Shown piece by piece: positions 1 through 64,000 of a stretch of 64,000 nucleotides of DNA (positions within the stretch are counted from its first letter, which is position 1; every line of letters starts with the position of its first letter). The notes beneath the pieces were generated by a model. That model ran no database searches and was not told the DNA's origin. It worked only from the letters and a program-made list of their open reading frames with translations. Made by a program: the position numbers and the translations under genes. Source of the DNA: a virus (taxonomy: Duplodnaviria > Caudoviricetes); the IMG/VR virus record IMGVR_UViG_3300037424_000993, positions 11,518-75,517 of that record, one strand, 5' to 3'.

Positions 1-177
1 GGTTGCTTGGGCTTGTGGCACTCACAGGGGCACGGCGTGGTTTTGCAGTACGCTCCCAAACTGCACTTTGGACAGGGCAGGGGGCATTGAGTACAATTTC
101 GCGTCGTGACCCACTCATCGTGGTTTTCGTCAATAAACGACACACGGTGACTGTCCTTGCAGTGGTCGCATACGGGC

Positions 178-390
178 TTAGGCATTGTCGCCCCCTTGAA
201 CGCTCGAGAAGTAGCCGCCTATCGCGTGGTTGAGCTGAAGCGACAGTTGTCGCCAGTTTCCGGCTATGGCCCACCACCATCGGGCCTCCCATGGCTGCCT
301 CCGGAGCGCCCGAGCAACGATGTGCTGCGAGTACGGGTAGCCGACGAAGGCCCAGCGTCGGAGTGCTTTGCGAGCGATGCGGCGGTTCAC
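178..390 (-). CDS. small hypothetical phage protein (70 aa)
   Basis: GTG start at 390 overlaps the TGA of the upstream ORF (GTGA overlap at 387-390); part of a coupled chain downstream of int. Confidence 0.5.
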   Translation of the reverse strand: MNRRIARKALRRWAFVGYPYSQHIVARALRRQPWEARWWWAIAGNWRQLSLQLNHAIGGYFSSVQGGDNA

Positions 391-602
391 TGGGTGCCGC
401 CTTTCCCCGGCAACCACCACCTGCCACGCCTCGCGCCAGGCCACTTGACGACGCGGAGCGCTCCGCAGTCGAGGCACCACTCAGTCACGATCGGTCTAGC
501 AGACGGAGCGCCATGGACTAGGACAACGCTACCGGGGGTCCAGATACCACGAGTGCCACTCGGCGCGAGGTAGCGGGAGCGCTTGTGTCGGCATCGGCTC
601 AC
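387..602 (-). CDS. small Cys-containing hypothetical protein (71 aa)
   Basis: GTG start overlapping the upstream stop (GTGA at 599-602); CRH...WCLDCG motif. Confidence 0.55.
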   Translation of the reverse strand: MSRCRHKRSRYLAPSGTRGIWTPGSVVLVHGAPSARPIVTEWCLDCGALRVVKWPGARRGRWWLPGKGGTQ

Positions 603-1033
603 GAGGCACCGCCTTTCCGCGGAGGCCACGGATTGACCCGCACAGCTCCCCTGTATTGCCCGTAGTGAATAAGGCAAAGGTGACGATCCTCGCCTACTTC
701 ATGAGCGCAGTCGGGACACAGCGGAGCGTCGCAGGTTTTCCCGCCGCCCATTGGGTAATCGCAGAGCAGATCGGCAAAGTAGCCGCAGGTGCAAACGTCG
801 AGCTCGCCAGGCTTGAAGCTGCCACAGATGAACATCTCAGCGCCGCCGCCTGCCATTGTTTTCTCTCTTGCAATCTGGACTTCCAAAATCTCCTTTGGAG
901 TGCGCGTTACAAGCTGCCCTTTCACAACGTGACGCTTCTCGCTCTCGGAGGCCGGGTAACCATGGCCCCATCCCAATGCCTCTTTGGCTTCGTACAGAGA
1001 CGAAGGGCGCGACTTGCCTTTCAGGCAGGTCAC
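599..1033 (-). CDS. Cys/His-rich (Zn-binding) phage protein
   Basis: CTCGYFADLLCDYP...CDAPLCPDCAHEVGEDRHLCLIH; GTG start at 1033 overlaps the integrase stop (GTGA at 1030-1033); alternative start at 856. Confidence 0.6.
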   Translation of the reverse strand: MTCLKGKSRPSSLYEAKEALGWGHGYPASESEKRHVVKGQLVTRTPKEILEVQIAREKTMAGGGAEMFICGSFKPGELDVCTCGYFADLLCDYPMGGGKTCDAPLCPDCAHEVGEDRHLCLIHYGQYRGAVRVNPWPPRKGGAS

Positions 1034-2493
1034 TGGGCGCCTCCGGAGCAGGCTGTGATGCCCCACTTCTGACCGGGGATAACCTTGAGTCGGTGGGCTG
1101 TCTTGACGAGCCCCCGCAGAGGTGCCAAATACTGGGTGCGGATCCCACTATGGCCAGTATTCGCGTGCTCTAGCGAGTCTCCGCGAGGCGAAAACTCCGA
1201 AAACCCTAATAGTTGTAGCCGAAACCTGACCCTTGAGGTGCTAGTGGGGTAACTCCCGTGGAGGTTCGAGTCCTCTCCTTCGCACTGCAGGAAAACAGCT
1301 ACTTTAGGGCGGCCCGCGCACACCCCGAAAACGCGCTTTTCGACGCCGCCCCCAGTATCGCCCCCACTATTGCCGCTCACCAGGTCGACCACTTCGGCGG
1401 CCTGCTTCTCGTCGGCGTGGCTGTAGCGATTGGTCGTGCTCGCCTGCTTGTGGCCCACCAGGAAACCCACGCCCAGGGTCCGGCCGCCGCTTTGGTCCAT
1501 TAACTCGGTGGTCCGAGCATGGCGCATATCGTAGGCCTTCACCCGGCTGGCGATGTGCTCGGGGATGCCGGCGGCCCGAGCCGCCTGCCTGAGCGACGTG
1601 CGGTAGTCTAGTGTCCGGACCAGCTGGCCCCCATTCCGGAGCTGCCCGAGCCGGTGGATCTCGGCGTGGTAGCAGCCCTCGAGCAGTTCGCACGCGTGCG
1701 GGCTCAAAGGCACCTTTCGCTCCCAACGATTTTTATCGACATCCTCAGTCACGTCGAGGTGGCGCTGGCCCGGGTGCCAGTGGGTGCCAACGCGGAAGCC
1801 ATCCCAGAATCCCGGGCGTAGCGCCGTCTCGAACATCAGCGCGAAGTAGGGCCGGAGCGGCCATTGCTCGCCGCTCTTTCGGTTTTTGCGGCAAAGGTCG
1901 GGAAGGTGCGGAATCAGCTGGCGTGCCGTCGCCGCGGTGAATCCCTTGGTCCAGCCGCTCGGCGCTTGCTTAGCCTTGGTACCCAAGCTCTTGTGCGGGC
2001 GGTCAGGGAAGCGTGGGATCTGCCCGATCCAGCTCTTGATTTCAGCGAACTTCAACACCTGCATCAAAGTGCTCAGCTCCTTTTGCACCGTGCTGTACCG
2101 GACGCGCTTCAGGCGCTCGGATTGGTACGATGCGAGCGCTCCGCGCGTGACGTCGCACAGCCGCTTGAATCGCGGCAAAAGGTGCACGCGCAGATGAATC
2201 TTTCGCAGGTTCGCTGTTCGCTCCGTGATTTCACCACCGGACTTTTCGGCCAGGTACGCCGCTGCCACCTCCGACAGTTTCGCTGTCGGATCGTTGCCTG
2301 TCTGAACCTCGTTTTTCCACTGTCCGGAGTAGACCCAGTCGAGCCGATCCGCCTTCCACCGCGTAGCGCGCGCCAGATCGTCCGCTGGAATGACGGCCGT
2401 CTTGAAGTCGTGTCTCGTGCCCTCGTGCGTAAATCGCAAGCGCCACCATTTGCCGGTGTGCGTAAGCTGCGGATCGCCAGGCTTGCGCGCCAT
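1030..2493 (-). CDS. int: tyrosine recombinase / phage integrase with C-terminal extension spanning attP
   Basis: Catalytic motifs ETALRPG (R), DKNRWERKVPL (K), YDMRH, VGHKQASTTNRY (H, Y357); next to xis and the att core. Confidence 0.95.
   Translation of the reverse strand: MARKPGDPQLTHTGKWWRLRFTHEGTRHDFKTAVIPADDLARATRWKADRLDWVYSGQWKNEVQTGNDPTAKLSEVAAAYLAEKSGGEITERTANLRKIHLRVHLLPRFKRLCDVTRGALASYQSERLKRVRYSTVQKELSTLMQVLKFAEIKSWIGQIPRFPDRPHKSLGTKAKQAPSGWTKGFTAATARQLIPHLPDLCRKNRKSGEQWPLRPYFALMFETALRPGFWDGFRVGTHWHPGQRHLDVTEDVDKNRWERKVPLSPHACELLEGCYHAEIHRLGQLRNGGQLVRTLDYRTSLRQAARAAGIPEHIASRVKAYDMRHARTTELMDQSGGRTLGVGFLVGHKQASTTNRYSHADEKQAAEVVDLVSGNSGGDTGGGVEKRVFGVCAGRPKVAVFLQCEGEDSNLHGSYPTSTSRVRFRLQLLGFSEFSPRGDSLEHANTGHSGIRTQYLAPLRGLVKTAHRLKVIPGQKWGITACSGGAQ
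1124..1374. repeat. putative integrase arm-type sites (CCCA[C/G]TAT) on both sides of the att core
   Basis: CCCACTATGGCC 1144-1155, GCCAGTATTCGC 1153-1164, inverted CCCAGTATTTGGC 1124-1136, tandem CCCAGTATCGCC 1351-1362 and CCCACTATTGCC 1363-1374. Confidence 0.6.
1232..1284 (+). other. attP core: 3' half of tRNA-Leu(GAG), from anticodon loop to discriminator
   Basis: CTTGAGGTGCTAG-TGGGGTAACTCCCGT-GGAGGTTCGAGTCCTCT-CCTTCGCA: anticodon GAG, long variable arm, T-arm and 3' acceptor strand; the 5' half is absent. Confidence 0.9.
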
Positions 2494-2757
2494 TTAGGCT
2501 GCCCCTTCGAGTTCGGCTGCAATGTCCGCAATCTGCTTGCTCGAACGCACGAGGGCGCGCGCCTTCCTGCGGCGCTGTTTAGCCACAGTGGGCGTATGCG
2601 CGTGCTCGGTCATGTAGGCGTCCAGCTCGCTCGGTTTGAACATTGGTTTGCGTCCGATCATGTGTCGTTCGATCTTGGGGTACACGTGCTTACGGAACGT
2701 GGTGGGGCTCACCCGTAGATAGCGGGCCGCCTCCTCGAGCGTTAGGTACGGGCTCAT
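2494..2757 (-). CDS. xis: excisionase / HTH recombination directionality factor
   Basis: YLTLEEAARYLRVSPTTFRK...IGRKPMFKPSELDAYM winged-HTH pattern, directly upstream of int. Confidence 0.85.
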   Translation of the reverse strand: MSPYLTLEEAARYLRVSPTTFRKHVYPKIERHMIGRKPMFKPSELDAYMTEHAHTPTVAKQRRRKARALVRSSKQIADIAAELEGAA

Positions 2758-2781
2758 CAGTTGCCGCCTCGGTCGTCAGGG

Positions 2782-3741
2782 TCACCACTGCTCTTGCAGT
2801 CGTGCCCCGCTCTCACCGTGCTGGCCAGGCTTGCCCCACAGGGGCACGACCTTCGTTCGCTCTTCGATCTCATCGCAGACGCCGCGGAACGCGTCCTTGA
2901 CTGTCTGCCTGATGCGATGGAGCTCGACGAAGAAGCGGACCTGCCCGCCGCTCACCCGGTAACGCAGCCGCACCGGAAGCACGTAGGAACGCGCGGCATA
3001 CTCAAATATCGGCAGCTGGATCAGGAACAGGCTCGGCACCTTGACCTTGCCTCCGCCCCCGTCCTTGTGCTCTTCGACGAACGTCAACGTGCGCTCGCCG
3101 CTGTTGGTATTCGCTCTGTCGACGACCTTGCCCGTCGAGTGAATCTCGAGCCCTCCCGAGAGGGCGAGCACGTCTTGCGGCGATGCGATGGCCACGCCGA
3201 GTTTCGTAGCGAACGCCTGCGCATTTTGCGCGACCTGCGCGACTTCCGGATTGACCACGTCGACCACGTCGACGAAGCGCTCGTCAAGGAACAGTGCGAA
3301 CTCATCGACCGTGAAACCCAGCTTGCGATCCTGCGCTCGCTGCCAAGCCAAATACTCGTCCGAGAACGGCAGCGGCATGTGCGCGCCGAACGCCTCGAAG
3401 CGCGCCTCGCCATCGGGGCCGCCTCGGTGGGCGTCGTAGAGCGCTGTCACAGCTGGCGCATCGCGATCGAGGAATACCAGCGAGTGATCGTCCTTGAACT
3501 TGTTCACGTGCTCACAGAACGAGTCCAGGTCGCTAAGCGTGTAGATGCCCGTGCGACGCTCAGGCTCGGTGCGCAGTTCGTCCAGGAACGGCTTGAGCGA
3601 TTGGAGCCGCATCCCAGCCGGGACGCATGCCACGTTGCACTCGGCGCTGGTGCCTCGAGCTGCGGTCAAGGTTTCCGGCTTGAAGCCGTCTTTGAATAAC
3701 TGCGCAGCGGCAGCGGTTTCGGAAGCTGTATTATTTGCCAT
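2782..3741 (-). CDS. YfdQ / DUF2303 family phage protein
   Basis: 319 aa; C-terminal VPSLFLIQLPIFEY...LPVRLRYRVSGGQVRF pattern typical of DUF2303. Confidence 0.8.
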   Translation of the reverse strand: MANNTASETAAAAQLFKDGFKPETLTAARGTSAECNVACVPAGMRLQSLKPFLDELRTEPERRTGIYTLSDLDSFCEHVNKFKDDHSLVFLDRDAPAVTALYDAHRGGPDGEARFEAFGAHMPLPFSDEYLAWQRAQDRKLGFTVDEFALFLDERFVDVVDVVNPEVAQVAQNAQAFATKLGVAIASPQDVLALSGGLEIHSTGKVVDRANTNSGERTLTFVEEHKDGGGGKVKVPSLFLIQLPIFEYAARSYVLPVRLRYRVSGGQVRFFVELHRIRQTVKDAFRGVCDEIEERTKVVPLWGKPGQHGESGARLQEQW

Positions 3742-3778
3742 CTATTATGGTCCTTTCCCCGGCCAAATGCCGTGTGAA

Positions 3779-4171
3779 TCAGTTGAGTTTTTCGTCCTCG
3801 GCCTCGGCGAGAACGCGGGCATCCTTGTCAAACAGGTCTTCTTGGTGCATCTCTGGCGTGCTTTGGAGACGCCCGCCTTTGCCTACGAAGAACGTCGTTG
3901 CTGCCCGCTTCTTCGTCGGGAGCTTGCTAGTCAGCTTGTATTTCAGCTGGACCACGCCCTTTGCGTTGACCTCCGGCGATAGCACCAGGGTCACCGCACC
4001 GCCGCCGATCGTGCCGTCCTTGAGAGACGCCTCGACCTTGCTCGCGCGGATCACTTCGCGCAGCATTCGTTCTGCTTCCCACGGCAGGTCATCGATGCGC
4101 GACAGCGTGTCGAGGAACTCTTTCCCGTCGTCTTCCTGCTCGGCCAATATCTCGTCTGTGCTCTTTGCCAT
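3779..4171 (-). CDS. YfdP-like partner of the DUF2303 protein (130 aa)
   Basis: ATG at 4171 with GGAG RBS; G.VTLVL...LKYKLTSKLP.KKRAATTFFVGKGGRL...QEDLF pattern; usual position upstream of DUF2303. Confidence 0.65.
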   Translation of the reverse strand: MAKSTDEILAEQEDDGKEFLDTLSRIDDLPWEAERMLREVIRASKVEASLKDGTIGGGAVTLVLSPEVNAKGVVQLKYKLTSKLPTKKRAATTFFVGKGGRLQSTPEMHQEDLFDKDARVLAEAEDEKLN

Positions 4172-4239
4172 GCGTGAAACTCCTAAACTAGCCGCTAACC
4201 GCGGCCGGAAAGATTGCGCCGCTCCCGGGCGGCCGTTAG

Positions 4240-4589
4240 TGGACCCGCTGGGAATCGAACCCAGGTCCGCGAAGCCTACAAGCCATCGTCGTCCACATGC
4301 TTGGTCGAGGTACGGTCGGCTAGCCTCGACAGCCGTTGACGCCAGGGGGTCGGCGCCTCCACCACCCGCTATTTCTCGCTGGTCGCTCGCGGGATTGTTA
4401 CCAGCCAGCCCGTGTGGTGACGCCGCTGAGATACTCGGGCTCCTTGCCCAGCGACGGCTTAGGCCGCTTGCGCGACTTCGGCGATTGCGTTGGTATTCGC
4501 AATTGGAGTTGCTCATTTGGTCAAGCCGGTACGAGCGCCGGCTGCATGCACGATGACCCTTCGATTCCACGTCGAAACCATTCGGGCCC
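4240..4589 (-). ncRNA. ssrA: tmRNA (full length, one-piece), tag ANTNAIAEVAQAA
   Basis: 5' GGGCCCGAATGGTTTCGAC; 3' GGACCTGGGTTCGATTCCCAGCGGGTCCA; acceptor stem with G3-U70; pk1 AGCCGG/CCGGCT plus GCTC/GAGC; tag ORF 4500-4459 ending in AA-stop; AAGCATGT helix-2 motif. Confidence 0.93.
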
Positions 4590-4596
4590 AGAACGG

Positions 4597-4670
4597 TTGC
4601 GGGAGCCCGATTTGAACGGGCAACCTCTTGGTTATGAGCCAAGCGAGCTACCGGATTGCTCCATCCCGCA
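4597..4670 (-). tRNA. tRNA-Met(CAT), initiator-like variant
   Basis: TGCGGGATGGAGCAATCCGGTAGCTCGCTTGGCTCATAACCAAGAGGTTGCCCGTTCAAATCGGGCTCCCGCAA: full cloverleaf, A11-U24, A72-A73, TTCAAAT T-loop. Confidence 0.92.
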
Positions 4671-4812
4671 GTTGCACGGTGCCCACCGGCCGCCATGGCA
4701 ACCGGTGAGCTGGGCATCTGCCCGGAGACGCCCGTGCGCGCCCCTTCGTTCTCTGTTTTTACAAATAGGTGTGCTTGGATCGGCGTTTGCCGTCCGTTAG
4801 TCTGGAACTGGG

Positions 4813-5007
4813 TTAGCCGGTTGGTACCCGGACAACCCGCTTGTCGTTGAAGTACTCCCAGGGAAGCGTCTTCCCGTCGCGATCGAGTCCGCGCGGCTGA
4901 ATCGCAATACTCGTCGTTCCGTCCAGGTACGTGATCGCGGCAACGGCTGTGCCCGTGTATCCCGTGATCCTGTCCGTGACCTTGTCGCCTAACTCGATGT
5001 CTCCCAT
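4813..5007 (-). CDS. small conserved phage protein (SH3-like beta fold, 64 aa)
   Basis: IELGDKVTDRITGYTGTAVA...YLDG...IQP pattern; GGAG RBS. Confidence 0.7.
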   Translation of the reverse strand: MGDIELGDKVTDRITGYTGTAVAAITYLDGTTSIAIQPRGLDRDGKTLPWEYFNDKRVVRVPTG

Positions 5008-5214
5008 TGCTTTCTCCGTTTCCTTCCTCGAACGGCGTTAGCCGTCCGTTAGTAGCGCCGCCCGGTATCCCCCAGGCGGCCAAAGGGGCCGGTACCCGCC
5101 GGCACGGTCCAGACGGATCAATGCCCCGACGCTCTTGCGCGAGCAACGGTGACTCCCCGGATGGATTTAGTAGTCTGGTCACTTGCGCTGCCCTTCCGGC
5201 AATTCCCTGCCATT

Positions 5215-5424
5215 TCACGCCGCCGCCTCCCGCAGCATCTCCCGCAGCCGCAACACAGCAGCATGCGGCACCGGCGTCTTGCCAGCCTCCCAACGACGTA
5301 GAGTACGGTGTGAGCACTCGAGGTGATTCGCCGCGGCGAGCTCAGCCATGATGCCGCGACCGAATACTTGGAGGCGTAGAGCGCGGAATTCGCGGGCAGC
5401 GCGGTAGTGGATGGGGATTGTCAT
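5215..5424 (-). CDS. XRE-like HTH protein
   Basis: ELAAANHLECSHRTLRRWEAGKTPVP. Confidence 0.7.
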   Translation of the reverse strand: MTIPIHYRAAREFRALRLQVFGRGIMAELAAANHLECSHRTLRRWEAGKTPVPHAAVLRLREMLREAAA

Positions 5425-5729
5425 CGTTTCGCCTCTCTCTGCCGGTACGCCTCCAACAGCGAATCCTTGATTTCCAGAGCTTCATCAGCGATGCGCAGCT
5501 GACGCTGAAGCTGCGCGACTTCGTCAGCTAGCTTGTTCAGCTCGACAACGACCCAGCTCCAGTCGCGCACGAAGGTGTTGTCCTCCGGCTCGCCCCTGTC
5601 CGCGCCGAGCTCGCGCAAGGTGCCGTCGGGCATGCGCTCGCAGAGTGAGGAACGCTCAGATTCTGAGTAGCCGAGCAGCTTCGCGGATTCGCGCGGGTTG
5701 AGGACTGTGAAGCGGGGGGTAGGGGTCAT
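5421..5729 (-). CDS. hypothetical protein with C-terminal coiled coil
   Basis: ATG at 5729 overlapping the upstream stop; LNKLADEVAQLQRQL heptads. Confidence 0.55.
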   Translation of the reverse strand: MTPTPRFTVLNPRESAKLLGYSESERSSLCERMPDGTLRELGADRGEPEDNTFVRDWSWVVVELNKLADEVAQLQRQLRIADEALEIKDSLLEAYRQREAKR

Positions 5730-6571
5730 AGTCCCGAGCCTTTCGGCCACGTTCGCCCGCAGCGCGGGCAATAATGAAGCCCGTAAGATGTCCTGCTAAC
5801 AAACTCGCCGCAGTGGCTGCACTCTCTTCCTCCGCTCATCTGAGGCCGTATCGCGTCGTCTGCTACTAGCAGTTTCATTGCTCTAGCAATTTTGCGGAGC
5901 GCCGTGGCCTCGATATGCCGAACGGCTTCCCTGCTACGACCTATCGAGGTACCCACTTGCTCCAGCGTCTGAGGAGCAATCCAGCACTCATGAATTTCCA
6001 TGTCGACGCAGTCGAAGCAAACCGGCTCAATACATGAGAGACAGCCGAAGCCGGTCGTGAAAAGCGCGTCGCACGTAATGCACTTGTATTGATAGTCTTT
6101 CGGGGCCTGAAGTTGCCGCAGCGGCGACGAAGAGAATGGACTTGCTTCTTCGACATCGTTTGCTTGCGCGAACGAGACAGGAAGCGCCAAGTCGATCGTG
6201 ACGCCTAGGTTTTCAGCGCAACGGTCAGCTATGTCGGACTTGTGCCTTTCGTCACTCCATCGCGAATACAGCGCACCAGTGGCGTCGAACATGAGCGCAA
6301 ACCCAGAGCGGAAGTTGGCGCGCGTCCTGGCCCACCGAGCACTGGCACACTCAGAGCACATGGACTCGCGACCGTCGTAGGCTGCGCGGTTCAAATAGGC
6401 AACGGCGCGAATGGCCCACCTGCCGCACTCGCACTGCAGCAGCCACCGATTGCCGCTCTCGGTACGCTCCGCACAGCGGACAGCGGTCAGCAGTCCAAAC
6501 TTGCGCCCGGTGATGTCGTGACCCTTGCCGATTGGCGACTCTTCGGGCAACCGCTGGCAGATTGCCATCAT
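5726..6571 (-). CDS. multi-domain DNA-binding protein (endonuclease-type N-module, sigma70-r4-like HTH, Zn ribbon)
   Basis: DITGRKFGLLTA...WLLQCECG; TLEQVGTSIGRSREAVRHIEATALRKI; CSHC...CPRCG. Confidence 0.65.
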   Translation of the reverse strand: MMAICQRLPEESPIGKGHDITGRKFGLLTAVRCAERTESGNRWLLQCECGRWAIRAVAYLNRAAYDGRESMCSECASARWARTRANFRSGFALMFDATGALYSRWSDERHKSDIADRCAENLGVTIDLALPVSFAQANDVEEASPFSSSPLRQLQAPKDYQYKCITCDALFTTGFGCLSCIEPVCFDCVDMEIHECWIAPQTLEQVGTSIGRSREAVRHIEATALRKIARAMKLLVADDAIRPQMSGGRECSHCGEFVSRTSYGLHYCPRCGRTWPKGSGL

Positions 6572-7422
6572 GCCTCCGCACCCGTCGTTGGTTCAGGCAA
6601 CAGAAAGTTCAGCTGCAGCATCTTGCGGCCAAACTTGTGGTCAAACTTCGCCCAGAACTCTTCCTTGCTGCCGACCGTTTCGGCGATTGTCGTGATGCTC
6701 GGTATTGCGCCGCGCAGACGTTCGCGAGCTACCGGCTGCAGGAACTGGTGATGGTTCGCGCCGAACTTAGGATCCGGATTGCGCTCCTTGAGTATCCGGT
6801 AAACGTCTGCTCCGAGCAGCGTCTTGTAGATCCGCTCGTAGGTGCTCGCTAGCCAGGCCGGTTGGGCTCCGCCGTCCCATAGCTCACCGTGCAGCTTGCA
6901 CATGGCCCGCACGAAGTCTCGGGGCCACATCAGATCCCATTCGCAGCTGGTCAGGGCCAACACCTGCCGCGCGAGCCACGGAATGTTCTGCTCGCGCTCG
7001 TAGGCCTCCTTCGCCGCCAGGAACACATGGATGATGGCCCACAGCAGGGCGTTGGCTGTCTTCGTCTCCGACTTGGCCGTAACGAAGAGCGCCTCGTCCA
7101 TCTTCAGCCAGTATTCGGTGACGGGGTATTCTCGATATGCCGGCTTACCGTCTGCCGTTTTTGCGCCAGTTCTTTGGCGCCCCACCGTGGGGCGGCTAAA
7201 AACACTCGGCAATTCGCCATCTTTTTTGAGGCGTTCAATCAGCTCACGGATTTTCCTTGGCCGCTCGAATCCAAGGCGTTTCGCAAGCTCGACGTCAAGA
7301 ACGCGACGCTCTTCATCGTCGAAGCCGTGAACACCGATCGGCCACTCGAGGAAGCGGACTACGGTGATTCGGTCAGACTTGACCGTGTCACCGGCGGCGT
7401 TAGTGGCGATTGTGTGGCTCAT
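6568..7422 (-). CDS. phage antirepressor with C-terminal P63C domain
   Basis: N-terminal VLDVELAKRLGFERPRKIRELIER; C-terminal WDLMWPRDF...IYKTLLG...LKERNP...HHQFL. Confidence 0.8.
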   Translation of the reverse strand: MSHTIATNAAGDTVKSDRITVVRFLEWPIGVHGFDDEERRVLDVELAKRLGFERPRKIRELIERLKKDGELPSVFSRPTVGRQRTGAKTADGKPAYREYPVTEYWLKMDEALFVTAKSETKTANALLWAIIHVFLAAKEAYEREQNIPWLARQVLALTSCEWDLMWPRDFVRAMCKLHGELWDGGAQPAWLASTYERIYKTLLGADVYRILKERNPDPKFGANHHQFLQPVARERLRGAIPSITTIAETVGSKEEFWAKFDHKFGRKMLQLNFLLPEPTTGAEA

Positions 7423-7658
7423 GCGTCGGGCTCCTCGGTGTCAGGAGCCGGGCCCAAGACTGGCTCGGTCCACTCAAGCATCGGGATCCCCAGCATCTGC
7501 TCAATCTGAGCCATCAAGTCGGCTGACGGCCGACCGATTCCCATCACCCACTTGCTTACCGCTTGCGGGGAAACCCCTAGTTTTTGGGCTAACTCGGACT
7601 GCGACATGACCTTTGGCCGAAGCGCCTCCGAGAGCCGCCTCGAGGCGATGCTCTGCAT
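7419..7658 (-). CDS. Cro/CI-like HTH regulator lacking a peptidase domain (79 aa)
   Basis: MSQSELAQKLGVSPQAVSKWVMGIGRPS XRE HTH; first gene behind the leftward promoter. Confidence 0.85.
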   Translation of the reverse strand: MQSIASRRLSEALRPKVMSQSELAQKLGVSPQAVSKWVMGIGRPSADLMAQIEQMLGIPMLEWTEPVLGPAPDTEEPDA

Positions 7659-7666
7659 GAGTAGGG

Positions 7667-7777
7667 TACTCTTACAACCGTAAGCGTAACCTGTCAACCG
7701 TCTATTTTGAGTCGCCTACTATCGACACGAGACCAGGAACTCTCGGTTGACAGGTTACGCTTACGGTTGTAAGAGTA
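7667..7777. promoter_or_regulatory. divergent mirror-image promoter/operator pair (34-bp perfect inverted repeat)
   Basis: 7667-7700 is the exact reverse complement of 7744-7777; each arm has TTGACA-17 bp-TAAGAG and a 26-bp near-palindrome. Confidence 0.85.
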
Positions 7778-7782
7778 ACCGT

Positions 7783-7947
7783 ATGACCTGGACACAACTC
7801 ACGCTGCACCTACCGGGCGGCATCCGGCTGGAGCTACTCAGCCTGTACCGTCCCCCAACCAAATGCCCGACTCTCCCGCCGCCAGCGGTCATTGAGACGC
7901 AGGGCAAAACGCTCGCGGACATCATCCCCATCCGGCGGGCCTCGTGA
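7783..7947 (+). CDS. small hypothetical protein, first gene of the rightward early operon
   Basis: ATG 7 nt after the putative -10; stop overlaps the next start (GTGA). Confidence 0.5.
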   Translation: MTWTQLTLHLPGGIRLELLSLYRPPTKCPTLPPPAVIETQGKTLADIIPIRRAS

Positions 7948-8153
7948 GCACCTACACCCCCGGCGACGCCGCCGAATACGGCTGCCTGTCCTGCGGCAAG
8001 CTGCCCCCCGTCCGCGGCTCGGCAAGCGCCAGCTACTGCTCGCTCGAGTGTCTCCACGACGGTGAGCATTCTGGCGACTCCTGCGAAGACTGTCCGGACT
8101 GTCGCGAGATTCGCGGCGAGGACGACATTGCGGACGAGCGAGGTGCAGCGTGA
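7944..8153 (+). CDS. Cys-rich small protein
   Basis: CLSC...YCSLEC...CEDCPDC; coupled overlaps. Confidence 0.55.
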   Translation: MSTYTPGDAAEYGCLSCGKLPPVRGSASASYCSLECLHDGEHSGDSCEDCPDCREIRGEDDIADERGAA

Positions 8154-8371
8154 CCGCCCTCGACTCACCCCTCAATGATTCGCGAGATGCGTTCCGACTC
8201 AACGTGAAGGCAGACATCGACCGCGCAGCGCGCGAAAACGCGGAGCTTGCCGCGGCGTTGCAACGCGCCTGGGAGCGCGGCGACGTTGAGCAGGCCAAAT
8301 GGCTGCTGGAGAGGCAAGTCCAGAAGGTGACGACGCTGCAGCTGAATCTGTTCACTCCGGAGGCACCATGA
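8150..8371 (+). CDS. hypothetical protein
   Basis: GTGA/ATGA coupled ORF, helical. Confidence 0.55.
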   Translation: MTALDSPLNDSRDAFRLNVKADIDRAARENAELAAALQRAWERGDVEQAKWLLERQVQKVTTLQLNLFTPEAP

Positions 8372-8811
8372 GCCACATCGAAGGCACGTTCGAGTGGGTG
8401 AAAGGTGTTCGCGTCGACTGGTTCGTTGAGATCGATCCAGACGACGACCCCAAGCGTCCCAACGTAGGATTCAGACTCCGTTACGCTGATTTGTCCGACG
8501 ACGAGCAGCCCACTGGGGAGCAGTGCAAACTCGACCCGGCCAGCGGCGACTTGATCGACTGGCCTTTTTGGGGAGGCCCGATGCTCGAGCTCCAAGACAT
8601 GCTGCGGGACTCGATTGGCGAGACACTGTCGGTGTGCCCGGTTTGCGATGAGCTGGTGTGTACCACCGCGCACCAAGGCTGCTGCTCTAGCGACTGCCTA
8701 ACGACATTCTGCGAGCGCTCGCACGAGGCGTTCTGCGAGGACTGCTATGGTGGGTCTGGACCCGTGACGGCGCAGGAGCGGTGGGACGCGGTACGGAGGG
8801 AGAAGCTATGA
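8368..8811 (+). CDS. hypothetical protein with C-terminal Cys cluster
   Basis: ATG at 8368 with GGAGG RBS; CPVC...CCSSDC...CEDC. Confidence 0.6.
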   Translation: MSHIEGTFEWVKGVRVDWFVEIDPDDDPKRPNVGFRLRYADLSDDEQPTGEQCKLDPASGDLIDWPFWGGPMLELQDMLRDSIGETLSVCPVCDELVCTTAHQGCCSSDCLTTFCERSHEAFCEDCYGGSGPVTAQERWDAVRREKL

Positions 8812-9083
8812 TTCCGCGAAGCGCTTGCGTCGGCTGCCGCGACAACTTCTACAACGGCCCCATGGGCGACAATGGCCGCTGCTGGCACGCAAAGAGCGGC
8901 AAAATGCAAACGCGCTATCGGATTTACAGTCATGTGCGTCCGACTGAGCCCTATGCATTTCATGAGATGCGCGTGCCTAGTTGCTACGGCGAGCGCGGGG
9001 CTGTCTTTTACAATGTGCTGCCCAATGTCGTCTCGCTCAAAAACGTGGTTCGCAGCAAGCGCATCGACAAGGAGTCCAAGTGA
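8808..9083 (+). CDS. hypothetical protein
   Basis: ATGA overlap; CVGCRDNFYN...CW...CY motif. Confidence 0.6.
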   Translation: MIPRSACVGCRDNFYNGPMGDNGRCWHAKSGKMQTRYRIYSHVRPTEPYAFHEMRVPSCYGERGAVFYNVLPNVVSLKNVVRSKRIDKESK

Positions 9084-9364
9084 GCTGGCAGCGCGGAGAC
9101 CGAGTCTGGTACGAGCCGAGCGAGAGCATCCGCTTCGCTGGGATTGTGCTGGGTGATGGCAGCTGCGCGGGTTCGGTGCGGATGCTGTTGACAGGGCACT
9201 ATTTCCGTTGGCGCTGGGTCAACTCCGCGCGATGCGGAGGACCGACTCCGCCGCCGTTCAAGAACGATGTAGCTCCAGCGATTGGCGCGGAGCGTCTTTG
9301 TGTTCGCGAGTGCTACCTCAGCATGGACGCCGAGTTCAGCAAGCGGGAGGAAACCGATGGCTAA
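9080..9364 (+). CDS. hypothetical protein
   Basis: GTG start with GGAG RBS; WQRGDRVWY SH3-like start. Confidence 0.5.
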   Translation: MSWQRGDRVWYEPSESIRFAGIVLGDGSCAGSVRMLLTGHYFRWRWVNSARCGGPTPPPFKNDVAPAIGAERLCVRECYLSMDAEFSKREETDG

Positions 9365-9527
9365 CTGCGAACACCCACGCATCACGCCCGCGCTCTACGC
9401 CGACTCGCCGCGCGCAGATCGCGAGCTCGTGCGGGTTCGCTGCGTCGACTGCGGGCAGTCGTGGCTTGAGTGCACGATGGGCGAGCGTAAGCGGCGGCGT
9501 AACGGGACTGTTGAGGTGCGGCCGTGA
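9357..9527 (+). CDS. small Zn-ribbon-like protein
   Basis: CEH...VRCVDCG; GGAGG RBS. Confidence 0.5.
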   Translation: MANCEHPRITPALYADSPRADRELVRVRCVDCGQSWLECTMGERKRRRNGTVEVRP

Positions 9528-9811
9528 CTCCCCAACCCACAACCCCAGCAGGCCACCGCGCCCTAGCCGACGTCGACGGCCCGCGGTCGCGCGCAAAGAG
9601 CTACTTCGCCGAACTCATGGGCAGCGAACTCACGTCGGAGATGTGCTTCGCCACCCGCGTCGTTTGGGCTCTCGAGGGGCACGAGTTGGACGCGAGGACT
9701 CGGCGCTGGCTTGAGGCGCTAACGGTGAGTTTTGACGTTGAGAGAAGGCTAATGGCGGCTGTCGCGCTCGGGCTGATCCGGGGTGATGGGCGCAGGAGAG
9801 TAGTACGGTGA
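9524..9811 (+). CDS. hypothetical protein
   Basis: Coupled GTGA overlaps on both sides. Confidence 0.5.
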   Translation: MTPQPTTPAGHRALADVDGPRSRAKSYFAELMGSELTSEMCFATRVVWALEGHELDARTRRWLEALTVSFDVERRLMAAVALGLIRGDGRRRVVR

Positions 9812-10476
9812 AAGACTTTTTCAGAAAACAATGGGACCAGGTGCCCACGGTGTGGATCGATACAGAAACGACTGGCGTCGTTGCTGGCGTTGATCGCGCG
9901 TGCCAGGTTGGTCTGGCGAGATTCGAGAACGGCAAGTGCGTTGACTCGAACGTATGCGAGATCAACCCTGGTATCCCGATCCCGCCAGAGGCCACCGCGA
10001 TTCACGGCATTGTAGACGCTCAAGTTGCTGGCGCTCCGACTATCGCGGAGTTTTTTGCAGACCCGCGCACGGTTCAGTTGCTCGAAGGTGCACAGCCCGC
10101 TGCATACAACGCACCTTTCGACCGGCAATTCGTTCCACCGTTCGGTGACTGGACCTGGCCATGGCTCGACTCATTGTCGATCGTTCGTGTTTCGGATCGG
10201 TTCGCCAGCGGAAAGGGTCGCCACAAGCTGGAAGCGGCGTGTCAACGCCACGGCGTAGCATTACCGAACGCGCATGATGCCGGTTCTGATGCGCGCGCCG
10301 CTGGAGAGCTGTTCTATGTCCTGGTGCCGAAGCTAGCAGGACTGGAGCGCATCGCGGTCAGCTCTGACTGTTCGCTCGGCTGGCTTCTCTCGTGGCAGCG
10401 CCACCGTGAAGCTGACGAGTGGTTCCGATTTCACGAGTGGCTTAGCAGGCAGCCGCCGATGGACGGTGCAGCATGA
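9808..10476 (+). CDS. DEDDh 3'-5' exonuclease (Pol III epsilon-like)
   Basis: IDTETTG (ExoI), AYNAPFD (ExoII), AHDAGSD (ExoIII). Confidence 0.92.
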   Translation: MKDFFRKQWDQVPTVWIDTETTGVVAGVDRACQVGLARFENGKCVDSNVCEINPGIPIPPEATAIHGIVDAQVAGAPTIAEFFADPRTVQLLEGAQPAAYNAPFDRQFVPPFGDWTWPWLDSLSIVRVSDRFASGKGRHKLEAACQRHGVALPNAHDAGSDARAAGELFYVLVPKLAGLERIAVSSDCSLGWLLSWQRHREADEWFRFHEWLSRQPPMDGAA

Positions 10477-11408
10477 CAGCAGCACAGCAGACAGGACGCC
10501 CGTACGTCGTGATCGGTTCCGCCGAAGATGCCGACTGGCACAACGCTAGGCGCGGCGGCATAGGCGCCAGCGAGATTGCCGTCGTCATGGGCGAGTCTCA
10601 GTGGCAATCGATTTTGGAGCTCTACTACAAGAAAACCGGCGAGTACTCACCGGAAGAGACCGACGAAAGCGAGTGGCTGCTGTGGGGCAGAAAGCTTGAG
10701 GATGCGATCCTTTCCGAGCTGTTCGAGCGCGCAGGCGCCACGTGCGACAGCACGCAGCCTCACCTGCGCAGCACGGTGCACCGTTGGTGTCTCGCTACTC
10801 CTGACGCTATGACAACGCACGGAGAGCCAGTGGAGGCGAAAAACATAGCATGGGGCTATGACCCAATGGAATGGGCCGAGCGCATCCCAGAGAAGTACTA
10901 CCTACAGACCCAGCAGCAAATGCTGGTCACCGGCGCCAATCGTTGCCTGTTCGGCGCGCTGCTTTGGGGCTCCAAACTGATCTGGGAATGGGTGCCACGA
11001 GACGAGGCAACGATCGCGCGCATCATCGATGCTGGGTCCGCGTTTTGGTCTCGGGTGCAACGCCGTGACCCACCGCTGAGCGACGGTCACCCGGGCGCGC
11101 GCAAGGTGCTGGGCATCCGCGCAAACGTTGATGAGGATGTCGAGTTGTACGAGCCAGAGATCGAGGAAATGCTAGCGTCGTACGAGAACAGCAACACGGA
11201 CTTGAAGGACTTGCGCGGACAAGTGCGCAGGCTCGAAAAGCAGCGTGACGCCTCAATGGACGCCATCGCGCAGAAGATGGGCTCATCCCGCAAAGGGTAC
11301 ACCGCCACCGGTTGGTCATTCCGATGGGAAACGGAAGAACGCCGCGGTTACACCGTAGAACCCAAGACGATCGAACGATTCAAAATCAAAGCGCCAAAGG
11401 CGCAGTAA
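10473..11408 (+). CDS. YqaJ-like viral recombinase exonuclease
   Basis: WHNARRGGIGASE...WGRKLE...ATPD...EAK...YYLQTQQQM. Confidence 0.92.
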   Translation: MTAAQQTGRPYVVIGSAEDADWHNARRGGIGASEIAVVMGESQWQSILELYYKKTGEYSPEETDESEWLLWGRKLEDAILSELFERAGATCDSTQPHLRSTVHRWCLATPDAMTTHGEPVEAKNIAWGYDPMEWAERIPEKYYLQTQQQMLVTGANRCLFGALLWGSKLIWEWVPRDEATIARIIDAGSAFWSRVQRRDPPLSDGHPGARKVLGIRANVDEDVELYEPEIEEMLASYENSNTDLKDLRGQVRRLEKQRDASMDAIAQKMGSSRKGYTATGWSFRWETEERRGYTVEPKTIERFKIKAPKAQ

Positions 11409-11417
11409 GGGAGAGCA

Positions 11418-12314
11418 ATGGCAGCAGTTAAAACACAGCGCAACGGAGAGATCGTGCGCAATGGGAACAGCGGAGGCAGTGGCGGCGCAGAAGTCGGCCT
11501 CGCTAAGTTCGTCGAGAATCACGCGCAGGACTTCGCGCGAGTTCTGCCCAAACACATGACGCCTGACCGCATGGTGCGCCTTGCGGTTAGCGCCGTTCGC
11601 ACAACTCGCCACCTCGACAAGTGCACTGTTCCAAGTTTCGCGGGCGCCATTATGGCGTGCTCAACGTTAGGGCTGGAGCCCAACACGCCGCTCGGCCACG
11701 CGTATTTGATTCCCTTCAAGAACAACAAGAAGGGGGGAATTTACGAGTGCCAACTTATCGTTGGGTACAAGGGTCTTACAGAGCTCATGTATCGGTCTGG
11801 CATCGTGGCTAGTGTAAAATGCAATGCTGTGTTCGAGGGCGACGAGTTCAGCTACGAGCTGGGGCTGCATCCCGACATCATCCACCGGCCACACTCGGAG
11901 GCTGGTCGTTGCGACCCCAACAAACTCACGCACGTCTACCCGGTTGTGCAGCTGCGAGAAAAGGGGCTGGAGCCAATATGGGATGTGCTCAGCCGTGACC
12001 AGATCGAGCAACGCCGAAGGCGCAGTCGCGCCAGCGGAAGCGGTCCGTGGGTCACTGACTACGAGGCAATGGCGAAGAAAACGGGCATTCGCTCGATCGC
12101 GACGTGGGTGCCTAGCAGCGCTGAAAGAACAGCCCCGCTCGCGGCTGCCATAGGCTACGAAGAAGCCAACGAACGTGGCCAGGGGCAGCGTGCAATCGCC
12201 GCTCTCGGGGACGCGGCGCAAGAGGCGCTCTACGACCTGGGAGCGTTCCCGACGGAAGACGATGAGGATGAGGAACACGAAGCCCCGTCACGCGAACCCG
12301 GGGAAGAGGGATAG
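11418..12314 (+). CDS. recT: RecT-family single-strand annealing protein
   Basis: LGLEPNTPLGHAYLIPF...LIVGYKGL...PWVTDYEAMAKKT. Confidence 0.95.
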   Translation: MAAVKTQRNGEIVRNGNSGGSGGAEVGLAKFVENHAQDFARVLPKHMTPDRMVRLAVSAVRTTRHLDKCTVPSFAGAIMACSTLGLEPNTPLGHAYLIPFKNNKKGGIYECQLIVGYKGLTELMYRSGIVASVKCNAVFEGDEFSYELGLHPDIIHRPHSEAGRCDPNKLTHVYPVVQLREKGLEPIWDVLSRDQIEQRRRRSRASGSGPWVTDYEAMAKKTGIRSIATWVPSSAERTAPLAAAIGYEEANERGQGQRAIAALGDAAQEALYDLGAFPTEDDEDEEHEAPSREPGEEG

Positions 12315-12319
12315 ACTGC

Positions 12320-12369
12320 GCCCGCCCTGCCGCCTCACCACCCCCATCGGCAGGGCGGGCCTTATTTTT
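12320..12369 (+). terminator. intrinsic terminator after recT
   Basis: GCCCGCCCTGCCG...CGGCAGGGCGGGC 13-bp stem followed by CTTATTTTT. Confidence 0.7.
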
Positions 12370-12378
12370 GGAGAGAAC

Positions 12379-13008
12379 ATGAGCAAGAAAACATCGGCCG
12401 AGACCGAGCCTAAGCTAGTGCTGGATCCCACAAAACCCGCCCGAAGCGCTCAAGCTCACCGACGCTCTCATTGCTGCAGAGCGGGAAACGAGGGAGAAAT
12501 GACCGACAAGTCCGTCATCCGCGCTCACCTAGAGTGCGCCCAGAAGGGTTATGCGGTGCATGTTACGTGCCTCGGCCCGGCTACGTGGAGCGACGAAACC
12601 GAGGACTACTACTGTCATCGGTGCGCTAAGCGTGTGCCGTTCGGGCTCGTGTGCGATCCCCCTGGGCACGACTACTACGAGCGTGATGTTGCGTATTTGC
12701 TGGAGCTGCTCGAGGCAGAGCGCCGGGCGAACGCGCATGCAATCGCGGAGCTGTGCGGGCAGGTGAATTCGCTGCGTGACTGCGGACAGGACCGCGTCTG
12801 CGCTACTCCTCCAGGCTGCTGTAGGCACTGGGAGGAGCGCAACAGGGAGCTCGTTGGGCAACTCGAAAACGCTCTGGACGCCTCTAACGAAGGCGCTTGG
12901 ATGGCGCGTGCCCTTGATGCCGAAAGAGAACTTGCTGCCGGTCGCAGCGAGGCCGATCGGTTGACCACTTCCCTGCGTCTCGCCAACGAAGCCCCGCGCA
13001 GTAGGTGA
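12379..13008 (+). CDS. hypothetical protein (Zn-ribbon plus coiled coil)
   Basis: ATG at 12379 (GGAGA) or 12499 (GGGAG); YCHRC motif; heptad C-terminus. Confidence 0.5.
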   Translation: MSKKTSAETEPKLVLDPTKPARSAQAHRRSHCCRAGNEGEMTDKSVIRAHLECAQKGYAVHVTCLGPATWSDETEDYYCHRCAKRVPFGLVCDPPGHDYYERDVAYLLELLEAERRANAHAIAELCGQVNSLRDCGQDRVCATPPGCCRHWEERNRELVGQLENALDASNEGAWMARALDAERELAAGRSEADRLTTSLRLANEAPRSR

Positions 13009-13012
13009 TTTG

Positions 13013-13261
13013 ATGACCCGCCACACGCTCAACATCGACGGTTGGCAGCTCGAGTACAACGACTACGAAGGGCTCGTCGGCTCCACCAGAATCAGCTCCG
13101 CAAATGGCGATGTCGACGTGGATATGGAAGACGACCTCGTGCACATCGAGTGGACCGAGAGCACTGATTATTGCTATGGCGCAGCAACGCGCTCGGTCCG
13201 TGTCCCCGTTGCCGTCTTAGAGCAGCTGCTGGAGTGGAGGCGCGGCGATGCCCAACGCTGA
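13013..13261 (+). CDS. hypothetical protein
   Basis: AGGTG RBS, compact beta-rich ORF. Confidence 0.55.
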   Translation: MTRHTLNIDGWQLEYNDYEGLVGSTRISSANGDVDVDMEDDLVHIEWTESTDYCYGAATRSVRVPVAVLEQLLEWRRGDAQR

Positions 13262-13448
13262 ATCAATCCGCCCACCACTCCCCGAAGTGACCCGTAAACT
13301 CAGGGAGCACTTGGACCGGCACCAGGACGCTCTACTCCACGCCCAGGCCATCCGGCGCGAGCACTCATCAGAGCGGCAGTTGCTCCGGGAGGCCATTAGC
13401 GACCTGCGACGTTGGCGGGAAAGCCAGGCTGGCGCACGCCAGACCTGA
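13248..13448 (+). CDS. hypothetical protein
   Basis: GGAGG RBS, overlapping the previous ORF. Confidence 0.5.
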   Translation: MPNAESIRPPLPEVTRKLREHLDRHQDALLHAQAIRREHSSERQLLREAISDLRRWRESQAGARQT

Positions 13449-13509
13449 ACGCCCCATCAGCACAAATCCCACGCAATTCCGGGGCGATGTCGATTTGTTG
13501 AAATAGCCC

Positions 13510-13545
13510 TGGACTGTCCGTACGCCGTACGTAATACTGTATCTC
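13510..13545 (+). promoter_or_regulatory. putative leaderless sigma70-type promoter of the HNH gene
   Basis: TGGACT-17-AATACT then 7 nt to the ATG; contains TGTCCGTACG. Confidence 0.5.
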
Positions 13546-13878
13546 ATGACACGGACGGAACACAGGGCGCGCAAAAACCGGGAGAGCCTGAGCAAGAGGC
13601 TCGGCAAGACCGGTCGCCAAATCAAGGCCCGCGACGCTCACCGCTGTGTCTACTGCGGGGCCTCCCATGACGGGATGCACCTTGACCACCTGACCCCCCG
13701 CTCCAAGGGTGGGGAGGACACACCGCAGAACTTGGCCACTGCCTGCCGACGCTGCAATTGCGCGAGGCAGAACATGACCTTGGCCCAGTGGGCAGCATAT
13801 GCTCAGGTCAAATTCGGCCTCGTTTTCACTGCCCGTCAAATCCGCGGCCAAGCCCGCAGGAGGCTGCCAGCATGCTGA
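13546..13878 (+). CDS. HNH endonuclease-domain protein
   Basis: CVYCG...LDHLTPRSKGGEDTPQNLATACRRCN. Confidence 0.9.
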   Translation: MTRTEHRARKNRESLSKRLGKTGRQIKARDAHRCVYCGASHDGMHLDHLTPRSKGGEDTPQNLATACRRCNCARQNMTLAQWAAYAQVKFGLVFTARQIRGQARRRLPAC

Positions 13879-14093
13879 TCAAGGACACCAAACTCACGGC
13901 CCAGCTGATCCGCTGGCTGCGGCAGTCGCACGACGACGGACAACCCGAGCTAGCGGTCCGTTACGTGGGGACCGGCGTGCACACAGACGTCGAAGTGCTC
14001 CGGCAAGACGGCTCGGAGCCCAGTGAGACAGAGACACTCGAGATTCAGGCGCGGATGGCCGCGCATGCAGTAACCAACAGGAGAGACCGATGA
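13872..14093 (+). CDS. hypothetical protein
   Basis: ATG at 13872, GGAGG RBS, ATGA overlap downstream. Confidence 0.5.
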   Translation: MLIKDTKLTAQLIRWLRQSHDDGQPELAVRYVGTGVHTDVEVLRQDGSEPSETETLEIQARMAAHAVTNRRDR

Positions 14094-14332
14094 ACAGCAT
14101 TGCAGACCGCATCAATCACCAGGACGCGCAGATATTGGCTCAGCACCCGACTGTAGTGCGTCGCGTCGAGAGTCACGGGACGATCTACGAGATGCGCCTA
14201 AGCGACGATGGCGATGCCATCCTGACATTCGGAGGACGTCTCTTGATCGGACCAAGTTCTCGAGAGTACGTCGAGTCTGCCGGGCGGGTGTATCTAGATA
14301 CTAGTTGGAGCGTCGATCTGCCGCTGTCTTGA
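14090..14332 (+). CDS. hypothetical protein
   Basis: AGGAG RBS; 80 aa. Confidence 0.55.
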   Translation: MNSIADRINHQDAQILAQHPTVVRRVESHGTIYEMRLSDDGDAILTFGGRLLIGPSSREYVESAGRVYLDTSWSVDLPLS

Positions 14333-14421
14333 CCGCTCCCCTGCCGCTCACTTCGGTCTGCGGTGGTGATAGCGGACATTGATGGACAGAGCCCCCTTGG
14401 GGGCGGAAAGTGAGATTGATA

Positions 14422-15108
14422 ATGCAATCAAACACGAAACACTCAGCCGAGTGGCTACAACATTCGGCGGTCGAGGCGGGGCAAGCCCTCCGCGAGGCGG
14501 AGTATCAGGCACAGCGGGCAGCGCTGCTCGTCGGCAGCGTCTGCGTTGGATGCGACGACTACTCGTCCCAGTTTTTTAGGCTCGATCGCCGGCCGCCGGC
14601 CGAGCTGCAATCACCCACATCATTCGAGCGCTGCAGTCTACACAGGCTGCCGGACGGCGATTGGCTGGAGATTCTCCGGGGCAGCGCGTCGTGGGTGCGG
14701 CACACGTACGACCGCAGTTATGCGCTCGACCGAGCTCGCCGCAGGCAGATCGGCGGGTACGTGCTTCGCAGCGATGTCGCAGCGGCGTGCCGCGCTGTTA
14801 TTGAGGCCGGGGCGAACCAGCTCAAAGTGTGTACGATCTGGGGTCACAACGCTTTTTCTGACGGCTCGCACGTAGCCAGTTACAGCGCTGAGCGCTCGCT
14901 ATACGCAGACGAGAAGGCTCAAGAGTGGATTGCATGTCTGCGCGAAGCGCGTGATATGCACCCCGGCAGCCATGGCGTGATAGACGCAGCTATCGCCGCA
15001 CTGAGCACCCCGGATGCGCTTCGCGCCTACCCCGCTCCCATTGACGCGGAGTTGTGTGCCCTGATTCGAGAGCTTGAAGCTGACCTCGACGAGTCAGCGA
15101 CAGCCTAA
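14422..15108 (+). CDS. hypothetical protein (repeat-preceded cassette 1)
   Basis: ATG 33 nt after the repeat start; N-terminal EWLQHSAVE shared with 15716. Confidence 0.6.
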   Translation: MQSNTKHSAEWLQHSAVEAGQALREAEYQAQRAALLVGSVCVGCDDYSSQFFRLDRRPPAELQSPTSFERCSLHRLPDGDWLEILRGSASWVRHTYDRSYALDRARRRQIGGYVLRSDVAAACRAVIEAGANQLKVCTIWGHNAFSDGSHVASYSAERSLYADEKAQEWIACLREARDMHPGSHGVIDAAIAALSTPDALRAYPAPIDAELCALIRELEADLDESATA

Positions 15109-15214
15109 GAACTCTACCCGGGCGCCTCAATGGGGCGCCTCTGTAGTGGACTTAGACGGCCCGACGATTCCCACGATTGAGCCCCCTTGGGGGCGTAAAA
15201 GGACTCATAGAATC

Positions 15215-15403
15215 ATGACAAAATCAACCCGCTTCGAGCTCCGCTTGACACCCGAAGAGTTCGCCCGCTGGAACGACACCGCCGAGTCCGAGGGTCGCAC
15301 GCTGGCCGGCTGGGTCCGCTGGGTGTGCGGTCAATACTCAGCAAAATCAAGGGGTTCGAAGAAATCGACACGGCGGACGAAGAAAGTGTCCCGAGGGGCT
15401 TGA
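15215..15403 (+). CDS. ribbon-helix-helix DNA-binding protein (cassette 2)
   Basis: TRFELRLTPEEFARWNDTAESEGRTLAGWVR: alternating beta strand plus two helices. Confidence 0.75.
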   Translation: MTKSTRFELRLTPEEFARWNDTAESEGRTLAGWVRWVCGQYSAKSRGSKKSTRRTKKVSRGA

Positions 15404-15434
15404 CTGTACGGACAATATCCGTATACTGTACAAC
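15400..15434 (+). promoter_or_regulatory. putative leaderless sigma70-type promoter
   Basis: TTGACT-16-TATACT then 7 nt to the ATG at 15435; contains TGTACGGACA. Confidence 0.65.
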
Positions 15435-15689
15435 ATGAGCAACGCAGCAATCCCCCAGACAATCGAAGCAGCCATCTCAGCCCTTGTAGACCAGGACGCG
15501 GCCAAATGGGGCGAGTCGGAGCGCGAAGCCAGCCGAGCGCACCACGCTAACCGTACCTACGGCCTGGCGCTCAATGAGCTAGCGAATCGCGCCTTCATGG
15601 CCGACTCGCCCGGCGCTGCCGACCTGGCCAAGGCAGCCAAAAAAGCGCTCACCAGATCCGATCGGGCCGTGCTCCGTGCGGCCAGATAA
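15435..15689 (+). CDS. hypothetical protein
   Basis: 84-aa Ala-rich helical ORF directly after the promoter. Confidence 0.6.
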   Translation: MSNAAIPQTIEAAISALVDQDAAKWGESEREASRAHHANRTYGLALNELANRAFMADSPGAADLAKAAKKALTRSDRAVLRAAR

Positions 15690-15715
15690 ACCCCAAGAAA
15701 GGTAGGACTACCAAC

Positions 15716-15997
15716 ATGAAATCGTATCCCGAGTGGCTGCAACATTCAGCGGTCGAACTGGAGTCCTGGGAAGACGCGGCAGCCCAAGCCGGCGATGCTG
15801 CGACAATGCTGATTGCTGGCATAGCGCGAGGCTGTCCCGCACGCGGCCTGCTCGGTATGACCGCGGAAGATGTCGAGCGCGAGTGGCCGACCGTTACGGA
15901 CTCGTCGTCGGGCGACGAGATAGTTGCATTATTGCGGTCGCCTGCACAGGCGTTAGCGATTGCTGAATCGTGGGGATCACCATACCCGATCGACTGA
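15716..15997 (+). CDS. hypothetical protein
   Basis: AGGA RBS; EWLQHSAVE motif. Confidence 0.6.
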   Translation: MKSYPEWLQHSAVELESWEDAAAQAGDAATMLIAGIARGCPARGLLGMTAEDVEREWPTVTDSSSGDEIVALLRSPAQALAIAESWGSPYPID

Positions 15998-16041
15998 GCG
16001 GCGATCCAAGAGCCCCCTTGGGGGCGGAAAGTGAGAGAATT

Positions 16042-16374
16042 ATGAGCGAAACTGAGGTACCCGCGAGCCCTAGCAGGTTAGCTGCCGTCGTTCGGGGATA
16101 CAGTTGCGCAGCGACGGACGCTGCCTGGCGCGCTGCTATAAATCGGTGGTTTGCCGGTCGGTGTGCGAATGGCATCACGTACCCAGAGTCCGTGTTTGCG
16201 TTGCGCGAGGGGCTGGCGTGGGCGCGCCCCGGGGAGGCCCCTCCGGATAGCGTGCACCGATACATGCGAGGATGGCATGAGGCGTCTAGATGGCGTGGCG
16301 GAGGCATGGCCCCAGAGGACGTATTGAGAGCGATCGCGGCTAACGCGGGCCCGGATGGGCCCCGACCCACTTGA
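16042..16374 (+). CDS. hypothetical protein (cassette 3)
   Basis: ATG 32 nt after the repeat start. Confidence 0.5.
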   Translation: MSETEVPASPSRLAAVVRGYSCAATDAAWRAAINRWFAGRCANGITYPESVFALREGLAWARPGEAPPDSVHRYMRGWHEASRWRGGGMAPEDVLRAIAANAGPDGPRPT

Positions 16375-16434
16375 TGCCTTCGAGCGATTCCCACAATTGA
16401 GCCCCCTTGGGGGCGTAAAAGGACTCATAGAATC

Positions 16435-16689
16435 ATGACAAACCCAATGAACAAACGAGCAAAACGCGCGGCAGACGCTGCAGCAGCAGAGCGCGATCGC
16501 ATCGATCACGGCCCGGGCAGCGAGGGCCAATGGAAGCACGACAATGCGGCTCACAACGCGCAGGGGCGTGCAGAGCAAGAACTAGGGCTCCAGCTTGATT
16601 GCGATGAGCAGGCGGCCGACGAAGCGGAGCATGCCGCGTTTCTCGCGGAATTCGAACTCGAAAAGCGCCGCGCAAGCCGCTCGCGCTAA
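16435..16689 (+). CDS. hypothetical protein (cassette 4)
   Basis: ATG 36 nt after the repeat start, AGGA RBS. Confidence 0.55.
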   Translation: MTNPMNKRAKRAADAAAAERDRIDHGPGSEGQWKHDNAAHNAQGRAEQELGLQLDCDEQAADEAEHAAFLAEFELEKRRASRSR

Positions 16690-16845
16690 CGCTCTCCCCA
16701 CTGCCGCACAGGCAGCTTAGAAATGCTGGGTGTTGTTTTCACTCACTGCCGAATAGGCAGCTAGCAGTAGCGGGCCCGGATGGGCCCCGACCGACTTGAT
16801 ACTACAGTCGCTATTGAGCCCCCTTGGGGGCGGAAAGGAACGAGA

Positions 16846-17184
16846 ATGATTGACCAGCTTCAAGCCCGCATCCAATACTACCGCGATCTTGGCGCGCGAT
16901 ACTCTGCCCGCACGACCGGGCTGTCTGAGATCGCGCTCCGTGAGAGAGACCACGTGTTCGTGCGTGCCTCTGGTCGCCGGGGCGCCGCGTCGAGAATCTT
17001 GGACGCAGCTGCTGCGGCCGACGAACCGTTGCGCACCGGCATGATCGAAGCCGCTCGGATCGTCCTGGACTCTATCGACGAGCTCGGGATGCAGGACGGT
17101 TTACCATCCCAGGAAACGCTGGATCGCGAAACCGCGGCCGCTCAGCGGGTACTGACGAAGGCGTCAGGATATGTCGAGGACTGA
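16846..17184 (+). CDS. hypothetical protein (cassette 5)
   Basis: ATG 30 nt after the repeat start, AAGGA RBS. Confidence 0.55.
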   Translation: MIDQLQARIQYYRDLGARYSARTTGLSEIALRERDHVFVRASGRRGAASRILDAAAAADEPLRTGMIEAARIVLDSIDELGMQDGLPSQETLDRETAAAQRVLTKASGYVED

Positions 17185-17251
17185 GCTCCCGCTCCATCCT
17201 GGCCGTCGCCAGGCCCATTGCCCCGGAAGGGCCCAGAAAGGACGAACCACG

Positions 17252-17527
17252 ATGAGCAAACATTTGGAGCGAGCAGTGGAATTAGGCGTAGAGGCCCAGT
17301 TCCACGCCGCGCTAAAGTGGACCGACGAAATGGCCCGCACTGCGCAGGGAAAACCTTGCCAACTTTGCGCGCTTACGAGGGTCCGCAATAGCGCAGACAC
17401 TCTTGCGGTGGTCGTCGGCTTCGGCGCAGACGGTGGCGGTCAAGCAACCCTGCTGGCTGTGTGCGCGACGTGCGCGCGCGGCCACAACGTTGTGGCGCGC
17501 CAAGCAGTCGGCGCGGTGGAATTGTGA
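17252..17527 (+). CDS. hypothetical protein with CxxC pairs
   Basis: AAGGA RBS; CQLC...CATC. Confidence 0.5.
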   Translation: MSKHLERAVELGVEAQFHAALKWTDEMARTAQGKPCQLCALTRVRNSADTLAVVVGFGADGGGQATLLAVCATCARGHNVVARQAVGAVEL

Positions 17528-17555
17528 TGCGCGGCCCCTGGTACCTCACCTGCCC

Positions 17556-17597
17556 AACAAAATGACGAAAGCCCCCGAGCCGCTGGGGCAGGGGGGC
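17556..17597 (-). terminator. putative terminator at the end of the late operon
   Basis: Minus strand GCCCCC...GGGGGC stem followed by TTTCGTCATTTTGTT, at the convergence of early and late units. Confidence 0.5.
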
Positions 17598-17629
17598 GAG
17601 AGAGCTGGGTAATTAATGTGAGTGGTATA

Positions 17630-17710
17630 CTACCGTCCACCCCACGTCAGCGCGACACCGAACACTATCGCAACGATGAGCCCGCTCAGCAGCACGTCGT
17701 CGACTATCAT
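17630..17710 (-). CDS. 26-aa single-TM micro-protein
   Basis: MIVDDVLLSGLIVAIVFGVALTWGGR; ATGA overlap with the upstream stop. Confidence 0.55.
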   Translation of the reverse strand: MIVDDVLLSGLIVAIVFGVALTWGGR

Positions 17711-17793
17711 CGTCGTATCCGCAACGTCATTGCCAGCAAAGCCAACGGAAACGCGATCAACACACACCGCGCCCAGAAATCGAACTCGCTCAC
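17707..17793 (-). CDS. 28-aa single-TM micro-protein
   Basis: MSEFDFWARCVLIAFPLALLAMTLRIRR; GTGA overlap with the upstream stop. Confidence 0.55.
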   Translation of the reverse strand: MSEFDFWARCVLIAFPLALLAMTLRIRR

Positions 17794-18338
17794 TGTCTCA
17801 CCTGCCACCAGTGCCGGCCTCTCTTGAGCGCCCACCCCTTGCCGAGGTGTGGCGAGTTGTGCTGCGGGTTGCAGCTGTGCCCGGTGCCGTAGCCAGCGAA
17901 TACGGCGCCCATGGCCCACGCTGACGGCTCTGGTCGGTAGTAGAGACAGCGCTCCCAGTGCTGCGCCAGGTGCTCATAGACGGCCCTGACGCATGCCCGC
18001 GTAGCCTCCAGCGACGTGCCGATTAGGGACTCGTCGCCGTGCCGTATTTGGCCCAAGCAGACGCTCTGGCCGCGGTCCCCACGTCGACTTCCGTCGTGGA
18101 CCTCAAGCCTCCACCGTCCTGACTCGTGGCGCGTCACAACGTAGCCCGCCCAGGCGCGATCCGCAGCCGACCAGCCCCAGCCGTCCTCTAACTCGATAGC
18201 CTCGACGGCCAGCGCTGTCGCGATCGTCTCGTAACGCTGTTGGCGCTCGCAGGGCGACTCAGGGTCTTCACCTGGCGGATACCAGGGGCCAGAGGCTGCA
18301 AGCGCCGTCGCGAGTATTGCGGCGGCTAATTCTGACAT
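17790..18338 (-). CDS. putative lytic transglycosylase/lysozyme-like protein with signal peptide
   Basis: Hydrophobic N-terminus; VTRHESG (candidate catalytic Glu) and GDRGQSVCLGQI motifs. Confidence 0.5.
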   Translation of the reverse strand: MSELAAAILATALAASGPWYPPGEDPESPCERQQRYETIATALAVEAIELEDGWGWSAADRAWAGYVVTRHESGRWRLEVHDGSRRGDRGQSVCLGQIRHGDESLIGTSLEATRACVRAVYEHLAQHWERCLYYRPEPSAWAMGAVFAGYGTGHSCNPQHNSPHLGKGWALKRGRHWWQVRQ

Positions 18339-18345
18339 AGGTAAG

Positions 18346-18828
18346 CTATAACGGGTTGATGCCCCGTGGCAGAGGCTTCACTTCGACGTCGACTTTCGAC
18401 ACCGGCGGAGTCTGCGACTGACTGATCACCTTGCGTCCCTGGTCGACGCCTGGGAGCTTGACCTCGCCGTTGGGATGCGTTGACCATGCCGAGCCCGTCG
18501 CTTCGCGGAATGACTCGCACGCCTCGAGGTGCTGTCGGTGCGTGTCGATTAGCTCGTTCAACTTCGCGCGCGTCGCGGCGTTCTCATCGGCGATTCGCTC
18601 AATCTCTTTTGTTGGACGCAGGTCCTTGATGATCGTCGAACACGCTACGCCGAAACCGCCGATCACTGGCAGCACGGCGCACACGAGCCCGAACCATTTG
18701 AGCATCGTCTTGCTCGGCTCCCACAGCTTTGAGCGCCGAAAATTGGGAATGGGCGCTTCGCCCTGCAACGACTCGGGCGGCAGCGTCGTGCCGAGCTTCG
18801 CCCCCAGCACAACTTTTCTGCCAGGCAT
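18346..18828 (-). CDS. single-TM protein with coiled coil (lysis cassette, i-spanin-like topology)
   Basis: WFGLVCAVLPVIGGFGVACS TM followed by heptads. Confidence 0.5.
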   Translation of the reverse strand: MPGRKVVLGAKLGTTLPPESLQGEAPIPNFRRSKLWEPSKTMLKWFGLVCAVLPVIGGFGVACSTIIKDLRPTKEIERIADENAATRAKLNELIDTHRQHLEACESFREATGSAWSTHPNGEVKLPGVDQGRKVISQSQTPPVSKVDVEVKPLPRGINPL

Positions 18829-18831
18829 ACG

Positions 18832-19206
18832 CTATCTCGTAGGAGGCTCTGACGCGCGCCCCTCCAGCGCCTCTACACGCAGCCGCAGAGCACTGTGGTC
18901 TTCGCGCAGCGCACGATGGTCTTCTCGTAGTCTCTCGATTGCCAGCTTCTGACGGACCTGCTCTTCGTTGAGCCGCACCTGACGCTGCTGTATCTCGAGC
19001 GCCATCGTCGTGATGTTCGAGAGCCTGGATTTCACCGACCGCTCGACATTTTCGATCGAGCCGCGCAGGCTTGTCAGTCCACCGTCGACCATGAGCGATA
19101 ACTGAGCAACCTCGCTCAGTACGTCCCCGATATCTGGCAGCGGCTTCTCGGTGCGTGGCACAGTTGGGCTCTCGTTGAGTTTCAGCTTCTCGCTGTCGTC
19201 CACCAC
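18832..19206 (-). CDS. coiled-coil hypothetical protein
   Basis: LREDHRALREDHSALRLRVEAL heptads. Confidence 0.6.
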   Translation of the reverse strand: MVDDSEKLKLNESPTVPRTEKPLPDIGDVLSEVAQLSLMVDGGLTSLRGSIENVERSVKSRLSNITTMALEIQQRQVRLNEEQVRQKLAIERLREDHRALREDHSALRLRVEALEGRASEPPTR

Positions 19207-20510
19207 TCTGCCTCCGCTTGCTCCATCGTGAGCGTGACTAGTGTTTCCACGTGCCGGCGATCGGCGTCTGTGATCTCGGGAGCCGCTGGCTCGTCGACTG
19301 GCGGCTGTTCCTGCTCTTGCTCCGGCTGCGGGTAGCTCACGAAACCAAGTAGCCGCGGATGGTCGTATTCAGTACGTTGCACACGCCACGCGCCGCCGGG
19401 GCCTTCGTTGGCGCCTATGTTTTCGTAGTCGGCCGCGCCGACATCAGAGACGCGGTCAACGTGGCCCCACCATGACGTTTCGGGGCGCCCCGGCTGGCTG
19501 CGGTCGTAGATTGCCAGGTCTCCGACTCGAGGCCGCCAGCCCGCTAGCACGCGCTCTCTGGACACCCAAGTGCCCGATTCGACGGCGTCTGCCATCAGCT
19601 CTTTAGCGCCAGCGCGATGCCGGTGGGGCAACGGCTCGTCCGGCTTAGCGCAGGCAAACGCAGCCGCACACTGGGCAGCGGCGCAATGGTTGCCCGAGAA
19701 TTTGGAGCCGAGAAAACCGATCAGTCCGTTGCGTTCGCACTTCTCGAACCATGCCGATTTGGTCGCTGCGCTTGGCGGGTTCTCCCGCATCATCTGACCG
19801 CGACACCACTCGACGGCGAGCTCGCCAACGCCGTTCGGGCGCGTATCGTCGCCCCACGCTGGCGGCGCGGGAGTCGTGTCGCGCACGACATCGACCACGG
19901 GAGCAACCCACAGCCTGGCGGCTTCAACGCCAACGATCATTTGCTGACGCGAGTGCGCAGGTCCGTCAACACCGTCCGCTGCAATCACGTGTAAACCCTG
20001 CTCGTGCACGCTCGATCGGGTATCGTCGCGCTTCAGACCCAGCCGCGCCAGCAGATGGTTCGCCGTGGCTCGCGTCGACTCGTACGGCGGCACAATCTGT
20101 GAGTGCGTGAGAACGAACACTTTCCGCCCAGCCAACGCCTCTTTTGCGTAGACGGTAGGACCCGCAAGACCTTCTGCGTTGTCGGCGCTAGCATGCAGTC
20201 CGTCGACAAGCATCACCGCTGCGCACCGCCGTCGAGCATCAGGGTCGCGCAGGTAGTAGCGCACCGCCCAGCAGCCAGCGCTGAACCCCATTAGAATAAC
20301 CGGGGTATCCGGCGCGGTACCGGGGGCGTAGCGCTCGATCAGTCTGTCTAACGTTGGGCACTTTCGAGCTAGACCTTTGCGCTCTGCGTACGCTTCCGAG
20401 AACTCCCCGGCGTAGATGCGCTTGACGCGCGAAACGTCGAGTCCGAAGGCGTCCGCGTACTTCGCTACGGCGTCCGGGTGGGTGTGGATTAGTAGTGCTA
20501 TCGGTTTCAC
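19182..20510 (-). CDS. putative endolysin: alpha/beta hydrolase fused to CHAP-like amidase
   Basis: GFSAG nucleophile elbow, LVDGLH; C-terminal NHCAA (Cys), GDLAIY, WGHVDRV (His), IGANE. Confidence 0.7.
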   Translation of the reverse strand: MKPIALLIHTHPDAVAKYADAFGLDVSRVKRIYAGEFSEAYAERKGLARKCPTLDRLIERYAPGTAPDTPVILMGFSAGCWAVRYYLRDPDARRRCAAVMLVDGLHASADNAEGLAGPTVYAKEALAGRKVFVLTHSQIVPPYESTRATANHLLARLGLKRDDTRSSVHEQGLHVIAADGVDGPAHSRQQMIVGVEAARLWVAPVVDVVRDTTPAPPAWGDDTRPNGVGELAVEWCRGQMMRENPPSAATKSAWFEKCERNGLIGFLGSKFSGNHCAAAQCAAAFACAKPDEPLPHRHRAGAKELMADAVESGTWVSRERVLAGWRPRVGDLAIYDRSQPGRPETSWWGHVDRVSDVGAADYENIGANEGPGGAWRVQRTEYDHPRLLGFVSYPQPEQEQEQPPVDEPAAPEITDADRRHVETLVTLTMEQAEAEWWTTARS

Positions 20511-20705
20511 TCAAGTTCGTCCATTCTCCAAACATGTCTGCCGTCCGAGAAAAAGATCAGACGGCTCGGAAACTCGCGCTTCGCTCTGCGTGCTAGCTCG
20601 ATTGCCAGGCGCCAGGTCGGCGCTCGCCATTCGTTGTGCCACTTGCCTCCGTAGCTGACGGCTGCGACGTAGTAGCCCTCTCCGTTGGCTAGAACACTGC
20701 GCCCC

Positions 20706-21779
20706 TTAGTCAGCGCAGGACGTTGCCCACTCCGCGACTTCGTTCGTGTACCCGACTGGGTTCGCTTTGGTTGGCGCGATCTGTTGTCCCGTGTAGGCAT
20801 AAACACCCGGGAATCCGTTGGCGCAACCAACACCATGCGACACGATTCCGATCCGCAAACCGTCCAGCACCATGGGGCCTCCGCTGTCACCTTGGCACGA
20901 ACCACGACCGACCACGTCGGCGCAGATCATCCTCGGTGTTAGCGTGCCGTAGAAGTCATCGCACTTGGACTGAATTACGATCGGGTTGCTGACTTTGAGC
21001 AGAACCGGCGAGACGGCGCCGCCGCTTGAAGTTCGACCCCATCCCCATTGGCTCACTGTAAGCGGCTTGCCGTCGGGACCAATGACTTCACCCTCGTGTA
21101 ACTCCAGCGACGGAGTGTCCGGAGGCACATCAGGCAACCAAATCAGAGCAACGTCCCAATCGAAGGTTCTTGGGTCGTAACGCTGGAACACGTTGCCATC
21201 TGCGTCCTCGCGACCAGCAAGCATCACGTCCGCAGTCCCTACCTCGTATTCGAGTCCCTCGAGCGTTCGCAGGTCCTTGCGTCCAATCACGGCGCGAAAG
21301 CGACTGTAGACAACCATGCAATGCGCGGCAGTCAACACCCAGCGCCCCCGGTAGAGAGCACCGCCGCAAAAGTGGCCACCCGTTGGGGTCTGCAACGAGA
21401 CCATCCAAGGGGCTTCGTCGGGCAGGGCAGGGGTGCCGCCGACGATGCGCGACTCTGGCAAGGGGCGCTCTACGCGGCCCACTGACGGTCTGACGAAGAC
21501 GCACCGAGCCGCTGGCCCCTCCGGAAGCGTGCCGGCGTCAGGCGGGCTCGTTGGCGGTGCCGGCGCCGTTGTAGCAGTGGATGTTGGTGGCGGCTGCGGC
21601 GGCTGCGGCGCCGTCGGTACCGGAGCAGGCTCGACCGGTACCGGCGTGCAGCTGCTGCAGGTGTAGACTGCGCCAGAAAACGCCACCGCTCCGCTGACAA
21701 CCGAGATTGTCATCAGCCGCTTACGCCCGGCCGGCGTGCCCCCGACGATTCCCAGGAGGGCCAGGAAGGTGACAATCAC
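20706..21779 (-). CDS. S1A chymotrypsin/trypsin-family serine protease with membrane anchor and Pro-rich linker
   Basis: R/IVGG, HFCGGAL, WVLTAAHC, DVALI, GSCQGDSGGP, PGVY. Confidence 0.95.
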   Translation of the reverse strand: MIVTFLALLGIVGGTPAGRKRLMTISVVSGAVAFSGAVYTCSSCTPVPVEPAPVPTAPQPPQPPPTSTATTAPAPPTSPPDAGTLPEGPAARCVFVRPSVGRVERPLPESRIVGGTPALPDEAPWMVSLQTPTGGHFCGGALYRGRWVLTAAHCMVVYSRFRAVIGRKDLRTLEGLEYEVGTADVMLAGREDADGNVFQRYDPRTFDWDVALIWLPDVPPDTPSLELHEGEVIGPDGKPLTVSQWGWGRTSSGGAVSPVLLKVSNPIVIQSKCDDFYGTLTPRMICADVVGRGSCQGDSGGPMVLDGLRIGIVSHGVGCANGFPGVYAYTGQQIAPTKANPVGYTNEVAEWATSCAD

Positions 21780-22471
21780 AGTAGCTCCGGAACCTCGACC
21801 GGCGACGAGTCACCGACCGCTAGACGACCCGTTGCTGGTGGAACGACGTGCCGGCCCTTGCTGCCCCATCCCAGCTCTTTGAGCAGGCCCGCCACTTCGC
21901 GCACGAGCTCGGCGCCCGAGTTGTAGGTCTCTTTGCCTTGGTCGACGGCTGCATCGCCTTGGCGAGCCAGCGTTTCCGCCTGTGACAAGAACTCCGACGA
22001 TCGACCCAACAGGTCAGCAATCTTGCTGACAACATCCTGCGGCAGCCCAGGGGCCGCTTCGAGCCAGACGCGAAAGCGCGTGACGGCACGCTGCGCGACC
22101 TGGATGAGCTTAATCAGCGTGTCAGCGCTGACCGGGACAGACCCGAGCAAGCCCGCGCATCCGCTTACCAGCGGTAGACACGCCAAGGACGCCAAACCCG
22201 CCAACGTCGCTCGCTTGACGCTATCCACTCCAGATCTCCCCGTCTTTGGGTCGACCCCAGCAGCGCGCGCGGTCTCGGGACCAACAACGTTGCGTCGCAC
22301 CCACCACGCTGCAACGAGCGGCAGAACAACGGTGGCGACTTGGCTCACGAGATCAACGATGGCCTGACTCTGCTCATCGCTCAGCTTCACGCCGAAACGC
22401 TGCAGCAGCACTAGGATTGCCGCGACCAGGGCGACAAGCGCGCCCGCTTTGATTGCTGGTTCGTTTTTCAT
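21776..22471 (-). CDS. holin-like two-TM protein fused to a lipoprotein-like domain
   Basis: ATG at 22471; TMs GALVALVAAILVLL and VATVVLPLVAAWW; internal KRATLAGLASLACLPLVSGC signal/lipobox. Confidence 0.6.
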   Translation of the reverse strand: MKNEPAIKAGALVALVAAILVLLQRFGVKLSDEQSQAIVDLVSQVATVVLPLVAAWWVRRNVVGPETARAAGVDPKTGRSGVDSVKRATLAGLASLACLPLVSGCAGLLGSVPVSADTLIKLIQVAQRAVTRFRVWLEAAPGLPQDVVSKIADLLGRSSEFLSQAETLARQGDAAVDQGKETYNSGAELVREVAGLLKELGWGSKGRHVVPPATGRLAVGDSSPVEVPELL

Positions 22472-22581
22472 TGTGCTTCTCCGTGTTTGCCCGCACCCCA
22501 GCAGAGAACGCACCGATTCCGTCACACGGAGGGACAGGGCCAGTGCGCTCGCTGCTGGGGTTTGGGGTGTAGATGTTTGGG

Positions 22582-23019
22582 CTACGAAATCGTGCCGGTG
22601 AGTTCGCCCGCTTGGAACCGCGGCTGGATGCCATTGCTCACAGCGAGCGAGGAGTCGAGCGCTCCCGCAAACAGGATGACTCCCGCGCCGGAAGCGAGCG
22701 TACCAATCGAGAAATGCGTGAGCGTTTCCGAGCCACCACTCGCCTCCGGGAACAGGTTTTCTGCCGCATTCTCGAATCCGCCAGTCCCATCGGCAGCCAG
22801 TGTCCACTGGTCCGAGTCGCGGTCTACCTGCAGGCGCGCGTAGCTCGGGTACGCGGCTTCGCTCGTCGTCTGATCTCCCGCCTCTGGATCTGCGGTGTGC
22901 AGCGCCAGGTAAAGCGATTCGAGCGGGGTTGTCGCGTCGTTTTCCGCGAGATCTGCAATTGCTGTCCCGTGCAGAAGCAGCGCCGCAACGCTGTCTGCCA
23001 TGCTGTCGCCAAAGCCCAT
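22582..23019 (-). CDS. virion tail-fibre-associated protein
   Basis: LYLALHTADP...SEAAYPSYAR...FPEASGGSETLTHFSIGT...GELT motif series. Confidence 0.7.
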   Translation of the reverse strand: MGFGDSMADSVAALLLHGTAIADLAENDATTPLESLYLALHTADPEAGDQTTSEAAYPSYARLQVDRDSDQWTLAADGTGGFENAAENLFPEASGGSETLTHFSIGTLASGAGVILFAGALDSSLAVSNGIQPRFQAGELTGTIS

Positions 23020-23034
23020 GTGAGTATCTCCTGT

Positions 23035-23322
23035 TCAACTCGGCGCGCAGACCCGTATGCGAATCGCGCGCTCGTAACTACGTCCTTCAGACGTGGTGAT
23101 TCTGTTCGATGCCAAATACACGTTCTCTGGCAAACCGCCACCCAGCGTGATGGCGGTAGCCGTCGTCCCCTGATCGGTGGCGACCTCGGTGATCCCAGAG
23201 TCCACGACCCACTCCGATGTCACGATCGTCTCATCCGCTTCAAGCAGTCGAGAGTACGAAATCGGATAGTCCAGCTCTTCCCAGGGCGTCTTGACGAATG
23301 TCTTGATGACTTTGCAGCTCAT
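23035..23322 (-). CDS. fibre-tail adaptor-like protein (95 aa)
   Basis: KTPWEELDYPISY...NRITTSEGRSYERAIRIRV. Confidence 0.65.
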   Translation of the reverse strand: MSCKVIKTFVKTPWEELDYPISYSRLLEADETIVTSEWVVDSGITEVATDQGTTATAITLGGGLPENVYLASNRITTSEGRSYERAIRIRVCAPS

Positions 23323-25127
23323 GCGCTCGCCGCTCTCGATTCTGGTGGGGTAACCGCAACTCTCGACTCGCTTGGCACAGCCGCAAGGCGCGACTCTGGC
23401 GCTGCTATTGACACGCGCGGGTGTCCCGCTTCGATCTGATAGCTGCCGGGATTGAGCGTGCCGCTGAGCGTTGCGGAGCAAGCGGCCGTGCCGGACATGT
23501 TGCCGTGGGCCGTCAGTGTGCCGGTAAGAGTGCACGAGGCATCCACCGTGCCGACCATGCGGCCCTGTGCTGCGCCGTCGTCAAGCGTGCCGCTCAGGGT
23601 AGCGGAACAGCTAATAGCGCCGGACAGGTTCGCATAGGCCGTCAACTCGCCAGCCACGGAGCAAGCGACCGCGGTGGAGCCTGAGAGATTACCGAGGGCC
23701 GTGAGAGAGGCGCTCACTGCTTGCTGGGCCGCTATCGCTCCGCTGAGGCGACCGAGCGCAGCCAGTGTGCCTGTGAGCGTCGCTCCCGCTACAACGGCGC
23801 CGGTCATGGCCCCAGGGGCAGCGTTGGCATCGTCGAGGCTGCCGGCGAGGGTAGCCCCAGCATCGACCGCTCCGCTCAGGTTTCCGAGCGCGGTAAGGCT
23901 GCCCGTTAGCGTCGCTGAGCATTGGGCGGCGCCTTCGAGGCGACCGACAGCGCTGAGCGTGCCCGATGCGGTGCACTCCGCGGCCGTGGTGCCCGTGAGA
24001 TTGCCGTAGGCCGTTAGAGCGCCAGCTAGCTCCGCCTGGGCCTGCGCAGCGCCAGCTAGAGAGCCCAGCGCCGTCAGATCGCCCTGAACTGTGGCCTGCG
24101 CAGGCGCAGTGCCCGTGAGCGACCCAAGCGCGGTAAGTGACCCCTGGACCGAGGCAGACGCGGCGACGGCGCCTGACATGTTGCCGTGCGCCGTGAGGGT
24201 AGCCGCTAGAGTCGCTTGACAGCTCGCGGCACCCGACAGGTTGCCGAATGCTGTTAATTCGCCAGCGATGCTCGCTGAGCATGCCGCAATGCCGCTCAGC
24301 CCGCCTAGCGCCGTGAGCGTGCCCGTCGCCGCGCATTGCGCCGACACCTGACCCGAGATGTTGCCCAGACCCGAGAGTGTGCCGGAGAGCGTTGCGGCCG
24401 CGGCAACGGTGCCCGCCATGTCGCCGCCGCTTGCGGCCTCCTCAAAATCCGGATCATCCGCAGCGTCGAGAGTGATGCTGCCACTCCCAAACACCGTCAA
24501 GTCGGCCGCTGACGAGGAGCCGTCGACGCCGATATCCGTGTTGCTCAGGCAGTCATTGTAGAAGCCGGCGAGATCAAACCCTTGCTCACGATAGTCGCAC
24601 GCCGCCTGAATGTTCGCGCGCGCCTCCGCAAGGTCTGCAGCACCTCCCGGGCGCGCAGAAAACCCTAGCTCGATAACGCCATAACGGTGTCCGCCGCGGG
24701 CCGCGAACGGTAACCCAGCGACGTAACCCACGAGACCAACTATCGCTGGAGTGAATGAAATCGCAGCAAGAGACGACGGGGTATTCCACGAGCCGCCAAC
24801 CTCGCGCCAACCCACGTGCACGCCGGAACTGTCGGAGATGATGTAAACGTCATGCCACGTCGCAGGGCTGCCCCCAAACAGCACGACCTCTGTATCAACT
24901 CCAGAGGTGTTATTGCGCAACGTGAGCCCCGCCGAGCCATAAAGGAACAGCGCCTCCGAGTCCGTTTCGTCTGTCACATCGGCGATAGCGAACGGCCGTA
25001 AATAGAAGCGGTAGTCGTCAGAGCGCCACCGCATGCGGAAGAACCAGTTTTGGATCGACGGCAAACTTGCCGTGCGGCTCATGCCAACTTGCGCACCAAA
25101 ACCGCAATTGAAGTCGACGCAAGTCAC
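23319..25127 (-). CDS. fibre/spike protein: lectin-like N-domain plus 20-aa repeat shaft
   Basis: Many 20-aa units of type A.A.L.G.LTA.GNLSG; triple ESR motifs at the C-terminus. Confidence 0.65.
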   Translation of the reverse strand: MTCVDFNCGFGAQVGMSRTASLPSIQNWFFRMRWRSDDYRFYLRPFAIADVTDETDSEALFLYGSAGLTLRNNTSGVDTEVVLFGGSPATWHDVYIISDSSGVHVGWREVGGSWNTPSSLAAISFTPAIVGLVGYVAGLPFAARGGHRYGVIELGFSARPGGAADLAEARANIQAACDYREQGFDLAGFYNDCLSNTDIGVDGSSSAADLTVFGSGSITLDAADDPDFEEAASGGDMAGTVAAAATLSGTLSGLGNISGQVSAQCAATGTLTALGGLSGIAACSASIAGELTAFGNLSGAASCQATLAATLTAHGNMSGAVAASASVQGSLTALGSLTGTAPAQATVQGDLTALGSLAGAAQAQAELAGALTAYGNLTGTTAAECTASGTLSAVGRLEGAAQCSATLTGSLTALGNLSGAVDAGATLAGSLDDANAAPGAMTGAVVAGATLTGTLAALGRLSGAIAAQQAVSASLTALGNLSGSTAVACSVAGELTAYANLSGAISCSATLSGTLDDGAAQGRMVGTVDASCTLTGTLTAHGNMSGTAACSATLSGTLNPGSYQIEAGHPRVSIAAPESRLAAVPSESRVAVTPPESRAASA

Positions 25128-25609
25128 CGAACTGGAGCCTCAGCACCTGCCTGAGCAGCGCTCCGCAGTAGTACCGGCGGCAACAGCGCATCACCGGCCG
25201 GGTTGAGTCTGTGTCGCCATGTCTCTTCGTCGTCGGTGCTCGTTATTACGGTCGCGTCCCACGCTTCGCCGGCAGGAGCTATCGCAATCTTCATCAGCTG
25301 GTGCGAAGCGGTATCTGCCCATGCCAGTATCAGCGCTCGTGCGGCGGCGAATCTATCAACCACGTCGCTGGGTCGGAGTGGTCCAGCCGCGATGGCGTAT
25401 TCCTGCGCCGTGCCGGGGAATCCAACGAACACCTTCGTTTCGCGCTGGCGTACCTCGGTGCCTCCGGAGGGCGCCTCGACGACGCGCACGGTACGGAATT
25501 CGGCCACGTCCTGCAGTACTACCTCGGCTCGTATGCGGGAGTGTTCTGCCGCAAACACGCCGTTGTCTGGATCGTGAACGGCTGAAATGAGCTCTGCAAA
25601 AGTTGCCAT
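25124..25609 (-). CDS. hypothetical virion protein
   Basis: 161-aa ORF in the coupled late operon. Confidence 0.6.
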   Translation of the reverse strand: MATFAELISAVHDPDNGVFAAEHSRIRAEVVLQDVAEFRTVRVVEAPSGGTEVRQRETKVFVGFPGTAQEYAIAAGPLRPSDVVDRFAAARALILAWADTASHQLMKIAIAPAGEAWDATVITSTDDEETWRHRLNPAGDALLPPVLLRSAAQAGAEAPVR

Positions 25610-25611
25610 GT

Positions 25612-26256
25612 TTACTCCACCGGCAGCATCGGTACGCGCGGCCTAGCGCATTGAATCACCTTCTCAGTCACCCACGGGTTGCGGCACCCGGAGATGTAGC
25701 GCGCCAGCGCATCGGAGAGCATGTAGAGCGATGGCGTCGCAATCATGAGAGGTTCAGATTCAGCGCCCCAAAACCTCGCCCAGTCAGAAGCCCCCTCGCG
25801 CACTCCGGAGCGCCAGCGGCACGGGCACTTGTCCCAATCGCGATCGATGCCCTTGTTTTTGCAGCCGGCAACCGGAGCCGAGACTTTGAGCAGCTGCTGC
25901 TTGCCGTCACACGCCATCTCCCACGGTCCGATAATGACGACCATGCGGCGAGGGTCCGGGTACTCAATGCGCCCGCACTCGCCCACGCCGTCGGGAAACA
26001 GGTCGCGAAGGCATTGCTGCGTCGACTCGACAACAAAGTCCAGCTTGGCCTCGTCCAGACTCTGCCGCGCATGGTAGCGCACTCCGCCCGGCGTAGTCCT
26101 GAGGGTCCTGAGGGTCCCGTAGCTCTCAGGGAAGTCGCCGCTGTACGCCAGAGCGGTGCGCTCTGCTCGTGTGCGGGCGCAGCTGAGCGCCAGCAATGCA
26201 ATGGCGAGCCCGATCCACCTGAGACGGCGGCGCACCCAGTATCGGAGGCGCCTCAT
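25612..26256 (-). CDS. putative lipoprotein, Cys-rich
   Basis: Basic N-terminus plus LAIALLALSC lipobox. Confidence 0.6.
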   Translation of the reverse strand: MRRLRYWVRRRLRWIGLAIALLALSCARTRAERTALAYSGDFPESYGTLRTLRTTPGGVRYHARQSLDEAKLDFVVESTQQCLRDLFPDGVGECGRIEYPDPRRMVVIIGPWEMACDGKQQLLKVSAPVAGCKNKGIDRDWDKCPCRWRSGVREGASDWARFWGAESEPLMIATPSLYMLSDALARYISGCRNPWVTEKVIQCARPRVPMLPVE

Positions 26257-26651
26257 GACCGCCCCGCAACGCCGTCAGTAGTCTCGCGCCCCAACCCTAG
26301 CGGCGCGGGCCCACCCATCTCGACTGCCTGACCGATCAGCACAGCGAGCGCAGCACGCTCTTGACCCGTTAGCCGCTGCTCGCCCTGGGGTCGTCCCGCG
26401 TCTATAGGGATTTCCGATTCGAAATCGGTAACGTCAATTTCGAAGCTGGTGCCACCAATCGACACCACGTCAACGTGAAACGCTGTCCAGCCGGGCTTGG
26501 TTTCGCCAAATGCCGGGGGTGTGCTGAGGTCAACGTTGTGCACTCCTTGGCCGTAATTGGTCCCTGCCGCCGGGTAGCCCAATATGCGGGCTCCAAGGTC
26601 GCGCGCTGTTATGCAGTCGTCAGCAGTACTGGATGTGAGTATCTTTGCCAT
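26253..26651 (-). CDS. hypothetical protein
   Basis: 132-aa coupled ORF. Confidence 0.6.
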   Translation of the reverse strand: MAKILTSSTADDCITARDLGARILGYPAAGTNYGQGVHNVDLSTPPAFGETKPGWTAFHVDVVSIGGTSFEIDVTDFESEIPIDAGRPQGEQRLTGQERAALAVLIGQAVEMGGPAPLGLGRETTDGVAGRS

Positions 26652-29431
26652 TACGCAGTTAGCCCGAAGGTTGCCTCAAGGTCGGCGATGACAGCGGCAT
26701 GGTCGGGCGCTCCAAGCCGAGTGTTGTAGATGATCATTTCCGCTAACTGCCCAGTAAAGGCCAGGTCGGTCCCCGCGTCAGCATTGTCCCCTATCGTCAG
26801 GGTGTTCGCCGGATCGCTCGTCCCATACGCTACCCCGTCCGCCGCTTCGTCTTCGCCATTACAGCGCGCAACGACGTGATTCGGCGAACCGCCATCGGAA
26901 AACAACATGCTACTAATCACGGATGTAGCATCAGGAACAGAGCCGGCAGATGTTTCGATGTCTACCTCTGCGGCGCCGCCCTCATCCCTAATGAGCCAAC
27001 GGCAATTGCCGCCGCTCTCACTAATGATCGACAACCCTCGCGCGCCAGCGGTGCCCGTTGAGAGTATGCGGGAGAAACTTGCCGAGTCCCCATCGGAACG
27101 AAACACGAGGAAGACTGTGCACCCGGAACCATCATGAAGAAACGTCCACTCGCTAGCCGCGTCGTCGCTGACTAGTTTCTGACGCGCTGAACCGGTAAAG
27201 TCGACGGAATCTAGGCCGTTAAAGTTTGCATCATCCTCTATGAGGAGTGGTTGGTTAGGCGCGCTGGCCTGAGAAAATGTCCTATTGGTTGAATCCTGTG
27301 AGGTCCATGTAGTAACGGCGCTGCCGTCGAGCGTGTAGCCAAACCCTGCCCGAAGCCACGTGTGAAGTCCGGTGGTTGGAATGTTGCGGGCAGCACCACT
27401 CGCAGCCGGACCCACTCCCCCCAGCGTAAACCCCATTTTGAGCGACATCATACCGAGCATTCTCCTGCGTTGTGCGCGCTCGACGAGCTGGCGCTGATAA
27501 GTGGTTGGGGCGGAGTCGTAGACAGCTAGCTCGATGCCTGCAAAATCACCCTCTGTAGAACCTGGGATCGACCAGAAAAAGTTGTCGGTCGTGAGAGACC
27601 GGTTTGAGGTGGTGTCGAGGTCCGCCACACCGTCAATCCAGGTCAAAATGTCAACGCCGTCAGTCGTGACGTAGCTGTGGGTGTGGGGGCGCACGTCGGC
27701 GGAAGCCCCCGCAAAGTTATCGGTCGCGCCGCCATTGTCGCGCCTCAGAAAGCGCCATCTGCTAGCGGCTTGGTCAACGCCCTCGAACGAGCCGCCGCCC
27801 GCTCCCCACAGTTGCCACAGCCACGACGCATTTCCGCTAGTGTTGAGCTCCGACATGAGCGAGGTGGCAATCACACAGCGCGCAACCTGTCCCGTCAGAG
27901 CAGCGCCCACCGCGGGGCACTCGAAGTATTGACCCGTGCTCTCGTGCAGAACACACGGCGTCCCGCGGAATGCCGTGCTCTCAGCGACGTATCCCGGATC
28001 TGTTGAAACAACGTCGATGTCTTGTTGCTCAGGGCTGAGGTCCTGCAGAGCGGTCACGGCGCCGCCGCTCTCGGTGACGCCGTCGTCGTAGCGGGTCCAA
28101 AGGATGTTGCCGGGGATGGAGCCGCTGGTAGCGTTCTGAGCTTCGAACTCTTCGATGGCTCGCTCGTCCTCGTCGTCCGTGAGTCGCGCCTCATAAATCG
28201 CGATGTCCGCGATGTAGCCGTCGAAGCCCGTGCCAATCGTCAGGGTCTGCTCTGGGTCTCCGGAGGCGCTTGAGTAGTCGACGTTGGCAACGGACAGCGT
28301 TTCGCCGCCCACTGTGCCGACGAAGTCCGCGGTCCCATTGTCCTGGAATCGCAGGCTCGTGCAGTACAGCGTTGAGTTGGGAAGCGTCCCGTTTGCCGTC
28401 ACCTCCAGCACGATCGAGGCTGCCACGGTATCCTCGAGCACGACCACGCCATGAGCGTTCGTCGCGTCGTACAAGAACACGAAGCCCGTGTCCCCGCCGT
28501 CTGTGCGCGTACCTAGGATGGTTTCGTTCCCGCTGCCGCCCGTTGTGGGAAGCCACGCAAACTCGATGGTCGCCCCGGAGCCATCATGGAGAAACTCCCA
28601 TGTGCTAGCAGCGTCGTCGCTCACTAGCTCCTGGCTGCCAGAGAATCGGAGAACGCGGCGCCCGTTGCAGGCGCGCACTCCCATCGGGCGCGCGTAGGGC
28701 TGATTCGCTGGAGTTTCCTGAGAGAACGTGCGTCCTGTGCGGCGGCAGGTCCACTTGGCGACCTTGCCGTTGAGCACTTGAGCCTCGGCGAGGTATACGA
28801 CATTTCCAACGCCGTTCAGGACAGTGCCGCCGTTGCTGTCAACCAGCTGGATTCGAATCGTGCGAGACGCCGCCGCTGGCAACTCGAACTCGCAGATCGA
28901 ATACCCATTGTGCTGACCCTCGGCGCCGCCGCCTGAGCCAATGCTCCCTGCCACGAGGTCCGGAGGCGGGTACGTGACGCGCGCCTCGATCACGTCCGAC
29001 CCAACATCACCCAGGACCGCGGCCGTATCGGTAGACTGCGCCTCGATCCAGACGTCCGTGTCAGCGTCGTTCGGATCGAATATTCGTACCCACTGCGTAC
29101 TGGCCGCCTTAACGATCACGCGAAATGTGCACGGTAGCGCACTGTCCACATTCGCTACGGCGCTCTCGATGTAGACGTCGGAGCTGTTCGTGACTGAAGC
29201 GCTCTCGTTGAGCTGCAATGGGTCGTTGCCATCGTACTTGTGCACGCTCACTGGCTCGGCGAGCGCATCAGTGCCCTCGGTCCAATCGGTGCCAGCGCCG
29301 GCAATCAACGCCTCCACCGTCGGATCGTTGAACGTGTAGTACTGCTCGTGAACAAAGATGTCCGTATGCAACGCACGGTAGGGGAGCAGCCGATTCACCG
29401 CGGGCTGGTAGAGCCCGATCAGCGCGCTCAT
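26651..29431 (-). CDS. multi-LamG/concanavalin-A domain virion protein (receptor-binding candidate)
   Basis: Internal duplication Q.LVSDDAAS.W.FLHDGSG; FDGYIADIAIY and FTGQLAEMIIYN LamG signatures; ATG at 29431 overlaps the GNAT stop. Confidence 0.7.
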   Translation of the reverse strand: MSALIGLYQPAVNRLLPYRALHTDIFVHEQYYTFNDPTVEALIAGAGTDWTEGTDALAEPVSVHKYDGNDPLQLNESASVTNSSDVYIESAVANVDSALPCTFRVIVKAASTQWVRIFDPNDADTDVWIEAQSTDTAAVLGDVGSDVIEARVTYPPPDLVAGSIGSGGGAEGQHNGYSICEFELPAAASRTIRIQLVDSNGGTVLNGVGNVVYLAEAQVLNGKVAKWTCRRTGRTFSQETPANQPYARPMGVRACNGRRVLRFSGSQELVSDDAASTWEFLHDGSGATIEFAWLPTTGGSGNETILGTRTDGGDTGFVFLYDATNAHGVVVLEDTVAASIVLEVTANGTLPNSTLYCTSLRFQDNGTADFVGTVGGETLSVANVDYSSASGDPEQTLTIGTGFDGYIADIAIYEARLTDDEDERAIEEFEAQNATSGSIPGNILWTRYDDGVTESGGAVTALQDLSPEQQDIDVVSTDPGYVAESTAFRGTPCVLHESTGQYFECPAVGAALTGQVARCVIATSLMSELNTSGNASWLWQLWGAGGGSFEGVDQAASRWRFLRRDNGGATDNFAGASADVRPHTHSYVTTDGVDILTWIDGVADLDTTSNRSLTTDNFFWSIPGSTEGDFAGIELAVYDSAPTTYQRQLVERAQRRRMLGMMSLKMGFTLGGVGPAASGAARNIPTTGLHTWLRAGFGYTLDGSAVTTWTSQDSTNRTFSQASAPNQPLLIEDDANFNGLDSVDFTGSARQKLVSDDAASEWTFLHDGSGCTVFLVFRSDGDSASFSRILSTGTAGARGLSIISESGGNCRWLIRDEGGAAEVDIETSAGSVPDATSVISSMLFSDGGSPNHVVARCNGEDEAADGVAYGTSDPANTLTIGDNADAGTDLAFTGQLAEMIIYNTRLGAPDHAAVIADLEATFGLTA

Positions 29432-29826
29432 GCTCGAACCCCGTAGACCCACCCATCGCGCTCATACTCACGAGCGAACCCGCGCTCAGCGTAGCGATGC
29501 CATCGCTCGGGTTTCACCGAGGTCTTGATTGGCTTACCTATCAGACTGGCGAACGCATCCCGCGTAGCTCCGAGCTCTGCGAACACACCCGCACCGCGAT
29601 ACGCCGGCCTCACATAGGCGCAATCGTACCAGACGGCCGCGCCTCGGTCGCTCAGTGAGCAGAACCCCAGCACCTCTCGCCCTCCACCATTGATCGCGAC
29701 GAACCACACCGAGCCCGGCTGACTGAAGAGTGGCCCGCCCACGTCCCGAACCACCTGACGCGAGCAAAAGAACTCGCCGATGCTGCGCCAGGGCTGTTGA
29801 GCGTGCGCGATGGTATCGATGATCAT
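29428..29826 (-). CDS. GNAT-family N-acetyltransferase
   Basis: LGFCSL...WYDCAYVRPAYRGAGVF (acetyl-CoA motif A)...YAERGF. Confidence 0.8.
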   Translation of the reverse strand: MIIDTIAHAQQPWRSIGEFFCSRQVVRDVGGPLFSQPGSVWFVAINGGGREVLGFCSLSDRGAAVWYDCAYVRPAYRGAGVFAELGATRDAFASLIGKPIKTSVKPERWHRYAERGFAREYERDGWVYGVRA

Positions 29827-31529
29827 GCGTCTACCGTGACGACGGTTCGCCGCTCAACCTTGACCGACCACCGAACTTTGCGATCAGAGGCTTTGCCGCC
29901 AACCGTAGGCTGACAGGTGATGTATTGATTACCAGTGTCCTCAGCAAACTGCATGTCCAGCCCGCTCGTGGTAGCGGCGCCAGAGCTCAACACCTCGCCA
30001 AGCTCCACGTCTTCGCCGGAACGACGGCGGGCGGGAACCAAATATTTCCCATTCTCGTCAATGCTTCCGTCGTTGGTTTCCACGGTAACGTGGAACTCGT
30101 AAGTGAACCCTTCCGACAGCGCGACTGCGTTACCCGCCTTGTCGCGAAGCAGCGAACTCGCCGCTGGTGAATCCGCGGTGTCGACCTCGACGCTGAACGA
30201 GTCGACTGTTTCAGCCTGCGCGTATTGAGTCGTGTGGCGGATTCGGCTAACGGCTGTGCCTTCGCGCTCGACCTCCTCATAGGTTGCCCCAGCGCCGTCC
30301 GCGTCGGTTCTTGTGCGGCGCGTGAGCACGTCGCCGGTGGCCGTCTCGTCCCAGAGCTTTTCGTTCGTGCCAGCGCCGGACTCGAAGTGTTCGAGCGGCG
30401 CATCCGTGAGCCTCAGGTCTTGACTGACTTCAACTTGCGCTGAGGTGACGGATACAACGACTGCACCGCCTGCGAGGATATCGACGTTCGTTAGCGCTCT
30501 GACAGTAGCCGTCGGGACGGTCGAACCTCCCCACTCGGCAGTGTCTGTGCCAGCCGCGCCCCACGAAAAGAAACGGTGATTCGCGTTGTCAGCGTTGTTC
30601 CTGCCGTTCCCGCTGTGGTTGTGAGGCACGCGGTAGTTGCCGGTTGTCGCGACAACACCGAAAAACGCTAGCGATGAAAACCCAGCTATCGACGTCCAAC
30701 CCGACACGTTGCCCGAGTCGTCCTCGGTTGCCGAGGACATCTGCGTAGCGCGGCCACTAGTGCCGTCGAATCGTACTAGGCGGTTGTCGGCAACGGCTCC
30801 GGGGGCGAGGGTGTACTGGGTGTGAGGATCGCCTGTTGTGAGACCGGTAAGCGAGTTGTGTGCGTGGTTGTGGCTGGTATCCGACTTGTTGCCCAGAGCC
30901 GCGTCTACCCCGATAAAGTGCCCACCAATCGTGCTCGAATCCGGCGTGTAGTTGGTGGGGCTAGCGGCGTAGGCGAGGTTGCCGCCGTCGAGTGCGTCTC
31001 CACCGCCGTCTTCGTGAGTGGAGGCGTGGGCGTTCGGATCGCGCGGGTCGCCTGAATCGTCGAGCGTTGCGTCAGTAACGATTGCGTTCAGTTCGGCAAG
31101 CGTGGAGAAGGAGGTGCCGGCAGGCAGATTGCCGATCTCGGTGTACTTCTTGCTGTCGCCGTCTTCGCTGTCCTCGATCAGCACCTTGTCGGCGCTGACT
31201 GGCGCTGCCTTCTCGGCGATTGCGGCGATTTCGCCAGCTACGTTGTCGTGGATGGCGTCGGTGTCCGATCCCGCACCGCCGCCGACCGTGATCCAAGACG
31301 ACCCGTCCCAGATCGACAGCACCCCCGTGTCGGTAGCGAAGTAGGTGTCGAAGACGATCGTACTCGACGCAGGTCTAGCTGCGGCTAGCCCGTAGTTTTT
31401 CCACAGCGTTGACGCGACGATATCGATCAGTGCCTGACCAACGCGCGCGGCCGTGTTCGCGCCAGCGCTGGTCTCATCATGGATAACGTCGGCAGCTGCG
31501 TCCGCTGTTGGTCGTGATACTTCAGCCAT
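29823..31529 (-). CDS. tail fibre protein
   Basis: 568 aa Gly/Asp/Thr-rich mosaic directly after the baseplate gene. Confidence 0.65.
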   Translation of the reverse strand: MAEVSRPTADAAADVIHDETSAGANTAARVGQALIDIVASTLWKNYGLAAARPASSTIVFDTYFATDTGVLSIWDGSSWITVGGGAGSDTDAIHDNVAGEIAAIAEKAAPVSADKVLIEDSEDGDSKKYTEIGNLPAGTSFSTLAELNAIVTDATLDDSGDPRDPNAHASTHEDGGGDALDGGNLAYAASPTNYTPDSSTIGGHFIGVDAALGNKSDTSHNHAHNSLTGLTTGDPHTQYTLAPGAVADNRLVRFDGTSGRATQMSSATEDDSGNVSGWTSIAGFSSLAFFGVVATTGNYRVPHNHSGNGRNNADNANHRFFSWGAAGTDTAEWGGSTVPTATVRALTNVDILAGGAVVVSVTSAQVEVSQDLRLTDAPLEHFESGAGTNEKLWDETATGDVLTRRTRTDADGAGATYEEVEREGTAVSRIRHTTQYAQAETVDSFSVEVDTADSPAASSLLRDKAGNAVALSEGFTYEFHVTVETNDGSIDENGKYLVPARRRSGEDVELGEVLSSGAATTSGLDMQFAEDTGNQYITCQPTVGGKASDRKVRWSVKVERRTVVTVDA

Positions 31530-31532
31530 CTG

Positions 31533-32339
31533 TTACTCGAACTCCACACTGAACGTGTCGTCGAACACGCCAAGGTCTTGCGTGTATGTGATCATCGTAA
31601 CGAGCCATTGTTGCTGCGGGGACAGCTTCAGGATAAGTCGCTCAAACCGTGCACGCTGAGACTCGTTAAGCGTCGCGTCGTCCCCAAACGTTTCGGCGCC
31701 GAAGTAGAGAAAGTACGGCCACGTATCTGGGTCCTCAGGAATCGGTGGCGGCGCCACATCTCTCAGAGTCTTGTTGACGAGGTACCGCGGATCGTTCGCA
31801 AGGAAACGGTTGCACTGTGGCTGGTTGTAAGCGGTCCCGAATTCATCCGCTCCGTATGGGGAACACTGTGGCTGATCGGGTAGCGCGTCTCCCGCCGCAA
31901 ATGGCGGTCCCGACGTGTAGCCAGTACATTGGTAGGTGCCAACGGTTGGAATGTCTGTGTAGTCTCTTGGGTCGCGTGCAGTGACCGGCGATAGCGACGA
32001 CCACCACTCGTGCACGTATATATTTGTGAACCCAGCAGCATCCAGGACGCTCTTGATGTACGCGGGCGACTGCCCGCCCGTGGCTGCCCATTCACCCGCG
32101 AGCGCTAGCTGGCGCGTAGCAATATCGCCGTAGTCCTCAATGCCAAACTGACGCTCCCACTCTGCAAGCTCTCTGGTTGTGGATGGGAATGCATCTTCCC
32201 AGATCTGATCGAGGTACAGGCGGATGGTCGCGGGCTGGAGCGCCAAGCCAGAAATGAACCGCCGCAGTGTCTTGTCGACGGTGACACGCCAAGCTTTCGA
32301 GCGTGGGAGCAGATGTGTAATAGCACGGAAAAACAGCAT
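31533..32339 (-). CDS. baseplate wedge protein (YmfQ/DUF2313, Mu gp48-like)
   Basis: HLLPRSKAW...FPSTTRELAEWERQFGI...GGQSPAYIKSVL. Confidence 0.8.
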   Translation of the reverse strand: MLFFRAITHLLPRSKAWRVTVDKTLRRFISGLALQPATIRLYLDQIWEDAFPSTTRELAEWERQFGIEDYGDIATRQLALAGEWAATGGQSPAYIKSVLDAAGFTNIYVHEWWSSLSPVTARDPRDYTDIPTVGTYQCTGYTSGPPFAAGDALPDQPQCSPYGADEFGTAYNQPQCNRFLANDPRYLVNKTLRDVAPPPIPEDPDTWPYFLYFGAETFGDDATLNESQRARFERLILKLSPQQQWLVTMITYTQDLGVFDDTFSVEFE

Positions 32340-32404
32340 GTTTTTGGTTTGAACAGGGGTTCAGCTTGACTTGCTTGTAAAGCGCAGCCGATCTTGGAGA
32401 GATT

Positions 32405-32953
32405 ATGGGAATTGAAAGATCAAGACTCCCGCGGTGGCTCAAGCTGCTTGGGATGGGTCTTGTTGGATTGTTCGCGTTAATGAGCACGCTCATCGTGATT
32501 GCTGCAATTGTCGCCAGCGTAACACCCGCCGAGCCTCCGCCTCAGACACTGGCAAGTGCCCGCCCCGCGATAGTGTCGGCGAGTCCCGTCCGGCTCAGTC
32601 CCGCACATAAGCAGGAGATGAACCCCTCATCCACTGCGACAAAGCCAGACGGAAACGGCAACGAAGCTCCGCCGCGCTGTGTGATTCAGATCCCCAGGTC
32701 GCCCAAAATGGCAGTCCCGGCATTGCCTACCGAAGCGGGGCTAGATGAGTATTCAATCGCTGCATCTGAAGACGCTTCAGACCGTGACATGACACTGCTG
32801 CTCGTAGCCAACCGTGGCAAAGTTATCGACCCTGGAACACGATGCTCGTACATTGACGTGGGGCTAACTCGCTCCCATGTCAAAATGGTGGATGGAACTT
32901 TTGAGGGACAGAAGTTTTGGTTCCCAACCGAATGGACCCGGGGTGGCAAATGA
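32405..32953 (+). CDS. moron gene 1: single-TM protein with extracytoplasmic domain
   Basis: Opposite strand to the late operon; GGAGA RBS; TM LLGMGLVGLFALMSTLIVIAAIV. Confidence 0.7.
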   Translation: MGIERSRLPRWLKLLGMGLVGLFALMSTLIVIAAIVASVTPAEPPPQTLASARPAIVSASPVRLSPAHKQEMNPSSTATKPDGNGNEAPPRCVIQIPRSPKMAVPALPTEAGLDEYSIAASEDASDRDMTLLLVANRGKVIDPGTRCSYIDVGLTRSHVKMVDGTFEGQKFWFPTEWTRGGK

Positions 32954-33672
32954 AAGCTCTTGAGAACTCTACGCTCGCGCTGCTCCTATTGTTCGGCTGT
33001 GGAAGCGAAGGGTCGCCACCCGTAGCGGGCAGCACAATTGATGGCACTGTCGCCGGCAACACTTCTGCGCGCTCTGCTGGAGGCGCATCAGCGGATACCG
33101 TGTCTACCGATGCGGTCACCGTGGCGTCCGTGGGTGGCACCGGACCAGAACTGACGACCGACTCCACCAGCGGGAGCAGAGACACGACGTCGTCCAACTC
33201 GACAGATACAGCATCGGCGTCCACCGAAACAGCGTCCGGCGGCACCAGCGGCGCGACATCAGCAGTTGCGACATCGGCAGGCGGCGGATCAACCGGCAGG
33301 GCCGACACGGTCAACACGGTTTCCGTAGGTGGCTCCGGAGGATCCGGCGGGACCGCGACATCATCGCAGTCGGCAACAACTACTGGCGCAGGTGGCGAGG
33401 GCGGTGCCCCAATTGAAGATTGTGAGTGCGATTCTGGACCATGCTGTGACGGGTGCGCCTATCTGCCATTTGGCACTGTGTGCGCCATTCACCAACCGTA
33501 TTACGCCTTTTGCTATGAGAGCAGCATATCCATCGACTACCAATATGTTTTCTGCTCTGGCGAGTCGCCAGATTGCGACGGACATACGCATCACACTCGC
33601 AATACATTCGGCTCCTGCCCGTCCGGAGAAATGTGCGTACCCGACAGCGCCCTAGGCGCTCACTGCGAATGA
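32950..33672 (+). CDS. moron gene 2: lipoprotein with S/T/G linker and Cys-rich C-terminal domain
   Basis: ATGA overlap; LALLLLFGC lipobox; CECDSGPCCDGC...C...C disulfide-rich tail. Confidence 0.75.
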   Translation: MKALENSTLALLLLFGCGSEGSPPVAGSTIDGTVAGNTSARSAGGASADTVSTDAVTVASVGGTGPELTTDSTSGSRDTTSSNSTDTASASTETASGGTSGATSAVATSAGGGSTGRADTVNTVSVGGSGGSGGTATSSQSATTTGAGGEGGAPIEDCECDSGPCCDGCAYLPFGTVCAIHQPYYAFCYESSISIDYQYVFCSGESPDCDGHTHHTRNTFGSCPSGEMCVPDSALGAHCE

Positions 33673-33677
33673 CTCCG

Positions 33678-34385
33678 CTATCCGACTCTCACAATGCTCA
33701 GCCGGTTGTTGTCGCCACCAGAAAACGCCATGTCCCCAGATGAGTTAGCGCGAACCCTGATCGGCTCGGTCGGCGGGTCCGAAATATCGAAGACCGCTGA
33801 TCCTGCTACGCCTACCCCTTGTGCTGGGTCGGCGTTGAACCGCATTGATTCAGCAAAGAACATTCTCACCCCTCCCATGTACGCCCCCAGGAGCAGCCTG
33901 ATTGGGTCCACGACGGATGTCGTCGTGACCCGCGCAACAATCGACACCAGGTAGCGACCAGCTTCGGTGACCGTTACCGTGCCCCCTCCACTCAGAACAA
34001 TGTCAGCGTCCGCGAAATCCTCAGCAAGCGCGACAATGTCATTGTCGCTGTAGCCGCTTCCCGACATGACATAGCGCGCCGATCCAGCGGTAACCTTTGG
34101 GGCTGCTGCTGCAACAGCTTCTGTCTCGGCTAACGATGTTGCAATGGATTTGATTGCATCCAGATATTGCGAGACGCCAGCGGTGTCCGGGGTGCCGCTT
34201 GGTGACACTTGCACAGCGTCTAGCAGAGCCTGCTGAAAACCCCATATATCGTTGACTACCTGCGCCTCCAAAGGAGTGCCGCTACCGTCCCCTGCGACTG
34301 TCACATTGCGAGCTTTGCCGCGCGGGTAATCCGGGTCTCCAATGATCACCTGTCCTGGGTAAAGTGCGGAGGGGTCGATTGCCAT
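33678..34385 (-). CDS. tail fibre / baseplate attachment protein
   Basis: GDGSGTPLEAQVVNDIWGFQQALL...GTPDTAGVSQYLDAI fibre N-terminal anchor. Confidence 0.75.
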   Translation of the reverse strand: MAIDPSALYPGQVIIGDPDYPRGKARNVTVAGDGSGTPLEAQVVNDIWGFQQALLDAVQVSPSGTPDTAGVSQYLDAIKSIATSLAETEAVAAAAPKVTAGSARYVMSGSGYSDNDIVALAEDFADADIVLSGGGTVTVTEAGRYLVSIVARVTTTSVVDPIRLLLGAYMGGVRMFFAESMRFNADPAQGVGVAGSAVFDISDPPTEPIRVRANSSGDMAFSGGDNNRLSIVRVG

Positions 34386-34392
34386 GTTTTCC

Positions 34393-35610
34393 TCAGATGT
34401 AGAGCGGGTCGCCGTCCAACTTGGTTTTTTCGCCGGGCTCCAAAGTTGCGGCCGAACCAGGTACCGGCGTGCCACCAACTGTTAGCTCAACATCAAGCAC
34501 GGTGCCGGCAGCTGCGCTAACGATGTTGTCTACTATGCCAGCGATGGCGGCTCGCGTTACGCGGTCCCTCCTGGGCAGCACCGACAGTCCTACGATGTAG
34601 GGCTCGCGCGAAAGAAAGTACTCGGAGAGCCCAGCTTTTAGCGCTTCCTTAGTTCCGGCAGCGTCTTCCGGCACATCGAAACCTGTAATGGTCACCCCGT
34701 ATGCCGTGCGCAATATTGGGTAGTAATTCACCAGTGCGTTGGCTGGGCGCCGCGTGGGGATGCCGCCGACATCAAGATCGACAACGGCCTTCACTGCTGC
34801 GAGTTCACCCGTCGGGACTGGCCCCGGGGTACCAGTCGCGACGCCATCGGGGGACACGGAACTCTCCACATACAAGTCCACCTGCCCCGGGCTATCGCTC
34901 GTGTACGGGTACACGCTCGCGATGCCCGCTGCCTCTTCGCCCCACTGCTGGTAGTCCGCATAGGCACCGCCCTGGGGTCGCTTCTGGAACTTCTGCACGA
35001 TGCGGGCCCGGTATTGGGCTTCAGTCTCACCGTCCTCGCCATTTACAACTTGAGCCGTGACCGTGGCCACGCGCGAGACATTTGGTAGCGGACTCGAGAA
35101 CTCCAGCTCATCACCGACGAGCAGGTTGCCAATCTCGCCAGCGCCGCCGTTGCCGCTTGGGTCAGCGACAGCCCGCACATCCACCGTCTTGGTGGCGGCA
35201 TCGAGCGTCACCGGGGCGAGCGTGAAGTAGGTGACCTGAGTGCTCGGATTCACCAGCAGTGACTGCGCCGGCAGCGTATCTGTTTGGTTGGTGACCGTGA
35301 TCTGAATCGTAAACTCGCCGCGCGTCGCTGGCTCCGGGTCACCGACTCCGATAAGGCGACCCCACTCGACCAGCGGAGTGACAACCTTTCCGTTGATGGT
35401 CGTAGGACGGAACGACGCGTGAGCGACGAATAGGTTCAAAAAGATTGTGCCGCCGTACTTGTACAGCAGCATAAACACGCCCGCGAGCGCGGCGGCGAGC
35501 ACGCGCGTGAACGCCTTGGGCAGCAGCGGAATGGTCGTCGACAGCTCCGCCTCTACCTGAGAGACGATCTGATTGCGCACATCGACTGTTGTTGGAACTG
35601 CTAATGCCAT
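34393..35610 (-). CDS. baseplate J-like protein (Mu gp47)
   Basis: DGETEAQYRARI...PQGGAYADYQQW. Confidence 0.9.
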   Translation of the reverse strand: MALAVPTTVDVRNQIVSQVEAELSTTIPLLPKAFTRVLAAALAGVFMLLYKYGGTIFLNLFVAHASFRPTTINGKVVTPLVEWGRLIGVGDPEPATRGEFTIQITVTNQTDTLPAQSLLVNPSTQVTYFTLAPVTLDAATKTVDVRAVADPSGNGGAGEIGNLLVGDELEFSSPLPNVSRVATVTAQVVNGEDGETEAQYRARIVQKFQKRPQGGAYADYQQWGEEAAGIASVYPYTSDSPGQVDLYVESSVSPDGVATGTPGPVPTGELAAVKAVVDLDVGGIPTRRPANALVNYYPILRTAYGVTITGFDVPEDAAGTKEALKAGLSEYFLSREPYIVGLSVLPRRDRVTRAAIAGIVDNIVSAAAGTVLDVELTVGGTPVPGSAATLEPGEKTKLDGDPLYI

Positions 35611-35613
35611 GCG

Positions 35614-36048
35614 TTACGTGCCCCAGGGGATGGGCGGGAACTGAAACGGAATCACTCGACCGTCGACCTCGGCAAACACATCGAGCTGCACTGTTCTGAG
35701 CGCAGGCATGCGCGCGCGCGCGGCCACGAACGTCGCTACACCGGTCTCGGTCGCCCACGCTAAGTCTTGGTTCGCCGCCTCTTCCAGCTTGCGAAGGTTG
35801 GCTGTCGTGGCTGGCATCGAGCGAATAACGGACTGCGTGCGGCTGCGGTAACGTCGCGTTGGCTCGCCTTCGATCAGATTGCCCCACCACTGTTTAGTGA
35901 GCGTGGCATCGCTGCCATCGTCGTCATCGTTGCCGCCGAAAAGCGAGAGGTAGAACGCGCTCGAAAGGCCGTCGTCGGTGACGAGCTGACCATTCGAAAG
36001 GCGAATGTCGCCGTCGTCTTGGGACTGAAAGATTTGAACGTCGGTCAC
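35614..36048 (-). CDS. Mu gp46-like baseplate protein
   Basis: DDGLSSAFYLSLFGG...WWGN...RS...EEAANQDLAW. Confidence 0.85.
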   Translation of the reverse strand: MTDVQIFQSQDDGDIRLSNGQLVTDDGLSSAFYLSLFGGNDDDDGSDATLTKQWWGNLIEGEPTRRYRSRTQSVIRSMPATTANLRKLEEAANQDLAWATETGVATFVAARARMPALRTVQLDVFAEVDGRVIPFQFPPIPWGT

Positions 36049-36332
36049 CAGAGAACCAGCACGCGCGTCACGGTGGTCGACGCTCGGATAGCGAAGATGC
36101 CCAGCGTGAGCGGGATGTTTTTCGATTCAAGCAAGTTGCCGGAATAGGTCTCATCGCCGTACTTTGTGGACAGCGTGAGCGCACCGGAGCCGGCTTCCAG
36201 GACCCACAATTGGCGAGCGCTCTTGCCGCTTGGCCCGGCTGCGACAAGGTCGATGTCCTCTGCAAAAGACGCGTACTCCTTTGCGAAGATTCCGACGTAT
36301 TCGTCTGTGTTGATCTGATCTTCGTCTGCCAT
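36045..36332 (-). CDS. hypothetical virion protein
   Basis: ATG at 36332 with GGAG RBS. Confidence 0.55.
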   Translation of the reverse strand: MADEDQINTDEYVGIFAKEYASFAEDIDLVAAGPSGKSARQLWVLEAGSGALTLSTKYGDETYSGNLLESKNIPLTLGIFAIRASTTVTRVLVLW

Positions 36333-36333
36333 T

Positions 36334-36774
36334 TTAGCTCCAAGGCACCGGCGCTCCACCACCTGACGGCGTCGCGGTACCCGTGCGTGCCCACGTGTCT
36401 ATTGCCGTCGCGTACTTCTGCGCCGCGGCAGCGTGCGTCTCCGGAAACGGAGGCGCGAATAGTGTCGCGAACCCCACCGGGGAGGGCGGCGGGGTCGCGA
36501 CGAACGCAGGCGCCATTCCGGTGCCTACGGTTGTCGCAAAAGCCTGGAACGCTGCATCCATTGGTGACGCGGCATCCTCGGTGCCGAACGCGCTTGCCAG
36601 AGCGCCTGCTAGCGTCGCCTGGGCCGCGCTGACCGTCGTGGATGCCGGGACTACCCCGGAGGCGTAAGCGCCCACGGCGTCCGCCCAGGCTTGCCCGCAC
36701 TCGGCCACAGTGGCCGGCGGGGAGGCGAACAGGGATTCAAGGTCTGATTGGAGACCGGGTGCACTCAGAGGCAT
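36334..36774 (-). CDS. hypothetical virion protein
   Basis: 146-aa Ala-rich ORF after the spike gene. Confidence 0.6.
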   Translation of the reverse strand: MPLSAPGLQSDLESLFASPPATVAECGQAWADAVGAYASGVVPASTTVSAAQATLAGALASAFGTEDAASPMDAAFQAFATTVGTGMAPAFVATPPPSPVGFATLFAPPFPETHAAAAQKYATAIDTWARTGTATPSGGGAPVPWS

Positions 36775-37253
36775 TAGGCGCTAGGCGTTGGCGGACCCGT
36801 CGGTCCGGTGGCTGAGGGGTGAACATGCAGGTCGAGCGACACACCGAGAGCCGTCTGGACGTCGCCAGTAATCGTGATAGTGGCGCCGTTGATCTCGCAG
36901 CTCCCGTCTGGGTTCATCTTGCCGGAGCCAGCGGCGTTCGAGAATTCGATCGTGCCGTCGCCCTGCAGGTGGACCTCGGCAACGATGACACCGGCCGGGT
37001 TGCGCGCGTAGAACCGGAACTCGCCAGGCTCTGCCGTGGCGTCATTCTGGGTGTCCTGATAGCCGCTGACTTGTTGGGCACCGGTACCGGTCGAGTCTTC
37101 AATTGCAGCCGTGTCGCCCGGCAGCGGAGGCGCATCGACGCCGGCCGAGTCGTAGTGACCAGCGGTGAAGATTTCGCCGCCGCCGACGTCAACCTTGGTC
37201 TCTGGTCCGCTTTCGGTCACCTCGTAGTCGAGGACTTCGCCTAGGCGTCCCAT
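36774..37253 (-). CDS. baseplate central spike (Mu gp45-like)
   Basis: GVDAPPLPGD...PGEFRFYAR...VSLDLHVH (His-x-His tip). Confidence 0.85.
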   Translation of the reverse strand: MGRLGEVLDYEVTESGPETKVDVGGGEIFTAGHYDSAGVDAPPLPGDTAAIEDSTGTGAQQVSGYQDTQNDATAEPGEFRFYARNPAGVIVAEVHLQGDGTIEFSNAAGSGKMNPDGSCEINGATITITGDVQTALGVSLDLHVHPSATGPTGPPTPSA

Positions 37254-38368
37254 TAGAGCGCCCCCAAAACTTCGTCCTCGATCGACAGCCCGCCGATGCC
37301 GAGCGATAGACCCTCGTCCCAAGGAAGACTCTCGGGGCTTTCACCCGAAAACGCGCCAGGCATGACCAGGTTAAGCGATGCCGTCTGCGAGTCCGCGGAT
37401 GCCTTCAGCTTCACGTGGCGGATGAGGAACTCATACGGCTCGTAGATCATCATGTCCGGGCAATGCAGCTCGATCGTGGTGTTGGGTCGAAACAGGTTGC
37501 CTTTCGGATCTCTCCACGTCGGCAAATCCTCGACGTCCACCGCCGCCATATTTGCGAACATTCTGCCTAGCTTTGCCCTGACCGCGTTGGGCGCGTCGCC
37601 GGGCTCTGTGTCTTGGAGCTTGAACGCCATCGGCCTGAGCACGTTGGTCAGCCACGGATTGCGCTCGCGAAACTTGCTGCCCTTTTTCTTGCGCGTCCGC
37701 GGACAGAACCCGGTCATCTCGCTGAAGTAATCCTGCGAACTGAAAGCAGCCTTCACCGTTCCTGCCGGGCGATTCTCGAGTCGCGCAACGGGGCTGCCAG
37801 TGGTGACCGATCGCCAGCACAACAGGGCACCTGCCTCGGTACTGGAAAGCACGAAGTTCCTCTGTTTTGCCAGCTCGATCAAAAACGAGAGCGGCTTCTT
37901 GTCGACTTCGAGAGCCTCCTTTTTGAAAGCCGCTCCCGTGTCAATGCGCACATCAGAGTCTAGTTCGAACGGACCAAGCAGCGTGCTCATGATCTGCACG
38001 AAGGTCTGCTTGTTGAACTCGAGCGGCACCGAGTCGCCTGGCATCGTGCAGTCGCCCAGCACGCCAGGGAGTGAGTAGCCAGCGATTGCTACCGTGCTGC
38101 CGTCAGCGTTGCTCTCTGGCGCGATGTCTACCACCGTGCCGGTGAACAACGGCTCGCCGCCCAGATGCACCTCAAGAGACTTGTATTTGAAGGGGCGGAA
38201 TATCTCCCGCAGATCGTGCCGGCTCGAGTCCCACGGCGCCTGAAGTTCGACGGTGGAGATTGTATCGAGCGAAAGCGTGACCTTCACCTCGGTCCAATAT
38301 CGAAGCTCCTGGTCATCAATGATGACCGTGACCTCGTCCGGATCCTTCGGCTTGAGCAGAGACAACAT
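37253..38368 (-). CDS. baseplate hub (Mu gp44/gpP-like)
   Basis: WTEVKVTLSLD...LFTGTV...G.SLPGVLGDC...WRDPKGNLFRPN. Confidence 0.85.
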   Translation of the reverse strand: MLSLLKPKDPDEVTVIIDDQELRYWTEVKVTLSLDTISTVELQAPWDSSRHDLREIFRPFKYKSLEVHLGGEPLFTGTVVDIAPESNADGSTVAIAGYSLPGVLGDCTMPGDSVPLEFNKQTFVQIMSTLLGPFELDSDVRIDTGAAFKKEALEVDKKPLSFLIELAKQRNFVLSSTEAGALLCWRSVTTGSPVARLENRPAGTVKAAFSSQDYFSEMTGFCPRTRKKKGSKFRERNPWLTNVLRPMAFKLQDTEPGDAPNAVRAKLGRMFANMAAVDVEDLPTWRDPKGNLFRPNTTIELHCPDMMIYEPYEFLIRHVKLKASADSQTASLNLVMPGAFSGESPESLPWDEGLSLGIGGLSIEDEVLGAL

Positions 38369-38371
38369 GCT

Positions 38372-39727
38372 TCACGCGTCCGGGTAGTAGACGATGAGCT
38401 TTTTGCGTGGCAGCTCCAGCACCTCGTCCCCGGTCAAGTTGTTCGTCTGGATCATGAAGTCCAGTCGCTCATCAACCTGCCCGTAAAGCTCCGCGCACAG
38501 ATCGACAATCGTACGCGGACGGTCGAGCACGATCTGACGCTCTGGAATGAGCGTGAACGAGATGTCGATAAGTCGACCTGCGGCCAGCGCCACTGCAGAC
38601 TGCAGCTGCTGGAAGCTGTCGCCTTGGTCGACCTGGAAGGCTCCGATTTCGGCAGCGCCCTCTAGCGCCTCGAACCCACCGTCACGCCACGCCACGAGCG
38701 CCGCCATCTGCGCAAGCACCTGCTCCGCCGCTGCGATCGCCTGAGGGCGCGTTTCATACTGGGTCTCTAGCGTCGTCGCAACAGAGCTCGCTACCGCGCT
38801 GGACGCGAACAAGTCGGCCACGTGCCAATCGTTAGCTATCTGCGTCGTGCGCACCGCTAGTGCAGTGCCAGCCGCCAACGCTTCACCTGGTGTGCCCGCC
38901 GCTGACTCGAAGATACTGTTCGCTAGATTACGGTAAGCATCAAGACGAGAAAGGATGCCGTCTATCGCGCGCGCAGGTGCGCGCACGAGGTTGACGCATT
39001 GGCGCGCGAGCAAAAGCGGCTGCCCGACAAGCACGTCCAAGCCGAAGTTGATCGTGCTCTGGATGTCCGCGAACTCCCGCCGGACGCTAGCGACAGAGTC
39101 GCTGGCTTGCTTCAGAGCGGCGCTGGTTTCGCGCAGAAACTTTTTGATCGCGCTCTTCATGTTGGCGCGCTCAATGGCGCCAGCAAGGCTCGTGCTGTCA
39201 GAAAACTGTTGTGCCGCTGCGACGTCGAACCCGAGTATCGATGCTTGAATCTCGCTGCGCGGGTCGCCGAGAGCTGACGGGTAGACCGCCCCCAGCGTCG
39301 TCAGAAACGTGACTTCAACGATCGACTGATTCGCCTCTTCCTTCAGATCGTCGCGTCGAGTGACGGTTCCGAACGGCACAACGTCTGGAATCGTGCCGTA
39401 GAGCGGATGCTCAAGCTTGCCGATGCCCGGCTCCAGTAGCGCCGCTTCGAACGCGCTGGCCTCCAGGTCACAGTTCTTTCCGTTGAAGTAACAGCGCAGT
39501 GGATATCGCCGCTCGCTGTATCCCTTCTGTTGCACATACGCACCGTTCACCCCGGGGAAGGTGAAGACGGTGCCGCGCTTGTCGAAGTTGCGGGAAACGC
39601 TCTCCCACTGAAACAGAATACGCGTGCCAGTGGGCGAGATATAGGCGCCCTCCTCTATGCGGTCTTCCCACGATGCACCGAACAGATCGAGCAGACCGGC
39701 AATGCCGGGCGGGACGAAGCCTGCCAT
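38372..39727 (-). CDS. DNA-circularisation-domain tail protein (Mu gpN-like)
   Basis: W.DRI.EGAY...F...FEAALLEPGIGKLEHPLYG. Confidence 0.85.
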   Translation of the reverse strand: MAGFVPPGIAGLLDLFGASWEDRIEEGAYISPTGTRILFQWESVSRNFDKRGTVFTFPGVNGAYVQQKGYSERRYPLRCYFNGKNCDLEASAFEAALLEPGIGKLEHPLYGTIPDVVPFGTVTRRDDLKEEANQSIVEVTFLTTLGAVYPSALGDPRSEIQASILGFDVAAAQQFSDSTSLAGAIERANMKSAIKKFLRETSAALKQASDSVASVRREFADIQSTINFGLDVLVGQPLLLARQCVNLVRAPARAIDGILSRLDAYRNLANSIFESAAGTPGEALAAGTALAVRTTQIANDWHVADLFASSAVASSVATTLETQYETRPQAIAAAEQVLAQMAALVAWRDGGFEALEGAAEIGAFQVDQGDSFQQLQSAVALAAGRLIDISFTLIPERQIVLDRPRTIVDLCAELYGQVDERLDFMIQTNNLTGDEVLELPRKKLIVYYPDA

Positions 39728-41979
39728 TAGAGCCCCCCACTGGGCGGCACGTGGATACGCCCACTACGGGGCTGTTTGTCGACAGACACCACGCCAGGCG
39801 GAGCGTTGACGTTGAGTTCGCCGAACCAGTCGCCGCCGCCCGCTCCGCTCCCAGCGAGTTCCTCTGCCATTTGTCGTGACCCGCGCTCTTGCGGGCCAAC
39901 CGGAGCCGGCTCTGTCCTACTCGCCAATGCCTGACGCTCCTTCGAGCGTTTGATCGCTTGCTCGTTTTGGAATGCGTCAACGGCTTCAAATGGGTCGAAC
40001 GTGCCGCGCTTCCACATTTCGCCGATGGTACCGGTAACGCCGAGACCCTCGGTTTCCGACGCTAGCTTGTTCGCTTGATCCATCGCCAGCATGACCGCGC
40101 CAACTGCAGCTGCAGCAGCTCCCGCGCTGACAGCTAGCGCTTTCATTGCCGCGGCTCCTGCAGTGGTTGCTGCGGTACCGGCTACTGTGGCGGCCGTTGC
40201 CCTGCCTCTGGCAATCGCGTAGATGTTGGTTGCAGCTGTGCCCAGTCCAGTAGCCGTGTTAAGCGCGATCTGTGCGACCTTGCGCGCCACCGTTGCCACG
40301 GTGTCAGCAATCGTCTTGACCGTGCTTCCAGACGTCGCGAACGAATATGCCGCAACCAAAGCGGCTCCGGCTTTTGATACCAGGTTGAACGCCGTGTGCG
40401 CCGCGTTTCGCGCCCAGGTTGCCACGGTGTTCGCGCCGCTGGCCGCAGTCGACGCAATGGTTGTTGCGGTGACCCGCGATGTTGCCAATTGCGCCAGGGC
40501 TAGAGCAGCATTCATAACCTTGGTAGCGGCCACCTTTGCCCACGTTGCGACCGTGGACGCGACCACAACTGCAGTATTGGCGATGACCGCTGCCGTACGT
40601 GCAACAATTTGGCTGGTAAATATGCGCCCCACCACCGCTGCGGCCTTGGTGGCTATCTCGAACGCAGCGACCGCAACGCTGGCCACCTTTACTGCAGCCG
40701 CGAAAGTGTAGAACACGGCAAGCCCGACACCGATCCGCTTTGCCCACTTGGCGATCTCTGGCAGCTTCTTCTTGGTGTCGTTCACAAAGTCGACGAACTT
40801 TGACGTAATGAGCTGTTCATTCTCTCCTACCCACTTCGTCATGCCCTGCACCAGACCACGCAGTGGAGCGCCCTGGGTCTCGAACAGCTTCACCTTCACG
40901 GCATCGACAGCGGACCCTAGCAACGTCATGTCGCCCTTGAAGTTGTCCATTTTCAGGGCCGCCATCTTCTTAGCTGCTCCCTCGGCGTTCTGAAGCTGAT
41001 CGGTAAGCGTCGTAAGTTTTCCGCTCTCAAACAGATCCTTCAGGTTCGCTGCTGCCTTCTGCCCGCGAAGCCCAACGAGGTCCGCCAAAAATGCTACTTG
41101 ATCGAAGTTGCCGCCGGCCTTGTTGGACGCAATTGAGATCTGCTCAATCACTTTCTGCAGCGGCAGCATATTGCCCTTAGCATCCTTGAACGACACCCCG
41201 AACTTTTTCATTTGTGCGGCGACCGCTGCCGGTGGCTTGGCAAGCTTCGTCAGCATCGTGTTCATGGCGGAACCGGCGACGCTCGCATCTAGGCCAACGT
41301 CCTGGAGCGCAGCGACGCCAGCCACGGCGCTCTCCAGTGGCACGCCTAGCTGCCGCGCCGTCGACGCAACATTGCGCATCGACTCGCCAAGGCTACCGAT
41401 CGAGCTATTCGTCTTCGAGCTTGCCAGAGCAAGAACGTCGGCGACGCGTGTTGCCTCGCTTGTCTCCAGCCCCATGCCTTTGAGCACATTGGAAACGTGG
41501 TCCGCAACCTCTGCCATCTCCAATCCGGAAGCCGCCGCGGCGTCCAACACGCCGGAGACACCACTCAAGATCTCTTCGTTCTTGAATCCAGCGCGCGCCA
41601 TGATTTCCATGGCGTTCGCTGCTTCACTCGCCGTGAACTTGGTGGTTGCGCCAAGCTCTTTTGCCTTGTTTTCCAGACTTGATATCTGGTCGCGCGTCTG
41701 GAGCCCAACGGCGCCAACGGCGGTGATCGCTTCTTCGAAGTCAGCCCCGGCATCGATGACACTCTTCGCAACAACTCCGCCAGCAGCGGCTGCGGCTGCA
41801 GCGCCAACGGCAACGCGCTTGAAAGCGTTGTGCATCGCACCGGCGGCAGCGTCGGCTTTGCGTAGCCCGGATCGCAAGCCACGAGCGAAGCGCTTAAAGC
41901 GCCCCTCCATGCTGGCAACCGTGCGATTGAACTTCGCAGCGTTCGCGGTAAACCGTGCTTCGAGCGAAAATCTGGACAT
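39727..41979 (-). CDS. tape measure protein (TP901-like core)
   Basis: AKELGATTKFTASEAANAMEIMARAG...; Ala-rich 750 aa. Confidence 0.92.
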   Translation of the reverse strand: MSRFSLEARFTANAAKFNRTVASMEGRFKRFARGLRSGLRKADAAAGAMHNAFKRVAVGAAAAAAAGGVVAKSVIDAGADFEEAITAVGAVGLQTRDQISSLENKAKELGATTKFTASEAANAMEIMARAGFKNEEILSGVSGVLDAAAASGLEMAEVADHVSNVLKGMGLETSEATRVADVLALASSKTNSSIGSLGESMRNVASTARQLGVPLESAVAGVAALQDVGLDASVAGSAMNTMLTKLAKPPAAVAAQMKKFGVSFKDAKGNMLPLQKVIEQISIASNKAGGNFDQVAFLADLVGLRGQKAAANLKDLFESGKLTTLTDQLQNAEGAAKKMAALKMDNFKGDMTLLGSAVDAVKVKLFETQGAPLRGLVQGMTKWVGENEQLITSKFVDFVNDTKKKLPEIAKWAKRIGVGLAVFYTFAAAVKVASVAVAAFEIATKAAAVVGRIFTSQIVARTAAVIANTAVVVASTVATWAKVAATKVMNAALALAQLATSRVTATTIASTAASGANTVATWARNAAHTAFNLVSKAGAALVAAYSFATSGSTVKTIADTVATVARKVAQIALNTATGLGTAATNIYAIARGRATAATVAGTAATTAGAAAMKALAVSAGAAAAAVGAVMLAMDQANKLASETEGLGVTGTIGEMWKRGTFDPFEAVDAFQNEQAIKRSKERQALASRTEPAPVGPQERGSRQMAEELAGSGAGGGDWFGELNVNAPPGVVSVDKQPRSGRIHVPPSGGL

Positions 41980-41982
41980 GAG

Positions 41983-42273
41983 CTAGCGGCGTCGGCGCCC
42001 CAAATGACGATAGGGCCGAAGCGAATTGTTCGCCTCGGCCCTCTGGTAGTGCTTTTTCAATGTCTTCCGCAGTCCGTTGTAGAAGAAGCGAATATCGCTC
42101 ACCGTCAACGTGCGTGGATCCGGCAGCCCCGGGTAGTCCATGCAAATCTGCAGGAGCATGTCACGGTGCACATTTGCGGCCGTGTTTAAGCTGCGCTTTG
42201 CGGCGCCCGTTCCTTCGCTTGGCAGTCGCACGTCGTGTCCGCCTTGAATAAGCGTGTCGACTGTTAGTCCAAA
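41983..42273 (-). CDS. tail assembly chaperone, -1 frame extension (gpT-like)
   Basis: Open -1 frame from the slippery site; DYPGLPDPRTLTVSDIRFFYNGL. Confidence 0.75.
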   Translation of the reverse strand, partial: FGLTVDTLIQGGHDVRLPSEGTGAAKRSLNTAANVHRDMLLQICMDYPGLPDPRTLTVSDIRFFYNGLRKTLKKHYQRAEANNSLRPYRHLGRRRR

Positions 42274-42671
42274 AAAAGGTTAGCCAGCGCCAGGCATAGG
42301 TTGAAGTCGCGCATGCGCAGCCTAGAGATTTCTCCGCCCATAAGACGGGTCATCGAGTGCGCGACAGCCACTGTTTTGCTGATGTCACCTTCGAACTTGT
42401 CGGCCGCCATAAAGTCCGCGCCAGTCGCCTCGTGGAACGTGATCGCCGTCACCCCTTTTGGCGGATTCTCCGGGGTAAACGTCGGCGTTCCGTCGTCGGC
42501 AATAACGAGCGTACCTGCCACAATAGCGTCGACAGCCTTCTTCCTGCGATCAGCAAACTGCTTCTTGTCGGCTACCGACATCTTGCTTTCGTCAATGTCA
42601 ACGCGCCGAGCCGCGCACATGCGCTCGAACTCTGCCAGCGCCACTTCGGGCGCGACTCTCTCATCAGCCAT
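42264..42671 (-). CDS. tail assembly chaperone (gpG-like)
   Basis: Between the tube and tape-measure genes; ends CTT TTT TTG GAC TAA. Confidence 0.8.
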   Translation of the reverse strand: MADERVAPEVALAEFERMCAARRVDIDESKMSVADKKQFADRRKKAVDAIVAGTLVIADDGTPTFTPENPPKGVTAITFHEATGADFMAADKFEGDISKTVAVAHSMTRLMGGEISRLRMRDFNLCLALANLFLD

Positions 42672-42702
42672 AGTTCCTCCCTGTGGCTTTGGGTGTTATG
42701 GG

Positions 42703-43086
42703 TTACTGCTGCTCCAGCCCGCCTGGTCCGGAGAGACTCAGGGAAGCGGTAGTGTTTTGCGTGCTACGCTGGACCTCAGCGGAGACCGTTCCGCGCGCTT
42801 GCCAGGTGACCCCGGACGCCATCGTGATTTCGATCGGGACCCAGTCCTTTTCGGCTGAGATTTCCTGAAGAAATTCCTGGTCCGCGCGGTTGTCGTCGAT
42901 CTCGACGGACAGCCCGTCAATCATCCACGGCACGCGCGTCAAAATCTTGCGCGCAGTGCCGTCACCGTTGGCTTGCACCTCGGCCTCGAAACCGCCGGTT
43001 TTGGTGTTTGCGTCCGCGTCCGCAGCCACGGGGAAGAGTCGCCCGCGGATGCCAATCGATTCGATCGACCCACCGATTGCAGTCAT
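42703..43086 (-). CDS. tail tube protein
   Basis: 127 aa directly after the sheath gene; IGGSIESIGIRGRLF, Mu-like tube size. Confidence 0.8.
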   Translation of the reverse strand: MTAIGGSIESIGIRGRLFPVAADADANTKTGGFEAEVQANGDGTARKILTRVPWMIDGLSVEIDDNRADQEFLQEISAEKDWVPIEITMASGVTWQARGTVSAEVQRSTQNTTASLSLSGPGGLEQQ

Positions 43087-43178
43087 GTGCCGTTACCTTT
43101 TCCTGTGCAGAAGGCGCACGTCTCCCGGCCCGCTCGCGCAGCTAGGCGCTCGGGCTAGTTACGTGAGCGAGTGATGAG

Positions 43179-44651
43179 TTAGGCGGCTTGTGCCTGCCCG
43201 GTGAAGAAACTCCAGAACAGAGTGACGCTCTTGATCTTGGTGTTGCCCGAGATGAACACGGGAACTTCCAGATCGAGGCGCTTCGGGTTCTGACTGTTGA
43301 TGCCAGCCGTGATCAGCTTTTTGCTCGCCTTGGTGTTGACCAAGATGGCAAACAGTCCGAGCTGGTCAACGATGCCCGCCGCCGCGCTTTTCGCGCTCTT
43401 TGGCTTGCGAGCATTCGGGTTGACCGTGGGTTGATCGTCTGGAATCAACGGAGCACGCGCCCAGCCGGCAGAGGTGAACTCGAGCTCCAGGTTATAGAGC
43501 GTGTTCCAAATCTTCATCAGGTCGACCACGTCGCGATAGGGCGGCGGGTTCTCACCGGTGGGGTGATAGAACGTGACCACATCCTCAATGCGCACGACGT
43601 TGTCAACGACCTGACTCGTGCTGGAGCCGCCCTTGATGGCTTGATCGCGAGTCGCCCAGCTCCACTGCTCGCCGTCTTCTCCCGGGAGAATACCCGGCGC
43701 CTGCAAGCCAACGTAGTCGGTGGGCGGGTTGTTGTTGGCGATGGGCGCCATTTGAGCGACCATCTCCGCGGCAATCACAAAGGGCAGCGTGGGCGAACCG
43801 GGCGCCACCAGTTGCGAGTTGATGCGGTCTGTTTTGCGGGCATCTGGCACCGTGATAGCAGTAGCGACATCCGTTTCCGCGTCGCCGTTGAAGACCACGA
43901 GCGGGCGCCGCACGAGCTGATCCCAGCGAGCCTCGCCCCACACCTGGAACTTGCCCAGCGTCACCGTGTCCGTAGACTCCATGGCGTTGATAGCCATTGT
44001 GATCCAGCGGTTGCCGACCTTCGCCAGAGCATCGTCAACGTCCGGATTGTTAGTGCCGCCAGTGGGCTGAGTGAGCGCGAACACGACGCCAACATCCTCG
44101 TCCGGGATGACCTCGACAACGATACCGTCTGCGCTCGCGCCCTCCCACTTGGAGGTCAGCGTCATGTCGGTGGTGTTGTCTGCTGCAATCACCGGCATCA
44201 GCTCCACCGCGTTGACCGCGGCAATCATGTCCGTGATCACAGTCGCTGGAACGACCACGCCAGACGCCACGTTGAACGGCTCAGAGAGCACGCCGCCGAT
44301 GCGCAGGCGATAGCTGGAGGTCTTAGTGGCGGTCCCCGATGGGGTCACGTCGCCGACTGAAGGGGTGCCAGACGCGTCATCCGAAAGTGGGTAAACCCAC
44401 ACAGGGATGGATCCCACGCGCGGCTTGAGTTTCCGAACGATGTGATGGATCGGGCTGCCCGCGCCGTACTTGGCGCCGGCATCATCGCCGCTAGTCGCCT
44501 GCCACGCGTCCTCGCTGTAGGTAGCCGCCGATGCCCCTTGTGCAAAGACAGCGATTTGCTGCGGCAAGAACTGCGCGGTCGCTCCGCGCAAGTCCAAATA
44601 CTGCACGTCGATGCCGGTCACACTGGCGACGGCGGATGCGTCAATAGCCAT
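43179..44651 (-). CDS. contractile tail sheath protein (Mu gpL-like)
   Basis: AGAKYGAGSPIH...NNPDVDDAL...RDQAIKGGSST...NPKRLDL. Confidence 0.9.
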   Translation of the reverse strand: MAIDASAVASVTGIDVQYLDLRGATAQFLPQQIAVFAQGASAATYSEDAWQATSGDDAGAKYGAGSPIHHIVRKLKPRVGSIPVWVYPLSDDASGTPSVGDVTPSGTATKTSSYRLRIGGVLSEPFNVASGVVVPATVITDMIAAVNAVELMPVIAADNTTDMTLTSKWEGASADGIVVEVIPDEDVGVVFALTQPTGGTNNPDVDDALAKVGNRWITMAINAMESTDTVTLGKFQVWGEARWDQLVRRPLVVFNGDAETDVATAITVPDARKTDRINSQLVAPGSPTLPFVIAAEMVAQMAPIANNNPPTDYVGLQAPGILPGEDGEQWSWATRDQAIKGGSSTSQVVDNVVRIEDVVTFYHPTGENPPPYRDVVDLMKIWNTLYNLELEFTSAGWARAPLIPDDQPTVNPNARKPKSAKSAAAGIVDQLGLFAILVNTKASKKLITAGINSQNPKRLDLEVPVFISGNTKIKSVTLFWSFFTGQAQAA

Positions 44652-44702
44652 GCTACTGGTTTCCCTTCGATTGATTTTCCCCGCGCGCGGGCGGGCCCGT
44701 GG

Positions 44703-45698
44703 CTACGGGGTAACTGTCGAGTTGTTCGTGACTGCGAACTGGTGCAGGCTGGCTACGGGGTTACCGTCCGCGCCTGAGAATTTGATGGGTGCGGCGCCGG
44801 GCACGTAGTCCAGCAGCACCGTTTCGCCTTCGAGGATTGGCGTGTCGACTGTGAGCGTCACATCAGATCCCGCGACTCCCACAGCATTAACCACTGACTC
44901 TGTGCCTGTGAGCGTGTACGCGGCTGCAGCCGCAACGCTGCCCGTATCGAGCGCGTCGTAGTAGGTGAGCGTGATAGTCAGACCGTCCGCCGAAACAACG
45001 GCGCTGTCTGGTTGGAGACCAAAGCTGCCGCGCACGAATACCTCGCCGGAGTCGTCGCGCTCAATCGTGGCTGCCACGAGTTCAAGCGGCTGCCCCTCGA
45101 CCTGCGGCGAGAACTCTGAGAATTCGACTGCGAACGCGATGCGGGCCGCCACGATTTTCTGAATCGGTCGCCCCTCAATTTGAGGCTGAAACATGGTGAT
45201 AGAGCGCACCATGCGCCGCCAAACAATCTGGTCGCTCCCTCGGGGAAATCCCAGGTAGGTGTAGTGCGCAGCCATCAAGAAGCGACGCACAAGACGAACC
45301 GCCCGCTGGCACTCTTTCGATGCACGCAGATCTGCCGGGGTGTGCCCCTGGCTATCTCCGATGCTGACGCCGTAGCCGTAGCAGTCGACGTTATAGGTCG
45401 CGGCCAGCTTCTGGCGCGCCACAGTATTGGAGGCGCGATCGTCCGTGCTGGCGCTGTCGAAGCACACGCTCACAATCGGAGAGGCGTCTGCCGTGGGGTC
45501 GTCGGTCGTGTTCAGCCAGTCTTCCCATGGGTTGGAGCGCTCGAGAAAAACTCGCAGCTTCCACTCGTCGGGGTCTTCATTGGCAACGACGGCTAGCGAT
45601 TGCTGCATCGCCGACTCCACCGCCAAGATCTCAGCAATCTTGTCCCTGACGATTTCGAAGTTGTCTTGCCCCGTCGTGAGGCTTTCGATCAGTGCCAA
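44703..45698 (-). CDS. tail terminator/completion-like protein with C-terminal SwmB-like Ig domain
   Basis: N-terminal DNFEIVRDKIAEILAVE; C-terminal AVVSADGLTITLTY.DALD...VTLTV...V.LDYVPG...GNPVASL..FAVTN. Confidence 0.6.
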   Translation of the reverse strand: MALIESLTTGQDNFEIVRDKIAEILAVESAMQQSLAVVANEDPDEWKLRVFLERSNPWEDWLNTTDDPTADASPIVSVCFDSASTDDRASNTVARQKLAATYNVDCYGYGVSIGDSQGHTPADLRASKECQRAVRLVRRFLMAAHYTYLGFPRGSDQIVWRRMVRSITMFQPQIEGRPIQKIVAARIAFAVEFSEFSPQVEGQPLELVAATIERDDSGEVFVRGSFGLQPDSAVVSADGLTITLTYYDALDTGSVAAAAAYTLTGTESVVNAVGVAGSDVTLTVDTPILEGETVLLDYVPGAAPIKFSGADGNPVASLHQFAVTNNSTVTP

Positions 45699-45701
45699 CG
45701 C

Positions 45702-46082
45702 TTACGCCTGGTAGGCCTCGAGCCTGCACACCACGAGCCCGATGGCTCGGTCCGGTTGGCTCTCGATGATCTTGAACGTGTAGGGGTTCCCGTTGATGTC
45801 CGCGAACTGCACCAGCCACGGAAACCTATCCGTCTCTGCCACGTTGATAGGGATCCCGAGACCTGCCGCTGACAACGCCGCAATGCGGATTGCTACGGAA
45901 GCTGTCCGACCGCTAACGGCCTGACCCGTCTCGGGGTCAATGGAGTAGGCAACGTCCGTGGAGAGGCCCGTCAGGTCCGCGCTGGTGCCAGCCGGGTCAG
46001 TGATCGTGATGGCCCAACCGAAGCCGTCCAAGTCCTCCACGATAGTCGCGAGGTCCTGGGCGGCTTGCTCGCGCAGGCTCAT
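45702..46082 (-). CDS. head-tail joining protein
   Basis: SLREQAAQDL...GWAITITDP...DPETGQAVSG; synteny. Confidence 0.7.
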   Translation of the reverse strand: MSLREQAAQDLATIVEDLDGFGWAITITDPAGTSADLTGLSTDVAYSIDPETGQAVSGRTASVAIRIAALSAAGLGIPINVAETDRFPWLVQFADINGNPYTFKIIESQPDRAIGLVVCRLEAYQA

Positions 46083-46561
46083 CGCTTGACGACGTACCCG
46101 CTCTTGACGAGGTGATCGATCTGCGCCTGCCCGTTCGCCACGTCGGACGCCTTGATCTCCTCACCCGGGCCGAGGACGCCGCGACGACATGTCAGCGACC
46201 TGCCCTTAGCGACCACGTAGGGCGCTTTGGGTTTTACGCCCTTGGGTTGCACCTTTGGCGGTGGCCCACCCTTGGAACCATCACTGGCGCCGTCTATGGG
46301 CGGGCGCGGAGACTTTTCCGGAGGAGGCGGGGGAGCCGCGGCTGCGGGCGCCGGAGAGGGCTTCAACTCCTCGCCGGGCTGGAGCTCGCCAGCAACGATA
46401 CCGGGCGCCGGAGAGGACTTTGCAGCTGCCGATCGGCGCTTCTCCAGGTTCGCCACGAGCTCCGTCAGGGCCTGGTTGTTCAGGCCCTTGGTGTCGACCG
46501 AGAGACCGAGCTCTTTTCCAAGAGCGTCGGCCTGCTCGCTCAGTTCGCGATTGCTAGCCAT
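46079..46561 (-). CDS. gpFI-like packaging accessory with N-terminal HeH-like motif
   Basis: Directly after the capsid gene; ELSEQADALGKELGL...LTELV; Pro-rich linker. Confidence 0.5.
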   Translation of the reverse strand: MASNRELSEQADALGKELGLSVDTKGLNNQALTELVANLEKRRSAAAKSSPAPGIVAGELQPGEELKPSPAPAAAAPPPPPEKSPRPPIDGASDGSKGGPPPKVQPKGVKPKAPYVVAKGRSLTCRRGVLGPGEEIKASDVANGQAQIDHLVKSGYVVKR

Positions 46562-46562
46562 A

Positions 46563-47648
46563 TTACGCCGTCACATCCAAGCGAGCGAAGGTGTCGATCG
46601 CGGTGGGGATGGTCAGCGGGCGCGTGCCAGCCGACACCATTAGATGCTCACCGTCCGGGGTGAACCATGCGTTAGTAGTGAGATCGAGTCCTCGATCTCC
46701 GCTCGACATGCGCGCCGGCAGGAACGGCAGGGCCCGCGACTCGGGTCCGGTGATCCGGGGAATCGAGCCGAAGCTCAGGTCGAGACGCCCGGTCTCGCTC
46801 GTCATGATGACGTTGTCCGTGCTGATGTACGGAGTGGGCGTGCCGGTCTGTGGATCGTTGTACCAACCGTCGTACATCCACAGGCGGTACTCGTAGTGGT
46901 CGATCCAGATGTTGCCGCGGTAGCTCGCGCCTTGGCCGCGCGCCTCTGGGCGAATCTGCCCAATCTCCATGCGTCGATTGTCGAGCAGCGCCAGCACCTT
47001 TTCGTTGGCGGTGAACCGCTGCCATGCCGACTTTCCGAAATCGAGGTCGGTCGGCACGTGCTTGCCGTCGCGCCGCACAACGTCACCCAGTGCCGACAGG
47101 TCAGCGAGCGGGTCACCGCTCGTTCCGTCGAGCGCCCAGGTCGTTGATACCGTCGCCATGTGCGTGGCCTTCGCCTGAAAATCCAGGGTGTAGAGCGTCA
47201 CGCCCGCGTCGTCGATCAGCGTCAGGGTGCCAGTCTGCAGCACCTGCGACGCCATGAGCTCGATCGATCGACGAATCTTACGCTCCAGCTTTCGGAAGAC
47301 ACGAAAGGCATCCTCACCAGCTGCGGCACCGAAATTCGGATCCTGAAACGGGTCAACTCCAGGGCGACGCTTGATCATGTCATACGCATGAATCGCGCCC
47401 TGTTCCTTGAAGATCGGCGGCACAAAGGACTTGTTCGTGTAGAGCGTGCTCTCGTTCATGCGCGCCCCTGCGGTCAGGTCTTGCACCACGATCGCAACGT
47501 CTTCGTCGTCGCGCATGATGTCGATTTCCACCTTTTCCGAGTCGTGGAAATTGCGCGGAGGGCTCCGGAAACGCCCGGCAAGATGCAGCGGCGCCTGGGC
47601 TTCCTCCATGTACATCTCGATCATTCGGGTCGTACTGGTGTCGGACAT
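46563..47648 (-). CDS. major capsid protein (lambda gpE family)
   Basis: EKVEIDIMRD...VPPIFKE...IELMASQVLQTG; 361 aa. Confidence 0.9.
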   Translation of the reverse strand: MSDTSTTRMIEMYMEEAQAPLHLAGRFRSPPRNFHDSEKVEIDIMRDDEDVAIVVQDLTAGARMNESTLYTNKSFVPPIFKEQGAIHAYDMIKRRPGVDPFQDPNFGAAAGEDAFRVFRKLERKIRRSIELMASQVLQTGTLTLIDDAGVTLYTLDFQAKATHMATVSTTWALDGTSGDPLADLSALGDVVRRDGKHVPTDLDFGKSAWQRFTANEKVLALLDNRRMEIGQIRPEARGQGASYRGNIWIDHYEYRLWMYDGWYNDPQTGTPTPYISTDNVIMTSETGRLDLSFGSIPRITGPESRALPFLPARMSSGDRGLDLTTNAWFTPDGEHLMVSAGTRPLTIPTAIDTFARLDVTA

Positions 47649-47795
47649 TGTCTTTTCCTTCGTGTTTTCTTGAAGACAGAGGACGCACCTCTGCGCCCCC
47701 GCGGGCCGCGCATGCGCGAGCAGGGAATTTGTGATGCCCTAGTGTGGGCGGTTGATTAGTACAGCGTCGTCTCCGTTGCCGGGAACGCTGAGGGG

Positions 47796-48824
47796 TTACT
47801 GGTTGTCGAGTTGGGCGAGTTGCTGAACTGACGTCGGAACAATCCCGAAGTCGCGCAGCTGGTCGCGAACCACGGCGTCCACGTTGGAGTTGTCGCCGTC
47901 CGCATGAATGATGAGACGATCGCGATTGACCTCGCCCTCGCACAGAACGCGGACGCCCCATTTCGAAACGCTCTGAGTCACGAGAATGGTGAACTCGTCG
48001 CCGGTGTCGAAATCCTCATCACCGTCGGTGATAACCAGGCGCAAGCCGCCACCGGTGAACACCGTTTCTCCGCCAGCCGCTGCATCCATGACGACCGAAT
48101 CGCTGACCTCGGTGCCCTCTGGATCGGTGAGCGTGAACGTGCCGCCATCCGCCTCTTCCGCCGTAGCGGTGAGCACGTATGGTCCGAGTTTCACCGTTTC
48201 CGGGTCTGCCACCGTCGCTGCAACGGTCCCGTCGCCGGTGTTGCCACCGTCTGCCGTGACCGCAACGTCCAGCTGTCTGGCGCTCGTCACGTCGTACGTC
48301 AGCACGTACTTGGGGATTTCGAAGTCGTCGGATCCGTCTGGATCGAACGGCGCGACGTGCGCCGTAGTCTCGTCGCCGGTACCTTCGAGAGCCACAGTCA
48401 ACGTGATGAAGTCGTTCTCATCGAAGTCAGTGGCGCCGTCGGTGACGGTGATTTGAAGACCGCCTAGCGTGAACACCGCAGACTGTCCCGGGTCACCTGC
48501 CTCGAGCACTAGGTCACCGACAGGGTCGGAGTTCGGATCGACGAGCGAGAACGTTCCGCCATTGGCTGCCTCCGTGGTGCACGTTAGAACGTAGTCGCCG
48601 ACAATGGCATCCGGGCTGACCACGATCGCAGTAACCGTACCGTCTCCGGTGTTGCCAGCGTCCGCTGCCACCGATACGGTGGGATCCACCTCGGGCAGCT
48701 CGGTAGGGCGCGCCAGAATAGTGCCAGCCGCAACCGTGCCTTCCGACGGAAAGAACAAGCTCGCGTCGAAGAATCGACCGCCCTTGACCTCGATTGCACC
48801 GGTGTCGTTGTTAGTGACTTCCAT
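47796..48824 (-). CDS. head decoration protein (gpD-like) with two inserted repeat domains
   Basis: gpD-like AGTILAR, PKYVLTYDV and GEVNRDRLII segments interrupted by two ~95-aa GNTGDGTV...DF..GD.F.I.V domains. Confidence 0.7.
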   Translation of the reverse strand: MEVTNNDTGAIEVKGGRFFDASLFFPSEGTVAAGTILARPTELPEVDPTVSVAADAGNTGDGTVTAIVVSPDAIVGDYVLTCTTEAANGGTFSLVDPNSDPVGDLVLEAGDPGQSAVFTLGGLQITVTDGATDFDENDFITLTVALEGTGDETTAHVAPFDPDGSDDFEIPKYVLTYDVTSARQLDVAVTADGGNTGDGTVAATVADPETVKLGPYVLTATAEEADGGTFTLTDPEGTEVSDSVVMDAAAGGETVFTGGGLRLVITDGDEDFDTGDEFTILVTQSVSKWGVRVLCEGEVNRDRLIIHADGDNSNVDAVVRDQLRDFGIVPTSVQQLAQLDNQ

Positions 48825-48829
48825 GACGC

Positions 48830-49234
48830 TTAGGCCTGATTGTCCAGCTCGGCGAGCTGTTCCACGTGGGACGCGACGATGCCGTAGTCGCGCAACTGGT
48901 CGAGCACGACTTCGTCAATGTTTTCGTCGGTGCCGTCCGCATCGATGATGAGACGCTTACGGTTCACGTGCCCCTTGATGAGCACACGCGCCTTGACGTC
49001 GCCAGCGCCTGTGCGCTCGATGGCGTAGGTGAGCACGGCTTTGGGAACGCCGTTGCCGTTGGTGGACCCGCCGACGACGAACAGCACCAGCTTGTCGGTG
49101 GAGCTGTCGCGCGCCAGAATGGTGCCCGCCGCGAACACGTCGGTTCCCGCGAATGTTACGAGCTCGTCCTGCATGATCGCGCCTTCCAGCGCCACGCTGC
49201 CGAGATCGACATTCGTCGTAGTGATGTTTGCCAT
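48830..49234 (-). CDS. head decoration protein (gpD-like)
   Basis: FAAGTILARDSS...PKAVLTY...GHVNRKRLII. Confidence 0.8.
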   Translation of the reverse strand: MANITTTNVDLGSVALEGAIMQDELVTFAGTDVFAAGTILARDSSTDKLVLFVVGGSTNGNGVPKAVLTYAIERTGAGDVKARVLIKGHVNRKRLIIDADGTDENIDEVVLDQLRDYGIVASHVEQLAELDNQA

Positions 49235-49273
49235 TTCTGATGTTCCTTGGTGTGAGTCAGCGGGACTGGCGAA

Positions 49274-50584
49274 TTACAGCGTTTTGCCGCGTTTGGCTGC
49301 CATGAGAGCCGCAACCTCGTCGCCGAGATCCTTGCTCTCGCCACCCGATGCGGCAGCACCCTCGACTGCATCGCCGGCGGCGTCGGTCTCTTCCTGGCGC
49401 ACGTTCTGATCGTGACGGTTCATCGCGGCCGACATGTATTCGGCGTGAATGTCTTCGTCGAGAACGCTGGCGCCCTCACGAATCGCCTTGAACGCCACAT
49501 CGCTAGCGCCGGTGGTGTCGGCCATCTTGAGATGCGCGGTGACGCGCTTGCGCTCGGCGGTGACGCCGGCTTCGCGCCCCTCTTCGGTGCCGTCCGCGAA
49601 TCCCTTGTTTTTGCCTTCTGTGAACGCAGCGGCATAAACGTCAGGGTGCTGCGCCTTGAGAGTCTGAAGATCCATGGTCTTCTGTCCTTGTGATTGGGCC
49701 GCTACAGGCGCGGCGGGTTGTGCGGGCTCGTCACCCGAATTCTGCGAGTCGGATCGGATGGCCCGATCTTGCGTAACCATTCCTTCGGCCACCATCTGGT
49801 CGTATGCCGCTTGCGCCGCTTTGGGGACGGCGCGCAGCGACGGAGGCGCCTTGTCGATCATGCCGCGTTTCTTTGCGGTAGCCGCCACGAACACTGCGCC
49901 GCGACCGAAGTTTTCGTTCACGTCAGCGGTAGTGGTGCCACGTCCGCGCGCGATGGCTTCCGCGAACAGCTCGTGCAGCGCATCGAGGTACTCTCGAATT
50001 ACCGCCTTGCCCTCTTCGCTGGATGGGTCCGGGCGCTTGTCTGGGGCCTCGGTGCTGGTGATCTCAACCAGTTCTTCGTCGACTAGGTAGGTCGCTACAA
50101 CGCCAACGCTGCCGAATGTCGCGGCTGGGTTCGTGGCTTCGATCTTCCCACCAAGTGACGCGATGCCATAGGCGGCGGATGCTGCCAGGTTGGCACGTAC
50201 GCTCTTCGGCTTTGGGAACGCGTCGAGCGCCGCGAACGTCTCGAACAACCCATCCACCTGACCGCCAGGCGAATCGATGTAAAGCACGATGCGCTTGACG
50301 CTTGGGTCTGCTGCCGCAGTTGCGAGTCCCGCGTTGATCTGGTCGTAGGTGGTTTGCTCGTACCCGAACAGCCAGAGCCAGAAGTCCATCGACTTCGTGA
50401 GCACTCCCTTGACCGAAATCTCCGCAACGTCTCCGGCTACCTTCAGCCCACGCGGACTGTCAACCGCACCAACAGAGGCGTCAACGTGGGCCGAAAAGCG
50501 TGATAGCTGCTCGGCGCTGGCAGTGCCCGCAACCTTCAGTTTCGCGCGCAGTTCGCGCTCGAAGTTACGCTCCAGCAGCCACAT
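49274..50584 (-). CDS. S49 prohead protease with C-terminal scaffold
   Basis: IVLYIDSPGG, AASAAYGIAS, GSVGVV; coiled-coil C-terminus. Confidence 0.92.
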   Translation of the reverse strand: MWLLERNFERELRAKLKVAGTASAEQLSRFSAHVDASVGAVDSPRGLKVAGDVAEISVKGVLTKSMDFWLWLFGYEQTTYDQINAGLATAAADPSVKRIVLYIDSPGGQVDGLFETFAALDAFPKPKSVRANLAASAAYGIASLGGKIEATNPAATFGSVGVVATYLVDEELVEITSTEAPDKRPDPSSEEGKAVIREYLDALHELFAEAIARGRGTTTADVNENFGRGAVFVAATAKKRGMIDKAPPSLRAVPKAAQAAYDQMVAEGMVTQDRAIRSDSQNSGDEPAQPAAPVAAQSQGQKTMDLQTLKAQHPDVYAAAFTEGKNKGFADGTEEGREAGVTAERKRVTAHLKMADTTGASDVAFKAIREGASVLDEDIHAEYMSAAMNRHDQNVRQEETDAAGDAVEGAAASGGESKDLGDEVAALMAAKRGKTL

Positions 50585-52310
50585 GCAAAATCGCCCTTCC
50601 TTCGGTGTCGTCGTCTTCCCGGTTCACATCTTCCGGGTCTTCGTCATCATCGCCGCGGTTTTGCGGTCTACCTGGTCCGCGCCCGCTTCCAGCGTCGCCC
50701 TCGACCGGTGCTTTCTTCGCGGCTTCGAGCTCAGCGATCGGCTTGTTCGCCTCCGCGAGCTGCGTGTTTTCCAGCAGCAACTGCTCGACATTCTTCGAGT
50801 ACTTCGTGCCCGTAAGTTCGCGAGCTGCGCGCCCGCGCGTCATGAAGCCTTCAGCGATCATCTCGGCGTAACCGCGAACCAACTTCGACAGGTCGACCGC
50901 CGGCTTGATGTTCCCGGCCCAATCGCATGACGTCCACGCGCCGTGGATGTCGTACTGCCTGGCGTTGCGCCAGGACTCGAGCAGCCTCGGCGCATCAATG
51001 CGCTTGTCGAGAGCCTCGCTCAAAAGCCAATCGTGATAGAGCGGTGTGCAGACAGCCCGCCCGAACCAGGTCCGCACCGGATTCAGGTACAGCTTGTATT
51101 CGTTGATCGCGGCCTGCGAAGCAGAGTAGTTCGAGCTGAACGACAGCAGCAAAATCTCGGGCGGAATGCCGTTGCCCCAAGCGATGGCTGACACAATCGC
51201 GCGTTCGAATTCGCCGAACTTTTCGTCAGTTCCGTGCGACCGAAACCCCTTTGGTTCCTCGCCGACTTGGAGTTCGTCGACCACGACACCAGGGTCGTAG
51301 TCGGCAACATTGAACCGGCGCGACTCTCCTGCGTTGTCGGTTGCAAGCTCTGTACGCAGAGCAATCCCGGCGCTCGTCAACGGACGAGAACCAGGTTTCT
51401 CCTGGGTCTTCGTGACAACGATAGCGAACAGACCGTTGATCACTGCCTTGCGCAAAGCAGCATCGCGATACCGATCGATCTCTTTGATCGACTGCATCAC
51501 GAGCGAGAGCAGCGGTTGCCCACGCACCTCGTCCATGCGCTTATCAGTGCCGTAGACCAGCCAAGCCAGCTTGCGTCCAGACTTCTCGCCCCAGGCGGGG
51601 AGCCGCTTGGATTCAAAGCCGAAGCCGTCTTTGGTCTCCTGGCGAACGTGGTAAGCGACGTGGCGCCCGTTGCTGTCGAGCTCCACACCGTGGACGATCC
51701 GGTTGCCATTCGGTAGGCGACCGAGTGCTCCGCTCAGTGGCGTTTGCACGTTGGCGCCGTTGATCAGCTGGATGCGAGGCAGCTTGGTTTTTGGGTCCTG
51801 GCGCTGGACGACCAAGACATCGCCGACCACCAGGGACTCTAAGCGAATGATGGCTTGCAGCTCACCGAACGTATGCTGCTCCAGGTGGTCGCAAAGCTTT
51901 GGGTTGTTCGCCCAGAGACTGAAGCGGTTCTCGACCGTCTCGCTCCACTGGTCGAGCGCGCCTCTCTGCAGACCGAGAAGCGACTCTTCTGGCGTGGCCT
52001 CCAGGTGAAGGCCGACGTTAATCTCGTTGGTGACCATGCGGCGGATCAAGCCGCGTGCATAGAGATTGCGCTGGAACAAGTCGGCTGAGCGTGCCCGCAG
52101 CGTCCAGTAGTCCGTCCAAAGAAGGTTGGTGGCACCGAATCCGCCAGCGAACTTCTCACCGTCATGCCAAGCGTCGCGCACTGGCGCAGATCCGAGTGCT
52201 GACACTGGGATGATTGGCGCATCAGACGCAGGCTCTGGCGACCGCCGCCGCTTCGGCCGCGGACCAAAGCAGGCATCGAACAGGTCTGGTTTTTTTCTGA
52301 ACAGACCCAT
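50565..52310 (-). CDS. portal protein, lambda family
   Basis: LRARSADLFQRN.YARG...NYSASQAA...; ATG at 52310. Confidence 0.92.
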   Translation of the reverse strand: MGLFRKKPDLFDACFGPRPKRRRSPEPASDAPIIPVSALGSAPVRDAWHDGEKFAGGFGATNLLWTDYWTLRARSADLFQRNLYARGLIRRMVTNEINVGLHLEATPEESLLGLQRGALDQWSETVENRFSLWANNPKLCDHLEQHTFGELQAIIRLESLVVGDVLVVQRQDPKTKLPRIQLINGANVQTPLSGALGRLPNGNRIVHGVELDSNGRHVAYHVRQETKDGFGFESKRLPAWGEKSGRKLAWLVYGTDKRMDEVRGQPLLSLVMQSIKEIDRYRDAALRKAVINGLFAIVVTKTQEKPGSRPLTSAGIALRTELATDNAGESRRFNVADYDPGVVVDELQVGEEPKGFRSHGTDEKFGEFERAIVSAIAWGNGIPPEILLLSFSSNYSASQAAINEYKLYLNPVRTWFGRAVCTPLYHDWLLSEALDKRIDAPRLLESWRNARQYDIHGAWTSCDWAGNIKPAVDLSKLVRGYAEMIAEGFMTRGRAARELTGTKYSKNVEQLLLENTQLAEANKPIAELEAAKKAPVEGDAGSGRGPGRPQNRGDDDEDPEDVNREDDDTEGRAILHVAAGA

Positions 52311-52312
52311 GG

Positions 52313-52576
52313 TTACCAGTTCGGAACGATGCGAGTTGACGCGCCACAGAGACGCATCTCCAGCCACGCTAGTCGGTTTTCGAGCGAGTCTAGAACCAGG
52401 CGCAACGATCCGATCTGCTGCTTAGTGACAGTCTGTCGGGTTTGCCCCGTATCGAGCGAGTACTGGAGTACAGCGCCCGATGAGAGCGCGAGAATCGCAT
52501 CCTCGTACGCCACAATCAGCGCCTTGGTTGATACGACGCGGGCCTCGAGCCATTCTCTGTCAATGACGCAAGACAC
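52313..52576 (-). CDS. gpW-like head completion protein
   Basis: YEDAILAL...YSLDTGQTRQTVTK; between terminase and portal. Confidence 0.75.
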   Translation of the reverse strand: MSCVIDREWLEARVVSTKALIVAYEDAILALSSGAVLQYSLDTGQTRQTVTKQQIGSLRLVLDSLENRLAWLEMRLCGASTRIVPNW

Positions 52577-52594
52577 AATGCAAAACCTTTCAGC

Positions 52595-54580
52595 TCACCC
52601 AGCGATGTAAGTGTTCTCCGCCTCGGCTCGATCCCAAAACGCCGTCCAGTTCACCCACTCCATATCCATTTGCGTGCGACACATCTCGTACCCGAGCATG
52701 TCGAGCGCAGCGTTGGCGTAGCAGAGCAAGTCCCACAGCTCGTTGTTGGCTCCCGATGGGCGGTGCCACTCGAAGCCGATGCGCTTACCCGTGGTCTTCT
52801 CGATCTTCTCGCGTTTGACCTCGACAGTAAGCTCACGCAGTTGCGCGTCGGTCACGTCGATCGGAGCGTTGAAGTGCCCCTGCGGCTGCAGACTTTGTCC
52901 GTCCCAGCTCCGCTTAAGCGATGCCGACCAACGGTCCTTGTACAGGTCAACCGTGATGTTGAAGGCTCGCGTGCCCATCGGCGTTGCGAACTCTGAGAAC
53001 TCTGGTTGCCTCGCGGTCTTCGCCGAAATCTGGCGCCCCATGATCGGGAATACGCCAACCTCATACGCTGACGCGAACTGGTTGACCTGGTCGGTCAGGT
53101 AACCCGAGTCCACCAAGCACATCTGCAAGCGATACACCTTACCGTCATCGGCCTGGTATTCCTGCGTCGTCAGCAGAGTGCGCAGACGGCCCCAGGTGCC
53201 CGGGTCGTCCAGCTGCTGGGTATCGCCTTCGAAGCGCCAGTAATCGACAAGGAACACCCGCCGCCCGCGACACCAGCCGAACACAGCGACGGCGAGATTG
53301 TCTTTGTGGACGTCGACCGTGCAGGTCAGAAGCAGCACGTGGCTGCCGCAAAACTGCTGAGCAAACTTGTTGGGGATTTGGCCGAACTGGTAGGCGGCTC
53401 GACGGTGAGGTGACACCGATTCGAAGCGCAGCTTTTCGCCGCGGATCTCGAAGGGTTCACCGAGAACGTTGTTGTAGAAGACTTGGAGCTGCCCGTTATC
53501 ACGCGGGCGATTGTGCTCGTCATCCCATGCTTGAAGCCAATGCTGAACGCAAGCGCTCCAGGTCTGCATGCCCACTGGCGAATACAGCGCGCTTAGGTGG
53601 TAACTGCGAATATCCGGGCTTGCCGGCTCCGCCGTTGGCTCCCAATGCGCCCCGTAGTCCGGGGAGAGGAACTTGACCTTGTCGTCGTTCGTGTGCGGAT
53701 GGGCACACTGCTGGCAGAGGTAGCGCACCGAATCCGGAACGAGTCGACTGCCTTCGGTTTCCCAGGCGATGCCCGTGACTTGTCCGGTGTTCGGATCTGT
53801 GTGCCGCCAGCGAAGGCGCTGCGGGTATCCGCATGCCAGGCACCGGACCATGTAATAGCGCTGGTCTCCACGCCGGAACCGCTCAGCGATCTTCGACTGG
53901 CCCTTGATGAGCGGCGTCGAAAGGTCTGCAATCTTGCGGCTGCTTTCGTAGGCAGCTGTTCTGTCCGCTGACAGCTTGACGGGGTCGCCGTCTTTGCCGA
54001 CCACCGTGGGCCAGCCGTCGATCTCGTCTCGCAGCAGATACTGGATCGAAATCGACCGGAGCTTGTTGGCGTTCTGCGCCCCGAACGGGACCAGGAAGCC
54101 GCCGCCAACCCACTCGATTTTCTTGTCGGTCCTGCCAGTCTTGCGGTTGTTCTTTTCGTCCGCCGACTTGATCAGGTGTTCGAGCTCCGACGATTGGAGC
54201 ATCGGGAGGATGTACGAGCCGAGCCGGAGCTGGGCGAGCTCGGCGTCTGCCGTCACCAGCATCACCGGCGCCGTCTTGACGTGGTCGATGCAGTAGCCGA
54301 TTGCATTCTCGAGGATGCCGACGGTGGCGCCAATCTGGACGCCTTTCATCAGCGAGACCTCACGGATCGGGCTGTCGACGCTCAGGCAGTCAACGATCTC
54401 CCGCAGGTACGGCGTTGCCTCGAACCGGTAGTAGCCCGGCATTGCCGTGACGGACGGCGGCAAGTAGCGTCGCTCTTCCGCCCACTGGCTAGGGCTCAAG
54501 TGCTGGAGCTCAACGGTCAGAGCGTCGAGCTGTTCGGCGATCCATTCGTCCTGGTCCGCCGCAAATTCCGCGTAACTCAC
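52595..54580 (-). CDS. terminase large subunit (lambda GpA family)
   Basis: TPYLREI, KGVQIGAT, DEIDGWP, STP, CLACG...YHLSALYSP, NELWDLLCY. Confidence 0.95.
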   Translation of the reverse strand: MSYAEFAADQDEWIAEQLDALTVELQHLSPSQWAEERRYLPPSVTAMPGYYRFEATPYLREIVDCLSVDSPIREVSLMKGVQIGATVGILENAIGYCIDHVKTAPVMLVTADAELAQLRLGSYILPMLQSSELEHLIKSADEKNNRKTGRTDKKIEWVGGGFLVPFGAQNANKLRSISIQYLLRDEIDGWPTVVGKDGDPVKLSADRTAAYESSRKIADLSTPLIKGQSKIAERFRRGDQRYYMVRCLACGYPQRLRWRHTDPNTGQVTGIAWETEGSRLVPDSVRYLCQQCAHPHTNDDKVKFLSPDYGAHWEPTAEPASPDIRSYHLSALYSPVGMQTWSACVQHWLQAWDDEHNRPRDNGQLQVFYNNVLGEPFEIRGEKLRFESVSPHRRAAYQFGQIPNKFAQQFCGSHVLLLTCTVDVHKDNLAVAVFGWCRGRRVFLVDYWRFEGDTQQLDDPGTWGRLRTLLTTQEYQADDGKVYRLQMCLVDSGYLTDQVNQFASAYEVGVFPIMGRQISAKTARQPEFSEFATPMGTRAFNITVDLYKDRWSASLKRSWDGQSLQPQGHFNAPIDVTDAQLRELTVEVKREKIEKTTGKRIGFEWHRPSGANNELWDLLCYANAALDMLGYEMCRTQMDMEWVNWTAFWDRAEAENTYIAG

Positions 54581-55308
54581 TCGTCGTCTTCAGGTGGCGG
54601 CGTCTGCTTCTTCGGCTTCGTGGGCCGCAGGTTTCGTGTGGCTGAGTCGCGCGCCGGGCGGAGGATTGCACCCAGTGTTTCCCGGGCGAACTTCTCGCAT
54701 TCCTCCAGACTTGCCCCGCTCTTGCTCAGTGCGAGCAGTCGGCTTGCAATTGTCTTCGGTGCGTCGCTCAGGATGCGCTTGTGAGACGCCTCCACGAAGC
54801 CCAGCACGTGGGTTCGCACCCTCTCGCGCTCAATTAGTTTTCCCTCGGCTACCTCGTTCGAGAGCCAGAGTTTGCGCGACTGCTCGGTCTTGTAGTGCAG
54901 GTCAACGATGTCAGCGACTTCAGTGAACGTGCTGAATCTCTCGGCAACTTGCTTGTGTGTGTAGCCGTAGAGGCCGGGAAAGAAACCGTTCTCATCCCTG
55001 GAAAGATCGCGCTGCCCGGTCTGGCGCGACGCACGATTTCCCTGGGTTTTTCCAGGGGCCGTCGGTTTGCTAGGCTCGGAATCGCCTGGTTTTGCGGAGC
55101 CCGTCGGTTCGTCGTCGGAACCGATGACGGCCATCGCCATCCAGTTCTCAACTGCCGGATGCCCACGGTCGACGCGCCCGCCGGGGAGCACAGCCTTCGC
55201 TAGGATTCCACCCGGCGCTGTTGCGCGGGTGACTTGCGATCTGTGGCAGCCGCGCTCGTTCGCAAGCGCCGTTTTTGTTACCGGTCGCGGGGCCTTTCGC
55301 CCTGCCAT
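54577..55308 (-). CDS. terminase small subunit (Nu1-like)
   Basis: N-terminal HTH TKTALANERGCHRSQVT; AEGKLIERERV; GTGA overlap with terL. Confidence 0.75.
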   Translation of the reverse strand: MAGRKAPRPVTKTALANERGCHRSQVTRATAPGGILAKAVLPGGRVDRGHPAVENWMAMAVIGSDDEPTGSAKPGDSEPSKPTAPGKTQGNRASRQTGQRDLSRDENGFFPGLYGYTHKQVAERFSTFTEVADIVDLHYKTEQSRKLWLSNEVAEGKLIERERVRTHVLGFVEASHKRILSDAPKTIASRLLALSKSGASLEECEKFARETLGAILRPARDSATRNLRPTKPKKQTPPPEDDE

Positions 55309-55605
55309 GTTGTGCTCAATTCTTGGGGCTTGTTGCGCAACTCAGTTGCAAAAGTCACTATTTCCAAACGCGCTGCGGTGCTACTTCTCAACTGCGAGCG
55401 CCCCACCCGGCCACACAGAACCTACTGTTTTTGCGGCATTTATGGGGTATTTATTATGTCTATTTTTATGCTGTTTCATGCGAACGTGCTGTTTTAACGA
55501 GGTTTTTGCTATGCACGAAACGCCTATAAACATGCTGTTTCGTGAGTCGATTAACGCTCTAACGAAACACACACTATGGTCTGTTTGATGCGACACTGTC
55601 AGCAA
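55309..55605. other. AT-rich intergenic region, candidate cos/packaging-initiation site
   Basis: Upstream of terS; markedly AT-rich; CTGTTT at 55425, 55471, 55489, 55535 and 55581. Confidence 0.45.
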
Positions 55606-56316
55606 TCAATAACCGAACACACCGTGACGCTTGAGCTGCTCAAGGAACGCCTTGTGGTGAATGTCAGGCATCTTACCCTCAAGAGTCTTGAGCGCTGGCC
55701 CTAGTGTTGGATGAGGCGGCACTACTACCGAGCGCCTTGAAATATCCCAAATCATCCTAATCTGTGGCTTACGCCTGCCCCCACTGATTTTGAATATCCC
55801 CTTAGAACTCTCAAGCTCTAGGAACACGAACTTGCTGCCCGTCTTCAGGGCTTGTTGGATAGCAGAGGCATTGCGCTGTCGCCTGTGCCCCTTACCTCGA
55901 CCCCTTGTGGTCAGCTGTATGGCCCCCAGCTTATTGGCGCCTCGGACTAGCCTAGTACGAGGTTGCGCGCCCATCCCTTGGCCAGCAGCGACGCTAGTGG
56001 GAATCGGCATACCATGACGACCGCCACCTGAGCGACGGCCACCGAACTCTTGAGTGTCCATGAATGGCGCCTCGCTACCGAGGACAGCCGCCATGCTACG
56101 AACGTTGACTCCGCTGGCCTTCTCGATCTTGACCTGGCGCTTCGTCCAGGTGTTTCTCAAGACCAGCTCGTTGCTCATCTCGCCCAGCCAGAGCCGTCGA
56201 CCTTCAAAAGCGGCCGTGTTCAGGCTGTTGCGAATTGCGTAAGGGACGGCTCGCTCCTTGAATTTCTCAAGGTCTTTTTCGAGCCTCCGAAGGTCTGTTA
56301 GGTCGATCGTGATCAT
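55606..56316 (-). CDS. gpZ-like tail completion/minor tail protein
   Basis: YAIRNSLNTAAF...; Arg/Gly-rich basic protein upstream of the terminase. Confidence 0.55.
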   Translation of the reverse strand: MITIDLTDLRRLEKDLEKFKERAVPYAIRNSLNTAAFEGRRLWLGEMSNELVLRNTWTKRQVKIEKASGVNVRSMAAVLGSEAPFMDTQEFGGRRSGGGRHGMPIPTSVAAGQGMGAQPRTRLVRGANKLGAIQLTTRGRGKGHRRQRNASAIQQALKTGSKFVFLELESSKGIFKISGGRRKPQIRMIWDISRRSVVVPPHPTLGPALKTLEGKMPDIHHKAFLEQLKRHGVFGY

Positions 56317-56426
56317 TGAACCTACGCATCGGACCTACATGGTTCCGCACCGCATCGGCGGTGAGCACCCCCGTAGCCCCCTCATATATAGGGGGAAATG
56401 TTGGCACTACATGGCACTATTATGCA

Positions 56427-56663
56427 CTAACGGTCGTGCGGATGCATGTCGCGCCATGCGCCCTTTAGAACGCCGCTCCACTGTTCGCCAGCTTCGGCTT
56501 CACCGTTGCCAGCTGTAACCCGCTTCTGTTTTAGCCGGCGCCCTCGCGGTTCGGTCGGCATGGCGTTTTCCGCGTTACAAAGCTCCCTGTAGGCCTTGAT
56601 CAGGTCCTTTTCTGGAGCGTTTGAGCGCTTCAGTTCTCGAAGTTTTTCTCTGAAAGATTCCAT
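56427..56663 (-). CDS. hypothetical protein
   Basis: 78-aa basic ORF. Confidence 0.45.
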   Translation of the reverse strand: MESFREKLRELKRSNAPEKDLIKAYRELCNAENAMPTEPRGRRLKQKRVTAGNGEAEAGEQWSGVLKGAWRDMHPHDR

Positions 56664-56739
56664 AGATAGTCACCGCGGAAACGTCACTTGTGAGTTTCCG
56701 CATTGGATGGCCGAAACATGGGATCTCAGGTTTCCGCGC

Positions 56740-57162
56740 TCAAACGTCAGCCCCTGACAGCTTCGCTACCCGCTGCGCCAACTCATCCACGCTCTCAGCA
56801 ATTTCTTCGTCTCGGTCGTAGAGCTCTGACAGTCGCGGCTCAACGAAACGCTGCACGTGCTGAGCTGCCCCTTCGGCGATCCGGTCGTCGATGGCCTTCA
56901 TGTAGCCGCTGAAGTCGCGACGCAGCTTGTCGACCTTGCTCGGTAGCAGGTCAGGCGCGTGCCGGCGGATTGCCGTCATGGTCACCTTGAACCGCTGTCG
57001 TTGACCGCCGCCCTGTCGAATGAGGAACCTGGCACCGGCAGACCGCTCCTTGGCAATCAGCAGACGTAGCAGTCGGCGCCCCTGCGGATCGCCTTTGAAG
57101 CCAAGGCGTCGTTGCGCCTCGGGAATGGTCAGCGGTTCGCCTTCGGTAGTCATATCGGCCAT
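56740..57162 (-). CDS. HTH DNA-binding protein
   Basis: LTIPEAQRRLGF...LLRLL winged-HTH-like N-terminus plus coiled coil. Confidence 0.55.
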   Translation of the reverse strand: MADMTTEGEPLTIPEAQRRLGFKGDPQGRRLLRLLIAKERSAGARFLIRQGGGQRQRFKVTMTAIRRHAPDLLPSKVDKLRRDFSGYMKAIDDRIAEGAAQHVQRFVEPRLSELYDRDEEIAESVDELAQRVAKLSGADV

Positions 57163-57449
57163 CGCTTTTCCACCTCCGTGCACTCTGCGCTAACTGTCTC
57201 TCGACTTAGCAGCTCTTCGTACTCACCGTGCCGGTATGCGTCCCTGTGGTCGCCGCGATCGATTCCGTCCAAAACTTCGCGTAGGCGGCTAAGCAGGTAG
57301 TCATGATCTTCAACCCCAGAGACTCCCCAGTTGCACGGATCTGTTCGATCTACAATGTAGGCCAAGATCGCGGACCGCTCTCGGTCGATTGCGTTCTTTT
57401 TGAGCTTGAAGCAACTAAAAAGTTTGTTGAGGTCCCAGTAACAGCTCAT
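57150..57449 (-). CDS. hypothetical protein
   Basis: ATGA-coupled 99-aa ORF. Confidence 0.5.
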   Translation of the reverse strand: MSCYWDLNKLFSCFKLKKNAIDRERSAILAYIVDRTDPCNWGVSGVEDHDYLLSRLREVLDGIDRGDHRDAYRHGEYEELLSRETVSAECTEVEKRWPI

Positions 57450-58330
57450 GTCCGTGCCCCCTTATTCCAGGCTCTTCCGGCATCCTTCAGCAGACTGATC
57501 GCATCCCGCTGTGCGGCTTCCAGAAGTCGCTGGACTGATGGGTCAGCAATGGTCCTCTGGCTCGTGACTACCTGGGCAAAGAAGTCTTCTGGGCTCGACC
57601 ACTTGAGATCCGAATGCCTCGCGAGTAAGCCGCCAGCCGCCTCGGTCCACCTCCACAGCGACCGGTACGAACCTGCCGGCTCATGGTAGGCCCGCAGGAT
57701 ATCCGAGGCCGGCCCCCACTCGCCCGATGCCCGCTTGAGACGCGTTCGGACCTTGCCCCATCTGGAAATGGCCACCTCGTCAAGAACTAGGGCAGCATCG
57801 GGCTCAATGCCTGTCTTGCTCGAACCGGTGGGTCTCACTGTCGGCTCGCCTCCGGTAACGCGCGGGCCCGGCACGATGCCGATAGCGTCACAGACAGGGC
57901 ATGTGATCTTTGGCCCCTCATACTCGGGGAACAGCTGGGCGATCCGGGCCTTCGTTACTATCTCAATGCCAAGCAGCTTGAGCTTGGCTGCCGTGGCCCC
58001 CGTGGCGACTTTCAGGTTGTATTGAGCAGCCATCTTGCGCCGATAGACGACCAACTCCCGTCGATAGCTGTTGCCGTTGGCTGGAACGAATCCGGTTCCT
58101 GCTCGCCACTGTGGCCTTGATTCGCCCCCACATGTCCCACACGGCCTGAACCCGCCTGCGAACATCTTACAGCGCTCTAGCAGCGCCGAAAACGCGCCCG
58201 TTCGTATCGTGGCCACCTGCGGGTCACCAAAGTACCACTCCAAATCCCGCTGGTCTCCGGCGCTGATGGCCCATGCTGGGCGTGAAAGTCGAATCGCTAA
58301 ACTTGTTTGTCCGTTTTCCACGTGATACAC
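57446..58330 (-). CDS. Zn-finger protein, possible Q-like late regulator
   Basis: CGTCGG...CPVCDAIG split Zn finger; position upstream of the late genes. Confidence 0.45.
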   Translation of the reverse strand: MYHVENGQTSLAIRLSRPAWAISAGDQRDLEWYFGDPQVATIRTGAFSALLERCKMFAGGFRPCGTCGGESRPQWRAGTGFVPANGNSYRRELVVYRRKMAAQYNLKVATGATAAKLKLLGIEIVTKARIAQLFPEYEGPKITCPVCDAIGIVPGPRVTGGEPTVRPTGSSKTGIEPDAALVLDEVAISRWGKVRTRLKRASGEWGPASDILRAYHEPAGSYRSLWRWTEAAGGLLARHSDLKWSSPEDFFAQVVTSQRTIADPSVQRLLEAAQRDAISLLKDAGRAWNKGART

Positions 58331-58367
58331 CTCCGGTTAATCAGGTCGGAGGCGAGGCCCTCACCGT

Positions 58368-59246
58368 TTATTCGGTGGGGGTTTTGCGTTTCTTGGGTCT
58401 ATCTTTTTGGTCTACGACCGCTTCCGCGGCACTCATGCCGGCTCGTATCCGGCGGCCTATAAAGTGTTCATTCGCCCCACACGCTTCTGTTAGCTCCCTC
58501 ATTGTAAAACCAACACCAGCAATATCGTACCTGGGCGCGCGCTCCGCATGGTAAGCCGCCGAGCACTTTCGATCGCAAAAGAACAGCTCCTGTTTCCGGC
58601 TAGCGAGACTAGCAAAGATCGACTTCTGCTTTCCGCATTGCGCACATGCGATATCTACACGTCCGCGCTTTTCCCTTACTGGCTTAGCCGCATACGCTAC
58701 GGCTGCTGGGTGCGATATGTCTATGTATCTACCGTCCCATGCTTCGGCCAAAACGGTAGCAGTTGCGTTTCTTACTGTCGCCCCGCCGCACCCTCGCAAG
58801 GCGGCGAACTGCTCCGTTGTCATTTTAGTGGACTCGCCTCGCGCCACCTTCTCGCGTCGCTCCTTATCCGCAAACCATGCGCAGTATGAACATTCCGCGT
58901 CACTGGCCTTGCTTCTTCCGCACCCGTCACAAACAACCTTCCCCGCTTGCTCGATTTGATACTTGCGGCGGCACTCCTTGTGCCACCTAGCCCCATCAGA
59001 CTTTGCCTCAAACGTCTCGCCGCATCCTTGGCAGGTGGCCTGATACACCTTGGGCTTCTGATGCGCCTTCGATGAGCAGTTACTGTGACAGTGCCGACCC
59101 CAGCCCCTGGCCACATCGACATCGCGCGGCCAAAACTCCACGCCGCACACCTCACAATGTCGTTTAACGCGCGGCCCGCCAGGTGTGTCCGGGCCAGGCC
59201 GCTGGATCTTGCCAGAGTAGTGTTTACCGTTTTCGAATCTAGCCAT
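58368..59246 (-). CDS. multi-Zn-finger protein with C-terminal HTH
   Basis: CEVCG...CHSNC, CQGCG, CDGCG..CSYC, CAQCG...FCDRKC; FTMRELTEACG...RRIRAGM. Confidence 0.7.
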   Translation of the reverse strand: MARFENGKHYSGKIQRPGPDTPGGPRVKRHCEVCGVEFWPRDVDVARGWGRHCHSNCSSKAHQKPKVYQATCQGCGETFEAKSDGARWHKECRRKYQIEQAGKVVCDGCGRSKASDAECSYCAWFADKERREKVARGESTKMTTEQFAALRGCGGATVRNATATVLAEAWDGRYIDISHPAAVAYAAKPVREKRGRVDIACAQCGKQKSIFASLASRKQELFFCDRKCSAAYHAERAPRYDIAGVGFTMRELTEACGANEHFIGRRIRAGMSAAEAVVDQKDRPKKRKTPTE

Positions 59247-59823
59247 TTGAGTGAAAACCCGTAGCGATAGCTAACAGCGGGTCCATGCCTGAGCGTATAC
59301 GCTCGTACACAACACGCCTAGGAAGGTCGGACGCTGCCGCGAGTTCGATCGTGGTGAACTCCTCATCCAGAATTCGCACCCTAATTAGCCTGTTGGCCGA
59401 GTCGCACTCCTTGCACCTTCCGACATTCACCGATGCCTTTGTTTTCCCGCATTCGACGCAGACCTTTCTTTGCTTCCCTGCTGACGATCTGCAGCTTGAG
59501 CATCGTCGCGGAGCCCCTCGTCGAGCTACCTCGCTGCGCTTTCTTTCCGAAATGGTTCCGCATGATGCGCAGCTGACATTTACCGTGGCCGCCTTCCCTG
59601 TCTTGCGAACATTCTGTTTCTTGGCACGGCTCAGGCTCCATCCTTTTTTCAGACGGGCATAAAAGGTGGCCGGCTTTAGGCCTTCCTCTCTCGCCATATC
59701 AGCAAGTGTCTTGCTTCGCCCCTTCAGCGCGTCCGCGCGAGACCATCCTAGCTGATTGATCCTCGTTCGAACGGTGTGGTAATTCAGCCCACGCTCCAGA
59801 CACTCCTGACTGAGCGACTTCAT
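59239..59823 (-). CDS. tandem-HTH plus Zn-finger protein
   Basis: GLNYHTVRTRINQLGWS, GLKPATFYARLKKGWS; CASCG, CSSC, CVECG; ELAAASDL...YERIRSGM. Confidence 0.7.
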   Translation of the reverse strand: MKSLSQECLERGLNYHTVRTRINQLGWSRADALKGRSKTLADMAREEGLKPATFYARLKKGWSLSRAKKQNVRKTGKAATVNVSCASCGTISERKRSEVARRGAPRRCSSCRSSAGKQRKVCVECGKTKASVNVGRCKECDSANRLIRVRILDEEFTTIELAAASDLPRRVVYERIRSGMDPLLAIATGFHSNG

Positions 59824-61151
59824 CCCGCCTTCTTCATCGCTTCCTGAACCCAAACCTCCCCAAGCCCGCGCATGTCGGCCAGTTTGCGGAGCACTTCTAG
59901 TGTTCGCTTCTTCTGCTCATCCCTGGCCCGAATTCGCTCAAGCTCAGCCTTCTGCTCAGCAAGCTCGCGCTCGGTAGCCGGAAACACGTGGCCACATTCC
60001 ACACACTCTTTCGCGGCAACTGGATTCATCGCCTCGCACTCGCCGCAAATCTTCACTGGCGTCGGGCCGGGCACCTTCTCGCGCCCCTCCAGCGACCACT
60101 CAACGAAGTCGTCTGGGAAGCCATGTCTCCAAGTGTTGCCAGCGTGGTCAAGCACCAGGTAGCGCTTGCCCTTCTGGTAGCGAGCGCCACGGCCACACAT
60201 CTGACGCCACAGGGTTAGGCTCTTGGTGGGCCGCGCCACAATGATGCACGACACCGGTGGGCAATCGAAGCCCTCGACCAACACACCCACGTTGACGACC
60301 ACCTGAACCTCGCGCCTGGCCAATCTACCATTGGAGCCTAACAACTCCTCACGTTCAGTGGCCGGGGTCAGCGCATCAACGTAGGCACTGGGCACGCCAG
60401 CGGCTTCGAAGCGTTTCAGGATGTCGCGCCCATGCTCACGACTACACGCATAAACGATCGTGAGTTGCCCACGAGCCAACCGTTCGCGCTCTTTGACAAT
60501 GTCGGCCATGAGTGGACGCTTACGCATCGCCTGGCTCAACTTCTTGCGTGAGTAGTCTTTGCCGCCTCCATTCGCGCCAGTCACTAGCGCCTTCGCCTTC
60601 TCGATCGGTATCCCGTACACCACCGACTTGAGCAAATGGTTCTCGGCCACAAGCTCAACGGCCTCAGCAACGATGTGCAGATGCTTGAAGTCATCTAACG
60701 GCTTCCCGTCGAGCCTTTCCGGGGTAGCCGTCAAACCCAACACCTGGGCGCCCGGGGCAGCATAGATGATATTGGCGTAGCTCTCTGCTGCCACATGGTG
60801 AGCCTCATCAACCACGATCAGCGCAACCTTGGGCACGGTCCGTGTTCGGAAGATATCGACGCTAGCGACCAACACGCGGGCATCAATGTTTTCCTTTTCA
60901 GCGCCGCTCAAAATGCCGACATGCTTTGCGGGTATCCCGCAGGCAATCAGATGGTCTCGCGCCTGTCGTAGCAGCTCGATCCGATGAGCCAACCACAACA
61001 CCCGCTTTGACTTCATGAGCGCTCTAACGACCCGCGCGCCCACAACCGTCTTGCCGGCACCTGTTGGCGCAACGGCTATCACCCGACCGTGTTTCCGGAG
61101 CAGTCCCGGTAATGCTTTGACACTATTACGCTGATACCTATGAAGTTTCAT
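59820..61151 (-). CDS. SF2 DEAD/DEAH helicase (RadD/Res-III-like) with C-terminal Zn ribbon
   Basis: APTGAGKT, VVDEAHH, LTATPERLD, VLVEGFD, QMCGRGAR, CGEC...CVECG. Confidence 0.93.
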   Translation of the reverse strand: MKLHRYQRNSVKALPGLLRKHGRVIAVAPTGAGKTVVGARVVRALMKSKRVLWLAHRIELLRQARDHLIACGIPAKHVGILSGAEKENIDARVLVASVDIFRTRTVPKVALIVVDEAHHVAAESYANIIYAAPGAQVLGLTATPERLDGKPLDDFKHLHIVAEAVELVAENHLLKSVVYGIPIEKAKALVTGANGGGKDYSRKKLSQAMRKRPLMADIVKERERLARGQLTIVYACSREHGRDILKRFEAAGVPSAYVDALTPATEREELLGSNGRLARREVQVVVNVGVLVEGFDCPPVSCIIVARPTKSLTLWRQMCGRGARYQKGKRYLVLDHAGNTWRHGFPDDFVEWSLEGREKVPGPTPVKICGECEAMNPVAAKECVECGHVFPATERELAEQKAELERIRARDEQKKRTLEVLRKLADMRGLGEVWVQEAMKKAG

Positions 61152-61178
61152 TGTTCCTCCTGTGACGGTTTCCATTCC

Positions 61179-61457
61179 TCAAGACAATCCACATGCTTTC
61201 AGCACCAGCGCCACATAGCGATCTGTGTACCCGGCAGTTTCGCCGCGTCTGCCCTCGGCATGTTCAATCCACCAGCACTGGCACCAGTGGCTCTTTGAGA
61301 TCCTCTCGTGCCAGCGCATCTGCAGCCTTAACCGTTTGCCCAGCTGCTCCACGCTCAGTCCGGCATGTGTCCTGGCGCTGAAAAGCAAATGTGGAGTTGT
61401 CCCTTGGGCAAACCTAGTTTGGCTCATCTTCAAAATCCTCCACCGTGCACCCCGCAT
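61179..61457 (-). CDS. HTH-like hypothetical protein
   Basis: ARTHAGLSVEQLGKRL. Confidence 0.45.
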   Translation of the reverse strand: MRGARWRILKMSQTRFAQGTTPHLLFSARTHAGLSVEQLGKRLRLQMRWHERISKSHWCQCWWIEHAEGRRGETAGYTDRYVALVLKACGLS

Positions 61458-61589
61458 CCTTCAGCCTCTTCGCAAACGCCAAGATGGATCGAACGTCGTC
61501 GCTAGCCTCGCTCTCAATCCTGCCCTGTCGCCTGAACTCGGCATCGAAACGAAGCGAGTCACGAAAGGCTTTGATGATTTCTTCCGGTT

Positions 61590-61817
61590 TCACTTCTGAC
61601 CTCCAATCCTTGAGTTCTCATGCTCCTCCACCAACTCAAACGAATCCTCTGGCACGCTCAGCAAGAGCGCCACCGCCTGACGGATTCGACGTCGAGCCTT
61701 TGGTAGGGTCCGACCGTACGAGACAGCCAACTGCTTCGGGTCGACCTGCACGGTTGCGGACCAGTAGTTGTTTTCGTCCTTCTCGTAGCGGGCCACGTAG
61801 CTTTTACGCTGTGTCAT
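61590..61817 (-). CDS. HicB-like (partial RNase-H fold) protein without a HicA partner
   Basis: YVARYEKDENNYWSATV...SYGRTLPKARRRIRQAVALLL; GGAG RBS. Confidence 0.7.
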   Translation of the reverse strand: MTQRKSYVARYEKDENNYWSATVQVDPKQLAVSYGRTLPKARRRIRQAVALLLSVPEDSFELVEEHENSRIGGQK

Positions 61818-62146
61818 TCGCCTCTCCGATCCTCCGGCAACCCGCATGCTCGAAGCACGGCGCGCGCATGCTCATCCAACCACTCTTCAGCCCATCGAAC
61901 GCGCCGCTCAGCCTCTTCAGGCGAACACGTCGGCCCTAGCTCTGCCTCAACCTCTTCTGGTGTTGCTAATCGTGTCCCTGACCCCTCACTAAGCGGCAGC
62001 CCCATAGCCTGCTCCAACTCCAGCAAGCATTGTCCAACCCAGCCGGCGGAATCAATATCATCGATCTCTTCGAGGCATTGAATGCGCTCGCGCCAGAGAG
62101 CCGGCAGGTCGAGGAGTTTCAGTTCCTTGTCATTGTCACGCTTCAC
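61814..62146 (-). CDS. hypothetical protein
   Basis: Coupled ORF in the minus-strand operon. Confidence 0.5.
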   Translation of the reverse strand: MKRDNDKELKLLDLPALWRERIQCLEEIDDIDSAGWVGQCLLELEQAMGLPLSEGSGTRLATPEEVEAELGPTCSPEEAERRVRWAEEWLDEHARAVLRACGLPEDRRGE

Positions 62147-62598
62147 TTCAACCCCCCACCCAACGCCGCATCAAACGGCGTCTTCAGTTTCTTGCCCCTC
62201 ATATCACTAAGCAAATCGAGCATCTTCGCCCGGTGCTCCTCGCCGATAACTCCCGCGCCATCACAGAAGTCACAATCGCCGACGTCCCAATCGGGTTCGT
62301 CAGGTATCACGTCTTCGCTATCGAGCTTATCGAGCCACGCGGTAGCGTCTGCGGTCAGTTCAATACCTGACCCGCAGCAATACGGGCACCGCTGCGCCAT
62401 AAGCGCGGCCCACCCGGACTTTGCTTGAACATCGATCTCGCGCTTGGCTTGGTTGCGCCTCTCTCGCTCGATCATGTCACGAAGACGCTCGGACTCTCGA
62501 GACCAGAAGGCCCAGCACAGTACTACGCACATGGCGAACACGGCGCCAGTCAACGCTATCATGAGCGCGATTGGAACTCTTGCTTCATCCCAGTTCAT
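62143..62598 (-). CDS. membrane-anchored protein with DnaJ-like CxxCxGxG motifs
   Basis: N-terminal TM; CPYCCGSG and CDFCDGAG. Confidence 0.55.
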   Translation of the reverse strand: MNWDEARVPIALMIALTGAVFAMCVVLCWAFWSRESERLRDMIERERRNQAKREIDVQAKSGWAALMAQRCPYCCGSGIELTADATAWLDKLDSEDVIPDEPDWDVGDCDFCDGAGVIGEEHRAKMLDLLSDMRGKKLKTPFDAALGGGLK

Positions 62599-62828
62599 TA
62601 GTCCGTCCCACTCCTATCAAAACACTCACACGATGCCTTAGGTAGTTTGCATAAGCCGCACCTATCATCGGGCGCGGGAAAGTTCGGGCACTTGCTAGTG
62701 TGACTGATACCAGCGTGACTTCCGTCGACGTATTCTACAGGTCGACATCCGGCTTCTACGCACTGCATAGCTATGTGCATCAACGGGTACCCGCGAGTTA
62801 GGACCAGGGGTTTATTATTGGACATCAC
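62598..62828 (-). CDS. small Cys-rich protein
   Basis: CVEAGC...HTSKC...CGLC...CEC. Confidence 0.5.
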   Translation of the reverse strand: MMSNNKPLVLTRGYPLMHIAMQCVEAGCRPVEYVDGSHAGISHTSKCPNFPAPDDRCGLCKLPKASCECFDRSGTD

Positions 62829-63148
62829 TCCGTCTCGCTCCTCTCATGGCAAACGCAATCAGAACACCGCCGATCGCAATCGGTACACGGCCACTTCGCC
62901 TGATACTCGCGCCACACAAGCTCAAGCGAGCCGCGTGACCACTGGTTATCATCGCACGCATACAGCGCCGCCATCTCGAAGAGCCCATGCGAACGAAGCC
63001 AGCTGTCGAATCCGGGTACACTCATCACTTCCTCACTTCCCAAGCCACCCGCATCAACACCCGCATGCACTCCGCAACCACGCGGGCCAACAGCGGACGC
63101 CGGTCGGGGTAGTGGACGGTGGTGCCGCCAGTAATTCGCATGGTTCAA
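62825..63148 (-). CDS. hypothetical protein (true start may be downstream)
   Basis: GTGA overlap at the 3' end; WPCTDCDRRCSDCVC. Confidence 0.4.
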   Translation of the reverse strand: MNHANYWRHHRPLPRPASAVGPRGCGVHAGVDAGGLGSEEVMSVPGFDSWLRSHGLFEMAALYACDDNQWSRGSLELVWREYQAKWPCTDCDRRCSDCVCHERSETE

Positions 63149-63693
63149 TGTCCAAAGTTAAATCCAAGCACATAGACCTCGCCGTCTGGGCCAAGCGCCT
63201 GCCAGTCGGCAAAGCCGCAACACCCGTGCTTCTTCTGCATCCGATACCTTCGCATCTGAGCGGTATTGCCCACTCTAGCGACTCGCGCGTTGTCTACGCA
63301 ACTAAGCCCCTTAGCTTCTCGCTGAATCTCATTTGATGCCCACCGCACGATCTTGCCCGGCAGCACAGTGTCCCACTCTTTGCGCTTACTCTCATGATGC
63401 TCTCGCCGGAACTGCTTGTAGCAAACAAGCGCGAAGGGTTTTCCAGCAAAGAGCCACAGCAGGAACTTCCTAATTGATCGCCAGTAGTTCTTGTCTTCGC
63501 TACTGGTATCGACGCTCAAAACCACATCGTCGCTCAACGTGCGACGCAGCCAGGTTTGCTTCCAGCGCCAAGCACTACCGTCGCCAGGCTCCAAATGCAC
63601 AACTCGCAGCTCTATTGAGTTACACGCAACATAGGTATCCCTATCCAACCAGAAGCGCCAGTCTTGTTCGCTGAGTTTCATCGGCTGCACCAC
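63145..63693 (-). CDS. hypothetical protein
   Basis: 182-aa ORF, Trp-rich, ATGA coupled. Confidence 0.55.
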   Translation of the reverse strand: MVQPMKLSEQDWRFWLDRDTYVACNSIELRVVHLEPGDGSAWRWKQTWLRRTLSDDVVLSVDTSSEDKNYWRSIRKFLLWLFAGKPFALVCYKQFRREHHESKRKEWDTVLPGKIVRWASNEIQREAKGLSCVDNARVARVGNTAQMRRYRMQKKHGCCGFADWQALGPDGEVYVLGFNFGH

Positions 63694-63932
63694 CTAGCCA
63701 CTCGCACCCCAAACACGTAGAGGGCGCGGTAGTACATACATGGCTCAGTGTCGATAGCGATCGGCGTCAGCACATGGTGCCAATCGAAAACGCGGAAAGT
63801 GTCGTACTCGTTAAGTATCATATCGCAACTCTCCACATCTCCGATACTCCAACCGCTCTGCCGACTCGCACGTTGCGAAACAACAACCCTGGACGCGCTC
63901 CGAGCGACTGTTTGCGTATCAAAGAACCCCAA
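63678..63932 (-). CDS. hypothetical protein (start uncertain)
   Basis: ORF track; same-strand continuation of the operon. Confidence 0.35.
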   Translation of the reverse strand: MGFFDTQTVARSASRVVVSQRASRQSGWSIGDVESCDMILNEYDTFRVFDWHHVLTPIAIDTEPCMYYRALYVFGVRVARWCSR

Positions 63933-64000
63933 AACTTTGCAGCTTCTCTCGATAGCCTTGCCCGAAGTTGGCGCATGGTCTCGCTGTGAGCTGTTAGCGG

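Follow-up and report, generated by a model that had tools for sequence, protein, structure and literature searches.

Does the tmRNA gene that lies beside a tRNA-Met gene in the integration arm of this phage represent a working gene that the phage keeps, and do the two RNAs belong together? The window, the whole stretch of DNA analysed here, comprises 64,000 nt and corresponds to bases 11518–75517 of an IMG/VR record of 75,517 bp. An earlier reading of its letters and open reading frames (the sequence-only reading) had proposed that the two genes form a cassette for translation rescue. The explanation that we favour, and hold to be likely, is that the tmRNA is a genuine gene under selective maintenance in a temperate tailed phage that probably infects Myxococcota.

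The 75.5-kb record has direct terminal repeats of 127 bp and a CheckV completeness of 100%, encodes a large terminase, a portal, a head protease, a major head protein, a tape-measure protein and a helicase, and carries one tyrosine integrase together with an excisionase, all of which marks it as a complete tailed phage of temperate lifestyle. The gene order on the minus strand is small regulatory genes (including a small HTH gene at 5215–5424, whose end coincides with the border of an exchangeable segment described below), a 64-aa ORF (4813–5007; phrog_16275), tRNA-Met, tmRNA, a YfdP-family gene (3779–4171; PF27127, phrog_204) located 67 nt downstream of the tmRNA, a DUF2303/YfdQ-like gene (2782–3741), an excisionase-like HTH_17 gene (2494–2757) and the tyrosine integrase (1030–2493), the sole integrase of the genome. 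The proposed placement in a leftward operon, with small ORFs upstream and yfdP/yfdQ-xis-int downstream, is borne out by this order, all of it on the minus strand. Sixteen contigs and 24 DNA runs from sediment and soil carry the same arrangement, and no RNA run was among those listed as containing the sequence. With the YfdQ protein as query, no relatives were found in the viral or genome collections, and the YfdP protein, used as a query for related loci, returned its own cluster only. The entire 75.5-kb record contains no SmpB gene, so that the absence reported for the window holds for the full phage, and host SmpB would be needed for any tmRNA activity. A tRNA-Arg called by ARAGORN at 30964–31052 was dismissed as a false call; it lies inside a 568-aa ORF and was not seen by Rfam.

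The sequence-only reading had described a complete one-piece tmRNA of 350 nt with a G3-U70 acceptor stem, a pk1 and a resume codon GCG at 4500. ARAGORN called a tmRNA at 4239–4589 on the minus strand with the tag ANTNAIAEVAQAA followed by a stop, and the Rfam model RF00023 matched 4237–4589 on the same strand with 95.2 bits (gathering score 47, E value 8e-36) over model positions 1–374, not truncated. These two programs, the checks run on this region, confirm a complete one-piece tmRNA (ssrA) at 4237–4589, an assignment that draws on the full-length Rfam match, the helices and covariation with phage relatives as well as on ARAGORN. The length comes to 351–353 nt rather than 350, depending on how the CUA tail is treated, and the encoded 3' end is CUA and not CCA; in its mature form, the RNA probably begins at 4589 and extends to the discriminator A at 4240.

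Read directly from the sequence, the acceptor stem GGGCCCG/CGGGUCC has 7 bp with the G3:U70 pair, and is followed by the discriminator A and then the encoded CUA. The T-arm (CUGGG/CCCAG) carries a loop of the UUCGAUU type, and the D-loop analogue is GGUUUCGACG. Helix H2 consists of three segments, all paired (CGAAG/CUUCG, GGUCAUCGU/ACGAUGGCU and GCAUGC/GCAUGU). Pseudoknot 1 is present at 4511–4542 on the minus strand, just upstream of the resume codon, with both stems paired (GCCGG/CCGGC and GCUCGU/AUGAGC), and pseudoknots 2, 3 and 4 occupy 4407–4458, 4365–4405 and 4304–4335 on that strand (8/9, 6/6, 6/6, 5/5, 5/5 and 7/7 pairs). Altogether, 80 of the 81 pairs drawn for the acceptor, T-arm, H2 and PK1–PK4 are standard. 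The tag ORF (4459–4500, minus strand) opens with the resume codon GCG at 4498–4500, as had been noted, comprises 13 codons (ANTNAIAEVAQAA) and ends with the stop UAA at 4459–4461; the AAUU directly before GCG is common to phage and host tmRNAs. The gene thus combines a full-model score, a tRNA-like domain, H2, PK1 and an Ala-resume tag ORF with a stop. Its score of 95 bits compares with about 133 bits (Rfam) for the candidate hosts' own tmRNAs.

Relatives of the tmRNA were sought through a motif of its 3' acceptor end, which has more than 119 matching stretches in viral contigs. ARAGORN was run on 81 loci, composed of 79 from this motif, one further viral contig (L034) and one metagenome contig (L035), and called a tmRNA in 52 of them, mostly IMG/VR loci chosen by the one acceptor-end motif; 34 of the calls were of the one-piece type. 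The nearest relatives found are phage-borne, at 60–65% identity: L064, from a phage of 186.7 kb that is complete and has terminal repeats; L042; and L085, which lies in a provirus (G407) with a large terminase 57% identical to that of the present phage. In a four-sequence alignment on the window structure, 78.9% of the cells pair and 28 pairs are changed on both sides, while slid structures gave 3–9 two-sided pairs and none of 500 shuffles reached the observed values. Covariation is clear in the T-arm, H2b, H2d, both stems of PK1 (in L064, L042 and L085 alike), PK2 stem 2 and PK3, and pairs of the acceptor and T-arm are either retained in the relatives or restored there by compensatory change. 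PK4 and H2a received no comparative support in this alignment, which is partly poor there, and PK4 is supported in the window sequence only. The pattern argues that the phage tmRNA is under selection as an RNA.

A tmRNA lately captured from a bacterium, undecayed and of no use to the phage, would also look intact, and the copies are 98–100% identical across samples, so that recent spread alone could explain their intactness. We consider such a neutral passenger very unlikely. The tmRNAs of candidate hosts are 51–57% identical to that of the phage, and BLAST against 401 Myxococcota genomes matched the query in its tRNA part only, revealing no close bacterial source of the tmRNA. The nearest relatives found are instead carried by phages and show compensatory changes, one of them in the phage with only 57% terminase identity, and the differences between two alleles of this tmRNA (described below) avoid the helices. 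Viral contigs gave no match to exact or tag-based patterns designed for close relatives of the tmRNA, and blastn against INPHARED matched the tRNA part only, with no phage record matching the tmRNA.

Genes for ssrA are a common integration target (PMC4383910), and an ssrA sequence close to an integrase could be an att-site relic; it could also be a decoy that titrates SmpB and so inhibits trans-translation in the host, comparable to mycobacteriophage DS6A, whose RNA with the tRNA-like domain only (TLD-only) inhibits tmRNA (PMC4131195). Both forms of this explanation appear extremely unlikely here. The gene is full length with its tag frame and pseudoknots intact, its 3' end differs from the ssrA ends of candidate hosts in the T-stem and acceptor, and the single integrase has a tRNA-Leu core. 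The attP core, the 3' half of tRNA-Leu(GAG), lies at 1232–1284 on the plus strand, inside the int ORF, and was located by matches to metagenome-assembled genomes (MAGs) and by the loose ends of contigs. A 45-nt stretch of attP is exact in three Myxococcota MAGs, in each case as the 3' part of a full tRNA-Leu(GAG), and contigs from four other DNA runs diverge from the phage at 1232–1236 and 1273–1287, the borders of the att core. Since the core belongs to tRNA-Leu and the integrase is the sole one, the tmRNA is not an att remnant, in agreement with the earlier statement that the att core is a different RNA. The host is probably a Polyangiaceae-like member of the Myxococcota, an assignment made from the att-core match and tRNA similarity and from these only. 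One of the three MAGs has a second, fragment-only tRNA-Leu copy 11.4 kb downstream, which marks another island at the same site.

The neighbouring gene was called by ARAGORN as tRNA-Met(cat) at 4595–4670 and by the Rfam model RF00005 at 4597–4670 with 64.6 bits, both on the minus strand; the discriminator A is at 4597, followed by an encoded CC. It has U1:A72, A11:U24 and an anticodon stem CUUGG/CCAAG with U29:A41, G30:C40 and G31:C39. The pair U1:A72 and this stem might suggest an elongator, a reading that was reversed by alignment with initiator genes of the Myxococcota. The tRNA is 78–85% identical to its best Myxococcota matches, and the six of these that were aligned are canonical initiator genes, some in tandem copies. 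Phage tRNA and Myxococcota initiators have in common A11:U24, the acceptor xGCGGG, the T-loop (UUCAAAU), G30:C40 and G31:C39, and the phage tRNA differs from the host initiators by two compensated pairs, U28:A42 and U29:A41. [quoted passage not shown] In Escherichia coli, the middle pair G30:C40 is essential and sufficient among the three, and the first pair is known to vary in nature (PMC5389676). The mismatch at 1:72, a formylase determinant, is replaced by the standard pair U1:A72; the host initiators of two genomes (G280 and G070) likewise have U1:A72, so that the 1:72 rule may be relaxed in this lineage. By this alignment, the phage tRNA-Met (4595–4670) appears to be an initiator-type variant, and its description as an initiator tRNA is supported to that extent. 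Compared with bacterial tRNA-fMet (PMC5389676), it shares CAU, A11:U24, G30:C40, G31:C39, the xGCGGG acceptor and the UUCAAAU T-loop, whereas the Watson–Crick pair U1:A72 takes the place of the C1xA72 mismatch, though two aligned host initiators share it, and the Y:R pair U:A at 29:41 differs from the A:U that occurs in natural variants from alphaproteobacteria and mycoplasmas.

The two genes are separated by the spacer CCGUUCU (4590–4596, minus strand), which confirms the reported gap of 7 nt between the tRNA discriminator at 4597 and the tmRNA +1 at 4589. This tight tandem invites the reading that tRNA and tmRNA are a co-selected counter-defence cassette, in which the tRNA would replace initiator tRNA cut by VapC-type toxins and the tmRNA would clear ribosomes stalled on mRNAs cut by RelE-type toxins or abortive-infection nucleases. 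We know of no nuclease for the candidate host. The anticodon stem of the tRNA is unlike that of host initiators, with two compensated pairs beside the loop, and the idea that phages may encode tRNAs resistant to tRNA nucleases of the host has been published (PMC10264068, PMC11555353). Comparison with close relatives nevertheless makes the cassette an unlikely explanation. In the near-identical relative L018, the tmRNA and its downstream flank are 100% identical to the window, while 4594–5213 is swapped for 191 unrelated bases, and identity with the window begins 4 nt before the tmRNA +1. L018 has no tRNA-Met; a degenerate tRNA-like element with a 6-nt anticodon loop lies 94 nt upstream of its tmRNA. 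An ENA contig has the same gene order as L018 (known from gene order alone), contigs from two soil runs (X8 and X9) show the joint from 4593 to 5214 with 191 other letters between, and in X3 the same replacement upstream sequence was seen as a loose end.

The exchangeable segment (4594–5213, minus strand; 620 bp) contains the tRNA-Met, a structured leader of 142 nt (fold z = −3.5) and the 64-aa ORF. The comparison shows that 4594–5213 is exchangeable while the tmRNA stays with the yfdP-yfdQ-xis-int arm; the tRNA-Met is accordingly a separable neighbour, which can be exchanged independently of the tmRNA, rather than its obligate partner. Because close relatives with an identical tmRNA lack the tRNA-Met, an obligate two-RNA cassette is not supported; of the tandem as first proposed, both RNA genes are intact, whereas its absence from a near-identical relative weakens the cassette reading.

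A scan pattern of an initiator-type tRNA followed by a tmRNA within 33 nt, validated on the window, gave one other match (L034) in 2.9 million viral contigs, a count that may omit near-identical records of the present phage, and one match in the metagenome collection, a bacterial-looking contig of 1.5 kb with the tag ANNDYALAA and 185 bits. L034 is a 91-kb fragment of an unrelated phage (GC 55%) with a U1:A72 initiator-like tRNA-Met 14 nt before its tmRNA, which speaks for the cassette; no integrase or SmpB was found in the sequenced part examined. The scarcity of further tandems, one in each collection with near-identical records aside, speaks against it, as do the 34 one-piece tmRNAs, 6 of which have a tRNA on the same strand at most 100 nt upstream, with varied identity (Leu, Glu, Asn and Ala). 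Given this variety, tRNA adjacency appears to be a recurring layout of phage tRNA clusters, and pairing with tRNA-Met a rare and dispensable form of it.

The tag of the phage ends in Ala-Gln-Ala-Ala, in which the terminal Ala-Ala is kept and the residue at −3 is polar, versus the usual hydrophobic-Ala-Ala; a tag with this QAA ending may or may not direct proteolysis. The tmRNA in contigs L016–L019 is identical to that of the window. A second allele was found in runs X3 and X4 as a 355-nt contig that covers exactly 4239–4593 and differs at 7–9 bases. Its tag is ANDNAIAETAQAA, with the frame, the stop and the AQAA end retained. Three changes outside the tag all fall on unpaired bases, in an H2 bulge, the PK3 loop and the PK2 linker. 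The other six, all within the tag frame of 42 nt, comprise two synonymous changes, AAU>AAC and GCC>GCG, and two double-nucleotide codon changes, ACC>GAC (Thr>Asp) and GUC>ACC (Val>Thr). A cluster of 6 of 9 changes in 12% of the length greatly exceeds an even distribution and has a chance of about 2 in 10,000 by a simple binomial, although adjacent changes are not independent of each other. Because AAC GAC in the variant equals the host-type ANDN codons, the cluster may possibly derive from a recombination patch.

The tags of the phage relatives are ANDNATPALAVDKAA, ANDNSTPLAAKAA and ANDNVTPLEAAA, and that of L034 is ANNVVPFPTASVTPVAKAA, read at the aligned resume codon since ARAGORN's own L034 tag was implausible; they end in DKAA, AKAA, LEAAA and AKAA. 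Tags of candidate hosts are ANDNAVALAA or ANDNALVMAA, and LAA is the end of 20 of the 34 one-piece tags (33 viral contigs and 1 metagenome contig examined). The last three tag residues, LAA, are described as critical for recognition by ClpX, and the ending DAS minimizes ClpX binding (PMC9382460). These data would fit a reprogramming of the tag, in which the phage tmRNA would compete with that of the host and its polar-residue tag would be handled differently by proteases or adaptors, so that the products are spared or re-routed. This proposal, which is compatible with the favoured explanation as an added layer, we regard as possible but rather unlikely. For it count the AQAA of this phage and the endings of the related phages, set against ALAA and VMAA in the hosts and LAA in most one-piece tmRNAs of the loci examined, and the concentration of allele changes in the tag frame, where two codons are double-changed and AQAA is kept. 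Against it, the retained terminal Ala-Ala means that ClpX may still bind, the clustered changes could be the recombination patch, and the polar endings come from five sequences only, selected by similarity; the pattern of endings is a lead, not a result. A bolder version is doubtful: that this is a phage-specific tmRNA lineage with polar tags (QAA, KAA and EAAA) and tag codons that change faster than the remainder of the RNA, which would take over trans-translation to alter the fate of rescued proteins beyond added rescue capacity, and whose gene would pass from one phage genome to another as a module bounded exactly by the RNA ends.

Under the favoured explanation of a maintained phage gene, the tmRNA forms a separate unit of the leftward operon, which extends from the genetic switch as far as yfdP-yfdQ-xis-int, and would most likely be transcribed with it. 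A consensus scan found no sigma-70-like promoter and no intrinsic terminator near the two RNAs, and shuffled sequences fold as well as the 67 nt that follow the tmRNA. Identity with the L018-type relative stops at −4, so that the tmRNA appears to lack a promoter of its own. Maturation is predicted to be tRNA-like, with a 5' cut by RNase P, 3' trimming and, as the encoded end is CUA, post-transcriptional addition of CCA. A single RNase P cut at the tmRNA +1 would also leave the tRNA-Met with a short 3' trailer, and the tRNA-Met may in this manner share precursor and processing with the tmRNA. Host AlaRS would charge the phage tmRNA via G3:U70 and A73, and the charged RNA, together with host SmpB and EF-Tu, would free ribosomes stalled on broken mRNAs. 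Rescued chains would then receive the tag ANTNAIAEVAQAA, or ANDNAIAETAQAA from the second allele. The possible benefit to the phage is extra rescue capacity during infection or induction, and perhaps a changed fate of the tagged proteins.

Phage tmRNAs are an established class, and the less usual features here are a temperate lifestyle, a location in the integration arm, one accompanying tRNA only, a host that is probably myxobacterial, and the tag ending. The sequence-only reading had called them uncommon, and they are commoner than this implied: they were reported from 402 of 18,146 phage genomes (2.3%) in 133 distinct forms (PMC9004378), in addition to the 52 of 81 loci in the present set. 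Those listed in 2014 are from Bxz1, Cali, Catera, Rizal, ScottMcG, Spud, ET08, Wildcat and Bacillus phage G, and smpB was found in none of the viral genomes searched (PMC4131195); huge phages have both tmRNA and SmpB (PMC7162821), and Bradyrhizobium elkanii phages also have tmRNA (PMC12656738). The roles proposed for phage tmRNAs are to keep hijacked translation running, selective tagging and sensing of the host state (PMC9004378, PMC7162821, PMC12656738, PMC4131195).

The mycobacteriophages and phage G that carry tmRNAs are large, have many tRNA genes and are mostly lytic, whereas the present phage is temperate, 75.5 kb in size and has a single tRNA, with the tmRNA in its integration arm. The full-length gene (PMC4131195) and, presumably, the use of host SmpB are common to both. 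The tmRNA of methylophage Melnitz is permuted, in two pieces and behind a riboswitch (PMC9004378), while that described here is one-piece, and the huge phages also encode the SmpB (PMC7162821) that is absent here. The ssrA 3' fragments found at attP (Islander, PMC4383910) are likewise tmRNA-derived sequences in an integrating element near int/xis; in the present phage, the gene is whole and the att core is the tRNA-Leu(GAG) 3' half about 3 kb away. Similar to the phage tRNAs for which a bypass of tRNA-cleaving defences has been proposed or shown (PMC10264068, PMC11555353), the tRNA-Met is a phage-encoded version of a host tRNA with differences close to the anticodon loop, but those have anticodon-loop changes in elongator tRNAs and this one is initiator-type. 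Phages generally avoid encoding tRNA-fMet where VapC targets it (PMC10264068).

If the tmRNA is functional, a mid-sized temperate phage of soil myxobacteria brings its own means for trans-translation, which extends a trait mostly described in large lytic phages; beyond that, the gain is one of annotation, as two RNA genes were missed by the ORF-based track. The related phages in public metagenomes offer a natural experiment, in which the tmRNA occurs with the initiator tRNA, without it, and with two tag alleles. The odd endings of the tags further raise the question of whether phage tmRNAs may rescue ribosomes without condemning the product.

The leader immediately 5' of the tRNA-Met (window 4671-4812, minus strand) has a strong predicted fold of -61.7 kcal/mol (z = -3.5) and includes a 13-bp hairpin that ends ~10 nt upstream of the tRNA; this hairpin-bearing leader may serve as a site of processing or pausing. 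On the mosaic relative contig L018, the place that the tRNA-Met holds in the window is taken by a degenerate tRNA-like element (L018:3299-3373), which does not reach the Rfam threshold for tRNA. The 3' strand of this element (CGGGUAC) is a near match to the 3' strand of the tmRNA acceptor, and the permuted-tmRNA model gives 37.7 bits across the element and the 5' part of the tmRNA. The unrelated viral contig L034, a 91-kb phage fragment that is about half complete, carries near one of its ends an array (L034:10256-11029) in which the tRNA-Met is followed after 14 nt by a tmRNA (108.6 bits) and then by a tRNA-Glu. This tRNA-Met is initiator-like, with U1:A72 and a U:G third stem pair.

Among the IMG/VR loci picked by a tmRNA 3' acceptor-end motif (L036-L114), tmRNAs are present on many viral contigs. 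Of the calls, 18 are two-piece (permuted), and the tags of several tmRNAs are very long, at 25-30 residues. Host ssrA genes at provirus borders probably account for some of these tmRNAs; others are placed within phage tRNA clusters. The candidate-host MAG G002 has a second host-like tmRNA match (G002:C93:16642-16964, locus L009; 101 bits) that has neither acceptor end and receives no tmRNA call from ARAGORN. This match may represent a pseudogene, mark an island border or stem from bin contamination.

The attP core (window 1232-1284), corresponding to the 3' half of a tRNA-Leu(GAG), matches Myxococcota tRNA-Leu genes exactly, and contigs break off at its borders. Since the integrase ORF (window 1030-2493) contains this core within its 3' part, integration is predicted to alter the integrase, whose C-terminus should change. 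On contig CAWELQ010000018.1 of one candidate-host MAG, the 3' half of a full tRNA-Leu(GAG) (L002:72-155) recurs 11.4 kb downstream as a fragment-only copy (L004:3547-3591), an arrangement indicating that another element has integrated at the same att site.

An 89-nt tRNA-Arg(gcg) at window 30964-31052 (plus strand) is probably a false call, as it is made by ARAGORN alone, has no Rfam match and runs antisense within a 568-aa ORF (29823-31529, minus strand).

Between genes, at window 16693-16767 (plus strand), lies a CRISPR repeat-like element, comprising an exact type I-F repeat-like sequence (16699-16723; Rfam CRISPR-DR4, 36 bits) and, 45 nt downstream, a degenerate second hairpin, CTGCCGAATAGGCAG. 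The window holds no further copies of the repeat-like sequence. Candidate identities for the element are a solitary repeat unit, an RNA anti-CRISPR and a mini-array; its presence would imply that the host has a type I-F system.
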